NCBI GenBank assembly: GCA_036881805.1
Contig: JBAJNK010000092.1
Coordinates: 1-44,493 of the forward strand
DNA from: Flavobacteriales bacterium
GTDB lineage: Bacteria; Bacteroidota; Bacteroidia; Flavobacteriales; JANQLC01
Reading direction: 5' to 3'
DNA: 44,493 nt
The notes below the pieces were generated by a model. The model saw only the letters and a list, made by a program, of their open reading frames with translations, was not told the DNA's origin and did not search any database. This document shows positions 1 through 44,493 of the stretch, one piece after another. Both the position numbers and the translations under genes were made by a program. Numbering within the stretch: position 1 is the stretch's first letter; every line of letters starts with the position of its first letter.

Positions 1-232
1 AAGCAACCACTACTTGCCTAAGGCGATCGGTGATTTTTTAGACGAAAGTCGAGCCGATGCATTTCTCGTGGCTTTCACACTATCGGATATAGACAACAGG
101 GTGCTGGTCACCCAAGAAGTGCGCAACCCCAATTGCAAAAACAAAATCAAAATACCCGAACCCTGTAATCACTTTGAGGTAAGATACATGAATGCCATGG
201 AGATGTTTCGGCAGCTTGGGCTAACATTTTAA
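1..232 (+). CDS. DUF4411-family PIN-like protein, C-terminal part (5' end outside window)
   Basis: Frame is open from the window edge. ADAFLVAF...VLVTQE...KIKIPEPC..FEVRYMNAMEMFRQLG matches the DUF4411 C-terminal pattern (AD..L.A / VT.E / KIP..C). Confidence 0.7.
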   Translation, partial: SNHYLPKAIGDFLDESRADAFLVAFTLSDIDNRVLVTQEVRNPNCKNKIKIPEPCNHFEVRYMNAMEMFRQLGLTF

Positions 233-389
233 TGTACAGCTGGTTCACACAAGCGCCGCATTTTATGTATCGCATATAATCCGAAAGGCGAATCGGCCGA
301 TTTTGGAAAAGTAAACCGCTTTCTTAGCGAACGCACAGGGGCGAAGGGCACCCAATAAAAGCCCCTTGGAGACAAAAATTCAAAGAACA

Positions 390-423
390 TTTGATAATCT
401 TGTTTTTTTTATATATATATTTG
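390..423 (+). promoter_or_regulatory. Bacteroidota sigma70 promoter (-33 TTTG / -7 TATATTTG) for the Cys-rich lipoprotein
   Basis: TTTG at 390-393 and TATATTTG at 416-423, with a 22-nt spacer containing T8 and an AT run; ATG at 460. Confidence 0.65.
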
Positions 424-459
424 CAAGAGAAGTGCGCCCCAATTTAAAAGTGTTTTGCC

Positions 460-1482
460 ATGAAAGCATTCGGTAAAATCGCATGGCCCATAGCTTTGGT
501 GTTGGGCATTTTTGCTTATGAAAGCTGTTCGGATAACAGCAATGGTTTACAGGCAAACCGGGCAGCGGCTACCCCGATCGCCCTAAAAAAGGCAAACGAC
601 TTCAAAGGACTGTTCCAGTTTCCCAAAGGGACGGTTTTAACCCTGGCCGACGGCAGACTACACTTTACATTACCAAAAGGATTTCGATTAATCGCCAAGT
701 TAAAGCCAGCGGCTAATCGTTATGAATACGAAGAACCTTCAGCGGTGAGCCGAGTGGCGCGTTTTTCGGATGGCTCGGTCAATTGCAAATGCGAAGCGGG
801 CAGCGGGGGTTGCAGTCCTTTTGTATGGGGCGATAAATCCGGTTGCTCAAGCGATGGGCGCTGTACAAAATGTACGCTGACCATCAGTGGAGATGCGAGT
901 CGAAAAGACTCGGAAATACATATCGAAGATGCCGTTGTGGAAGATGCGGCTGTAGTCGATCTCGATGCAGCATCCGACTTTGTATTGAATAAAGACTCCC
1001 TATCGCTTTACCGGTCCCCCAAAGGCTTTATCTTTGCAGATCAGGCGATTCGCGATACCATACAGCATATAATGGCCGATTTTAACCATCCAAAAGACAC
1101 TGAAGTATTAGACAAAATTCCCCTAGGTGAAAAGTTGCCAGCAGGCTATTTCTACATACCCGTAGCCTTGTTTTCAAAGTACCTGGTTTTAATGCCTTTA
1201 AATTTAGAACACCCCCATTATCTAGACACCCATTCGGATAGTGATAACCATTGGTTTATGTTTGCATTGGCGATGAATTTTATGTACAGTGACCTTATGG
1301 GTGAGGATGAGAGTGATATGGTGGCGTCATTTTCTACTGCAAAGCATTTCAACTGCACCTGCAATAGTGGGGGGAGTGGTTGTAAAAAAGGTAGAGAGTA
1401 TGGTGTAATATTTTGCGAAGCCCAAAGTTGTACCGATTGTACGCTAAATTGTCCCAAGTGTAAAGTGTATCCAAGTTTATAG
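460..1482 (+). CDS. Putative lipoprotein with two Cys-rich repeats, function unknown
   Basis: 340-aa ORF. Basic N-terminus plus hydrophobic stretch ending at Cys23 (AYES|C-SDNS); two C-x-C-x6-C-x10-C-x4/5-C-x2-C-TL modules. Confidence 0.8.
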   Translation: MKAFGKIAWPIALVLGIFAYESCSDNSNGLQANRAAATPIALKKANDFKGLFQFPKGTVLTLADGRLHFTLPKGFRLIAKLKPAANRYEYEEPSAVSRVARFSDGSVNCKCEAGSGGCSPFVWGDKSGCSSDGRCTKCTLTISGDASRKDSEIHIEDAVVEDAAVVDLDAASDFVLNKDSLSLYRSPKGFIFADQAIRDTIQHIMADFNHPKDTEVLDKIPLGEKLPAGYFYIPVALFSKYLVLMPLNLEHPHYLDTHSDSDNHWFMFALAMNFMYSDLMGEDESDMVASFSTAKHFNCTCNSGGSGCKKGREYGVIFCEAQSCTDCTLNCPKCKVYPSL

Positions 1483-1785
1483 CGAACCCGTAAAAGGAAA
1501 CAAAGGTACATCAGCTACTCGATTTATTCAAGTCTTCAATGACAAAGGAGGTAATCCAATGGCTGGCAGCAAGCATTTATCGGGAAAAGGGGTGCGGTAG
1601 CGACTTTGATTCAAGCCACCCATTCAAGCATTATTACAGCATATTTCGACAGTATTTTACCGGGTATTTATCCGGTCTTGTCCCGCTTTGGGGAATAGCG
1701 CCTGTTATTGGGCATAGGAAAGCGATCTTTGGATTGTCGTTCTGACATGATATATCGATTTATCAAAAAGCCCGTTTACGCCTCC

Positions 1786-4446
1786 TTAGTCGCGCTTCGT
1801 AAAAAGCGCGACCTCTTCATAGGCCTCGATGCGGTCTCCGACTTTGATGTCATTGAAATTCTCTATGTTTAGGCCGCATTCATAGCCTTTGACCACTTCT
1901 TTTACGTCTTCTTTAAATCGCTTGAGCGAAGCCAACTTGCCATCGTGGACGGCTACGCCATCACGGATCAGTCGAACGCTGGCGTTTTTGCCGATCTTTC
2001 CATCCAACACCATACACCCGGCTATGGTGCCCACTCTTGAGATTTTAAAAATCTCTCGGATTTCCCCATTACCCAAAATCTCTTCTTTCGTCTGCGGTGC
2101 GCGCATACCCGCTATCGTATTGCGAACGGCATCGATCGCATCGTAAATCACAGCGTAGGTGCGGATATCGATCGATTCGCGCTCAGCGACCGCGCGCGCG
2201 CTTCCGGTAGGTCGAACCTGAAATCCAACGATGATGGCATTGGAAGCACTGGCGAGCAAAACATCGGATTCTGTAATTTGGCCGACGCCTTTGTGGATGA
2301 TCTTAATTTGGATTTCTTCAGTAGCGAGTTTTTGCAATGAATCGGCAAGCGCTTCTACCGAACCGTCCACATCGCCTTTGATAATCATATTGAGTTCTTG
2401 AAAACCGCCTAGGGCGATGCGCCTTCCGATTTCATCTAGGGTGATGTGCTTTTGGGTGCGCACACCTTGTTCGCGCTGGAGCTGTTCGCGTTGGCTGGCT
2501 ATATTTTTCGCTTCGCGCTCGTCAGCATATACCTTAAATCTGTCGCCTGCTGTCGGTGCACCATTCAGACCGAGCATCACAACAGGCGTGGAAGGGCCGG
2601 CTGCTGCAACGTTTTTGCCGCGTTCATCCAACAAGGCTTTTACCTTTCCAGCGCAGCAGCCCGCCAGCAGGTAATCCCCCACTTTGATCGCACCCGCTTG
2701 CACCAAGAGGGTGGCCAAATAGCCCCGACCCTTGTCTAAAGAAGCCTCGATTACAACGCCAATCGCATTTTTATTTGGATTGGCTTTGATATCCAACAAC
2801 TCAGCCTCGAGTAAAACTTTTTCGAGCAAGTCTTCCACGCCTTGTCCGGTTTTGGCAGAAACCGCTTGAGACTGAATCTTACCCCCCCAATCCGCCACCA
2901 ATAGATTCATGTTGGCCAAGGTTTCCTTTACTTTATCGGGATTGGCGCTGGGCTTGTCTATTTTATTGATCGCAAACACCATCGGTACACGGGCTGCCTG
3001 CACATGGCTAATCGCTTCCCGGGTCTGCGGCATGACATCGTCATCGGCCGCGATCACGATAATGGCGATATCTGTCACCTGGGCCCCGCGCGCGCGCATA
3101 GCCGTAAATGCTTCATGGCCAGGTGTATCCAAAAATGTAATGCTCTGGTCGTCTGGCAGCTTTACATTGTATGCGGCGATATGCTGTGTGATTCCACCGG
3201 CCTCGCCAGCGATGACATTGGACTTGCGAATGCAGTCGAGCAAAGCGGTTTTCCCGTGGTCTACATGTCCCATCACCGTAACGATGGGAGGACGGGGTTC
3301 CAAATCCGCTGGGTCGTCTGATTCAACCGCATCTTCCCCATCCAAATCTGCAGTCGTAAAGTGAACTTCAAAGCCAAACTCATCGGCTACGATGGAAAGG
3401 GTTTCTGCGTCCAACCGCTGGTTCATGGTCACCATGATTCCCAACGACATACAAGTGGCGATCACTTCTACAATGGGTACACCCATAAGCGTTGCTAGCT
3501 CACCGACCGTAACGAACTCGGTCACTTGAAGCACTTTGCTCTCTCGCTCTTGATCCCGCATTTTGCGTTCGCGCTGTTCGAGACGACGGGCATCGCGTTT
3601 TTCTCTCCTAAACTTGTAGGCCCTAGACTTACCCCCACCTTTGCCGGTCAGCTTATCTAAGGTTTCCTTGATTCGCTTTTGGATTTCCGCTTCCGTAGGC
3701 TCGGTTCTGACGATTCGATCTTTGCGGCTAGCACCTGTGGAACGAGCCTGTTTCTTGCTCCTATCAAGGCTTTCCCCCTTTCGGATGCGCTTGCGCTTGG
3801 CTTTGCCCGGTTTAGCAGGCTTGGATTCGGTTTTCTCAGCAGGCTTCTTGGCAAACTTTGACAGGTCGATTTTTTCCCCGGTAAAATTCGGGCCATCCAA
3901 CTTTTGATACAGGGTTTTGAGCACTGCACCCGCAGCGCCTTCCCCTTTGCCCTTTTCTCGCTCGGGCTTCGCGATGGGTTCGGTCTTCGCAACGGGTGGG
4001 GGTTCGGACTTGACGGTTTTCGATTCGCCCTTCTCAACAACGGGTTGAACCATCCCTGCTGCCTGGCTTTTGCCTTTTGGCTTTTGACCTTGGGTAGATC
4101 CATCCCTATTTAAGTTATCCAAATCGACATCTCCGAGAATTTTGGGTCCGGTTAGGGGTTGTGCCTTACCCCGAATCACCGCTTGCACTTTGGGGTTTTC
4201 GCGCTGGGCCAGCATTTCTTCCTTTTCGAGTTTTTTGGCTTTGCTGATCTCCTCTGACTGCTCGGCGAGCGACTTATCCGATTGAAACGCATCGAGTAAC
4301 AACCGATATATATCCCCATCTACCTTGGTATTGGGACGCGCATCGATACCCAAACCGCGTTCATCAAAAAAATCGGCTGCCGTCTGCATGGAGATGTTGA
4401 GCTCCTTGAGTACCTTGTTTAAACGTATGTGCTTTACCGCTACCAT
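1786..4446 (-). CDS. infB: Translation initiation factor IF-2
   Basis: [16 protein letters not shown] and NKID GTPase motifs; IF2 C-terminus ([17 protein letters not shown]); Bacteroidota-type N-terminus ([12 protein letters not shown]). Confidence 0.99.
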
Positions 4447-4482
4447 AAGATTTATTTCCCCAGCTTATAGACGTTTACTATT

Positions 4483-5715
4483 TTATTCAAATTCTGAAGC
4501 TAATATAGTGCGAACTTCCACGATGGTCTCTTCTTCCAAATCGGTGCGCTTTATCAAATCTTCAACGGGTAAATCCAGGATGCTCTTAGCCGTATCACAA
4601 CCGATGGCTTTGAACTCATCGATAATCCACTGGTCGATCTCATCGGAAAATTCACCCAGGTCTACGTCCTCTTCTTCCCGGTCTCTAAAAACATTTAATT
4701 CACAATTCGTCAGCTTGGAAGCCAACCGAATATTGTGCCCGTTTTTGCCAATGGCTTTGGACACCTCGCCAGCATCCAAATAAATGTTTGCCACCCGGTT
4801 TTCTTCGTCTAAGTCGATGGATGTAATCTTTGCGGGCGATAAGCTGCGTTGGATATACAGGCGCTTGTTGTTCGTGTAGTTGATCACGTCGATATTTTCG
4901 TTGTTGAGCTCGCGTACGATTCCGTGAATGCGAGAACCCCGCATTCCCACACAAGCACCGACCGGATCGATTCGATCATCGTAAGACTCCACAGCTACCT
5001 TCGCTTTGTCACCGGGTGAACGCACGACCGATTTAACGGTGATCAACCCATCCAAAACCTCTGGAATCTCTTGTTCAAAGAGTTTTTCCAAAAACTCAGG
5101 CGCGGTTCTCGACAAGATGATAACCGGCCTGTTGTTCCCCTTGATTTCCACATCTTTGATAACGGCGCGAACCATATCGCCCTTGCGAAAGAAATCCGTC
5201 GGTATTTGCTGGTCGCTGGGTAAGACCATTTCACTTTGGTCATCGTTGATCAAGATTACGTGACGGTGGCGGATATAATTGACTTCGCCCGATGTGATCT
5301 CCCCAATGCGGTCCTTGAACTTTTTGTAAGTCATCGTGTTGTCGTGGTCCTGTATTTTTGAGGCCAGGTTTTGACGTAGGGCTAGAATGGCTCTCCGGCC
5401 CAGTTCTGCCAACTCGATCTCTTCGGAAACCTCTTCACCCACTTCAAAATCCGACTCGATCTCACGCGCTTCACACAAAGCGATTTCGGCATTGGGGTTC
5501 TCTACTTCGCCGTCTTCGACAACCGTGCGGTTTCTCCAAATTTCCAAATCGCCTTTATCCGGATTCACAATGATATCGATATTGTCATCCGTGCCGTACT
5601 TCTTTTTCATCACATGGCGTATGGCCTCTTCTAAGATCGCCATGAGCGTCACGCGGTCGATGTTTTTTTCGTCTTTAAAATCCACAAAGGAATCTATTAA
5701 CGCTTGCTGTTCCAT
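4483..5715 (-). CDS. nusA: Transcription termination/antitermination factor NusA
   Basis: S1 and KH domains (IDPVGACVGMRGSRI, AIGKNGHNIRLASKLT); directly upstream of infB. Confidence 0.99.
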   Translation of the reverse strand: MEQQALIDSFVDFKDEKNIDRVTLMAILEEAIRHVMKKKYGTDDNIDIIVNPDKGDLEIWRNRTVVEDGEVENPNAEIALCEAREIESDFEVGEEVSEEIELAELGRRAILALRQNLASKIQDHDNTMTYKKFKDRIGEITSGEVNYIRHRHVILINDDQSEMVLPSDQQIPTDFFRKGDMVRAVIKDVEIKGNNRPVIILSRTAPEFLEKLFEQEIPEVLDGLITVKSVVRSPGDKAKVAVESYDDRIDPVGACVGMRGSRIHGIVRELNNENIDVINYTNNKRLYIQRSLSPAKITSIDLDEENRVANIYLDAGEVSKAIGKNGHNIRLASKLTNCELNVFRDREEEDVDLGEFSDEIDQWIIDEFKAIGCDTAKSILDLPVEDLIKRTDLEEETIVEVRTILASEFE

Positions 5716-5775
5716 CTTCTCTTCTATGACTTATAAATTGCGTATGGGGCTAAGGTCTACTTTCATTTTTAATCG

Positions 5776-5800
5776 AAAAAGGAGCCTTAAAAAGCTCCTT
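5776..5800 (-). terminator. Leader hairpin plus U-tract (putative attenuator) upstream of nusA
   Basis: Minus strand reads AAGGAGC-TTTTTAAG-GCTCCTT-TTT, between the promoter and nusA. Confidence 0.6.
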
Positions 5801-5829
5801 CCACATGGGGTTCTGGAAAAATCCGCATG

Positions 5830-5837
5830 CAAATATA
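5830..5837 (-). promoter_or_regulatory. -7 promoter box (TATATTTG) for nusA-infB
   Basis: Exact TAnnTTTG match upstream of the leader hairpin. Confidence 0.65.
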
Positions 5838-5923
5838 CGACTTTTTGTCAAATCATAAAAAAAGTCAAAGCTAGAAAGCGGGAAACGGCTCTTTATTGGG
5901 ATCGGCGCCTGGATATCGGGTAG

Positions 5924-8731
5924 CTAGGCCCAATGCGCTTCGAGCCAATTGTCACCGACGCCCAAATCGACCACGAGTGGTACAGCGAGCGGAAAGGCGT
6001 GCGCCATCTCATCCTTCACCAGCGCTTTGACGACCGGCAATTCTTCTCTCTGTACGTCAAAAACCAACTCATCGTGCACTTGCAACAGCATTTTACTCTG
6101 GATTTGAAGTTTGTTGAATCGCTGAAAAATGCGGTTCATCGCAACCTTGATGATATCTGCCGCACTGCCCTGTACCGGCGCATTTACCGCATTGCGCTCC
6201 GCATGGCGGCGCACGACGGAATTGTTGGCGTGTATATCTTTTAGATACCGCCGGCGCCCCAACAGGGTTTCCACATAACCCTGCTGACGGGCCCGCTCCA
6301 CTTGTGTGCTCAGAAAGTCTTTCAGGGTGGGATACGTATCGTAATACGCGTCGATCAGTCTTTTGGCCTCGGAACGCGAAAGTTCGGTTTGCGCGCTCAG
6401 CCCAAAGGCAGAAACGCCATATACAATGCCAAAATTAATCGTTTTGGCCTGGCTTCGCTGCGCACGCGTCACCGCTTTTAAATCCACCTCAAAAACCTTG
6501 GCCGCCGTGGCGACGTGTATATCTTCCCCCTTTTCAAAGGACTCGATCATCACGGGGTCTCGACTCATAGCGGCGATTAAGCGCAGTTCGATCTGTGAAT
6601 AATCGGCCGATAGTAAAACGTGGTCTTCATCCCTCGGCACAAATGCCCTGCGAATTTCCCGGCCGCGTGGACTGCGAATCGGAATATTTTGCAAATTCGG
6701 CTTATTGGAACTGAGACGCCCCGTAGCTGCTGTAGTCTGACTGTAAACGGTGTGTATGCGACCCGTTTTTTTATCCACCTCTCTGGGCAGGGCATCCACA
6801 TAGGTAGTTTGCAACTTCTGCAATTGGCGATAGTTCAAAATTTCATCCACAATCGGGTGTCTGCCGCTGAGCTTGTTCAATACGTCTTCTGATGTGGCAT
6901 ACTGCCCCGTTTTGGTCTTTTTGGGTTTTTCAGAGAGTTTCAACTTTTCAAATAAAACGGATCCGAGCTGTTTGGGCGAAGCGATGTTAAACATCCCTTC
7001 CGCGTATTCGTAAATTTGCGCTTCCACTTGTTGCATATCGGCGTGTAGCGCCTGGGAGAGGTGCTGCAAAGCAGTCGTATCGATTTTGATTCCCGCTACT
7101 TCCATGGCCTTCAACGCGTTTACCAAGGGCATTTCCACCTCGTAAAAGAGCTTTTCCACCTGGATCTTCTTCAGCTCCGGTTCAAAGCGGTTTTTCAAAC
7201 GAAGGGTGATATCGGTATCCTCCACCGCATATTCGGTTTGCAGCTGCACCGCCACTTCGCGCATGGACTTCTGATCCCTGCCCCGCTTACCGATCAAATG
7301 CTCGATTTCAATCGGCTTATAATTCAAATAGGTTTCGGCCAATATATCCATATTGTGGCGCATATCGGGATTGATCAGGTAGTGCGCTACCATGGTGTCG
7401 AAAAGCGATCCGGTAATTTGGACACCGTATTTGTGAAGCACCTTTAGGTCGTACTTAAAATTATGGGCGACCTTCACAATTTTCGCCGATTCAAAGAAAG
7501 GTTTAAATTCGGCGAGAATCCCACGCGTTTCATCAAAATCTTCGGGAAAGACGACGTAATACCCTTTACCAGGGGCATAGCTAAAAGCCAAACCGACCAA
7601 TTCCGCTTGCAGCGCATTTAATCCGGTAGTCTCGGTATCCAAACAGACCACCGATTGTTTCAAGAGGTTTTGAATCAAAAGTTTACGCCCCTGTTTTCCA
7701 GCTACGGTTTGGTACCAATGGTCAGCGGTTTGATGGGTGTGGTAGCCGTTGGGTTGCGCAGCTGTGGGCGGCGGAACGCCAGCTGTTTTGGGCGCCACAC
7801 CAAAAAGGGAAATCTGCTCCCCAGCTTCGTCTACCGTTCCAAATGCGCGCCAGACGGTTTCCCATGTACGTCTAAATTCCAGGTCTTTAAAAATCGCTTT
7901 TATCCGCTCCAAATCGGGTACGTCTGCCGCGAGGCGCTTTTCGTCAAACGATATGGGCACATCGGTTATGATGGTGGCCAGCCTTTTAGAGCGCAAGCCT
8001 TGCGCCTCGTGTGCTCGTATCTTTTCTCCCACCTTTCCCTTCAGCGCTGCTGCATGTGCAAAGAGGTTTTCCATGCTCCCGTATTCCGCCATGAATCGCT
8101 TGGCCGTCTTTTCCCCCACGCCGGGCAAGCCGGGAATATTGTCCACGCTATCGCCCATCATCCCCAAAAAATCGACGATCTGATCCGGGCGCGCCACGCC
8201 GAATTTCCGCTGCACCTTTGGGATGTCCCAGATTTCTATATCGCTTCCGCGCCCCGCTGGGCGATACATAAAGATTTTGTCGGAGATCAGTTGTGCGAAG
8301 TCCTTGTCAGCCGTCATCATATAAACCGTATAGCCCTGTATTTCGGCCTTTTTTGCCAAGGTACCGATTACATCGTCCGCCTCGTAACCCTCGGCGAATA
8401 GCACGGGAATGCGAAAGGCCTTTAAAATCTCTTGTATATAGGGCACAGCGGCGCGAATGGCTTCGGGTGTCTCCTCGCGATGAGCCTTGTATTCGGGATA
8501 TTCTCGGTGGCGAATCGTCTCGCCACCCACATCAAAAACCGCAGCGATATGCGTGGGCTTCTCGCGCTTGAGCAAGTCGATCAAGGTGTTGGTAAAGCCC
8601 AGGATGGCCGAGGTATTCAACCCCTTGGAGTTGACCCTCGGGTTCTTAATAAATGCGTAATAACCCCTGAAAATCAAAGCATACGAATCCAAGAGAAACA
8701 ATCTTTTGCCGTCCCTACCGGTTTTACCCAT
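5924..8731 (-). CDS. polA: DNA polymerase I
   Basis: 5'-3' exonuclease (LLDSYALIFRGYYA, YEADDVIGTL), 3'-5' exonuclease (DTETTG) and polymerase motifs (ADYSQIELR, AKTINFGIVYG, QVHDEL). Confidence 0.99.
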   Translation of the reverse strand: MGKTGRDGKRLFLLDSYALIFRGYYAFIKNPRVNSKGLNTSAILGFTNTLIDLLKREKPTHIAAVFDVGGETIRHREYPEYKAHREETPEAIRAAVPYIQEILKAFRIPVLFAEGYEADDVIGTLAKKAEIQGYTVYMMTADKDFAQLISDKIFMYRPAGRGSDIEIWDIPKVQRKFGVARPDQIVDFLGMMGDSVDNIPGLPGVGEKTAKRFMAEYGSMENLFAHAAALKGKVGEKIRAHEAQGLRSKRLATIITDVPISFDEKRLAADVPDLERIKAIFKDLEFRRTWETVWRAFGTVDEAGEQISLFGVAPKTAGVPPPTAAQPNGYHTHQTADHWYQTVAGKQGRKLLIQNLLKQSVVCLDTETTGLNALQAELVGLAFSYAPGKGYYVVFPEDFDETRGILAEFKPFFESAKIVKVAHNFKYDLKVLHKYGVQITGSLFDTMVAHYLINPDMRHNMDILAETYLNYKPIEIEHLIGKRGRDQKSMREVAVQLQTEYAVEDTDITLRLKNRFEPELKKIQVEKLFYEVEMPLVNALKAMEVAGIKIDTTALQHLSQALHADMQQVEAQIYEYAEGMFNIASPKQLGSVLFEKLKLSEKPKKTKTGQYATSEDVLNKLSGRHPIVDEILNYRQLQKLQTTYVDALPREVDKKTGRIHTVYSQTTAATGRLSSNKPNLQNIPIRSPRGREIRRAFVPRDEDHVLLSADYSQIELRLIAAMSRDPVMIESFEKGEDIHVATAAKVFEVDLKAVTRAQRSQAKTINFGIVYGVSAFGLSAQTELSRSEAKRLIDAYYDTYPTLKDFLSTQVERARQQGYVETLLGRRRYLKDIHANNSVVRRHAERNAVNAPVQGSAADIIKVAMNRIFQRFNKLQIQSKMLLQVHDELVFDVQREELPVVKALVKDEMAHAFPLAVPLVVDLGVGDNWLEAHWA

Positions 8732-8884
8732 ACGCTATTATAAAAGCCTGCTGCCAAGGTGGTTAAAACCCCAAAACGATCAGTCCTCGCGCAAAAAAAT
8801 CGATTGAAGTCCGCGCTAAAGGTACCAACTATATTTAAATAGTCGGGGGGTGATCCCATGGATTGAAGCCGCTGGGGTGCTGTG

Positions 8885-8915
8885 ATTGGGTATCGCAAAA
8901 ACATTCGTAATTTTG
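8885..8915 (+). promoter_or_regulatory. Promoter for the fabH-metallophosphoesterase pair
   Basis: ATTG at 8885-8888, 19-nt spacer, TAATTTTG at 8908-8915; supports the ATG at 8936. Confidence 0.6.
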
Positions 8916-8935
8916 TGCCCCCATACAATATATTC

Positions 8936-10021
8936 ATGGTCAACGCCGTAATCTCGGGTTCCGGGTGCTTCTTACCGGAAAAAGTGGTTCGCAATGCGGA
9001 TTTTCTAAGCGCCCAATTCTTCGATGAAAGCAACCGTCCCATGCTGGCTGAAAACGAACAAATCATAAGCCAGTTCGAATCGATCACGGAGATTCGGGAG
9101 CGCCGATATATCGGTGACCAAATGCGCAACTCAGACATGGCTGCGGCAGCCGGTTCCCGCGCCATTGCGGATGCTAAGGTCGATAAAGAGCAAATCGATT
9201 ACGTCATCGTAGCCCACAACTTCGGCGATATCAGTTCCGATGCCAGTCAGATCAATATCATGCCATCCCTAGCTGCCAAGGTGAAACACAAACTGAGGAT
9301 CACAAATGACCGCTGCGTACCTTACGATATGATCTTTGGGTGTCCGGGCTGGTTAGAAGGCTTGATCTTGGGCAATCGTTTTATACAATCCGGCCTGGCT
9401 GAGCACATCTTAGTGATCGGTTCCGAAACCCTGAGCCGGGTGTTAGACCCGCACGACAGGAATCGGATGATCTTTGCCGATGGCGCCGGTGCAGTGGTTT
9501 TAAGCGCACGAGGCGGAAAGGAAAAGGCCGGCGTCATGCACAGTGTAACCATTTGCGATAACGGTGAAGAACTGGACTACCTCAAAAACAGCCCGTCGCT
9601 CAATCCGGCTTACGACAAATCGGAATTTCTGGTGCGTATAGCCGGCCGGAAAGTTTACGAGTACGCCTTGAAGAAAGTGCCCCCGGTGGTTAAGGAAACC
9701 ATCGAATCGGCAGCCCTGGGCATCGGCGACATTTCAAAAGTGTTGATCCACCAAGCCAATGCGAAGATGGAGCGGGCTATCTTGGTTCGCCTGATACAGC
9801 TGTTCGGCTTGCACAAAGTGCCTGAAAACCTCATGCCCATGACCGTTCAGACGCTTGGAAACTCATCGGTAGCCACCATCCCCACGTTATACGACTTAAT
9901 TGCACACCACGAGCTGGCGCCCCATGAATTCCATCCGGGAGATCACATCGTCTTTGCCTCGGTAGGCGCCGGTATGAACGTCAACGCTATGGTGTATCGC
10001 TTTCCGCAACATCCGTTATGA
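8936..10021 (+). CDS. fabH: 3-oxoacyl-ACP synthase III family protein (FabH-like)
   Basis: Catalytic triad contexts FGCPGW, HQAN and GNSS; FADGAGA and SVGAG motifs. Start moved from 8882 to ATG 8936 because of the promoter position. Confidence 0.93.
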   Translation: MVNAVISGSGCFLPEKVVRNADFLSAQFFDESNRPMLAENEQIISQFESITEIRERRYIGDQMRNSDMAAAAGSRAIADAKVDKEQIDYVIVAHNFGDISSDASQINIMPSLAAKVKHKLRITNDRCVPYDMIFGCPGWLEGLILGNRFIQSGLAEHILVIGSETLSRVLDPHDRNRMIFADGAGAVVLSARGGKEKAGVMHSVTICDNGEELDYLKNSPSLNPAYDKSEFLVRIAGRKVYEYALKKVPPVVKETIESAALGIGDISKVLIHQANAKMERAILVRLIQLFGLHKVPENLMPMTVQTLGNSSVATIPTLYDLIAHHELAPHEFHPGDHIVFASVGAGMNVNAMVYRFPQHPL

Positions 10022-11250
10022 ACCCGCGTTTTTTAATAGCGACCCTGATCTTTATCTCGATCGACATCTATGCCTTTCAGTCGGTGCGGGCGGTGAGCCA
10101 TCGGCATGGGCCTTACTGGCTCTACTGGGGTGCTACAGCGTTTTTTTACGCCACTGCTCTTTACGTCTTCCTCGCATTCGACAGGGCACAGGAAAATGGG
10201 ATCATCCAGCTGGCCGTGGCGCTTTTCGCCTTGCTTTACATTCCGAAAATCATCCTGACAATCGGCCTGCTGATCCAAGATATATCACGCCTTTTCATAA
10301 GCGTCTACCACAGCGTGACCACGCATGGCGCCACCGATTTTTTCCCATCCCGCAGGCGGTTTATCAATCGGATCTTCATCGGCCTCGCAGCCGTTCCGTT
10401 TGTCGCTGTGATCCACGGGATCATATGGGGAAAATACCACTACCGCGTGGTCAAAAAAACCTTGCACTTCGACGATTTGCCCGAAGCCTTCGACGGCCTG
10501 ACCATCACCCAAATATCCGACATACACAGCGGTAGTTTCACCGACAGAGAAAAAGTGGAACAGGCTGTAAATAAGGTTAACCAGCAAGGCTCCGACCTCA
10601 TTTTTTTTACCGGAGACCTAGTGAACAACCGCGCGGTAGAAATGCTGCCATGGATACATACGTTTAAAAAGCTGCGTGCACCACTCGGGATTTACGCCAC
10701 GCTGGGCAACCACGACTACGGCGACTACATAGGCTGGCCCAGCCCCGAATCCAAAGCGAAAAACGGGAAACTGCTTCGCGACATACACGCGCAGTTGGGC
10801 TTTGATTTGCTCGACAATGAAAGCCGCCAAATTGAAAGGAGCGGTCAAAAGATAAACGTTATCGGCGTGCAAAACTGGGGAGAGAAGCCCTTTCCACAAC
10901 TCGGCGATTTGGACAAGGCCACCCAAGGCATAGCAGCAGGTGAATTCAACCTACTGCTCTCCCATGACCCCACACACTTTGACCGAAAGGTAAAATCATT
11001 TTCCAAAAAGATTCACCTCACCTTTTCCGGGCATACGCACGGCATGCAGTTTGGCATAGAAATTCCCAGTTGGGGAATCAAATGGAGTCCGATTCAATAC
11101 CGCTATCCCAAATGGGCGGGACTGTATGAAGCAGGCGGTAGGTATCTCTACGTCAACCGGGGGTTCGGTTACCTAGCCTTCCCAGGACGTGTAGGCGAAT
11201 GGCCAGAGATCACGGTAATCGAATTGAAAAAGAGCCGCGGGTCAGCTTAA
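10018..11250 (+). CDS. Membrane-anchored metallophosphoesterase (YkuE/YaeI-like)
   Basis: N-terminal TM helices; SDIH, TGD, GNHD, LSH and GHTHG motifs; ATGA overlap with fabH. Confidence 0.93.
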   Translation: MNPRFLIATLIFISIDIYAFQSVRAVSHRHGPYWLYWGATAFFYATALYVFLAFDRAQENGIIQLAVALFALLYIPKIILTIGLLIQDISRLFISVYHSVTTHGATDFFPSRRRFINRIFIGLAAVPFVAVIHGIIWGKYHYRVVKKTLHFDDLPEAFDGLTITQISDIHSGSFTDREKVEQAVNKVNQQGSDLIFFTGDLVNNRAVEMLPWIHTFKKLRAPLGIYATLGNHDYGDYIGWPSPESKAKNGKLLRDIHAQLGFDLLDNESRQIERSGQKINVIGVQNWGEKPFPQLGDLDKATQGIAAGEFNLLLSHDPTHFDRKVKSFSKKIHLTFSGHTHGMQFGIEIPSWGIKWSPIQYRYPKWAGLYEAGGRYLYVNRGFGYLAFPGRVGEWPEITVIELKKSRGSA

Positions 11251-12180
11251 GTGCTCGAGCATATCCGCTGCGATATCCGATAACTCATAGCGGTGTTTCC
11301 AACCCCAGTCCACTCGCGCAGTGGTATCGTCAATGCTCGAAGGCCAAGTGCGCGCAATCCCATCTCGAAAGTCGGGTTTGTAACGCAATGCAAAGTCGGG
11401 CAATCGTTTTTTAATCTCTGCAGCGATATGCGCCGGGCTGAAGCTCAAGCCGCCCAAGTTATAGGAATCGCGCACGGTAATCGCTTGCGAAGGTGCCTCC
11501 ATCAACGCGATGGTAGCCGCAATGGCATCCGGCATATAGAGCATGGGCAAGGCGACATCCCCGCCGATAAAGCAGTCGTAGCGGTTGTTTTCAATAGCTC
11601 GGTGAAAGATTTCGATCGCGTAGTCCGTAGTGCCTCCGCCAGGTGGGACTCTCCAGCTTATAATACCCGGATAGCGCAGGCTGCGCACGTCCACATGAAA
11701 CCGGTCGAAGTAATATGCGCACCAACGTTCTCCCGCCAATTTGCTGATCCCGTAAACGGTAGTCGGATCTGTAACGCTGTGTTGTGGGACCCTGATCCGG
11801 GGGGTGTGGGGGCCGAAAACCGCTATGGAGCTCGGCCAAAAAATCTGTGCAACGCTTTGGGCTTTACCCAGATTCAACACGTTTAAAAGGGCGGTCACAT
11901 TCAAATCCCAGGCCTTTTCAGGCAGCTGCTCAGACCTAGCCGAAAGCAGAGCCGCCATATGGTAAATGACAGAAACCCCATAATCGGCGACCAGAAGCGA
12001 CATGCGATCGGCATCCATCACATCTAAGCGTTCAAAGATTACATTTTCTGAAAACCCAGGGTTTTCCAGGTGGCAAATGTCCGTGGCGAGTATTCTCGAA
12101 TCTGGAAACCTACGGCTCAAAGCGGTGGTGAGTTCCGAACCGATTTGCCCTGCAGCGCCTGTAATCAATAGGGTACGCAT
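11242..12180 (-). CDS. ltd: L-threonine 3-dehydrogenase (SDR, epimerase-like type)
   Basis: GAAGQIG Rossmann motif, YGISK, and the SLRYPGIIS...GGGTTDYA signature of SDR-type threonine dehydrogenase. Confidence 0.88.
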   Translation of the reverse strand: MRTLLITGAAGQIGSELTTALSRRFPDSRILATDICHLENPGFSENVIFERLDVMDADRMSLLVADYGVSVIYHMAALLSARSEQLPEKAWDLNVTALLNVLNLGKAQSVAQIFWPSSIAVFGPHTPRIRVPQHSVTDPTTVYGISKLAGERWCAYYFDRFHVDVRSLRYPGIISWRVPPGGGTTDYAIEIFHRAIENNRYDCFIGGDVALPMLYMPDAIAATIALMEAPSQAITVRDSYNLGGLSFSPAHIAAEIKKRLPDFALRYKPDFRDGIARTWPSSIDDTTARVDWGWKHRYELSDIAADMLEHLS

Positions 12181-12206
12181 GCTTTTTTCATTCCGCTTTG
12201 CACGTG

Positions 12207-12248
12207 CAAATATAATTCAAATGATCTGATCTAGAATTCATAGATTTG
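12207..12248. promoter_or_regulatory. Back-to-back -7 promoter boxes for ltd (-) and korB (+)
   Basis: TATATTTG on the minus strand at 12207-12214; TAGATTTG on the plus strand at 12241-12248. Confidence 0.6.
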
Positions 12249-12261
12249 ATTTCTGAAAGGA

Positions 12262-13281
12262 ATGCGCTCCATGAGTCAGACTACCCCTTTAACCGCTAAG
12301 GATTTTGCCTCGGATCAAACCGTAAAGTGGTGTCCGGGCTGCGGGGATTACGCCGTTTTGAAGCAAGTGCAATCCGTCTTGTCCACGCTGGGTTTAAAGC
12401 GCGAAGAAATCGTATTCGTATCGGGTATCGGCTGCTCGTCGCGCTTCCCCTACTACATGAACACCTACGGCATGCACAGCATTCACGGACGCGCGCCGGC
12501 GGTGGCCACCGGTTTAAAAACCACGCGTCCGGAGCTCAGCGTTTGGGTCGTTACAGGAGACGGTGATGGGCTCTCCATCGGTGGCAATCATTTGATTCAC
12601 CTCTTCCGCCGGAATCCGGATGTGAATGTGCTGCTCTTTAACAACGAGATCTACGGATTGACCAAAGGGCAATTTTCACCGACTTCCAAACCCGGACTAC
12701 ACACCCAATCGTCGCCTTTGGGTTCGATCGGCAAGCCCTTTAATGCGGCGAGTCTCGCACTGGGGGCAGGGGCTACCTTCGTTGCGCGCACCCTCGATCG
12801 CAACCCGCAACACCTGCGCGAGGTATTGCGACAAGCGCATCGACACAAGGGGACTTCGTTTATCGAAATCTATCAGAACTGTCCCGTGTTTAACGACGGT
12901 GCTTTTGAAAAATTCACCGACAAGCGCACCCGAGCGGTACGCGCGCTTTACGCAGAAGCGGGCAAACCCTTGCGATTCGGTGAGCAATCCGAACTCGGGA
13001 TCCGATTGGACGGGCTGAAACCCAAAGTCGTCTCAGCCACTCGCTGCGCAGCCGACGAACTGTGGATACACGACAGCCGGGACAAGGTGAAAGCGCAGCT
13101 CCTGGCAGCATATTTCGAGGTCGAAAAAGACCGCCCACAAGTCTTTGGGGTACTGTATCGGGAAGAACGGCCCACCTATGAAGAACTGCTACAGGCGCAA
13201 ATGCGGGAAGCGATCGCGCGAAAGGGAGCGGGAAATCTGGACGACTTGCTGCTCGGAACGGATTTCTGGGCGGTTACTTAG
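12262..13281 (+). CDS. korB: 2-oxoacid:ferredoxin oxidoreductase beta subunit
   Basis: WCPGCGD, SGIGCSSR, HSIHGR, TPP-binding GDGD...NN..YGLTKGQ.SPT and QNCPVFN motifs. Confidence 0.95.
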   Translation: MRSMSQTTPLTAKDFASDQTVKWCPGCGDYAVLKQVQSVLSTLGLKREEIVFVSGIGCSSRFPYYMNTYGMHSIHGRAPAVATGLKTTRPELSVWVVTGDGDGLSIGGNHLIHLFRRNPDVNVLLFNNEIYGLTKGQFSPTSKPGLHTQSSPLGSIGKPFNAASLALGAGATFVARTLDRNPQHLREVLRQAHRHKGTSFIEIYQNCPVFNDGAFEKFTDKRTRAVRALYAEAGKPLRFGEQSELGIRLDGLKPKVVSATRCAADELWIHDSRDKVKAQLLAAYFEVEKDRPQVFGVLYREERPTYEELLQAQMREAIARKGAGNLDDLLLGTDFWAVT

Positions 13282-13455
13282 CCGGTAAAAGGCGGATTAA
13301 AAACTGAACCGTATTTGGCTTTTCAGAGCCGCCTGCGATAAAATCCTTGCCGTTGTGCGCCCAATTGATAACTTTGTACAGTGCTTGACAAGCGCTCCAC
13401 CTGAGCGAAAAAAGGCAGAAAAATGCCATATGGTGGCGAGGCGCTAACGCTATTT

Positions 13456-13676
13456 AAAATGGAATGCGGGCAACATACCATATCATCGCACCGGTGGAGA
13501 CCATTATCGTGTTATACAAAGATGAATGGAAGCGAAAGCACCGGGGTAAAAATGATATAACCGGAGACGAGTTTAAGGACTGGGTCGGCGGCAGGTGGCG
13601 TTTCAATGGGGAAAATGGTAATCATCCCGAACATCGGTCTCTATTTCAACCTTCCCCGATTTATTCAGCGGTTTAA
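13456..13676 (+). pseudogene. Fragment of an N4/N6 site-specific DNA methyltransferase
   Basis: KWNAGNIPY, then a frameshift, then IIAPVETIIVLYK.EWK...DIT.DEF.DW..G.WRFNGE...HP. This matches the middle of beta-class MTases (WNEGNI...APYVIAPVE.I..LYK..W...DIT..EF..W..G.W.F.GE...HPAPF). Confidence 0.7.
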
Positions 13677-13786
13677 TTCCCTATTTTTACACCACAGTCC
13701 GCTGATCACGCCGGGTGGCATACGCGGGGTGAATCCGCTCCATGCGGCGTGCTTATTTCCGTAAATTTGGCCCAATTTCCCACACA

Positions 13787-15484
13787 GTGACCCATCCGAA
13801 AAGACGTATGGTAACCGCAGCCCTGCCCTATGCCAATGGGCCGATCCACATCGGACACTTGGCCGGTGTATACATACCGGCAGACATTTACGTCCGGTAT
13901 TGGCGCAACAAGAAAAGGGACGTGGTGTTCATCTGCGGTTCGGATGAACACGGGGTAGCCATCACCATAAAGGCTAAAAAGGCGGGTAAGGCGCCCCAGG
14001 AAATCGTGGATACCTACCACGCGAGCATCAAAAAGTCCTTCGCAGATTTCGGTATCTCTTTCGACCATTATTCCCGCACTTCTGCATCCATCCACCGCCA
14101 AACCGCATCGGATTTCTTCTCGAATCTATATGAGAAAGGCGTCTTTACACTACAAACTTGCGAACAATACTTCGATGAGGTGGCACAGCAATTTCTGGCC
14201 GACCGCTACATCGTGGGTACTTGTCCCCATTGTGGCTTTGCCCATGCGTATGGAGATCAATGCGAAAATTGTGGCTGCTCGCTCAGCCCGGAAGAATTGA
14301 TCAATCCGCGCTCAGCGCTCAGCGGCGCCACACCAATACGCAAAACGACCCAGCATTATTACCTGCCCTTAGACCGCTACGCGAACTGGCTGCGAAAATG
14401 GGCTTTGGAAGAACACGACCACTGGAAGACCCATGTGTATGGACAAGTAAAATCCTGGTTGGATACCGGACTAAAACCCCGTGCCGTCACCCGCGATTTG
14501 GATTGGGGCATTCCCGTCCCCTTGCCCGACGTGAAAAACAAGGTGCTATACGTCTGGTTTGAGGCCCCGATTGGCTACATCTCTGCCACCCGAGAATGGG
14601 CTCAAAAAACGGGAAAAGACTGGACGTCTTACTGGTGCGATACAGATACCGAGTTAACCCACTTTTTGGCGAAGGACAACATCGTCTTTCACTGCATCGT
14701 CTTTCCGAGCATGCTCAAGGCGCATGGCGATTTCATCTTGCCAACCCAGGTGCCGGCCAATGAATTTTTAACCCTGGAAAACCAAAAGATATCGACCTCG
14801 AAGGACTGGGCGGTCTGGCTACCGGACTACCTGCACGACTTTCCAGAACAGTCAGATGTATTGCGCTATGTGCTCACGGCCAATATGCCCGAAACCAAGG
14901 ACAACAATTTTAGCTGGAAGGATTTCCAAACCAAAAACAACGCCGAACTGGTGGGCATTTTGGGGAATTTCATCAACCGGGTCATCGCACTCACGCACCG
15001 GTATTATGGAGGTATTGCGCCTGGGGTCACAGGCCGATTTAGCGAACTCGATCGTTTGAAATTGCTCCCAAAAGAAATCGGGGGATTTATCGAACGCTTT
15101 GAATTTCGAAATGCGCTGCGGTCATTTCTGGAACTGCCGCGCATGGGAAACGCATTCTTACAGGAACAAGCGCCCTGGAAAAAGATAAAAACACAGCCCA
15201 AAGCGGTTGAAAATAGCATTCATGTAGCCCTGCAAATCGCAGCGGGAATCGCCTATTTGAGCGAGCCCTTCTTACCCCATACAGCTGAGAAACTAAAAGA
15301 TATACTCCATTTGCGGGCGCTGAGCTGGGATGAAGTAGCTGCGGCCGACTTGATCCCCAAAGGGCATCCAATCGACAAATCACAGCTGCTCTTTCGGAAA
15401 ATAACCGACGGGGAAATCGACGCACAAATGGAAAAGCTGGCGCAAGCCAAGCGGAAAAATATTAATCCCATGAGGGGGGAATAG
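13787..15484 (+). CDS. metG: Methionyl-tRNA synthetase lacking the C-terminal tRNA-binding domain
   Basis: ALPYANG.IHIGH, CGSDEHG, Zn knuckle CPHC/CENC, RDLDWG, KISTS. GTG 13787 chosen as start because TAAATTTG lies at 13762-13769. Confidence 0.97.
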   Translation: MTHPKRRMVTAALPYANGPIHIGHLAGVYIPADIYVRYWRNKKRDVVFICGSDEHGVAITIKAKKAGKAPQEIVDTYHASIKKSFADFGISFDHYSRTSASIHRQTASDFFSNLYEKGVFTLQTCEQYFDEVAQQFLADRYIVGTCPHCGFAHAYGDQCENCGCSLSPEELINPRSALSGATPIRKTTQHYYLPLDRYANWLRKWALEEHDHWKTHVYGQVKSWLDTGLKPRAVTRDLDWGIPVPLPDVKNKVLYVWFEAPIGYISATREWAQKTGKDWTSYWCDTDTELTHFLAKDNIVFHCIVFPSMLKAHGDFILPTQVPANEFLTLENQKISTSKDWAVWLPDYLHDFPEQSDVLRYVLTANMPETKDNNFSWKDFQTKNNAELVGILGNFINRVIALTHRYYGGIAPGVTGRFSELDRLKLLPKEIGGFIERFEFRNALRSFLELPRMGNAFLQEQAPWKKIKTQPKAVENSIHVALQIAAGIAYLSEPFLPHTAEKLKDILHLRALSWDEVAAADLIPKGHPIDKSQLLFRKITDGEIDAQMEKLAQAKRKNINPMRGE

Positions 15485-15546
15485 CCCGACAGCCGGCACC
15501 TGTAACCCCACAGCTGCAATTCGCTTTGGCCAAACGCAACAGCGAT

Positions 15547-15837
15547 TTATAGGACTGTTCCGCTGGGGTGGGATAGCACCTGATAACGGAAGCAATCCGT
15601 CGTGTGGTCTTGCACCATACCCGTAGCCTGCATATGTGCGTAAACCACGGTTGGGCCGACAAACTTAAATCCCCGCTTTTTTAGAATCGCAAGCCAACTC
15701 AGCCCGGCCTGAAAGATCTCCAATATCAAAAACTCAAATTGACCCGCATCGTCTCGTACGGGAACACCCCACTCTTCATCGTGGTATGCCCTGTAAAGCG
15801 GATCCTTGCCAGCCCATTCACAGCACGCTTTTGCCAT
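15547..15837 (-). pseudogene. tag: DNA-3-methyladenine glycosylase I with an internal in-frame deletion
   Basis: The Tag N-terminus (YHDEEWGVP, LEIFQAGLSW..ILKKR) is fused directly to the C-terminus (GFKFVGPTVVYAHMQATGMV.DH..DC). 96 aa, roughly half the normal length. Confidence 0.88.
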
Positions 15838-16448
15838 TACACAACCGCACCCGATTGCAATACCTTTACCCCCTTGTCCAGTAAACCGGCAAGGGCTTTT
15901 TCACGGCTGTCCGCAGCGATGTATTGGGTTAAATCCGAGAGGTAATGGGTTTTAAAACCCAATCTGCTCGCATCCAGTGCTGTGTGGTACACGCAATAAT
16001 CTCCGGCCAAGCCACAGACGTATACTTCAGCTATGCCCAAGCCTTTCAAGTAATCGCTCAGTCCGGTCCGGCTCTTGTGATCATTATCGAAAAACCCGCT
16101 GTAGCTATCGACTTCAGGGCGCATACCCTTCCTGAAAATCGCATGGATTCGCTTTTGGTTTAGTTTGGTTGAAAAGCGTGCGCCAAAGCTGCCCTGAACG
16201 CAGTGATTTGGCCAGAGGACCTGCGTTTGCTCGCCCCAGGGGATGACATCAAAAGGTTTTTTGCCCGCGTGCTGAGTGGCAAAGCTCTTGTGATTATACG
16301 GATGCCAATCCTGAGTAGCTACTACGCGATCGAATCCCCGCATGATCCGGTTGATACCGCTGATGATTTTGTCGCCCTTGGCAACGGCAAGCGAACCGCC
16401 AGGTAAAAAATCATTCTGAATGTCCAAGACGATTAAGGCTTTTTTCAT
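15837..16448 (-). CDS. pncA: Nicotinamidase/pyrazinamidase
   Basis: DIQNDF.PGGSLAV, QDWHP..H, LWPNHCVQ, FRKG, DSYSGF and GLAGDYCV motifs. Confidence 0.96.
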   Translation of the reverse strand: MKKALIVLDIQNDFLPGGSLAVAKGDKIISGINRIMRGFDRVVATQDWHPYNHKSFATQHAGKKPFDVIPWGEQTQVLWPNHCVQGSFGARFSTKLNQKRIHAIFRKGMRPEVDSYSGFFDNDHKSRTGLSDYLKGLGIAEVYVCGLAGDYCVYHTALDASRLGFKTHYLSDLTQYIAADSREKALAGLLDKGVKVLQSGAVV

Positions 16449-16591
16449 ATCACAATAATGTGCCAGTTGTGTTTGGCAAATATTTTCCCCCTTTCAAAGC
16501 GCCTACCCATTTTATATTCACCCCATACCCGATATTTTCTATTGGGGGAATGCGCGGTATAACAGATGTTATTTGCGTTTTTATTCGGTTG

Positions 16592-16599
16592 CAAATGTA
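16592..16599 (-). promoter_or_regulatory. -7 promoter box (TACATTTG) for pncA-tag
   Basis: Exact TAnnTTTG about 145 nt upstream of the pncA ATG. Confidence 0.5.
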
Positions 16600-16719
16600 A
16601 GGATTTAATATCGTTTAACCCATTTTCAGCCCTGTTTTAAGTTTGAGCGTTCCGGCATTTTATTCCCACAGCGCATATGGATACCACAGGGTTAGGTGAA
16701 AATCCACTATATTTGCAAC

Positions 16720-17547
16720 GTGGCTAGCGCACGGTCAGCAGGAGCGAGACAGCGGCGATACGCCTGGGCAGTCGCCGTGGGCCTACACCTGGTTCTGTTA
16801 TTCCTCTTGGCTTTTGTCGGTTTCTCCAGCCATTCCCCTGCTGCACCACAGTCCATCAGCATCGCATTCGAGCAGGCCGAATCGGTCGAAAAACCCACCG
16901 AGAAAAAGAAAGCGGAAACACCCAAAGCGACTGAAATTGAAAACCCCACTGAGAAAAGGCGAGGGGAACCACCCAAAGCAATCGAGGCGGTAAAAACCCA
17001 TCGCGCCTCCAACCAGGGGATTAAAACCGTCGAACAATTGTTAGAAGGGGTAAAAGCGAAAGGCTTGCAAAGCAAACCGGCCAAAGCGAGGTCTGTCAAA
17101 GATGGACATGTAGCTGCGCCCGAGGCGAAAAACGGAAGCCCGAGCACCGGCAACCCAGTGGGGCGAACTGTGCAGGCGGATCCTGGAAAGGGCAAAACCG
17201 ATGCGGCGCACCCGGACGTGTACTCGGGGAAAAGCACGGTGTCCTACCTGTTGCCAAACCGAAGGGCGATCGGTATTCCCAATCCGGTGTACACCTGCAT
17301 CAGGGGGGGCACGGTAGTGGTCGACATCCGGGTAGACCGGGATGGAGCGGTTACCTACGCAGCCATCGACAAAAGCCGAAGCTACACCACCGACCGTTGC
17401 CTTTGGGATGCCGCATTGGCTTATGCCAAGCGATCGCAGTTTAACGCTGATCCCAAGGCGCGCAGTTCACAAGCTGGATTCATCACCTATCAGTTCCAGC
17501 CGAATGGGTCTTCTCCGCCTTCAATGCCGCCTGAGAAATCAGGGTAA
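16720..17547 (+). CDS. TonB-like energy transducer
   Basis: N-terminal TM with a His (GLHLVLL), charged/Pro-rich linker, and a C-terminal domain of Bacteroidota TonB type (IPNPVYTC..GG.VVVDIRVDRDG.V...C...AL.YA...F...Q.G.ITYQFQ). TATATTTG at 16708-16715 favours the GTG at 16720 over 16696. Confidence 0.82.
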   Translation: MASARSAGARQRRYAWAVAVGLHLVLLFLLAFVGFSSHSPAAPQSISIAFEQAESVEKPTEKKKAETPKATEIENPTEKRRGEPPKAIEAVKTHRASNQGIKTVEQLLEGVKAKGLQSKPAKARSVKDGHVAAPEAKNGSPSTGNPVGRTVQADPGKGKTDAAHPDVYSGKSTVSYLLPNRRAIGIPNPVYTCIRGGTVVVDIRVDRDGAVTYAAIDKSRSYTTDRCLWDAALAYAKRSQFNADPKARSSQAGFITYQFQPNGSSPPSMPPEKSG

Positions 17548-18076
17548 TCGAGTCAAAAAATCGACTGGCATTCCGCAAGTCAAATAAACGGTCACCCCGG
17601 GAGTAGACGACAGCCAAATACATTCGGTTATCTACAAAAAAAGCCTCGGCGCGCATCGTCAAACTAAGGGCGCCTGATTTCGCATAATATTCGGCTACCA
17701 CAGCTGGATAGGACAGTGAATCCACACTGTGAAATTTTTTGAACACCGCCGCAACCGCATCGGGCTTGTCAAAAATATAGTTGAGCGAAACGGCCATTTC
17801 AGCTATGCCCTGTATCAAAGCACTGGTGCGTACGTTTTTATCATCCAATTGGGCGGTATCGTTCACGCGGACTAAGAACAGATAATTCATCCGGTGGTCT
17901 CGATAATTCATCTGAACGGTTCGGGTTTTTCCCCTATCGAGATTTTTGTGCGTCTCGATGAACGGCTCAGCTGGAAACTGTATTTGATAGAGACTATCTC
18001 GTACCGTATACCAATGATCCTGGCTAAAGCCCAGGCGGGTACAAAGCGATAGGAGCAGAAACAAAAACGCTTTCAC
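17483..18076 (-). CDS. Hypothetical secreted protein
   Basis: 197 aa; signal peptide MKAFLFLLLSLCTRLGFSQ; follows tsaB on the same strand. Confidence 0.75.
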   Translation of the reverse strand: MKAFLFLLLSLCTRLGFSQDHWYTVRDSLYQIQFPAEPFIETHKNLDRGKTRTVQMNYRDHRMNYLFLVRVNDTAQLDDKNVRTSALIQGIAEMAVSLNYIFDKPDAVAAVFKKFHSVDSLSYPAVVAEYYAKSGALSLTMRAEAFFVDNRMYLAVVYSRGDRLFDLRNASRFFDSITLISQAALKAEKTHSAGTDR

Positions 18077-18089
18077 GATTTTAAAACGT

Positions 18090-18770
18090 TTAGACTGAAC
18101 ACTTGGGCGGAATGGCTATGAAATCCTTGAGGTAATAGGGTTCGAAGTAAGCGAGGTCTGCAAACGACGCATTTACAAACTCGTCATACGCCAGGGCGAC
18201 CATGTGCTTAGCGGAAGGATATGGGATGTCCAAAAAACGGGCGTTCGGCATTTGAATCACCTCGCTGGCCTTTGCCACACCATCCCCCAGAAAATAAAGG
18301 GGTTGGTGAAATTCAGAAAAGCTATCCGGCCTTAAGACGACCGCTTTTGTCTCTGTGCGGGCTGTGAAATCCAGGTCGTAAACCCGCGTGTACACCTCTG
18401 CCCGACGCGCATCCAACATGGGAATGATCAAAGCACGGGGATCGGATATATCCCGGGCAGCCCGTGCCAAAACCGTTAGCGTATGGATGGCGATGAGCGG
18501 CATGTCGAGCGCATAGCAAAGCCCTTTGGCAGCTGCCACGCCTATGCGCAAGCCCGTATAAGACCCCGGCCCCTTGCTGACCGCAACCGCCGATAAGTCG
18601 CACAAAGCCAAACCGTGCGCATCCACGAGTTCTTTGATAAAAACGTGTAGCCGCTCACCGTGGACATATCTTTCGCCTGCCCATTCCGCAGTCCCGATAA
18701 GCACGCCATCCTCGGCCAGGCTGACGGAGCAATTTCGGGTTGCGGTTTCCAAATGCAGGATTAGCGACAT
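18090..18770 (-). CDS. tsaB: tRNA threonylcarbamoyladenosine biosynthesis protein TsaB
   Basis: LETAT..CSV, AVSKGPGSYTGLRIG, PMLDARRAEVY and AYFEPYYLKDF motifs. Confidence 0.96.
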   Translation of the reverse strand: MSLILHLETATRNCSVSLAEDGVLIGTAEWAGERYVHGERLHVFIKELVDAHGLALCDLSAVAVSKGPGSYTGLRIGVAAAKGLCYALDMPLIAIHTLTVLARAARDISDPRALIIPMLDARRAEVYTRVYDLDFTARTETKAVVLRPDSFSEFHQPLYFLGDGVAKASEVIQMPNARFLDIPYPSAKHMVALAYDEFVNASFADLAYFEPYYLKDFIAIPPKCSV

Positions 18771-18777
18771 GTCCGTG

Positions 18778-20124
18778 TCAATTTAAAGGGACGCCTGTGT
18801 AGAAGTCCAGGACCTTGAGTTTAAAAAAGCAATCGTATTTCGAGCGCACGCCATCGGCCTTTGCTTTCACCCATTTGTTCTTTGCCTGATTGAAGTCAAA
18901 ACTGCTTATCGCACCTACTGCAAAGCGCTTGCTCGCGTATTCAAAGGCTTGGTGCGCAGCCATTTCCGTTTTTCCCGCTGCCCGATAAGCGCTGTGTGCC
19001 GCCTTGGCAGCCGTATAAGCCTTCTCAATGTCCTGGCGCAACTCATTCTCGGTTTGCTGCAAGTCTAATTCCGCTTGTAGTCTATCTATTTTGGCCTTTG
19101 CGACTCGGTTCCTCGTCTGCAATCGGTTGAATAGGGGAATCGCGAGTGAAATGCCTACCCCATACGACTTGTTATTGTCCAGCTGACTTAGAAAATCCGT
19201 ATCCACAGCGCTTCCCACCCCAGGCTTCTTCCCCAAGACCTTTGAATAAATAGAAGAAAGACCCAATCGTGCATCAAGGGTAGGCATATAAGCTGTCTTA
19301 GCGATCTCTATGCCCTTTTGGGCGCTTTGTACCCTTAGGCTTCCACTTTTGATTTCAGACCAGCTCGTCAAGGCTTTCCGATATATCGCTTTGGGATCGT
19401 ACCTCGACAGGACACCATCTGGAATCTCGAATGCTATATCGGCTAGCTGAAAATCACCTGTATTGTCGAGCTGCAGGAGTTGTGCTAGAGATAACCGATT
19501 GAGGTCGTATCCATTTCGGGCCTCGGTTAGACTTTGGGAATCGGCTGCCAAAGTGCTTTGGATATCATACACAGCGCCAAGGGGTAAGGCACCGGCTGCC
19601 ACCTGTTTTTCCACCCGACTGAGCTGATCCCTATCGATCTGCAACTGGGCTTCCTCAATCTGAATCAACGCCTTACTATACAAAACTTGCAAATAGGCAT
19701 TGGTTATGGAAAGCGCTATGTCATCTCTGGTGGCCTTCTCGTCGAACTCGCTCATCTCTCTATCGAGATTCGCCCTGTTCAGCGTTTTGACATTTTTAAG
19801 CCCATCGAATAGCGTTACCGAAGTAGCGATGCCGAGACTTACATTTTGGAAGTCATGACGCACCCGTTCATTGGTCTGTTGGTCGATGGATGTGCCAAAG
19901 CTATAATCATTCGATGCGGTTGCATTCAAATTTGGTAGGAAATTGCCCAGCGCCGTTTTTCTATCGGCTTCTCGTGTTTCGGTCTGCAAGTGCGCTTTTT
20001 TGACCGCTATGTTGTTCGCATACGCGTAGTGTATGCATTTGGACAAGGTCCAGCTCTTCTGTGCCCGAACCGCTGCGGGAAAGAGGAGCAAAGCCGCAAA
20101 GCCAAAAGCGCTCGTGAAATTCAT
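18778..20124 (-). CDS. TolC-family outer membrane protein
   Basis: Signal peptide, then WTL..CI.YA..NN, FLPNL, LFDG, AY.QVL, YMPTL and IPLFN; two OEP repeats. Start moved to ATG 20124. Confidence 0.9.
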   Translation of the reverse strand: MNFTSAFGFAALLLFPAAVRAQKSWTLSKCIHYAYANNIAVKKAHLQTETREADRKTALGNFLPNLNATASNDYSFGTSIDQQTNERVRHDFQNVSLGIATSVTLFDGLKNVKTLNRANLDREMSEFDEKATRDDIALSITNAYLQVLYSKALIQIEEAQLQIDRDQLSRVEKQVAAGALPLGAVYDIQSTLAADSQSLTEARNGYDLNRLSLAQLLQLDNTGDFQLADIAFEIPDGVLSRYDPKAIYRKALTSWSEIKSGSLRVQSAQKGIEIAKTAYMPTLDARLGLSSIYSKVLGKKPGVGSAVDTDFLSQLDNNKSYGVGISLAIPLFNRLQTRNRVAKAKIDRLQAELDLQQTENELRQDIEKAYTAAKAAHSAYRAAGKTEMAAHQAFEYASKRFAVGAISSFDFNQAKNKWVKAKADGVRSKYDCFFKLKVLDFYTGVPLN

Positions 20125-20195
20125 CGGCTTCACTTTACGGATGTCGCACACGACACACATCGGTTTGAAATGCGCAAAATTTGTCACACTGCGAA

Positions 20196-20423
20196 TTAAG
20201 TCTTTTGATTTTTATTGTGGCGATACCAGAGAAAGGCTACCGTGCCTATGGCGATGTAGGGAAAAGCCATCAGGTAAACGATGCCGCTATTCAAGCCACC
20301 GACCATGGCATTTCCGCTGCGCAGGGCAGACTCGGCAGTCGCCCGACACATGGCGCACTGCGCGGGCAGACGCATTGAAAAACCCAGGATAAATAAGAAA
20401 AATGCCAATACCCGCTTTTCCAC
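20196..20423 (-). CDS. Small membrane protein with an AQCAMC motif (cox-cluster associated)
   Basis: AQCAMCRA...GLNSGIVYLMAFPY pattern seen next to DUF420 in Bacteroidota. TACCTTTG at 20428-20435 supports the GTG at 20423. Confidence 0.8.
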   Translation of the reverse strand: MEKRVLAFFLFILGFSMRLPAQCAMCRATAESALRSGNAMVGGLNSGIVYLMAFPYIAIGTVAFLWYRHNKNQKT

Positions 20424-20453
20424 ACCACAAAGGTACGAAATACTTTCCATACG

Positions 20454-20996
20454 CTAGTAATAGGGCGACATAAACAGATACACCAGCACACCCGTAACCG
20501 CCACGTACAGCCAAATGGGAAACGCAATCCGAGCTATTTTCCGGTGCTTTACATATTCTTTGTTCAAGGCTCGATACATGCTAAACAAGGCCAGGGGAAC
20601 CACAAAAGCGGCTAAGATAATATGGGTGATCAAGATGAAAAAATAAACGTATCGCACCCATCCCTTACCCCCAAAATGAGCGGGTTCCGCACTGAGCTTC
20701 GAGACGATATAGGAAACCAAAAACACAACCGACAGCGCAAAAGCCACCAGCATACTGATTTTATGCGCATTTGACTTTTTGTTCTTGATAAAGGTATAAC
20801 CCAAGGCGAGCAAAACCGCCGTGCTCCCGTTTAGGGCCGCGTGAAAAAACGGTAGGCTGCTGCGCGACTCCCCCACCGGGTTATAGCGGTGTGGTAAATA
20901 CATCAAAACCAACACTGCCACAGGCACTACAACAGCCAGGCCTATGATGAGCGGTATGAAAATCCGGTCGCGTTTGGAATGGGTGCGCTCACGCAT
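20454..20996 (-). CDS. DUF420 membrane protein (cytochrome oxidase assembly associated)
   Basis: LPFFHAALN, HK..ML.AF.LS..FLVSY, YFFILITHI, HRKIAR...PIWLYVAVTGV motifs; probable start ATG 20996. Confidence 0.92.
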   Translation of the reverse strand: MRERTHSKRDRIFIPLIIGLAVVVPVAVLVLMYLPHRYNPVGESRSSLPFFHAALNGSTAVLLALGYTFIKNKKSNAHKISMLVAFALSVVFLVSYIVSKLSAEPAHFGGKGWVRYVYFFILITHIILAAFVVPLALFSMYRALNKEYVKHRKIARIAFPIWLYVAVTGVLVYLFMSPYY

Positions 20997-21606
20997 CGAG
21001 TAGGGTTTGAATATCCCTTTCCAAGCGGGTGATGTCTTTGGACTTGGTACCATCGTAAAATACCGGATTGCCATGGGCATCTCGGGGCACGCGGATATTT
21101 CCCTCCTTATCGACGAGCATAAAATATTGGGTGTGGAAAAAGCCCCCTGGCGCTGCGGTATCCGGTTGTGCGCTTGCGAAATAGCCCCTCACAGCCAAGT
21201 CGTATATCGCCTCAGGCGCACCGGTCAGGAAATTCCAGTTTTCGGATGTAGCGCCCAAATTTTTCGCATAGCGATGCAGCACTTCCGGCGTATCGGTCTT
21301 CGGATCTACCGTAAAGGAGGCTATGCCAAATTCGGCGTTGCCTGTAAACTTATTTTGAAGGGCGACCATATGCCTATTTAGGATCGGGCATATAGTCGGA
21401 CAGCTGGTAAAGAAAAATTCCGCTACGTAGACCTTGTCGTCGTAAAAGTGATCTGTGATGGTCTTTCCTTCCTGGTTGGTAAAACGAAAAGCAGGTGCCT
21501 TACCCAAGACCATCAAGTCATCTGCCCGCTTGGTGCAAGCCGAGGGGATCGATACAACGGCTGCGATTAACATGCTGCGTTTCATGGTTTTTTCAATGCG
21601 TTTCAT
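20989..21606 (-). CDS. SCO1/SenC copper chaperone
   Basis: FFFTSCPTICP CxxxC motif, VDP..DTPE and the conserved His (FFHT). Confidence 0.95.
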   Translation of the reverse strand: MKRIEKTMKRSMLIAAVVSIPSACTKRADDLMVLGKAPAFRFTNQEGKTITDHFYDDKVYVAEFFFTSCPTICPILNRHMVALQNKFTGNAEFGIASFTVDPKTDTPEVLHRYAKNLGATSENWNFLTGAPEAIYDLAVRGYFASAQPDTAAPGGFFHTQYFMLVDKEGNIRVPRDAHGNPVFYDGTKSKDITRLERDIQTLLDA

Positions 21607-22268
21607 GGTTTTCTTAATTTGTATCTGTCGTTTTTCTCAAGTCTCAGCCGGTATTCGGCGAGCAGTATATGTATGTCGTCTCGCAGTTCGCTGTTCAGCA
21701 TAGATACATCGGAAGCGTCATAGGCGTGAATCGAGCCATATTTTTCATCTTCGACCCGGCCGCGCAGGGCTAAATCTTTGTCGAGGAGCAAGACGTAGTG
21801 GCTTCCGCAGCCCGGGTTCGCCACCAAAGCGGGTTTCAAATGGTTTAAATCACCCCTTAGCCGTGCACAGGGTTTCACATATATACGCCAATTATCAGGC
21901 CGTTTACCATTGCGGATTACCAAGTCTTTTTCCAGCGCTTTCTTTGCCGAATCACCGGTGACAAAGCTCACCATTTGGAAGTCCTTCAGCTGCCGATAGG
22001 GGTGGTACGTTTCATCGTACAGGTTGGTCAGTATGCCCCTGCTTTCAGCATTCAGGTTGCCGTTGAATACCAACACGCTCACCTTATTCCTGAAATCGGC
22101 TTCCGAAAAGCCGTCTCCGGTCAAGCCAAGCCCCGGATTGGAATCGACCACCGCCAGGGTGGCGATTCGATTTTTGTCTTTTGAAATGATGACCAGGGTA
22201 AAATAAAGACAGAAGGGGAGCAGTAGGATGCTGAGCAATAGACCCCGTTGCTTTATCGACTGCCACAT
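21603..22268 (-). CDS. Membrane-anchored SCO-like/thioredoxin-fold hypothetical protein
   Basis: N-terminal TM; C-terminal LLDKD..LRGR....YDA......L.DDI..LLAEYR resembles the SCO C-terminus but there is no CxxxC; lies within the cox operon. Confidence 0.8.
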   Translation of the reverse strand: MWQSIKQRGLLLSILLLPFCLYFTLVIISKDKNRIATLAVVDSNPGLGLTGDGFSEADFRNKVSVLVFNGNLNAESRGILTNLYDETYHPYRQLKDFQMVSFVTGDSAKKALEKDLVIRNGKRPDNWRIYVKPCARLRGDLNHLKPALVANPGCGSHYVLLLDKDLALRGRVEDEKYGSIHAYDASDVSMLNSELRDDIHILLAEYRLRLEKNDRYKLRKP

Positions 22269-22272
22269 GAAA

Positions 22273-22596
22273 CTACAATTTCAATATGTCCCGTACGTAT
22301 GTAGATTCTACCAACAATATGAAGATCAGGTAAGGGACCAGGATGTACAACGGTAAAGTAATGGTCAGTCTCAAATTGCTGTACTCGTGCTTCATATGCA
22401 TAAAGAACCAAACGATACAATAGGCCTTGTAGAGCGTCAAGAGGATAAAGGTCAAATCCAGCAGGCTGATCAGGCCCGAAAATATTTCAACCGTTAGAAA
22501 TTCAGGCCGATAAATACCCAAGAGTACTTCGGCCAGGGTGACGATACTCAATACGATAAACACCTTCCAAATCGCCGCTGTTCCCTTGTCCACCAT
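22273..22596 (-). CDS. Cytochrome c oxidase subunit IV family protein
   Basis: IWKVF.VLSIVT..EV and LT..KAY.IV..FMHMKHE motifs; three TM helices. Confidence 0.9.
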   Translation of the reverse strand: MVDKGTAAIWKVFIVLSIVTLAEVLLGIYRPEFLTVEIFSGLISLLDLTFILLTLYKAYCIVWFFMHMKHEYSNLRLTITLPLYILVPYLIFILLVESTYVRDILKL

Positions 22597-22615
22597 AAGC
22601 CACTTACAAAAAAGA

Positions 22616-23545
22616 TCAAATCAAATAAAAGAATGTAAAGACAAACACCCAAACCAAATCCACAAAGTGCCAATACAAACCCACTTTTTCAACCATTTCG
22701 TAATGCCCGCGCCCCTCGTATGTGCCGAGCAAGACATTGAGGAAAACGATGACGTTGAGTATCACGCCCGTAAAGACGTGAAAGCCGTGAAAGCCTGTAA
22801 TAAAAAAGAAGAAATCGGCAAACTGCGGCAGTCCATATTCATTTTTCACCAAGTTAGCCCCTCGTACGACCGCCTTTGCGTGGGCAAAAACCGCATCGCC
22901 CTGGCTGTGCGGTAATACGGTTTGGTTTGCCATGCGCAACTGCACCCCTGGGCTCGCCTCAAATGCGCGTTTGAGCTCGGGAAGTGTATGGGTGACCGCT
23001 CGACCTGATGAGCCGCTAAGCGCATCCAGCGAAATTTTTTCGTATACGGGCTCGTCGTTTCGCACGCCTTTCGGTTTCACGAAATGGACGATGGAACCGT
23101 CGTTCAATTGCAGGGCGCCGGCTTCGCCTTTTATGAAATGATACCACTCCCAGGCTTGGGAGCTCAAGAAGATCCCACCGCCGATAATCGTCAAAAAGAG
23201 GTAGATCACCACCGTATTTTTCCGCATCTGGTGTCCGGCATGCACAGCCAATACCATGGTCACGGATGAAAAGATCAGCACAAAAGTCATAAAGGCTACA
23301 TAGATCATGGGATACCCACCACCCAAGAGCGGGACATGTGAAAAGACTTCACCGGGCTCAGGCCACGAGTGGATAAATTTAAATCTCGAAAACCCATAAG
23401 CCGCGAGAAAACCGGAAAATGTAAGCGCATCCGACAAGATGAAAATCCACATCATCAATTTGCCATAGCTGGCTCCCAGCGGGCGCCGGCCACCCCCCCA
23501 TAACGCTCGGGTCGAGATGACTTCCGTATAAGTGGTCGTTTGCAT
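22616..23545 (-). CDS. ctaE: Cytochrome c oxidase subunit III (long form)
   Basis: KLMMWIFILSD, LIFSSVTMV.AV, FF.ITGFHGFHV and GLYWHFVDLVW motifs. Start ATG 23545 follows TAAATTTG at 23560-23567. Confidence 0.93.
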   Translation of the reverse strand: MQTTTYTEVISTRALWGGGRRPLGASYGKLMMWIFILSDALTFSGFLAAYGFSRFKFIHSWPEPGEVFSHVPLLGGGYPMIYVAFMTFVLIFSSVTMVLAVHAGHQMRKNTVVIYLFLTIIGGGIFLSSQAWEWYHFIKGEAGALQLNDGSIVHFVKPKGVRNDEPVYEKISLDALSGSSGRAVTHTLPELKRAFEASPGVQLRMANQTVLPHSQGDAVFAHAKAVVRGANLVKNEYGLPQFADFFFFITGFHGFHVFTGVILNVIVFLNVLLGTYEGRGHYEMVEKVGLYWHFVDLVWVFVFTFFYLI

Positions 23546-23564
23546 AGCAGAAAACGCGACAAAT

Positions 23565-24134
23565 TTAGCGAACAAAATATAGAAACAGGCACAAAAAAAC
23601 CCACAACCCTGTTAGAAAATGCCAGAATAGCAATCCGAGCTGAAAGCCCAAGGTGTTCCCCCGTCCGTATTTATGCCACCATGTCTTTACCGTTATACAA
23701 GTCGATGCGATGACACCGCCCAAGACGTGTGCGAGATGGGCTACGACCAACACGTACATAAAGGATCCGGCAATGTTGCTCCGCGCACCGGTAAAGTAAA
23801 TGCCATCTCGTATCAATTGCGCAAAACCGAGAAATTGGGCGTACATGAAACCCAGACCCAACAAAAGCGCAGCAGTCGCATACCCTGCGCTGCGCGTATG
23901 GCTTCCCCTTTTTAAGCAGGCATAAGCCAACTGCAAACTCACACTGCTCAGCAGGATTAACAAGGTGCTTACAAACAATTGGGGGGGAAAGGGAATGCGC
24001 TGCCAGTCTCCACCGGCCATACGCACCAAATAGCCGCTGGTCAGCCCGGCGAAGAAGATAAAAATACTCGCCATCCCCGCATAGAGCAAAGGTTTGGCTA
24101 CCTCTCGACCCTGTTTTTTTACTAGGTCGCGCAT
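23565..24134 (-). CDS. Cytochrome c oxidase subunit III (short form)
   Basis: FAGLTSGYLV, ST..ILLSS, H.AHV.GG and FWHFL..LW motifs. Confidence 0.9.
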   Translation of the reverse strand: MRDLVKKQGREVAKPLLYAGMASIFIFFAGLTSGYLVRMAGGDWQRIPFPPQLFVSTLLILLSSVSLQLAYACLKRGSHTRSAGYATAALLLGLGFMYAQFLGFAQLIRDGIYFTGARSNIAGSFMYVLVVAHLAHVLGGVIASTCITVKTWWHKYGRGNTLGFQLGLLFWHFLTGLWVFLCLFLYFVR

Positions 24135-25075
24135 CTGACAAATTTATCGACCACATAGATGATCTGTACGACCGGCAGGTACACGACACTAGCCAGCAAT
24201 AGGTCTCGGGCAGACTTCGAGTCCATTCGCCGGCGCAACCGCAGCGAAAAGCCAAAGAAAATCGCACCGCAAATGATCACCCAAACGGCAGCCTGAACCG
24301 ATAGGTGCAAACGCCCCGTCAACCCAAATGCAGGCCATATAGATATGGGAATCAGGCTAAAGCTGTAGATCGCAATCTGCATAGCGGTGGATCGATCCCG
24401 GCCACCGGAAGGCAGCAAATTATACCCGGCTCGCTCGTAATCGGCAAAGGCCAGCCAGCCTATCGCCCAAAAATGTGGAAACTGCCACAAAAACTGTATT
24501 AAAAACAAGGTGCCGGGTTCAATATTGAACGAATTGCTGGCCGCTACCCACCCCAACATATAGGGAATGGCACCGGGAAATGCCCCGACAAAAACAGACC
24601 AGGGCGTAACGGCTTTTAGCGGTGTATACGCAAAGACGTACAAAATAATGCTGACAAAAGCCCAAACGGCCGCCTGAAAGCTGAGGTAGCACAGCAGCGT
24701 CAAGCCCCCAATCGCCAGGGATAGGCCGAGATAAAAAGCTGCGGTAACCGATACACGGCCAGTAGGCAAGGGGCGATTGCGGGTGCGGTGCATCAACTTG
24801 TCTTTATCCCGCTCGATAATCTGGTTGAAAACATTGGAAGCGCCCACCATCAAATAACCGCCTGAGATGAGGACGAGTAGATTTTCGACCTCCACCGAAT
24901 CGACGGCGAGCAAATAGCCGGCTACAGCGGAGAAAACGACGCTTACCGATAGGCGCGCCTTGGTGAGCTGCCAAAAATCACACCAAATGGCGTATGCGAC
25001 GGTGCGATTTTCAACCGGCTCTTGCCATACCCTGCCCTGTGCCTCAAAACGATCCATCGCGGCTGGGTCGGCCAT
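24122..25075 (-). CDS. cyoE: Protoheme IX farnesyltransferase (heme o synthase)
   Basis: NQIIERDKD.LM.RT.NRPLPTG, YTPLK, GAFPGAIP and WQFPHFWAI motifs. Confidence 0.96.
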   Translation of the reverse strand: MADPAAMDRFEAQGRVWQEPVENRTVAYAIWCDFWQLTKARLSVSVVFSAVAGYLLAVDSVEVENLLVLISGGYLMVGASNVFNQIIERDKDKLMHRTRNRPLPTGRVSVTAAFYLGLSLAIGGLTLLCYLSFQAAVWAFVSIILYVFAYTPLKAVTPWSVFVGAFPGAIPYMLGWVAASNSFNIEPGTLFLIQFLWQFPHFWAIGWLAFADYERAGYNLLPSGGRDRSTAMQIAIYSFSLIPISIWPAFGLTGRLHLSVQAAVWVIICGAIFFGFSLRLRRRMDSKSARDLLLASVVYLPVVQIIYVVDKFVRCAT

Positions 25076-25206
25076 ACAAATTAGAAAATAGGATGGGCGT
25101 AATATTATACATGTTTGGCTTTAAAAATGATGTACTGATCACAGCACTCCGTTTAATTTTCTAACATTCGGTCTCAGCGCTGGGGCGACCTGACACACGC
25201 ATGCAT

Positions 25207-25938
25207 TTATTTCTCTTCTCTCGCCAGCATCGCTGCGGCTGAAGAGGTACCGATGCGCTGCACGCCCAACTTTACATAGCGTTCGGCTTCTTTCCGGTTT
25301 CGAATACCCCCCGAGGCTTTTACCCCGAGGGGACCGCTGTTTTCGACCAAGATCTTTATGTCGCGCACCGTTGCACCACTCGGTATCCCCGCTGCGGTCT
25401 CATAGTAACCGGTAGCAGATTTTACAAAGACTCGTGTCGCTCGGTTTCGGCCAAAGTTGGACACGACTACATCGCGAATAATCAGTGTGAGGTGCTCGAT
25501 TTGCGCCTCGGAGAGTGCAGCGGTTTCGACGATCCATTTACAGATTTTACCGGCTTCCAAACAGACTCGGGTTCCTTCGTAAACCGCTTCCTTGAGCTTG
25601 TCGTGATGCCCTGCTTTATAAGCCTTGTAATCGATGACAAAGTCCAATTCATCCACACCCCTTTCGATTAAACGATTCGCCTCGTCGATCTTTTTCGCGA
25701 GCGAGGCCGTGCCTTTGGGAAAATCGACCACCGAGACGACATGAAGGGCAGACTGGGCTTCATCCACCATTTTACGCGCCAAACCGACGTGGTTTGGGCG
25801 CAGTACAACAGCTTTAAAGCCTTCTTTTACAGCCTCTTGAACCAAATGGACAACCACTTCTCTATCCGCTTTCACAGAAATTCCCGCTTCCTGAGGCGTC
25901 TTTAGATATGTGCTGTCGATAAAAGGTCTCAGGTCCAT
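25207..25938 (-). CDS. deoC: Deoxyribose-phosphate aldolase
   Basis: IDSTYLK, VVDFPKG, DELDFV, K.IVET, FVKSATG, VKASGGIR and RIGTSS motifs. TACCTTTG at 25956-25963 supports the ATG at 25938. Confidence 0.94.
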   Translation of the reverse strand: MDLRPFIDSTYLKTPQEAGISVKADREVVVHLVQEAVKEGFKAVVLRPNHVGLARKMVDEAQSALHVVSVVDFPKGTASLAKKIDEANRLIERGVDELDFVIDYKAYKAGHHDKLKEAVYEGTRVCLEAGKICKWIVETAALSEAQIEHLTLIIRDVVVSNFGRNRATRVFVKSATGYYETAAGIPSGATVRDIKILVENSGPLGVKASGGIRNRKEAERYVKLGVQRIGTSSAAAMLAREEK

Positions 25939-25995
25939 AAACCGATTTTTGGCTGCAAAGGTAAAAATCAAAGAGATACTTTCTCAAATACAGCA

Positions 25996-26300
25996 TTACA
26001 CCGCATTTATCTCGGCCAAGGTCGTTTGCACCGCTTTGATCTGCGTTTCAAATCGGGGTGCGATATGTCTCCCACTCAGTTAAAAGATAAGAATCGGATG
26101 TGCCAATCCTTTACCCTGGACGGAATCCACCGCGCTTTTAAATGGAGCCGCCAGTTTCTTATAGCCTGCTGAAGCTGTAGGCCAAAGCTTATGTGCGCTT
26201 ACGAGGTCGCTCAAATTCACGGCGATAGCCGCATAGTTCGAGTATTTGGTGGCGCCTAGCCAAATAAAACCCTTTCCTCGACTTGGAGCCCTACAACATT
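25996..26300 (-). pseudogene. Possible degraded ORF of unknown family
   Basis: About 100 codons in one frame with a single internal TAA (26080-26082) and no good start codon; protein-like composition. Confidence 0.3.
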
Positions 26301-26305
26301 GTTCA

Positions 26306-29300
26306 TTATTTCAACGCTTTCAGCAATTCTCTAACCGCTGCTTCCAGCTGGGTGTCTCTGCCGTTTAAGCAGGCTGCATAGGGCAAGGGAACCAAAATAT
26401 CCGGTTCTAACTCCAGATTCTCCGTGGGTCGGCCTTCTTTGCCGATGGTGGCAATCATGGGAATACCGAATACGAGGGTCGGATCGATCTGTCTTTCCCA
26501 CCATACCGCTGTTCCGGTACCCGCCACCGGCATGCCCACCAATTTGCCAATGCCGTTTTGCCTATATACATAAGGAAAGAGAAATGCATCGCTGTAATTG
26601 CCTTCATTCATGAGGACAATGCTCGGCTTGGTCCAGCGATACGAGGGCTCTCCACCTTTTAGTACATGGCCTTGCGGCGCCCATTTCAAATATCGCTTAC
26701 CGCTCAAAAAGGTATTTAAATCATCGTGCAAGTTACCGCCGCCGTTAAAACGCGTATCGACCAACAATGCTTTTCTATCTCTGTTCTTACCAAATACATT
26801 TTCATAGAAAGCTCTAAAACTGCTGTCATCCATCTCGCGAACGTGAACATAGCCGATCTGACCCCCGCTCAAAGAATCGACCATCTCAGCCATGATCTGC
26901 GTCCATCGTTTATACATTAGCTTCCTTTCCGTTCGCATGGAAACGGGTTTAACGATTTCTTCCAAGCGCAAACCACCGCTCTTAATGGTCAACAGGGTGT
27001 TTTTACCCCTTATGTTATTCAGGTAGCGATTGGGGTTTTCATCGGCTTTAATGATCTTCCCATCGATCTTTGTGATGATATCGCCCGCTTTTATCTCAGT
27101 TCCAGCCTTATCGAGCGGACCGCCTTGTATGACTTCGCTCACTTTAATACCCGGGCCGGTATAGCACTCATCGTATAGCAGGCCCAGCGAAGCGGTTTGG
27201 GTACCATGACGATAGGGATAATAACGCGCGCCGGTATGGGATACATTGAGTTCGCCCAACGTCTCACTCAACAAGACTTGAAAATCGTAATTGTTGTCGA
27301 TATGGGGCAAAAACGCGGCGTATGCATCGCGATACATTTTCCAATCCATGCCGTGAATGGTGGGATCGTAGATCTTTTTGGTCACCTGTCTCCAAATGTG
27401 ATCGAATATGTATTTTCGCTCCGCAGCCGCATCGATTACCATATCGCCATCCAAATCTATATTTTTAACCCTACCACTTTGGGTATTGACTCGAACCGGT
27501 CTACCGCGATTGATCAGAAACAGGGTATTTCCGTCACCGCTGATTTGAATGCCGCTCGGGGAGCCGCCGAGTTTGGCCAGAATCCGGGTCTTTCTCGTCC
27601 TCGGCTCGGTTACCCAGAGGTCGTATCCCTTTTCAAAAGCGGATAGATAGTACAGCTTACTCGCATCTTTGTTTAAAGCGTAATCGCTGATATCGGAGCT
27701 GTTGATGGTCAGTCTTACTTTACGAGTATTGAGATTTTTTAAGTCGAAGCCCAACCGCTTTACTCTTTTACCCTTCTTCTTGGATTTTTTATCCGCCTGA
27801 TGCGCATCTTTTTTGTCTTTCTTCTCTTTCTTTTCCCGGTCTTTCAAAAGCGCAAAATCCGCTTTACTCAACTTATAGCGATCGTAAGCCTTGCGGTTGA
27901 AAAACACCGCATAAACGTCCGATTGGCGCCTCGAATTCTCGGCGAGCGATCGCTTGCCGTTGCGATTGGTCGAATAGGTCATCATCTTCCCGCCCATACC
28001 CCATTTGGCATCGTACTCACCAAATCCGCCGTTTACGGGATAGACGATCTCCCCGCTGCCATCGGCTTTGATCAACGCGGTATTCTCAAACGAATCATAT
28101 CCCCTTTCATCATCGACCAACAGCCATTTGCTGTCCGGGCTCCACGCAAAGCCCCAGTCACCATCCCGGTTGGAATAATTATGCCCTTGGGGCAATACCG
28201 TCGTCTTCACTTTGGTGTTGAGATTCAAAACTTTTAGGATATTTCGCTCATAGACAAAGGCGACTTTTTTGCCATCCGGCGAATAGCGCGGCTGAAATTC
28301 TTCCGCATCGGTTGCGATAAGGGGTTCCGTATGCAAGGCCGTCGAAGCGTAAAAATACTTTTCTTCGGGTCGGGTTAAGGTCACTTTATAAATATTCCAG
28401 CTCCCGTCTCGTTCACCGGAAAATAACAAAGTCTTGCCGTCCGGCGACCAATCGATCATGCGTTCTTGTTCGGGCGTATCGGTGATGCGTTTGGTCCTGG
28501 AGCCGGCCCCGGTGACGAATACCTCACCCCGGTTGACGAAAGCCAATTCCTTGCCATTGGGGCTTACCGCAAATTCGGTCACGGTGTTGATCTTTACATT
28601 TTTCTCAGTTTGAAACCCCGAATCATCCCGCACTTCAACCCGAAGTTTTTTGGGTTTATCCCCATCGGTAATCGTATATAAATCCCCCTTCCAAGTAAAA
28701 GCCAAAGCGTTAGTCCGGGAAACGCTCAAATGGCGAACGGGAAAATCGGTAAATGCGGTGAGTTGCTTTTCAGAGCCGCTTTCCAATGATTTTTTATACA
28801 GGTTTTGCGTGCCGTCTCTTTCACTTAAATAGTACACGTGCCGATCATCCGAAGCGAATACGGGCGCTCTGTCCTCACCTTTGAAATCGCTTAGTCGTCT
28901 ATAGGTGTTATCCCCGATGTCGTACAACCAAATATCCCGTGTAACGGAAGAGGTATGGTGTTTTCTATAGGGATCTTCATATCCCTTTCTGTCTTCAAAT
29001 ACAATTTTAGATCCGGTCGCGTTATAGTGCGCCTCCTCTGCCCCAGCAGCGGTCAGCAAAATGGGGCGGCCGCCCCTTACGGGAATGGTATATAAATTCT
29101 CAAAGAGGTGGGGGGTCGGAAATCGCACACTCTTTGCAGGTGCTTCCCGGCCACTGCCAAATAGTACTTTGCGGTTGTCTGGCGTAAAATCATAGGGGTA
29201 ATCCGCTGCGCTGTGGTAGGTAATCCGCACCGGGGTCCCGCCGGTAGATGGCATGGTATACACATCGAAATTACCATAGCGATCACTGGCAAAAGCCAGG

Positions 29301-29533
29301 GTTTTGCCATCGTGACTCCAAACCGGACGCATGTCATAAGCATCGCCCGTGGTAAGGGCGACAGCGGTCCCCCCCCGACCGCCTACCCGGTATAAATTCC
29401 CCCTATAACCGAAAACGATGGTTTTCCCATCGGGAGAAATGGCCGGGTAACGAATCCATCGGGCATTTCCTTGCGCCGGTAATGATAAGGCGGAAAAAAA
29501 GCACAGCATGGCAATCCAAAGGGGTTTCTTCAT
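26306..29533 (-). CDS. Tricorn-like S41 family peptidase (PD40 repeats, PDZ, S41)
   Basis: Signal peptide; many SPDGK/WSPD PD40 repeats; ELNVSHT, DTRFNGGG, catalytic YSDA and GKLVG.PV.GT motifs. Start ATG 29533 follows TACCTTTG at 29579-29586. Confidence 0.95.
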   Translation of the reverse strand: MKKPLWIAMLCFFSALSLPAQGNARWIRYPAISPDGKTIVFGYRGNLYRVGGRGGTAVALTTGDAYDMRPVWSHDGKTLAFASDRYGNFDVYTMPSTGGTPVRITYHSAADYPYDFTPDNRKVLFGSGREAPAKSVRFPTPHLFENLYTIPVRGGRPILLTAAGAEEAHYNATGSKIVFEDRKGYEDPYRKHHTSSVTRDIWLYDIGDNTYRRLSDFKGEDRAPVFASDDRHVYYLSERDGTQNLYKKSLESGSEKQLTAFTDFPVRHLSVSRTNALAFTWKGDLYTITDGDKPKKLRVEVRDDSGFQTEKNVKINTVTEFAVSPNGKELAFVNRGEVFVTGAGSRTKRITDTPEQERMIDWSPDGKTLLFSGERDGSWNIYKVTLTRPEEKYFYASTALHTEPLIATDAEEFQPRYSPDGKKVAFVYERNILKVLNLNTKVKTTVLPQGHNYSNRDGDWGFAWSPDSKWLLVDDERGYDSFENTALIKADGSGEIVYPVNGGFGEYDAKWGMGGKMMTYSTNRNGKRSLAENSRRQSDVYAVFFNRKAYDRYKLSKADFALLKDREKKEKKDKKDAHQADKKSKKKGKRVKRLGFDLKNLNTRKVRLTINSSDISDYALNKDASKLYYLSAFEKGYDLWVTEPRTRKTRILAKLGGSPSGIQISGDGNTLFLINRGRPVRVNTQSGRVKNIDLDGDMVIDAAAERKYIFDHIWRQVTKKIYDPTIHGMDWKMYRDAYAAFLPHIDNNYDFQVLLSETLGELNVSHTGARYYPYRHGTQTASLGLLYDECYTGPGIKVSEVIQGGPLDKAGTEIKAGDIITKIDGKIIKADENPNRYLNNIRGKNTLLTIKSGGLRLEEIVKPVSMRTERKLMYKRWTQIMAEMVDSLSGGQIGYVHVREMDDSSFRAFYENVFGKNRDRKALLVDTRFNGGGNLHDDLNTFLSGKRYLKWAPQGHVLKGGEPSYRWTKPSIVLMNEGNYSDAFLFPYVYRQNGIGKLVGMPVAGTGTAVWWERQIDPTLVFGIPMIATIGKEGRPTENLELEPDILVPLPYAACLNGRDTQLEAAVRELLKALK

Positions 29534-30085
29534 GGGATCGGTTTTATATTTCAAATGGACTTGTAAAAAGCGGGGGGGCAAAGGTATAAAATTCTATCTA
29601 TACCCGCTGCTGCACTTTACGCGTGTTTAATCTCCATAGCGTTGAGCCAAAACTGAGAGCTGGTCAAATCTCATGCCATTCGATAAGCAACCACCAGGTT
29701 CCGGCCAGTCGTCAACCCATCGGAATCAAGCCTTAATCGCATGAGGTATCAATAACAACTATTCCAATATCTATTAATAATATGACGCACTTGAAAAACA
29801 CCCATCTCGCGCGCAATGCAAGTTACTCGATCAAAGGGCACAGCCGTCTTGACATTTGGATGGAAAAAGCCCCCTACTCAGCGCTGTGATTTAGTTATTT
29901 GAGCGCTACTAAAGCCTTCATTTGCAGGATATAGCGCGTGTAGGGTAAGAAGACGGTTATTCCCCCTTCAAAATGACGATTAATCGGAAGTTTCTGGGCG
30001 TTTTCACGCCTCTTTCAATTCGGACCATTCGCTTTACCTCCCATAAGAAAGCGAAAAACACGAGACTCGTGCCAACGAAAGACGA

Positions 30086-30109
30086 CAAAAAGAGCGGCCG
30101 CTCTTTTTG
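30086..30109. terminator. Perfect 24-bp palindrome (bidirectional terminator-like)
   Basis: CAAAAAGAGCGGCCGCTCTTTTTG is its own reverse complement, giving a GC stem with T5 on both strands. Confidence 0.6.
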
Positions 30110-30139
30110 AGCTCGATCGATTCGGCTTCCGGATTATAT

Positions 30140-30620
30140 AAAGCCCCTTTTCAAACTGTCAACCGGCAAAAAATAAGGTGGGATATAGGCTATACCCATA
30201 TTGATCGATATCCCGATCAGGCTTTTGCAGCTGCGATACAGCACAGGGGTAAATAGACGAGACCAATCGCTTGGCGGCTTCTTATGACACGGCAGCCTTT
30301 TCAAAAGACCCGCAGGGGCAAAACCAAAGAAGTAAGACAGGCTTTCAAATCAACACTTAGCGGACAAAGCCAAAAGACAACCCGCCTTTTTAATCAACAG
30401 ACGGACAGGGCAAAGAAAATCCCAGTTTTCAAACCGACTTCCACAGGATAAGAGATAGCACGCTTTTCAAAACCACGCACAAGGAATAAACGCTAAAAAA
30501 ACAAGTCCCCTTTTCAGGCGCTCCCCATATGATTGTCAAGGGTATTCCACAGTTACGGAGCCCTGTGACTAAAGCAAAAAAATCCCTTCTTTTGAACCAA
30601 TGCGCACAGACGAATACAAG
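30140..30620 (+). repeat. Degenerate tandem array A (core CCC(G)CTTTTCAAAC, period ~38-47 bp)
   Basis: T-tract cores at about 30148, 30298, 30343, 30387, 30426, 30464, 30511 and 30590, each followed by an A/C-rich then (C)ACAaGGG..AAA segment. Confidence 0.7.
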
Positions 30621-30680
30621 CGGGAAAAATAAAAAGGTCAAACTCCCCGTAGGGGTGCGCTAAAAGTATTGGAAAAAAGC

Positions 30681-31457
30681 TCAGGCTTCTTCCCGCGATG
30701 TCCATACGGCCTTCCCGTATTCGCGATTCATACGCGCGATGTGTTCCAAGGCGATCCCCTTGGGGCACTCGGCTTCACAGGCACCCGTCACAGAGCAATT
30801 TCCAAAGCCCTCCGCATCCATTTGGCGCACCATATGTTGAACCCGGCGCTTCCGCTCGATCTGTCCCTGGGGCAAATGCGCGAGGTGGGACACTTTGGCC
30901 GCTGTAAAGAGCATGGCGGAACCGTTTTTACAAGTGGCCACGCAAGCGCCGCAGCCGATGCAGCTCGCGGCATCAAAGGCCTGGTCTGCATCGTGCTTAT
31001 TGACCGGAATGCTATCCGCATCCTGTGTGTTTCCACTGGTGTTTACAGAGATAAAACCCCCGGCTTGCAACACACGGTCAAAAGCGCTCCGATCGACGAC
31101 CAAATCCTTGATGACCGGAAAGGCACGCGAACGCCAGGGTTCGATATAAATGATCTCCCCATCGCGAAAGCTGCGCATATGCAATTGACAAGTCGTAATG
31201 CCGCGTAAGGGGCCGTGTGGTCGGCCGTTGATATACAGGGAACAACTGCCGCAGATGCCTTCCCGACAATCGTAGTCAAAGGCTACGGGCTCTTTTCCGG
31301 CTTCGATCAAATCGCCATTCAACACGTCGAGCATCTCCAGAAAGGAACTGTCTGTAGAAATGCCCTTTACGCGATGGGTTTCAAATTTTCCACTGGCCTC
31401 AGCGTGTTTCTGCCGCCAAATTTTCAGGATTAACGCCAGCGTTTTTCTATCTGCCAT
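30681..31457 (-). CDS. sdhB: Succinate dehydrogenase/fumarate reductase Fe-S subunit
   Basis: [27 protein letters not shown] and [15 protein letters not shown] motifs. Confidence 0.97.
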
Positions 31458-31476
31458 AGTCGTTTTTCTCGGGTTT

Positions 31477-33489
31477 TTATTTATAGGATCGCGTCTTGAG
31501 TGCTACATTTTCAAAGGCGAGCGATTCCCGGTGCAGCGATTCCCGATTGATGTCGGCGCCTCGGTAGGCCCAGGCGGCTACATAGGCGTAGTCCACATCG
31601 TTGCGCAGCGCTTCACCTTCAGGCGTCTGGTGTGCTAAACGAAAGTGTCCGCCACAGGATTCATCTCGGCCTAAAGCATCGATAGCCACCAACTGTCCCA
31701 ACTCCAAAAAATCGGCTACACGGCCTGCTTTTTCCAATTCGGGGTTTAAGCCATCGGCTGAACCCGGCACGCGTACCGATTTCCAAAAGGATTCGCGCAG
31801 CTGTTGAATGCCATCGATCGCCTCGCGCAAGCCCGCTGCGCTGCGCGTCATGCCCACCTGATTCCACATGATCTCGCCCAGCTTTTTGTGAAAGTAGTCC
31901 ACGGCATGCGATCCCTTATGACACAGCAATTTTTCGATTCGCTCGTGCACCCCGCGCGCCGCTGCATCGAATTCGGGGGTGTCTGTCGGAATGGGTCCAG
32001 TGCGAATGTCGTCGGCCAGGTAGTTCGGCAGCGTATAGGGCAGGATGAAATAGCCGTCTGCCAAACCTTGCATCAGCGCCGATGCGCCCAAGCGATTGGC
32101 GCCGTGATCGGAGAAGTTGGCTTCTCCGATGACAAAGCAGCCCGGTATGCTGGACATCAAGTCGTAGTCCACCCACAAACCGCCCATGGTGTAGTGCACT
32201 GCGGGATAGATCTTCATGGGCGTTTCGTATGGATCTGCGCCGGTGATCTGCCGGTACATATCGAATAGATTGCCATATTTATCCGCTATCCATCTTTTAC
32301 CGAGTGCTTTGATCGCTTCCGCTGAGGGGTTTTCCATGCCCGCTTCATAAGCGCTTTCGGTTCCCCGCCGGTGAATTTCGGTCGAGAAGTCCAAGAATAC
32401 GCCTTCTTTCGCATCGTTGTCTTCGATCCCATAACCCGCATCGCAGCGCTCTTTGGCCGCACGTGAAGCCACATCGCGGGGGACGAGATTGCCAAAGGCC
32501 GGATACCGGCGCTCGAGGTAATAGTCGCGGTCTGCTGCCTGGATATCCACAGGCCGGCACTTGCCTGCTCGGATGGCCTGGGCGTCTGATCGCTTTTTGG
32601 GCACCCAGATCCGACCCGAGTTTCGGAGCGACTCGGACATCAGGGTGAGCTTGGACTGAAATGGGCCGTGCACCGGAATGCAAGTCGGGTGAATCTGCAC
32701 GAAACAGGGGTTGGCAAAGTAAGCGCCCCTCTTATGCGCCTTCCAAGTGGCCGAACAGTTGGAACCCATCGCATTGGTAGAGAGAAAATAGACGTTGCCA
32801 TAGCCCCCCGATGCGAGGATTACCGCATGGGCGGCATAACGCTCGATTTCACCGGTCACCAGATTTCTCGCGATAATGCCCCGGGCTTTGCCGTCCATCA
32901 GAACGATGTCCAGCATCTCGTGGCGGTTGTACATCTCAACGCGTCCCTTAGCGATTTGCCGAGACAGGGCTTGATAGGCGCCCAAGAGCAGTTGTTGGCC
33001 GGTTTGGCCCTTGGCGTAAAAGGTGCGCTTCACCTGTACGCCCCCAAAAGAGCGGTTGTCCAACAGTCCCCCGTACTCGCGTGCAAAAGGTACGCCCTGG
33101 GCCACGCATTGGTCGATGATGTGACCCGATACCTGCGCCAACCGATATACGTTGGCCTCTCGAGAGCGGTAATCCCCCCCCTTTATCGTATCGTAAAACA
33201 GACGGTAAACCGAATCGTTATCTCCCTGATAATTTTTGGCTGCATTGATCCCGCCCTGCGCGGCGATGGAGTGTGCGCGGCGCGGGGAATCCTGATAACA
33301 AAACGATCTGATTCGATAACCCAATTCAGCTAGGGTGGCTGCTGCTGCGGCACCGGCCAAGCCGGTGCCGACTACGACGATATCGATGCGATCGCGGTTG
33401 TTGGGCGCTACCAAACGGTAACCGGCTTTGGCATTATGCCATTTTTCAGCGAGGTCGCCCTCGGGTATATGTGGATCGAAATGGGCCAT
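31477..33489 (-). CDS. sdhA: Succinate dehydrogenase/fumarate reductase flavoprotein subunit
   Basis: [37 protein letters not shown] and ESCGGHFR motifs. Confidence 0.98.
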
Positions 33490-33499
33490 AATGCGGTGT

Positions 33500-34207
33500 T
33501 TATATCGGATCTAAAACAAAGCGAATATACAGTGGGATAAAAGCGAAGAGCAAGGGCACGACAATGGCAAAGGCAGCCCCGACGCACTGGATCAATCCAT
33601 TGTACTTGGGATGGTTGATGCCCAAGGATTGAAAGGCTGCGGCAAAGCCATGTGAAAGGTGGAAGGCGAGGCTGAGCATGGCAAAGGTGTAAAAGAGCAC
33701 CAACCACAGCCCGTATTTCGCATCTTGAAAGGTCTGTATGGTCAGGGTGTACAAATCTTGAACCCGCTCCGCATGATTGGCAATCGTATAGGTCTCTATG
33801 GGCCCAAAGTGCACCTTCGCCCAAAAATTAATCAGGTGAATGACGATAAAGACCCCGATAATCGTCCCCAGCAACCCCATATTTCGGGAAGACCAGCTGC
33901 TATTGGCCGCAGGCTTGTTTTTCGCATAGCGCACTTTTCCCCGCGCCCTTCGGTTTTGAATCGTTAGGGCAATCCCATCGACGATGTGTAAGAGGATGCT
34001 GGTGTAGGTGAGGTAGGAGAGGATTTTTACCACCGGGTTATGGGTCATAAATGCAGCGTATAGGTTAAATCGGTCCTTGGCCCTTTGACTCAAGGGCAGC
34101 AATAGCTGTAGGTTGCCGGCGAGATGACCGATGAGAAACAGGATTAAAAACAAACCCGTTGCCGCCATCCAGTACTTCTTTGCCAGAGAGGACTTCCACA
34201 TGCCCAT
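33500..34207 (-). CDS. sdhC: Succinate dehydrogenase cytochrome b subunit
   Basis: [18 protein letters not shown] and conserved His residues (LHI, IHL, FHL.HG). TATATTTG at 34231-34238 supports the ATG at 34207. Confidence 0.94.
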
Positions 34208-34336
34208 GCAAACCACTTTGAAGTGCAGCGCAAATATAAGGCTTACAGCCGTTCCCAAAAGAGACGATATGGGACACACAGCTATTTAAACCCGATCTAA
34301 ATCGCGGGGGGGGTAAAACGAAACGTCCTAATTTAA

Positions 34337-34525
34337 AGCGGAGTGAAAATGGGTGTGGCACAGTCGTTACGGGTATTGGATATCGCAATCATCACAATGA
34401 TAGGCGGTTTATTGGGTGGGATTCATTTTTCAATGCCACTATTGGTGTCCGGCGCTGTTATGTTGGTCGCGTTTTATTTATTAGTCAGCGACAGAAATGC
34501 AAATTGTGGGCGCTCTTCGAGCTGA
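34337..34525 (+). pseudogene. Probable MFS transporter C-terminal fragment (last two TM helices)
   Basis: SGVKMGVAQSL..L......IGGLLGGI....PLLVSGAVMLVAFYLL resembles TM11-TM12 of DHA1/TetA-like MFS proteins; no upstream portion is present. Confidence 0.45.
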
Positions 34526-34635
34526 AGTACAAGGCGCCCACCTCAAGGGGAAAATACAGGTTCACCCCAGACCCACCGATCAGGGGGCTTCTCGCAGTTA
34601 GAAATCTATGGGTTCGCACAGCTGTGCCTGTCAGC

Positions 34636-34695
34636 AATCTGAAAAAGGGTGTGTTTTTTGGTTTTGTCTCCATAGAGAGAATCTGAAAATAGGGC
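34636..34695 (-). repeat. Two further copies of the degenerate repeat, opposite orientation
   Basis: AATCTGAAAAAGGG (34636) and AATCTGAAAATAGGG (34680) are 44 bp apart; the minus strand reads CCCT(A)TTTTCAGATT. Confidence 0.5.
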
Positions 34696-34781
34696 TTTAC
34701 CTTTGGGGCGGCTTATACCGATCTGAGTTCGTCAAGCGGTCTGTGTTTGTGAATTTAATACTTTAGCAAAAAATTTAGTCG

Positions 34782-36077
34782 ATGAGATACCCGCCGATCG
34801 ATCGCCAGCTCTTTATAAAAAACAGGCGTAAGTTTACCGAGCGGATGAAGCCGAAATCCCTGGCCGTTTTCAACTCTAACGATACATATCCCATCAGTGC
34901 CGACAGCACCTTGCCCTTTGCGCAACACCGGGACATCTTTTACCTGAGCGGCATCGACCAAGCAGAGAGCATTTTGGTGCTCTTTCCGGATGCCCAGTTG
35001 GAAAAACACAGGGAAATGCTATTTCTGCGCCAAACCGATGCAGCGCTCGCCATCTGGGAAGGAGAAAAATTAAGCCGCACACGCGCCTTTGCGCTGAGCG
35101 GCATCCAAACGGTATATGGGATCGAAGATTTCCATAAAGTGTTGTACGGCCTGATGTGCCAAGCGGATCACCTATACCTAAACCGCAACGAGCACTACCG
35201 TGCGCACACACCGACTCAAACCCGTGAAGACCGCTTTATCCAATGGGCAGAAAGGGAATACCCGCTCCACCACCGCGCGCGCAGCAATCCGATTTTACAA
35301 CACATCCGCTCGATCAAAGAGCCAGTGGAAATCGAACTGATACAACAGGCCTGCAACATCACCGAAAAAGGGTTTCGCCGCGTGCTCAACTTTATTAAAC
35401 CCGGCGTATGGGAATACGAAATCGAAGCCGAATACACACACGAATTTTTGTGCAACCGCGCTGAACTCGCCTATAGTCCGATCCTAGCGAGCGGCCCAAA
35501 CGCGACTGTTTTGCACTACTCCAAAAACGATCGAGCGTGTCGAGCCGGGGATGTGATCCTGATGGATGTCGGCGCCGCATATAGTCACTACACATCGGAT
35601 ATGACGCGCTGTGTCCCGGTGGGCGGACGGTTTACAAAGCGGCAAAAAGCGGTGTACAACGCGGTTTTGCGCGTCAAGAACGCAGCCGCCAAGATGTTGG
35701 TCTCCGGCACCGATTGGACCGCTTACCACCGGGCAGTCGGCCAGCTTATGACCGCGGAATTAATCGGCTTACAACTGCTCGACAAAGCGGACGTAAAAAA
35801 CGAAGATCCCGACCGACCGGCCTACAAAAAATACTTTATGCACGGCACTTCGCACCACCTCGGACTGGATACCCACGACTACGGACTGCTTTGGGAACCG
35901 ATGGAAGCCCATATGGTCTTTACCGTGGAGCCCGGCATTTACATTCCGGAAGAAAACTTGGGCATACGCATCGAAGACGATTATGTGATTCAGACCAGCG
36001 GTGAACCCCGCAACCTGATGCAAAACATTCCGATTGAAGCAGACGAAATTGAAGATTTGATTCACACCAAAAGCTAA
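34782..36077 (+). CDS. pepP: Xaa-Pro aminopeptidase (M24B)
   Basis: AMP_N domain (FYLSGIDQ, WEG); LHY, MDVGA, SDMTR, HGTSHHLGLDTHD, TVEPG and GIRIEDD motifs; TACCTTTG at 34698-34705. Confidence 0.95.
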   Translation: MRYPPIDRQLFIKNRRKFTERMKPKSLAVFNSNDTYPISADSTLPFAQHRDIFYLSGIDQAESILVLFPDAQLEKHREMLFLRQTDAALAIWEGEKLSRTRAFALSGIQTVYGIEDFHKVLYGLMCQADHLYLNRNEHYRAHTPTQTREDRFIQWAEREYPLHHRARSNPILQHIRSIKEPVEIELIQQACNITEKGFRRVLNFIKPGVWEYEIEAEYTHEFLCNRAELAYSPILASGPNATVLHYSKNDRACRAGDVILMDVGAAYSHYTSDMTRCVPVGGRFTKRQKAVYNAVLRVKNAAAKMLVSGTDWTAYHRAVGQLMTAELIGLQLLDKADVKNEDPDRPAYKKYFMHGTSHHLGLDTHDYGLLWEPMEAHMVFTVEPGIYIPEENLGIRIEDDYVIQTSGEPRNLMQNIPIEADEIEDLIHTKS

Positions 36078-36164
36078 AGGAAAAGCCATTTGTCGCCAGT
36101 CGATAGAAAAACCCAAAATCAGGCCGCCTCGCCCCTGTTAGCCTTGCGGTAAGCCAGTTGTAAC

Positions 36165-38195
36165 ATGTCCAAAAAGAGAAGTAGAAGCGGCGCTGCACAG
36201 CGCAAACGACAGCCGAGCAACCCAGTGCCAGTCGAAAAAGGCAAATCCCATGTCAAGCCCCGACGGGGCTATATCGTCGGCCGGGTAGATATGACCGCTT
36301 CGGGTGCCGCTTACATCGTCAGTCCCGATCGGACAGCAGACCTCTACGTTCCCAAGCAGAAGACCAAGCACGCCCTAGAAGGGGATACCGTTTGCGCACG
36401 CATTTACAAAAGCGGCAAAAACAGGAAGTTCAAAGGCGAAATCACCGAGATCATCCAGCGCAGCCGGGAAGAATTTGTCGGCGTTTTCAAGGTGTCGGGA
36501 AACGGCGGTTTTGTCGGGGTGGAAAGTCGTGCCACACGCCTGGACATCCAAATCCCCAAAAGCGAATGTAACGGCGCTCGAGAGGGTCAAAAAGTCGTGG
36601 CAAAAATCACGCGGTGGCCGGATGAAGCCGAGATTCCCACCGGCCAAATCCTTCGGGTTTTGGGCACGCCCGGCCTACAGGAGGCCGAAATGCACGCCAT
36701 TCTAACGGAGTACGGCCTGCCCTACCAATTTCCAGCGGCCGTGGTGCGAGAAGCCGAGGCGCTGCCGGCGGCAATCACAGCAACAGAAATAGCCAAACGC
36801 CGCGACATGCGCAACATCCCTACTTTCACCATCGACCCCTCCGATGCGAAGGACTTCGACGATGCGATTTCCTTTCAGACCCTAGAAAACGGGAACTACG
36901 AAATCGGCGTTCACATCGCAGATGTATCCCACTACGTGAAAGCGGGGACCCGGTTGGATGCGGAGGCCTACCGCCGCGGCACTTCGGTATATCTCGTGGA
37001 TCGGGTCGTCCCCATGCTCCCCGAAGTATTGTCCAACGAGCTGTGCTCCCTACGCCCCTACGAGGAGAAGCTGAGCTTTTCCGCTGTCTTTGAAGTCACG
37101 CCCCATGCCGTGCTGGTCGGAGAGTGGCTGGGTCGAACCGTCATACTTTCCAACCGTCGCTTTACCTATGAAGAAGCACAGGAAATCTTGGAAACCGGCA
37201 GGGGCGACTGGGCCGAAGAACTCGTGACGCTCAATCGAATGGCTGCGGTATTGCGCGCGCAACGCATGCGCCAAGGGGCCTTAGAATTCGACAAAAAAGA
37301 GGTGAAGTTCACCTTAGACGATGCCGGCAACCCGACGGGGGTTTACCTCAAGGCCGTGCAGGACGCCAACCGGCTGATCGAAGAGTTTATGCTGCTGGCC
37401 AACCGGCGAGTCGCCCGCTTTGTAGGACAGGAGAAGAGCGGCAAATCCAGTGGAAAAACCTTTGTCTATCGCGTTCACGAAGACCCCGATCCAGAAAAGA
37501 TCGAAGCGCTTAAGAGATTCGTCCGCGCATTCGGCTACGAGCTGCAAACCAGCAGCCGGCTCACCCTATCCAAAAGCATGAACGAAATGCTACAGCAGGT
37601 CAAGGACAAGCCCGAAGCCCATATGATTGAAACGCTGGCCATGCGCACCATGAACAAAGCGAGATACGATGTCGACAACCGGGTGGGACACTACGGTCTG
37701 GCTTTTGACTACTATACGCATTTCACCTCGCCGATTCGCCGCTACCCCGATATTATGGTACACCGCTTGTTGCAGCATTACACAGCGCAAAAACCATCTC
37801 CGCCAGCCACCGCTTATGCGGAAAAATGCGCACACGCATCCCAAAGGGAAAAACTAGCGGCTGACGCAGCGCGCGACTCGGTAAAATTCACACAGGTAAA
37901 ATTCATGGCAAAACACCTGGGCGAATCCTTTACCGGAATCATATCGGGGGTTACCGAGTGGGGGATTTATGTAGAGCTGCCCGGTTCCCAGGCTGAAGGA
38001 CTCATCCGACTGCGCGATATGAAAGCCGATCGATATGTATATGACGAAGCGAATTACCGCATCAAAGGCTTGTCCGCCAAGCGGGTATTTCAGCTCGGCG
38101 ATTCGGTGCGCATCCGCATTGTCCAGGCAGACCTGGCGCGCAAGCAACTGGACTTTGAAATGGTGGCGGAAAACGCCAAATCGAAACGCGCATAA
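36165..38195 (+). CDS. rnr: Ribonuclease R
   Basis: FTIDP.DAKDFDDA, VHIADV, TSVYL, IEEFML.AN and HFTSPIRRYPD motifs; C-terminal S1 domain. Confidence 0.97.
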   Translation: MSKKRSRSGAAQRKRQPSNPVPVEKGKSHVKPRRGYIVGRVDMTASGAAYIVSPDRTADLYVPKQKTKHALEGDTVCARIYKSGKNRKFKGEITEIIQRSREEFVGVFKVSGNGGFVGVESRATRLDIQIPKSECNGAREGQKVVAKITRWPDEAEIPTGQILRVLGTPGLQEAEMHAILTEYGLPYQFPAAVVREAEALPAAITATEIAKRRDMRNIPTFTIDPSDAKDFDDAISFQTLENGNYEIGVHIADVSHYVKAGTRLDAEAYRRGTSVYLVDRVVPMLPEVLSNELCSLRPYEEKLSFSAVFEVTPHAVLVGEWLGRTVILSNRRFTYEEAQEILETGRGDWAEELVTLNRMAAVLRAQRMRQGALEFDKKEVKFTLDDAGNPTGVYLKAVQDANRLIEEFMLLANRRVARFVGQEKSGKSSGKTFVYRVHEDPDPEKIEALKRFVRAFGYELQTSSRLTLSKSMNEMLQQVKDKPEAHMIETLAMRTMNKARYDVDNRVGHYGLAFDYYTHFTSPIRRYPDIMVHRLLQHYTAQKPSPPATAYAEKCAHASQREKLAADAARDSVKFTQVKFMAKHLGESFTGIISGVTEWGIYVELPGSQAEGLIRLRDMKADRYVYDEANYRIKGLSAKRVFQLGDSVRIRIVQADLARKQLDFEMVAENAKSKRA

Positions 38196-38198
38196 GTC

Positions 38199-38831
38199 AT
38201 GTGGGAAATCGCCACACTGGCCATACCGTTTGGTTTTATTCTGAGCTTCCTCGTGGGTCCTATGTTTTTTCTGCTGATAGAAACCAGTATCAGCAAGGGC
38301 ATGGGCGCAGCTATCGCCCTAGATATAGGCGTTGTGATCAGCGACGCATGTTACATCCTACTCGCCCTTTACAGCTCCAAAGACCTGGCAGAAAAAATCA
38401 AGGGCAGCCCGATCCTATTTGTATCCGGCGGCATCATCCTAATCGCATACGGTTTGACCCACGTCATTCAAAAAGGGAAGTTAAAGCACTCTCGTTTCCG
38501 GCTGAAAAGGGTAAATTACTTCCAGCTAATTGCCAAAGGGTTCCTGATGAATATCGCCAATGTCGGTGTTTTTATCTTTTGGCTGGGAACCGTGATGGTC
38601 GCGCACTCCCAGTTTAACCTGAATATCGACAAGACGCTGCTGTATTTCAGCATGGTGCTCAGCACTTATTTTACCCTAGACTTGCTCAAAATTTTTCTCG
38701 CCAAAGCGGTTAAGAAAAAACTCACCCTGCGTCGCGTTATACACCTCAAACAAATTATCGGCGTGATTTTAATCGCTTTTGGCCTGGCTTTCATCGCAAA
38801 GGCCCTTTTGCCGGTGGTATCGGTTTTTTAA
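38199..38831 (+). CDS. LysE-family translocator
   Basis: GF.LSFLVGP.FF.LIETSI.KG...A...D.GV..SD and GF..N..N...F.FW motifs; six TM helices. Confidence 0.9.
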   Translation: MWEIATLAIPFGFILSFLVGPMFFLLIETSISKGMGAAIALDIGVVISDACYILLALYSSKDLAEKIKGSPILFVSGGIILIAYGLTHVIQKGKLKHSRFRLKRVNYFQLIAKGFLMNIANVGVFIFWLGTVMVAHSQFNLNIDKTLLYFSMVLSTYFTLDLLKIFLAKAVKKKLTLRRVIHLKQIIGVILIAFGLAFIAKALLPVVSVF

Positions 38832-39493
38832 CTCAATATATCAGCCGCTTTAAGCAACACATACGCCACTTCGGGTTGCTCGGCCACCACTGTATTGCGG
38901 TGAAAACACGCCAGGTATGCAGCTGTGGTATGCCCGATGGCTATAGCCGTTTGCCTTTCGCTGATGCGGTTTCGCTCCAAAAAACTCTTCACCCCACTCG
39001 GGCTGTAAAATAAAACGACGTCAAAGGGCGTGTCTATCCTTTGCGGTGTGCGTACGGTTTGATACACCGCCACCTCAAACACGCGAATATTCGAGGCGGT
39101 AAGCACAGCCGGAAGGTCGGGTCGACGAAGTCGGCCGCAGAAATAATTCAGTGAATCCAGCCCCTCAACCTTTGCGATTTCCATCGCCAAAGCCTTGGAA
39201 TTCAGGGCGATTAAATCCGGATGTAGGTCGTGCGCAGTCAGGGATAGCGCTGTCCGCTCCCCTACGCAAAACACCCGCTTAAAATCGCTTGGACGCGAGG
39301 TGATCAAAGGCGCCGCGGCTCGCACCGCATTTTGACTGGAGAAGACAGCCGGAATGCCCGCTACCACCAACCCTTCAAAATCCGATGGGGGATAATGCGT
39401 TACACGGATGAAATCGCACTCGATCAGTCGGTGACCCGACAGCAGGGCACGTTGTGATGGGGTTAGTATTTTAGTGGACAGGACGGTGGACAA
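38828..39493 (-). CDS. hemD: Uroporphyrinogen-III synthase
   Basis: VLSTK, FSSQNAV, CVGERT, FCG..RR..LP, VYQT, FYSPSGVKSF and AIG.TTA motifs. Start uncertain; TTG 39493 is more likely than 39544. Confidence 0.9.
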   Translation of the reverse strand: MSTVLSTKILTPSQRALLSGHRLIECDFIRVTHYPPSDFEGLVVAGIPAVFSSQNAVRAAAPLITSRPSDFKRVFCVGERTALSLTAHDLHPDLIALNSKALAMEIAKVEGLDSLNYFCGRLRRPDLPAVLTASNIRVFEVAVYQTVRTPQRIDTPFDVVLFYSPSGVKSFLERNRISERQTAIAIGHTTAAYLACFHRNTVVAEQPEVAYVLLKAADILS

Positions 39494-39626
39494 GAGATGA
39501 TATGTTAACGGAAGTCGATTTACAAAAGGCTTGTACAAAGGCAAAATCCAGTTCGATTTGGCACCCGTTTTTTACATCTGATCACCCCAGCCATCCCTCC
39601 AGCACCCAACCCCACCATGAGCTGGC

Positions 39627-41060
39627 TCAATCCATTTCAGTGATCCGAATCGTATTGACCATTCCTTTGTTGCGAACCGGCATCGCAGAGAGGTTTAAAA
39701 TGTAGCCCCCCTTTTCTACAATTCCCTTTTTTACAGCGATTTGGTTTACTTCTCGAATGGTTTTATCCGTCGTATGCCATTTATCGTAATAAAAGGCATA
39801 CACCCCCCAGAGCAAGTTGAGCATCCGCAATATATTTCGGTTGTCTGTAAAGGCTAAGGTATGACAAAAGGGCCGGTGCGAACTGAGCTGAAAAGCCGTG
39901 TACCCCGAATGCGTAAGCGTCACGATGGCTTGCGCATGGATCTCGACAGCCATTTGTGCGGCATCATAGCAAACCACATTGGTTATATATCGGCTTTTTT
40001 CGGCTGGGTCGGGTTTGTGATCGGGGCGCGAAATCAGCCTCGAATCCTCTACCCGTTTGATGATCCCAACCATGGACTTTACGACCGCAACCGGATATTT
40101 GCCCACAGCCGTCTCACCGCTGAGCATGACCGCATCGGTACCATCCATCACGGAGTTTGCCACATCGTTCACCTCAGCACGCGTGGGGGTGAGGGAATCC
40201 ATCATGCCCTCCATCATCTGCGTCGCAATAATGATGGGCTTGCGCGCCACTTTGGCCTTTCGCACCAACATTTTTTGGACTAAGGGCACCTCCTCAAGTG
40301 GCATCTCGACACCGAGATCGCCACGTGCCACCATAAGTCCATCGGCATGCGGCAGGATGCCATCGATATTTTTGACGGCCTCGGGCTTTTCTACTTTGGC
40401 AATGATGGGGATTCGGTAGTCCGCGTGTTCATCCAACAAGGCGCGCAGCGCCATTAAATCTTCAGGCGTGCGGACAAAGGAGAGCGCCATCCAATCCACG
40501 CCGATCTGTGCGGCAAAAATAGCATCTCGTTTATCCTTTTCGGTGAGGGCCGGCAACAAAATTTTTGTCTCGGGCAAGTTTACGCCTTTCCTACCCTTCA
40601 GCGGGCCACCCTGGACAATCCTGGCTTTTACCACATCTATTCGGTTGGTATCCAGTACTTCCATGACCAACTTACCGTCATCGAGCAAAATGATTTCCCC
40701 CGGGTTTACGTCAAGGGGGAAACGCGTGTATGTCATGTATACTTCACGTCGGGTTCCCACTTTCTCCTTATTCGTAAACGAGATTTCATCCCCGGATTTG
40801 ACAAAGACACCGTCTTCTACCGCGCCAATGCGGAGCTTAGGCCCCTGCAAGTCAGCCAAAACCGCTACGTTATATCCCCTTTCCGCATTGATTTCATGTA
40901 TCGTTTTGACGCAGACCCTAACGGTTTCAAAATCGGCATGAGAAAAATTAATCCGAAATACATTTACGCCTTGAGTCATCATTTCAGCGATGATTTCACG
41001 CGTATGGGTAGCGGGTCCCATGGTGGCCACTATCTTTGTTTTTTTTCTAAACATCGACAT
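39627..41060 (-). CDS. pyk: Pyruvate kinase
   Basis: TKIVATMGP, RINFSH, DLQGPK.R, IAKVEK, MVARGDLG, ATQMM, PTRAE..DV and MLSGETA motifs. Confidence 0.98.
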   Translation of the reverse strand: MSMFRKKTKIVATMGPATHTREIIAEMMTQGVNVFRINFSHADFETVRVCVKTIHEINAERGYNVAVLADLQGPKLRIGAVEDGVFVKSGDEISFTNKEKVGTRREVYMTYTRFPLDVNPGEIILLDDGKLVMEVLDTNRIDVVKARIVQGGPLKGRKGVNLPETKILLPALTEKDKRDAIFAAQIGVDWMALSFVRTPEDLMALRALLDEHADYRIPIIAKVEKPEAVKNIDGILPHADGLMVARGDLGVEMPLEEVPLVQKMLVRKAKVARKPIIIATQMMEGMMDSLTPTRAEVNDVANSVMDGTDAVMLSGETAVGKYPVAVVKSMVGIIKRVEDSRLISRPDHKPDPAEKSRYITNVVCYDAAQMAVEIHAQAIVTLTHSGYTAFQLSSHRPFCHTLAFTDNRNILRMLNLLWGVYAFYYDKWHTTDKTIREVNQIAVKKGIVEKGGYILNLSAMPVRNKGMVNTIRITEMD

Positions 41061-41521
41061 TAAAAAATTAAATTGCGCTTTGACTTCAACCGCTCGGCAT
41101 CTATCTCGACAGCCATGTGCAGGCCCGTTATGGGTGTAATTCGTTTTAAAATCGCTCGACCCACATGCGCCTCAGCCTGTGCGACTTTTAAAAAGCAGTC
41201 GATCTCCTTTCGCTCCGGAATCAAATACACCTGATACTCGCTCTCTTCAAAAAGCCTATCCCTGACAGATCGCTGTATTCGAGCGCGGTTTTCAATCAGG
41301 GACCAATGCTGCTCCTTTGCTTTATCAAAATAAGCGTAGCGCGGATAACAAGCTTGGGCATCCAACATTTTATGGTAGCAATCCAAATCTCTCGCCGTTC
41401 TTTCCAGTCGAATCCGAAGCGCTCGATTCAGGTGAAATGCCAGCCGAAACGACTCCCATACGCAGCGAAAGCCGAACAGCAAAAAGCGATCCGTTTCCCA
41501 TTCAAAGGAAATCTTTTTCAT
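41060..41521 (-). CDS. IPExxxVDY family protein
   Basis: YLIPERKEIDCFLK motif and C-terminal LKSKRNLIF; typical position upstream of pyk; ATG 41521. Confidence 0.85.
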   Translation of the reverse strand: MKKISFEWETDRFLLFGFRCVWESFRLAFHLNRALRIRLERTARDLDCYHKMLDAQACYPRYAYFDKAKEQHWSLIENRARIQRSVRDRLFEESEYQVYLIPERKEIDCFLKVAQAEAHVGRAILKRITPITGLHMAVEIDAERLKSKRNLIF

Positions 41522-41551
41522 AGGAAGTGAAAAAGGTACGTCTTTTTCTCC

Positions 41552-41578
41552 AAACCGAGGAGTTCGATCACACCTCGG
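41552..41578 (-). terminator. Hairpin after fabF
   Basis: Minus strand reads CCGAGG-N12-CCTCGG-TTT. Confidence 0.45.
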
Positions 41579-41589
41579 GTTACGCCGAG

Positions 41590-42840
41590 CTACATGCGCT
41601 TGATCAAAATACACGCATTGTGGCCGCCAAACCCAAATGTATTGCTCATAGCAATATGCACCACCCTTCGATGCGCTTTATTGAAAGTGAAGTCCAATCG
41701 GCTATCGATTTCTCCATCGTCTGTAAAATGGTTGATCGTCGGCGGTATGATACCGTGTTTCAGCGTTAGGGCCAAAGCGATCAACTCGACCGCACCGGTA
41801 GCGCCCAACAGATGGCCGGTCATGGATTTGGTCGAGTTGAGGCTCATCTCATACGAATTTTCACAGCCAAAGACCTCTTCAATGGCTTTGGCTTCCATTT
41901 TATCGCCCAAAGGGGTAGCGGTGCCGTGCATGTTTATGTGGTCGACCTCCGCAACGGAAACCCGCGCATCTGCCAGGGCGTTTTTCATCACCGTTTTAAA
42001 GCCCTCGCCTTGCGGATGGGGTGCGGTCACGTGGTAGGCATCCGCGGAAAGCCCCCCCCCCCCCATTTCACAATACGCTTTGGCACCGCGCGCCTTGGCG
42101 TGCTCATATTCTTCCAAGATCAGACACCCAGCACCTTCACCCAGCACAAAGCCATCGCGATCCCTGTCGAAGGGGCGCGACGCCGTCTTGGGGTCATCGT
42201 TCCGTGTGGAGAGCGCACGCAGTGCATTAAACCCACCGATTCCCGCCTCGGTTATCGCCGCTTCTGAACCCCCGCAAACAATGGCATCGGCTTTTCCCAA
42301 ACGGATGTAATTGTAGGAGTCTATAATGGCATTTGCAGCAGAAGCGCAAGCCGAAACCGTGGTAAAGTTGGGTCCCTTAAACCCATACTTCATACTGATG
42401 TGCCCGGACGCCATATCGGCTATCATCTTGGGAATAAAATAGGGGTTAAAGCGCGGTATCCCATTACCCCGGACAAAATCGCCGACCTCTTCCTGAAAGG
42501 TAAACAAACCGCCCACACCGGAGCCCCAAATCACGCCGATACGGTCTTTATTCAGCCCGTCATCCAGCAAACCGGCATCTGCTATACCTTCGTGCGCAGC
42601 GACCATAGCATACTGTGAATACGGGTCTAAGGTTCTGATTTCCTTTCGCTCAAAGTGATCCGTCGCCTGGAAGCCCTTTAGCTCACAGGCAAACTGAGTT
42701 TTAAAATTAGAAGCATCAAAACGCGTAATAGGCAGCGCACCGCTCACCCCCTGCACCAAAGCTTCCCAGTATGATCGGACATCATTGCCGATGGGAGTCA
42801 ATGCACCGAGCCCTGTAACTACTACTCGTTTCAGCCTCAT
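41590..42840 (-). CDS. fabF: 3-oxoacyl-ACP synthase II
   Basis: VVVTGLG, SACAS, PFD..RDGFVLGEG, HGTATP, GHLLGA and SNTFGFGGHN motifs. Confidence 0.98.
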   Translation of the reverse strand: MRLKRVVVTGLGALTPIGNDVRSYWEALVQGVSGALPITRFDASNFKTQFACELKGFQATDHFERKEIRTLDPYSQYAMVAAHEGIADAGLLDDGLNKDRIGVIWGSGVGGLFTFQEEVGDFVRGNGIPRFNPYFIPKMIADMASGHISMKYGFKGPNFTTVSACASAANAIIDSYNYIRLGKADAIVCGGSEAAITEAGIGGFNALRALSTRNDDPKTASRPFDRDRDGFVLGEGAGCLILEEYEHAKARGAKAYCEMGGGGLSADAYHVTAPHPQGEGFKTVMKNALADARVSVAEVDHINMHGTATPLGDKMEAKAIEEVFGCENSYEMSLNSTKSMTGHLLGATGAVELIALALTLKHGIIPPTINHFTDDGEIDSRLDFTFNKAHRRVVHIAMSNTFGFGGHNACILIKRM

Positions 42841-42841
42841 A

Positions 42842-43081
42842 TTACTTGTTCAATATTTCCTCGATATAACGAATTGCTTGACCTACAGTAGTGATGCGCT
42901 CGGCTTGATCGTCGGGGATCTGAATGTCAAATTCTTTCTCGAACTCCATGATCAACTCAACTGTATCGAGTGAATCCGCACCCAAATCATTGGTAAAGCT
43001 CGCTTCGGGGGTTACCTCATTTTCGTCGACGCCCAACTTATCGACGATAATGGCCTTTACTCTTGACGCAATATCAGACAT
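42842..43081 (-). CDS. acpP: Acyl carrier protein
   Basis: [17 protein letters not shown] motif. Confidence 0.99.
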
Positions 43082-43110
43082 AACTTTCCAATTTTAGTTA
43101 AATTCGCTTG

Positions 43111-43185
43111 CAAAAGTAACAAAGTTAGGCAAAACAACGTTTTTCATAAGAGATAAGAAGAAAAACCCCGGTGTGTTTATCTTTG
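43111..43185. promoter_or_regulatory. Divergent -7 promoter boxes for acpP (-) and rnhA (+)
   Basis: TACTTTTG on the minus strand at 43111-43118; TATCTTTG on the plus strand at 43178-43185. Confidence 0.6.
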
Positions 43186-43195
43186 GCTCCTGAAT

Positions 43196-43681
43196 ATGAA
43201 AGTGATCGTCTATACCGATGGCGCCACAAGCGGTAACCCCGGTCCTGGCGGGTATGGCGTCTATATGTTTACCCGAGAAATTAAGCGGTCTAAGCAGCTC
43301 TCCCAAGGGTTTCGGCTCACCACCAACAACCGCATGGAGCTCATGGCCGTTATCGCGGCACTCGAACAGCTCAAGAATCCACCCCAGGATGTTGAATTGC
43401 ACACCGATTCCAAGTACATAAGCGATGCGGTAAACCAGTCTTGGCTGTGGCGCTGGGCAAAGGGAAATTTTAAAGACAAAAAAAATGCGGATTTGTGGCA
43501 CCGGTTTATCCGGCTTTATAAAAAACACCGGGTAAAGATCAATTGGGTGAAAGGCCATGCGGAAAATCCATACAACCAGCACGTAGACGGCTTGGCGGTT
43601 GCCGCTTCCCAAGGAGATGCCCTGCACGTGGATCGCAACTATGAGAAAAGCCATTTTTTCAGGCCGCGCCCACAAGGGTAA
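43196..43681 (+). CDS. rnhA: Ribonuclease HI
   Basis: YTDG...GNPGPGG, TTNNRMEL, TDSKY, N.DLW and WVKGHA...N...D.LA motifs. Confidence 0.97.
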   Translation: MKVIVYTDGATSGNPGPGGYGVYMFTREIKRSKQLSQGFRLTTNNRMELMAVIAALEQLKNPPQDVELHTDSKYISDAVNQSWLWRWAKGNFKDKKNADLWHRFIRLYKKHRVKINWVKGHAENPYNQHVDGLAVAASQGDALHVDRNYEKSHFFRPRPQG

Positions 43682-44200
43682 AAAACGAGTCCCGCTTTTT
43701 AAACTGCCAAACGCGGGAAAAACAAATCCACAAAAGGGTAAAAACAGGGTATAAGACCGACTTTTTAAGCCGACACACGAGGCGAGGACAAAAGACGAGT
43801 GGCGCTTTCAAGTTTCAAGGCTTTACAAAAGATTAGCAGCGCGCACCCACTGTGGACAAAAGCAAAAAACCCCTCTTTTTTCAAACTACCCTATATGGAG
43901 GAAAAACGCTTTTTAAATCATTCTCTAAGGTAAAGAGATAAAGGATAACCCCCGCTTTTCAAACCGACCCCACAAAGAAAAATAATCCTCCAATCGACGC
44001 TAGGAAAAAAACCACAAACGAGACCGGATACTTTTTCAAACACGTCGCAGGTCAAAACCAACAGCAATGGGTATAAGTGCTCAAACGCTCGATCGGACAA
44101 AAATAAAACCCCACTTTCAAGCCACAAGAGGTCAAAGCCAAAAAAGCCCCTTTTTCAAACTGTCACACAGAAAAAAACAAATCCGATTTTTAGGCACCGC
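43645..44200 (+). repeat. Degenerate tandem array B (same family as array A)
   Basis: Cores at about 43656, 43696, 43762, 43806, 43878, 43910, 43956, 44033, 44115, 44152 and 44187. AAAGCCCCTTTT(T)CAAACTGTCA occurs at both 30140 and 44143; TTTTCAAACCGAC occurs at both 30426 and 43956. Confidence 0.72.
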
Positions 44201-44239
44201 GCATCCGAGGCGCGATACAAACCATTCAAGGGGAAAACA

Positions 44240-44493
44240 CTCGGACTTTCCAGTCCAAGAGATCAGGACCCAGATGTCAGTTTGAAATATTACGACCCCC
44301 GTTTTCAGTGCTTTAGCGAGTGGGGACAAAGTGAGTTAAAATCTTTCTCCGCCTTTGTTAAAAAACTGCGCACCACAACTTGGACGGATATTTACAAGAG
44401 CTCTGGAAGTAGCGGAAAAAAGTAGGATTTGGAATGACCTACCACAAGGATATAAAAAAGCTACCCTCATTAGAAGTGACTCAAAAAATAAGC
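44240..44493 (+). pseudogene. Start-less, frameshifted MAG6450/RelE-like protein fragment (runs off the window)
   Basis: VSLKYYDPRFQCFSEWGQSELKSFSAFVKKLRTTTWTDIYKSSG, then a frameshift at A6 (44416-44421), then VGFGMTYHKDIKKLPS. No in-frame ATG upstream; family recognised from memory only. Confidence 0.5.

Follow-up and report, generated by a model that had tools for sequence, protein, structure and literature searches.

Degenerate head-to-tail repeat arrays between the genes of an uncultured Flavobacteriales genus: an array behind sdhB and its genome-wide family

Described repeat arrays and the array behind sdhB

Several families of short repeats are interspersed between the genes of bacteria. 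MIRU are dispersed intergenic elements made of direct tandem repeats of 40-100 bp, without inverted ends or a known transposase; their copies at a locus are near-identical, the copy number varies between strains and about 40 loci are occupied. REP units, of about 35-40 bp, stand in arrays behind genes in hundreds of copies and form mosaics with other short motifs (BIMEs); each is an imperfect palindrome, the orientation alternates within BIMEs, and the units are associated with RAYT (Y1) transposases. In the Neisseria intergenic mosaic elements (NIME), dRS3 repeats are separated by RS elements in long intergenic arrays that are mosaic, confined to one genus and without coding capacity, and recombination between arrays has been proposed as their driver (PMC1797815). 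Porphyromonas gingivalis has the BrickBuilt MITE, whose 23-nt repeats stand in tandem without spacers; it is present in 19 copies per genome and has leader and tail subunits with inverted-repeat ends (PMC4596501). Contiguous repeats of the heptamer TAACTGA occur in Beggiatoaceae, Cyanobacteria and some Bacteroidetes, where most of them lie just upstream of start codons (PMC4679880).

We analysed a window of 44,493 nt, which is contig C92 of a draft genome of 1.57 Mb (106 contigs, 48% G+C, 86% complete) from an uncultured member of the Flavobacteriales whose full genome would be small, at roughly 1.8 Mb. A gap of 1.1 kb between two minus-strand genes, sdhB and the gene of a tricorn-type protease homologue, holds a row of repeats termed Array A, which is antisense to both neighbours (Table 1). 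By direction of transcription sdhB, encoding the iron-sulfur subunit of succinate dehydrogenase/fumarate reductase, lies upstream of the array with its stop at 30681, and the protease gene, whose true start may be a conserved ATG at about 29533, lies downstream. Scanning of 30140-30620 with a position weight matrix built from all genome copies, at a cut-off of at least 7 bits, gave nine matches on the plus strand, of which the one at 30222 is weak (7.2 bits), and none on the minus strand. In 300 dinucleotide-preserving shuffles the plus strand carried 0.48 units on average and three at most, and at 11 bits seven units were observed against a shuffle mean of 0.10. A sequence-only reading of this stretch had named failure against composition-matched shuffles as grounds for abandoning the motif, and the motif withstood that comparison. 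The five units that it quoted are present where it placed them, and its description of degenerate units of about 40 bp with two boxes agrees with the matrix and the consensus, the T-tract/A-tract box being conserved and the CACAGGG-like box looser. It gave spacings of 45, 44, 39, 38 and 47 bp; the matrix cores are 75, 75, 44, 44, 40, 38, 47 and 78 bp apart. The repeat-like insertion that contains the array is wider than the 30140..30620 assigned to it, at about 29930-30680.

The limits of this insertion came from comparison with the closest named relative, a Flavobacteriales bacterium MAG of the same genus (hereafter the sister species), whose SdhB is 89% identical. There the synteny of sdhB and the protease gene is kept, about 750 bp directly after the sdhB stop, comprising Array A and hairpins, are absent, and the remaining 350 bp or so up to the next gene align between both species. 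On one side the insertion is bounded by the sdhB stop and on the other by the conserved promoter region of the next gene; besides Array A and the hairpins it contains unit-like pieces of greater degeneracy, among them those around 29965 and 30008. The palindrome listed in Table 1 is terminator-like in both directions in the terminator scan and lies on the far side of Array A from sdhB. The hairpin that overlaps the sdhB stop codon would, if it works, place Array A beyond the end of the sdh transcript. Relatives of Array A elsewhere in the genome are weak, the best blastn matches to 30146..30247 being on C87 (81.6% over 103 bp) and C61 (76.9% over 104 bp); the part at 30215-30247 is also matched by contigs from other loci. 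Two contigs from public runs of different studies, X1 (11,849 nt) and X2 (11,661 nt), cover 29300-31000 unbroken and differ from the window there by one and five bases, respectively, with no unit gained or lost. Array A is therefore real DNA rather than an assembly artefact and is stable within the population, with the qualification that the run of X1 may be the source sample itself.

A second array, proposed by the sequence-only reading at 43640-44220 for comparison with the first, turned out to belong to the same family. This Array B is sense to rnhA and directly 3' of it, its first unit overlapping the rnhA end, and the stretch 43640-44260 holds eight units against a shuffle mean of 1.0 and maximum of 4. 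Array B has a block of 209-256 bp in common with C73 (88.5%) and C19 (84.0%), and the partner loci of this block switch at unit borders.

Table 1. Features at and around the two arrays of the window (strand "." where a feature has none)
Feature	Position	Strand	Basis or remark
Tricorn-type protease homologue, gene downstream of Array A	26306..29581	-	longest ORF; Pfam PD40, Peptidase_S41, Tricorn_C1, PDZ_Tricorn
Repeat-rich insertion relative to sister species	29930..30680	.	alignment with same-genus locus
Second terminator-like hairpin	30057..30073	-	terminator scan
Perfect 12+12 palindrome, then T-rich sequence on minus strand	30086..30109	.	100% complementary arms, 0 nt apart
Array A proper	30141..30635	+	9 head-to-tail units; matrix scan and reading of the sequence
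Unit cores of Array A (core C of CTTTTYAAAC-like boxes)	30147, 30222, 30297, 30341, 30385, 30425, 30463, 30510, 30588	+	
One unit plus non-unit module	30146..30247	+	module also present at other arrays (blastn against genome)
Terminator-like hairpin overlapping sdhB stop codon	30671..30694	-	terminator scan: 10 pairs, loop 4, T-rich tail
sdhB	30681..31457	-	ORF; Pfam Fer2_3 6.7e-24 and Fer4 families
rnhA (RNase H), upstream of Array B	43196..43681	+	ORF; Pfam RNase_H 2.4e-36
Array B, same family as Array A	43650..44195	+	8 units, matrix scan
Unit cores of Array B	43655, 43695, 43761, 43877, 43909, 43955, 44113, 44151	+	

A family of arrays across the genome

In the draft as a whole the core CTTTTYAAA occurs 468 times and the 13-mer CCSCTTTTYAAAC 85 times, its reversed control being absent, and the genome scan with a matrix that had been suggested as a check returned 1465 sites for the iterated unit matrix against about 153 expected from a Markov control. 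The distance between neighbouring sites on the same strand is 34-50 bp and bimodal, peaking at 38-39 and 44-47 bp. The unit consensus reads, in order, a short C-run, CTTTTYAAAC (the T4-Y-A3 box), a loose CGCCACACAGGG and an A-rich tail that is often AAAAAATAAG; the second box is loose and CACAGGG-like, and the variable part of the unit measures only about 25-35 bp. Arrays of at least two units number 205 and those of at least three 147, the longest having 18 units, and the 147 regions with 60-bp flanks add up to 61,486 bp, about 3.9% of the draft. Since 49 of the 212 contig ends lie inside an array, the assembly is fragmented because contigs break at arrays, and the true share of the genome is probably above about 4%. 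Adjacent pairs of units share a strand in 827 cases and are on opposite strands in eight, and of 347 lone matches 273 lie in coding sequence, where they are likely to be chance, and 74 between genes. The strict head-to-tail order and the few lone intergenic units mean that the element is the array and not the single unit. It is apparent that Array A is one of about 150 arrays of a genome-wide family and not a local device of the sdh locus. Standard repeat tools miss the arrays because the units are too degenerate: Tandem Repeats Finder (score at least 30) returned 13 rows in the window, none in Array A or B, and a repeat-family search of the window gave just short two-copy families at the two arrays.

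The arrays stand between genes. By our own crude ORF calls (1307 genes over 83% of the draft), the density of matches is 3.83 per kb in intergenic DNA, 0.83 in short ORFs, many of which are spurious ORFs running across arrays, and 0.23 in long genes. Of the 147 arrays with at least three units, 39 are in convergent, 31 in tandem-sense, 14 in tandem-antisense and 5 in divergent contexts and 58 at a contig end, so that arrays favour the space behind gene 3' ends and avoid promoter-only gaps. The motif strand of the arrays genome-wide is made up of A 0.40, C 0.26, G 0.16 and T 0.18, and this composition, together with the nine plus-strand and no minus-strand units of Array A, bears out the strand asymmetry seen in the window. 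The orientation of arrays also follows a replication-type skew: on contigs that are G-rich on the plus strand at third codon positions, corrected for gene strand, arrays lie mostly on the minus strand, and the reverse is also true (41/65 versus 74/25, Fisher p=3e-7; rho -0.46 over 77 contigs). Measured by local skew, the C/A-rich array strand is the strand that is C-rich at third codon positions in 73 of 111 arrays (66%, p=0.001), and the bias is not sharper on contigs with stronger skew. These orientation biases are real but moderate; either a weak functional polarity or a side effect of the way in which arrays arise or are tolerated would account for them.

We found no sign of a product encoded by the units. 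The lack of a coding frame that had been read from the sequence was confirmed, in that unit lengths are not multiples of 3 and none of seven ORFs in the two arrays matched a Pfam family. The best hairpin stem measured 2.74 bp in real units, against 2.72 bp in chimeras built from unrelated units and 2.59 bp in shuffles (n=1456). The idea of a hairpin or of covariation, raised by several units that resemble small stem-loops by eye, was set aside because the stems are no longer than those in chimeras. Searches with Rfam gave no match in the window at the gathering score and none at E values up to 1 in 29580-30690; no description of the repeat was found in the literature searched, which lay outside supplementary material, so the repeat does appear to be undescribed. 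The earlier statement that the array is not a CRISPR, a REP or a simple minisatellite also stands, given 49% identity between units, no palindrome and a strictly head-to-tail order. A CRISPR array was rejected because near-identical repeats are absent (49% unit identity over 35 nt) and the variable parts recur at other loci.

By kind, the family belongs to the bacterial interspersed intergenic repeat arrays, and it fails the defining features of each named family with which it was compared. Its closest analogue in layout and dynamics is NIME, with MIRU, REP/BIME and BrickBuilt more distant. The arrays resemble MIRU as dispersed intergenic direct repeats without inverted ends or a known transposase, and differ in that there are about 150 loci; a MIRU/VNTR minisatellite was rejected since adjacent units are just 49% identical and the contigs of two runs show point differences only, with no change of units. 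REP/BIME are similar in unit size, in clustering behind genes and in copy number, but here there is no hairpin signal or palindromic unit, the order is head-to-tail without alternating orientation (827 versus 8), and a RAYT/Y1 transposase (PF01797) was found in neither of two incomplete drafts of the genus, the control being positive in 6 of 14 genomes. Because the draft is 86% complete and breaks at arrays, a transposase or a binding protein could be missing from it. A search for a multi-copy protein family in the genome gave none, just 11 pairs. The BrickBuilt element is likewise an always-intergenic repeat array of limited host range and from the same phylum (PMC4596501), whereas the units here are heterogeneous, of 38-47 bp, in about 150 arrays. 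A MITE of this or another kind was rejected as no common leader, tail or inverted ends were found, though degenerate ends might escape detection; in a comparison of the flanks of 91 arrays only 51 and 60 HSP pairs of 4095 possible per side were returned, fading with distance. TAACTGA repeats are also abundant, intergenic, direct, lineage-restricted and of no known function (PMC4679880), and differ from the 40-bp units here, which lie mostly behind gene ends.

The likeness to NIME goes further. As in NIME, short conserved repeats are interleaved with variable segments belonging to many families, and the arrays are intergenic, genus-restricted, mosaic and dynamic between related genomes (PMC1797815). 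The sequence family is nevertheless another one, since the dRS3 motif of NIME is a 20-bp inverted repeat, ATTCCC-N8-GGGAAT, and both this motif and any inverted repeat are absent from the unit consensus, in which the T4-Y-A3 box is asymmetric. The RS elements measure about 50-150 bp, against the much shorter variable part found here, and NIME positions are mostly syntenic between species, whereas many here are not (PMC1797815). The family here differs further in that all its units run in one direction and that its box is not a known target of any phage or recombinase.

Copying, turnover and host range

Mean unit identity over 35 nt is 0.492 within arrays and 0.496 between arrays; units are thus no more alike within an array than between arrays, and recent local duplication does not explain the arrays. 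At the same time, multi-unit blocks of 100-275 bp recur at different loci with 80-97% identity, and the variable segments form families that are seen again at other loci. These alignments show that multi-unit blocks have been copied or exchanged between loci. The block ends cluster around the conserved tail and core but scatter across more than 20 nt, with no single position, and a site-specific, integron-like junction was rejected because the ends are too spread and extension of BLAST alignments through the conserved boxes can explain the clustering.

The sister species carries the family at about half the density (107 matches in the 213 kb examined) and has 20 copies of the 13-mer, which occurs 0-3 times in 29 other genomes. 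Of 401 genomes of the order (105 genera, 18 families), 2 contained the two-core pattern, both of this genus. In viral and metagenome collections the pattern was matched in 74 viral and at least 114 metagenome stretches, and none of these 188 loci, when scanned, held a true array; with at most two correctly spaced units per locus, they are chance matches, among the matches listed.

Comparison of the two species also indicates turnover. Among 59 orthologous intergenic regions, four have at least three units in one of the two species, with unit counts in the source and the sister species of 10/5, 6/1, 0/6 and 0/3. Arrays have clearly been gained or lost between the two species, judging from these regions and the sdhB-protease gap. 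In the 6/1 pair the intergenic DNA cannot be aligned, though the flanking genes are 81-87% identical, and one array present only in the sister species is flanked directly by a conserved hairpin-plus-T terminator on one side and a conserved promoter-like block on the other. Both species keep one unit type and consensus though their intergenic DNA no longer aligns, which needs either continued copying or selection.

To avoid ascertainment bias, we compared paralogous blocks in triplets: one copy (A) served to define the sites, and the other two (B and C) were then compared with each other. Differences affected 7.7% of positions in the T4/A3 box, against 13.8% of other A/T positions and 22% of G/C positions; consensus positions in the C-rich parts changed at 23-25%, as fast as any G/C site, and the upstream A-run was slow. 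Slow change of the T4/A3 box could reflect constraint, i.e. function, with the caveats that the triplets are not independent of each other and that a low mutation rate of A/T runs might be enough to explain it.

Readings of the arrays

Taken together, we consider it fairly probable that the arrays are recombining, near-neutral, genus-specific non-coding mosaic repeat DNA with a layout closest to that of the Neisseria elements. The arrays would persist and spread as near-neutral DNA, and the likely route would be homologous or microhomology-driven recombination together with gene conversion between arrays, by way of the conserved A/T-tract boxes. They would settle between a gene end and the next promoter, a dead zone that tolerates insertions, and would yield no dedicated RNA or protein product. 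Layout and dynamics would then be as in the Neisseria intergenic mosaic elements, with a different sequence family. The mechanism by which arrays move to new loci is put forward here as a proposal. The slow T4/A3 box, the biased orientation and the kept unit type count against a purely neutral reading. Purely neutral DNA need not show an orientation bias.

The box could alternatively be a putative site for a genus-specific protein, the arrays being rows of binding sites for a nucleoid-associated protein, a recombinase of the kind proposed for dRS3 in Neisseria or a factor that orients a translocase, which we regard as possible but unlikely. Such a protein would account for the slower change of the box and the A-run compared with other A/T positions (7.7% versus 13.8%), the regular spacing of 34-50 bp, the strict head-to-tail polarity (827 versus 8), the moderate bias with replication-type skew (73 of 111 arrays; contig Fisher p=3e-7) and the unit consensus common to both species. 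However, no candidate protein was identified, in keeping with the absence of a cognate protein from the window in the sequence-only reading, and KOPS-type polar motifs are strongly skewed, unlike these arrays, whose bias is only 66% and not sharper with stronger skew. The C-rich parts of the consensus change like any G/C position (23-25% versus 22%) and arrays are gained and lost freely between the sister species, both of which speak against a row of sites under selection for binding. The more specific suggestion of binding sites about four helical turns apart with phased A/T tracts did not hold either, since the spacing is broad and bimodal and the A/T tracts lack helical phasing. Curved DNA was rejected on the same ground, as AA/TT dinucleotides show no 10-11 bp periodicity and their autocorrelation is negative at lags 9-11.

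It is distinctly doubtful, in our view, that the arrays are a working lineage-restricted system, in which either a protein would read the T4-Y-A3 box in polar, replication-biased rows and organise the chromosome or steer recombination, or the C/A-rich strand would be transcribed and cut into unit-length RNAs.

We judge improbable a role at the RNA level, in which an array in sense would form an unstructured 3' tail, rich in C and poor in G, and would either load Rho in a rut-like manner or serve to bind or titrate an RNA-binding protein. The composition of the motif strand (C 0.26 versus G 0.16), the absence of hairpins and the preference for gene 3' ends would suit it, as would the presence of Rho in both genus genomes, the scarcity of hairpin-plus-T terminators in the genome (27 of 450 gene ends versus 11 of 450 in shuffles) and the 26 sense against 11 antisense arrays in tandem contexts, in a second count made with the orientation test. 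When all pairs of a gene end and an array are counted, however, 43 are sense and 37 antisense, and only about 80 of about 1300 genes have an array behind them. Array A itself is antisense to both neighbours and behind the terminator-like hairpin at the sdhB stop, the array at another locus lies past a conserved intrinsic terminator, and CsrA is absent from both genus genomes. Terminators precede arrays in 2 of 43 sense and 6 of 37 antisense cases, which are small counts.

Decayed repeat-protein genes, or DNA made by the reverse transcriptase of the genome and then integrated, are very improbable sources of the arrays. One reverse transcriptase gene is present in both genus genomes and an A-rich tail ends each unit, which would suit such an origin, but the enzyme is an AbiP2-type defence enzyme (E=4.7e-182) whose locus is not enriched in the array motif, and its link to the arrays was rejected on these grounds; against decayed genes, the differences in unit length are not multiples of 3 and the ORFs match no family. 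The AbiP2-type gene is intact in the sister species (518 aa), is split in the source genome (197 + 313 aa) and adjoins restriction-type and toxin-antitoxin-type/nucleotidyltransferase-type genes.

The effectors of TIGR systems, the Tas proteins, have a Nop domain. Guide-RNA arrays of a CRISPR-like system, or of a TIGR-like one as the sequence-only reading had considered in the form of a processed small-RNA array, are close to refuted, because the likeness is one of superficial layout, with conserved boxes alternating with variable segments, and against it stand 147 arrays of at least three units, about 4% of the genome, where one or a few with foreign-derived spacer pairs would be expected, boxes that are themselves degenerate (49% identity between units), variable segments that recur as families elsewhere, the lack of any phage match to Array A and of a true array among the pattern matches in viral contigs, and a search for Nop-domain proteins (PF01798) that was negative in both genus genomes (86% and 92% complete) and positive in four control archaea.

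The family that we favour as near-neutral mosaic DNA has a distinct architecture, namely head-to-tail, heterogeneous units of 40 bp without a palindrome, inverted ends or a transposase that was found. A share of 4% repeat DNA is unexpected in the small genome of an uncultured Flavobacteriales genus, and the arrays are a marker for that genus. They also illustrate how what looks like an odd local array can belong to a genome-wide family that is visible only at the scale of the whole genome. The arrays offer a natural test case for whether non-palindromic arrays are spread and kept by recombination alone or by way of a binding factor and, if they were a working system after all, they would represent a cis-element of a new kind, spread genome-wide and occupying 4% of a small bacterial genome.

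Upstream region of the tricorn-type protease gene

Two stretches 5' of the protease gene, which is read from the minus strand, are common to the window and to the sister species of the same genus (G001). The nearer one, with the sequence TACCTTTG, agrees with TAnnTTTG, the box of the Bacteroidota promoter consensus, and lies about 46 nt ahead of a conserved ATG, an arrangement suggesting that the gene may start at this ATG (approximately 29533) instead of the TTG at 29581. The farther one, of about 30 nt, consists of a T-run followed by CAA, and it resembles the core of a lone repeat unit; its conservation in both species makes a regulatory site the likelier interpretation.

Read on the minus strand, the first unit of Array A, the repeat array between sdhB and the protease gene, contains a 12/12 match to the sigma-70 consensus (TTGACA, 18 nt, TATAAT). 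Because the promoters of Bacteroidota are said to be of another type, this match may be due to chance.

Coordinates of the features in the window, its own draft genome (G000) and G001
Feature	Position	Strand	Basis
T-run/CAA block	window 29780-29810; aligned G001 locus L001 5915-5945	- (window)	conservation between two species
TACCTTTG block	window 29579-29586	-	kept in sister species
Sigma-70-like match	window 30133-30162	-	consensus match
ORF fragments	window 44282-44493
AbiP2-type reverse transcriptase, G000	G000:C41:3769-4086; locus L107 838-2393	-	PADLOC AbiP2
AbiP2-type reverse transcriptase, G001	G001:C37; locus L106 871-2427	-	PADLOC AbiP2
Second sdhA/frdA-like gene	G000:C54:2753-4675		identity to window sdhA (31477-33489)

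Contig end and wider genome

The short ORF fragments 3' of Array B, the second array of the repeat family, gave only a weak match to DUF6686, below the cut-off (E=0.047), and may be what is left of a gene that the end of the contig truncates. Elsewhere, G000 carries a second sdhA/frdA-like flavoprotein gene, whose product shares at least 60% identity over at least 80 aa with the sdhA of the window. Classical hairpin-plus-T terminators are rare 3' of G000 genes (27 of 450 gene ends, versus 11 of 450 in shuffles), and the ORFs called in this analysis cover only 83% of the draft, a coding density that is low given the size of the genome.

AbiP2-type reverse transcriptase locus

Both genomes encode a defence reverse transcriptase of the AbiP2 type (E=4.7e-182), which is intact in G001 (518 aa); in G000 it is broken up between a 197-aa and a 313-aa ORF. 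One HSDR_N and one NTase_sub_bind gene adjoin it, and the neighbourhood looks like a small defence island.

Follow-up and report, generated by a model that had tools for sequence, protein, structure and literature searches.

Mycobacterial MIRU and pneumococcal BOX elements are intergenic repeats found at tens to about one hundred loci, where head-to-tail units of about 40-100 bp occur in variable number; to our knowledge, neither has an enzyme of its own. STAR elements of Staphylococcus aureus are interspersed intergenic direct repeats whose function, origin and mode of spread are given as unknown in PMC3532100. REP elements have been proposed to act either at the DNA level, through supercoiling, or at mRNA ends (PMC3733652). 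The heptamer TAACTGA forms intergenic direct repeats in Beggiatoaceae, Cyanobacteria, and some Bacteroidetes (PMC4679880).

The locus described here, designated array B, belongs to a family that shares three properties with repeats of the STAR kind: regular direct repetition in one orientation, dispersed intergenic loci, and stable positions with a varying number of units. A full-text search of the literature found no description of such a family in Bacteroidota.

Array B and its surroundings

The window, meaning the whole stretch of 44,493 nucleotides that was analyzed, contains two arrays of this family. Their features, and those of the adjoining sequence, are as follows.

30086..30109, no strand assigned: perfect palindrome (12+12) bordered by runs of A and T, on the left margin of array A
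30140..30609, + strand: array A, 8 units detected by the nhmmer profile, of the same family and on the same strand as array B
43196..43681, + strand: rnhA (RNase HI; Pfam RNase_H, E 2.4e-36), upstream of array B
43643..44235, + strand: array B, head-to-tail, 10 units detected by the nhmmer profile and, at the 3' end, 1-2 more that have decayed
43902..44154, + strand: multi-unit block in array B, common to two other loci in the same genome
44098..44181, + strand: two consecutive well-preserved units near the family consensus (BLAST)
44239..44493, + strand: gene remnant outside array B, with its 5' part missing and its frame broken relative to the sister species

A unit profile built from 17 hand-picked units found ten same-strand matches within 43643-44172 (nhmmer), with start-to-start spacings of 66, 44, 54, 34, 46, 76, 83, and 36 bp. 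The original prediction, made from the letters of the window, had counted about 11-12 units in array B, which agrees with ten detected units and one or two decayed ones, and the measured spacings of 34-83 bp agree with the pattern it described. It had also listed three pairs of strings common to arrays A and B; all were found where it placed them, all on the + strand, and the two arrays do belong to one family and run in the same direction. A direct-repeat search found eight repeat families at 43600-44300. Tandem Repeats Finder, with a minimum score of 30, made no call in array A or array B, its silence on array B being explained by units too degenerate for it. The motif CTTTTYAARC, with at most one mismatch, occurs 39 times in the window, compared to 16.7 +/- 3.8 times in 100 dinucleotide shuffles, none of which attains 39. 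Fourteen of the 39 occurrences sit in arrays A and B, on the + strand without exception.

The first unit of array B overlaps the final codons and the stop codon of rnhA, whose C-terminal tail is unlike that of the sister-species rnhA. At the other end, the array terminates at about 44235; strings resembling units beyond about 44240 belong to the gene remnant. This remnant has 79% identity to an intact open frame in the sister species (G001:C15:41193-41448), where the frame comes after a SocA/Panacea-type gene that is missing from the window. Array B itself shows only scattered frames of up to 72 amino acids and no consistent frame, and a small-protein reading of it was rejected on these grounds. 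Contigs from two sequencing runs cover array B only in part: one has 201 bases, and the long contig ends at 43427.

Array A is flanked by a gene for a tricorn-like protease and by sdhB, both on the - strand. At the orthologous position, the sister species lacks an insert of about 735 bp that holds array A (spacer of 983 bp here vs. 322 bp there), while positions 30291-30448 have 79% identity to a non-orthologous sister-species array. A Logan contig of run X1 spans array A with two single-base differences. The palindrome at its left edge is terminator-like in both directions. A single, isolated, perfect sigma-70-like pair lies at 30162-30133.

The repeat unit and its extent in the genome

The genome is a metagenome-derived draft of 1.57 Mb in 106 contigs, estimated as 86% complete. 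A consensus derived from 436 units describes a non-palindromic unit of about 42 bp, consisting of an A-run, CCCSC, TTTTCAAAC, CG.CACACAGGGA, and a further A-run. The profile finds 1200 matches in the genome vs. 52 after shuffling in 200-bp blocks, and at E<=1 it finds 441 vs. 0. With arrays defined as same-strand runs of profile matches, there are 107 arrays of at least four units, and none in the shuffled control. They are 300-1100 bp long and total 45,688 bp (45.7 kb), or 2.9% of the genome. The family is thus dispersed and array-forming, as the original prediction had proposed, and arrays A and B are far from its only members. The condition that the prediction had set for its own refutation, an absence of further arrays elsewhere in the genome, clearly fails.

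The commonest core-to-core distances are 42-45 bp, with harmonics close to 84 and 126, and the autocorrelation of AA dinucleotides peaks at 42-44 and 84-86. Individual core spacings range from 30 to 50 bp, so any helical phasing is loose. No A-tract periodicity of 10-11 bp was seen within arrays, and A-tract bending with that period was rejected for this reason.

Placement and orientation

Genes were called with a crude in-house caller that misses small genes (1092 genes, 76% coverage). By these calls, arrays overlap genes by 0.4% on average, and none by more than 30%. Convergent spacers are favored and divergent ones rarely used: at least three units are present in 37 of the 139 spacers between convergent genes, compared to 34 of 700 between tandem genes and 4 of 147 between divergent genes (odds ratio 7.7, Fisher p 1.6e-14). 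Within tandem spacers, 22 arrays run along the genes and 12 run opposite to them, which bears out the earlier observation that orientation is independent of transcription. Convergent spacers contain arrays of a single orientation in 36 of 37 cases, and arrays on both strands in the remaining one.

One suggestion of the original prediction was a polar chromosome-organization signal, which could be a KOPS-like or Chi-like marker of replication direction, or a guide for a translocase. Replichores were inferred per contig from GC3 skew only. At |skew| >= 0.03, the G/T-rich strand of the arrays lies on the inferred leading strand in 44 cases vs. 25 (p 0.03), a weak trend in the direction that such a signal would require, but one that fades to 28 vs. 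18 (p 0.18) and then 15 vs. 12 (p 0.70) at stricter cut-offs, in a test that is weak because the assembly consists of 106 contigs. Several contigs hold arrays on both strands. Moreover, known polar motifs are short words that occur throughout genes as well, rather than intergenic arrays. The suggestion gained no robust support here, and we consider it highly improbable.

A second suggestion, that of a recombination signal, survives in altered form. Junctions where synteny with the sister species breaks carry arrays more often than other junctions do (12 of 32 vs. 6 of 54; Fisher p 0.006). This excess, which may include misassembly at repeats, fits arrays that serve as substrates for recombination rather than as a signal for it.

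RNA structure, promoters, and terminators

Arrays transcribed by read-through might instead act at the RNA level, either as rut-like entry sites for Rho or as a sponge or 3'-UTR platform for a protein that binds single-stranded RNA. The unit strand is rich in A and C and poor in G (A 39%, C 25.5%, G 16%, T 19%), the arrays are situated at gene 3' ends, and a Rho gene is present in a genome where strict terminators are rare, all of which would suit such a role. So would a lack of structure: folding is no better than in shuffled sequences, with z-scores of +0.72 and +1.59 for array B and means of +0.13 and +0.15 over 24 arrays, and no hairpins or inverted repeats were found inside units. Each unit also has a motif of the ACA..GGA type, which presumably resembles the sites of some RNA-binding regulators. 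However, array orientation is not tied to transcription, as the 22 and 12 arrays of tandem spacers show, and since nearly all convergent spacers hold one orientation, an array there could serve just one of its two genes. Array lengths far exceed what such sites need, a search for CsrA (PF02599) found no match in the 86%-complete genome, and promoter motifs are almost absent from the arrays (see below). We therefore judge an RNA-level role improbable. A CsrA sponge of the CsrB/RsmZ type was specifically rejected, there being no CsrA match, no excess structure, and no match to Rfam 15, which gave nothing in the window at the gathering score, nothing in 43600-44300 at E<=1, and nothing in locus L081 at E<=0.01.

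The -7 motif used in the promoter test, which we take to be the promoter motif of the Bacteroidetes type, occurs at 0.02 and 0.50 per kb in arrays vs. 3.27 per kb upstream of genes. A reading of the arrays as promoter arrays was rejected on this near absence and on the isolation of the one sigma-70-like pair. Terminators with a strict hairpin plus T-run were found in 9 of 116 convergent spacers of at least 40 bp and in 12 of 107 array spacers. Being rare genome-wide and no commoner at arrays, they led us to reject a terminator-array reading as well.

Distribution in the sister species and other genomes

The sister species carries the same unit consensus. From its arrays, 38 flanks could be mapped to the genome studied here, and 31 of these adjoin at least three units, 28 of them mostly in the expected orientation. 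A model of the unit has 208 and 152 matches in the two genomes of the genus vs. 0-10 in 39 other genomes of the order; a second survey gave 49 and 42 for the genus vs. no more than 2 in 149 others from the order; and a survey of the phylum found one match in one genome among 150. In all, sampling of about 300 other Bacteroidota genomes did not reveal the family. Among the sampled Bacteroidota, it is restricted to this genome and its sister species.

Plasmid and phage collections gave no match to the family. Metagenome and viral contigs were scanned for a pattern of three cores, and the loci obtained were scored with the unit profile; the best two of at least 236 matched loci (L171 and L186) are unrelated tandem repeats.

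Turnover of arrays and the search for an enzyme

Multi-unit blocks recur between arrays. The block at 43902..44154 matches C19:8321-8575 with 84% identity across 256 bp and C73:2143-1936 with 88.5% across 209 bp, and in a three-way alignment the similarity starts abruptly at a unit junction. The two consecutive units at 44098..44181 have BLAST matches of 72-88% identity on 12 other contigs, with 27 such two-unit stretches aligned. Genome-wide, there are 77 block pairs of at least 120 bp (120-357 bp, 65-100% identity), 29 of them at 80% identity or above, and 40 of the 107 arrays are involved. The exchange between arrays that the original prediction proposed to look for is thus seen, as blocks of 120-357 bp common to separate loci.

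Change is equally clear between the two species. The number of units at the array B locus differs, and only the 3'-terminal decayed units of array B (44141-44235) can be aligned with their counterparts at the end of the orthologous sister-species array, at about 70% identity as estimated by eye; the remainder of array B is not alignable with it. The acpP-rnhA spacer of the sister species has an extra A/C-rich, array-like stretch of 433 bp that is found only there. The content of arrays changes rapidly, as units come and go and multi-unit blocks are copied between arrays.

Blocks copied to new loci could reflect a non-autonomous mobile element served by a dedicated enzyme (a REP/RAYT-like transposase, a reverse transcriptase, or a site-specific recombinase), or a decayed CRISPR array. 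A reverse-transcriptase gene, one of the kinds of co-occurring gene that the original prediction had asked after, is present as a single frame that is apparently truncated, covering profile positions 113-192 of 205. Its neighbors are restriction and nucleotidyltransferase-type genes, a defense-like setting, and it is not regularly adjacent to arrays, so the candidacy of this gene as a driver was rejected. In the 86%-complete genome, the Y1 transposase search (PF01797) found nothing, with the control search positive in 6 of 14 reference genomes, and neither Cas1 (PF01867) nor any multi-copy transposase family was found. The 10-base core does match one arm of the Helicobacter pylori dif site, as printed in PMC3325230, but an inverted partner within 4-10 bp of the core exists at a single, incidental-looking site genome-wide, and a relation to Xer/dif was rejected because it would call for the two-arm inverted arrangement. 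Units have neither hairpin nor inverted repeat, plasmids and phages gave no match, and the 42-bp period, with degenerate repeats and no unique spacers, is unlike CRISPR. Unit scores neither rise nor fall along arrays (Spearman rho 0.002), and growth of a CRISPR-like or leader-proximal type was rejected accordingly. An element with its own enzyme, or a decayed CRISPR array, is on this evidence highly improbable. Of the self-propagation first proposed, what stands is the sharing of blocks among several loci and the gain or loss of array A; a dedicated enzyme was not found. Spread probably relies on the machinery of the host.

Probable constraint on the core

In 74 paralogous block pairs, mismatches affect 8.9% of core columns vs. 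17.9% elsewhere, and gaps affect 2.0% vs. 6.1%. A neutral simulation with the same ascertainment leads to an expected core mismatch of 12.8%. This is a modest test, and its p-value of 1e-5 is overstated, since the pairs are not independent, BLAST seeding may favor cores, and the mutation model is uniform.

These values bear on the simplest alternative, in which the family is a neutral or selfish minisatellite with no function, spread by slippage, unequal exchange, and ectopic recombination and tolerated at gene 3' ends, while core conservation stems from ascertainment, biased gene conversion, or recent copying. Degeneracy among units is high: outside the core, those within an array are barely more alike than those in different arrays (identity of 0.405 for adjacent units, 0.401 within the same array, and 0.390 between arrays). 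Presence or absence of arrays and unit number vary between the two species, and the alignable orthologous units, at about 65-70% identity by eye, are no better conserved than third codon positions (75.8% identity over 7 genes). Degeneracy outside the core and the coming and going of arrays are as expected of such a minisatellite. Depletion from divergent, promoter-bearing spacers, orientation tied neither to transcription nor to replication, and the flat unit scores also agree with it. Against it, core mismatch falls below the neutral expectation even when corrected for ascertainment, both species retain the same consensus, and locus and orientation are mostly kept. No expansion of insertion sequences was seen in the genome, and some 3% of non-functional DNA would be unusual for a genome of about 1.6-1.8 Mb without such an expansion. 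A neutral origin and persistence is a substantial alternative, yet on balance an unlikely one.

Our preferred reading, to which we give a probability of about 0.5, is that array B is a member of a genus-specific family of interspersed intergenic direct repeats that is spread by host recombination and whose core is a putative binding site. Slippage, unequal exchange, and ectopic gene conversion between arrays, all products of host replication and recombination, would drive both spread and turnover, while a short core (TTTTCAAAC plus the preceding C-run) would be constrained and the rest of the unit would drift. The core is probably a site recognized by a protein on double-stranded DNA, given that the arrays show no RNA structure, no promoter, and no tie to the direction of transcription. 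Putative sites about four helical turns apart might then form multi-site platforms at gene ends.

A stronger form of this reading has the arrays as phased platforms for a sequence-specific DNA-binding protein peculiar to the genus, acting as insulators or chromosome-folding anchors at convergent gene ends, with the core under selection. Where convergent transcription units end, extended nucleoprotein tracts might provide topological or transcriptional insulation and would occupy about 3% of a small genome; selection on the 10-bp core could keep the system in place as the remainder of the unit drifts. We consider this version doubtful.

Implications

Should the preferred reading hold, upwards of 100 arrays of a single motif take up about 3% of the DNA in one Bacteroidota genus with small genomes, and the same gene ends stay occupied in two species while the sequence of the arrays churns. 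Arrays also break short-read assemblies, with at least two units within 300 bp of 45 of 212 contig ends, and they coincide with synteny breaks, so that in this lineage they influence genome structure as well as the quality of genomes derived from metagenomes. The family offers a clean case in which to ask whether selection maintains interspersed direct repeats of the STAR kind or whether they are junk. Its conserved 10-bp core, recurring about every four helical turns, could serve as a concrete bait in the search for a new DNA-binding factor.

Comparison with known systems

BOX modules fold into stable RNA structures, unlike the arrays described here, which show no excess of RNA structure. MIRU units are much better conserved and are linked to operon junctions, whereas the units of this family are very degenerate and prefer convergent spacers. 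A relation in sequence to MIRU or BOX would not be expected. CRISPR arrays share a recurring element of about 25-30 bases, regular spacing, a single orientation, and intergenic location, but this family has degenerate repeats without unique spacers, a period of 42 bp rather than about 60-75 bp, and more than 100 loci, and it shows neither Cas1 nor any polarity of unit quality along arrays.

REP elements and their BIME clusters are likewise high-copy, extragenic, located at gene 3' ends, and often clustered (PMC3733652). REPs, however, are hairpin-forming palindromes that carry a conserved tetranucleotide at the end, usually alternate in orientation, and are accompanied by a RAYT gene, whereas the units here are non-palindromic and all direct, and no Y1 transposase was found. 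The TAACTGA repeats are also abundant, intergenic, and present in Bacteroidetes, with binding sites for a factor proposed in both cases; they are, however, only 7 bp long, come in short runs, and for the most part directly precede start codons (PMC4679880). By comparison, this family has 42-bp units of a different sequence in long arrays at gene 3' ends.

STAR elements come closest. Like this family, they repeat a short conserved sequence in direct orientation, about every 40 bp or at wider intervals and without need of a palindrome, and they occupy many dispersed intergenic loci that grow and shrink but hold their positions within a lineage (PMC3532100). That same source gives the STAR consensus as a GC-rich 14-mer, and by eye the T/A-rich core found here, with its C-run, bears no likeness to it. 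STAR loci are reported to differ between staphylococcal species (PMC3532100), whereas the loci here are largely common to two species, and STAR consists of a repeat plus a locus-specific spacer, whereas a weak consensus extends across the whole unit here. The load is also much above that of STAR, at 107 arrays and 2.9% of a 1.57-Mb assembly, and the phylum differs. The family is best read as STAR/MIRU-like interspersed direct repeats, that is, as a new family within an already known class of bacterial repeats.

Two related arrays on one contig

A run of loosely similar units, all on the + strand, is present where the original prediction placed it (43645-44200), and the three pairs of strings quoted as common to arrays A and B were all found. 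Its limits are less exact: the run is real, but the first unit overlaps the end of rnhA and the 3' end lies near 44235. Each array B unit combines a C-rich patch with a T-run that leads into CAAAC-like letters; it also has a CACA..GG patch and an A-run. The features discussed here are the following.

30140-30609, + strand: array A
43196-43681, + strand: rnhA, encoding RNase HI (Pfam RNase_H)
43643 to about 44235, + strand: array B
44239-44493: gene remnant, 5' part missing, an open frame in the sister species (L092 2668-3476)

A unit profile made from 17 units picked by hand from the two arrays finds ten same-strand hits in 43643-44172 and eight in 30140-30609. The core pattern CTTTTYAARC, allowing one mismatch, occurs 39 times in the window, versus 16.7 +/- 3.8 in shuffled sequence; fourteen of these matches fall within the two arrays, all on the + strand. 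Tandem Repeats Finder reports nothing at the window arrays, and Rfam finds no match in the window or at array B, a result of the units being degenerate and resembling no curated RNA.

The last codons and stop of rnhA lie inside unit 1 of array B (43640-43681). The RNase HI C-terminal tail differs in both sequence and length between this genome and the sister species, the only other genome of the genus, so array B appears to have reshaped the rnhA 3' end. Compared with the sister species, a G/A run in the remnant at 44239-44493 differs in length by one base, which breaks the frame. In that species a SocA/Panacea-type antitoxin-like gene (Pfam E 7e-20), missing at the window locus, precedes the intact counterpart; this partner frame has no Pfam match.

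Array A is spanned by a Logan contig from public run X1 with two single-base differences, and array B is covered in part. Run X1 may be the source sample of the assembly, and therefore gives array A no independent support. Inside the first array A unit, at 30133-30162 (- strand), is a perfect sigma-70-type hexamer pair (12/12 positions, 18-base spacer) aimed at a tricorn-like protease gene, probably irrelevant in a Bacteroidota promoter context. Region 30146-30245 includes about 50 bp of inserted sequence that is not a unit and carries a short inverted repeat. Insert and flanking units recur at two other arrays, C87 5196-5295 and C61 13393-13492 (80% and 75% identity), and the insert may itself be a further small repeat carried within the arrays.

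Genome-wide extent and the repeat unit

The window is an entire contig of a draft genome of 1,571,425 bp (106 contigs, 48% G+C, 86% completeness). Compared with a control in which every 200-bp block of the genome was shuffled, the unit profile gives 1200 hits versus 52 at E<=50, and 441 versus 0 at E<=1. The absence of further arrays would have spoken against the original prediction; defining an array as at least four same-strand hits no more than 120 bp apart, we found 107, and none in the control. The largest has 20 units across 1.1 kb. Together they cover 45,688 bp, or 2.9% of the assembly, with a unit-strand composition of 39% A, 25.5% C, 16% G, and 19% T. At least two units occur inside 300 bp of 45 of the 212 contig ends; the repeat family is therefore a main cause of the fragmented assembly, and the true repeat load is probably above 2.9%. 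One of the most regular arrays (C60 120-960, locus L357; 14 units) abuts an apparent tRNA gene on the - strand, judged by eye, from about position 850 onward.

From 436 units (E<=1) we obtain the consensus A-run, CCCSC, TTTT, C, AAA, CC, G, n, C, a, C, A, C, A, GGG, a, n, A-run, and 81 units from the sister species give the same consensus. Core-to-core distances peak at 42-45 bp (291 spacings within 34-49), and harmonics at about 84 and 126 bp imply that the period persists across many unit slots whose core is gone. AA dinucleotide autocorrelation peaks at 42-44 and 84-86 bp, with no 10-11 bp peak in the arrays. Outside the core, units are about 40% identical whether adjacent (0.405), within one array (0.401), or between arrays (0.390).

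Gene context and orientation

Our crude in-house gene caller yields 1092 genes covering 76% of the DNA, and arrays overlap called genes by a mean of 0.4%. Spacers holding at least three units number 37 of 139 between convergent genes, 34 of 700 between tandem genes, and 4 of 147 between divergent ones (convergent versus other, odds ratio 7.7, p 1.6e-14). A single array orientation is found in 36 of the 37 convergent spacers. Arrays in tandem spacers run along the genes in 22 cases and against them in 12, so orientation is unlinked to transcription, as had been proposed from arrays A and B. This missing preference is the main difficulty for a role at the RNA level, in which an A/C-rich transcript would act in a rut-like or sponge-like manner; the array composition suits such a role, which we consider unlikely. 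A polar signal, also proposed originally, is very improbable: orientation against replichore, estimated contig by contig from GC3 skew in a draft assembly, splits 44:25, 28:18, and 15:12 at rising stringency, with no robust polarity, although fragmentation makes this a weak test.

Several specific readings were rejected. Structured RNA fails, with fold z-scores of +0.72 and +1.59 for array B, no better than shuffles, and means of +0.13 and +0.15 for 24 other arrays. The units lack inverted repeats, excluding hairpin repeats, and the arrays are not coding. Promoter arrays are rejected by the -7 motif, which we take to be the Bacteroidetes-type promoter motif, at 0.02 and 0.50 per kb on the array strands versus 3.27 upstream of genes. 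Nor are the arrays obviously terminators: strict hairpin-plus-T-run sites, rare genome-wide, occur in 12 of 107 array spacers. CRISPR is rejected (no unique spacers, Cas1 not found in the genome, no polarity of unit quality), as are REP/RAYT and a CsrA sponge (neither a Y1 transposase nor CsrA found in the 86%-complete genome). In sequence the core exactly matches an arm of the H. pylori dif site shown in PMC3325230, but the inverted partner needed for a dif-like site is missing.

Distribution and comparison with the sister species

The best named relatives of the window's RNase R share 48-55% identity with it and all come from Bacteroidota, except one assembly labeled Acidimicrobiia. A sequence-only covariance model from 18 window units gives 208 matches in this genome, 152 in the sister species, and 0-10 in 39 further genomes of the order. 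That order, which includes complete genomes of 0.3 and 0.6 Mb, is probably Flavobacteriales. Under stricter filters 49 and 42 matches remain in the first two genomes, respectively, and none of 149 others, drawn from 18 families, has more than 2; a phylum-wide sample of 150 genomes has one match in one genome. Isolated matches in other families are single sites without arrays. Plasmid and phage collections contain nothing resembling the unit, and pattern scans of metagenome and viral sequence were swamped by unrelated repeats. A 43-bp tandem repeat on GC-rich metagenome contig L171 (300-1250), in which a strong hairpin encloses a TTTTCAA loop, was judged unrelated. The direct repeats of the arrays, about 42 bp in period, thus form an interspersed, intergenic family specific to the genus.

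The two species share 91%, 93%, and 76% identity at codon positions 1, 2, and 3 (seven orthologous genes). A 385-kb sample of the sister genome holds 24 arrays. Of 38 array flanks mapped to this genome, not mutually independent, 31 adjoin at least three units, and at 28 of these the units are mostly in the expected orientation; ten further flanks were unmappable. Thus the arrays mostly predate the divergence of these species, but have not kept their content. Downstream of rnhA the sister species has only about eight decayed units, of which only the last align with array B (roughly 70%, by eye), and the insert of about 735 bp holding array A is absent from the orthologous spacer (322 bp versus 983 bp here).

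The acpP-rnhA spacer, a divergent one, is 433 bp in the sister species (L092 1068-1500; C15 ~39040-39473) versus 115 bp here. It is A/C-rich and weakly array-like, and resembles an array that has decayed, unusually placed on the promoter side. Beside another array, a noncoding stretch of about 180 bases (C37 ~12380-12560, L081 ~1222-1402; L339 ~16480-16660) is roughly 95% identical between species by eye, whereas the array next to it can hardly be aligned. The stretch matches nothing in Rfam at E<=0.01 and could be a small RNA or leader.

Block copying and apparent constraint on the core

Array B 43902-44154 matches C19:8321-8575 (84%) and C73:2143-1936 (88.5%), the similarity beginning exactly at a unit junction, and array A 30291-30448 shares 79% identity with an array of the sister species that is not its ortholog. 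Genome-wide, 77 block pairs of at least 120 bp involve 40 of the 107 arrays; the 29 pairs with at least 80% identity exceed the third-codon-position identity between species. The loci are long-lived, their content changes fast, and blocks move between them. In the sister-species sample, arrays lie at 12 of 32 synteny-break junctions away from contig ends versus 6 of 54 collinear ones (Fisher p 0.006); they may be rearrangement breakpoints, or misassembly sites in either draft.

A dedicated mobile element, which block movement might suggest, has very little probability. The genome has no multi-copy transposase family, its only five-member protein families being TonB-dependent receptors and LRR proteins. 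The one reverse-transcriptase match, apparently truncated (C41 3100-4660; L335 838-2393, - strand), is a 313-aa frame that aligns with the RVT_1 profile only at positions 113-192 of 205. A 197-aa frame without Pfam match lies before it, and HSDR_N and NTase_sub_bind genes (restriction- and nucleotidyltransferase-type) flank it. The reverse transcriptase may be split or decayed, and of defence type.

In 74 paralogous block pairs chosen for reliable alignment, columns with an intact core in either copy mismatch at 8.9% (1326 sites) versus 17.9% elsewhere (9522 sites); simulated neutrally under identical ascertainment, the core figure would be 12.8%. Gaps affect 2.0% of core columns versus 6.1% elsewhere. 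Since the block pairs are not independent, the nominal p of 1e-5 overstates the significance. The direction of the difference suggests that the core is under selection, or subject to biased repair. The main rival is a minisatellite, purely neutral or selfish, that the genome tolerates at gene 3' ends. It agrees with the scarcity of arrays in divergent spacers and sits less well with the low mismatch rate of the core; we hold it possible, though the less probable account. We favor, at a rough probability of 0.5, a direct-repeat family that would spread through host replication and recombination, with no dedicated enzyme, and whose conserved core is a putative protein-binding site. A role at the DNA level is proposed because RNA structure and promoters are absent, orientation is independent of transcription, and the spacing is near four helical turns.

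Relation to known repeats

Our full-text searches of the published literature found no description of this family. MIRU and BOX are more distant analogues. REP/BIME (PMC3733652) and TAACTGA heptamer repeats (PMC4679880) are likewise more distant than STAR. By analogy, the staphylococcal STAR element comes closest among known kinds: PMC3532100 describes interspersed intergenic direct repeats of a 14-bp consensus, spaced at least 40 bp apart, whose loci expand and contract and whose function and spread are there called unknown. The present family would work alike without being homologous; unlike STAR, it belongs to another phylum and is far more abundant per genome size.
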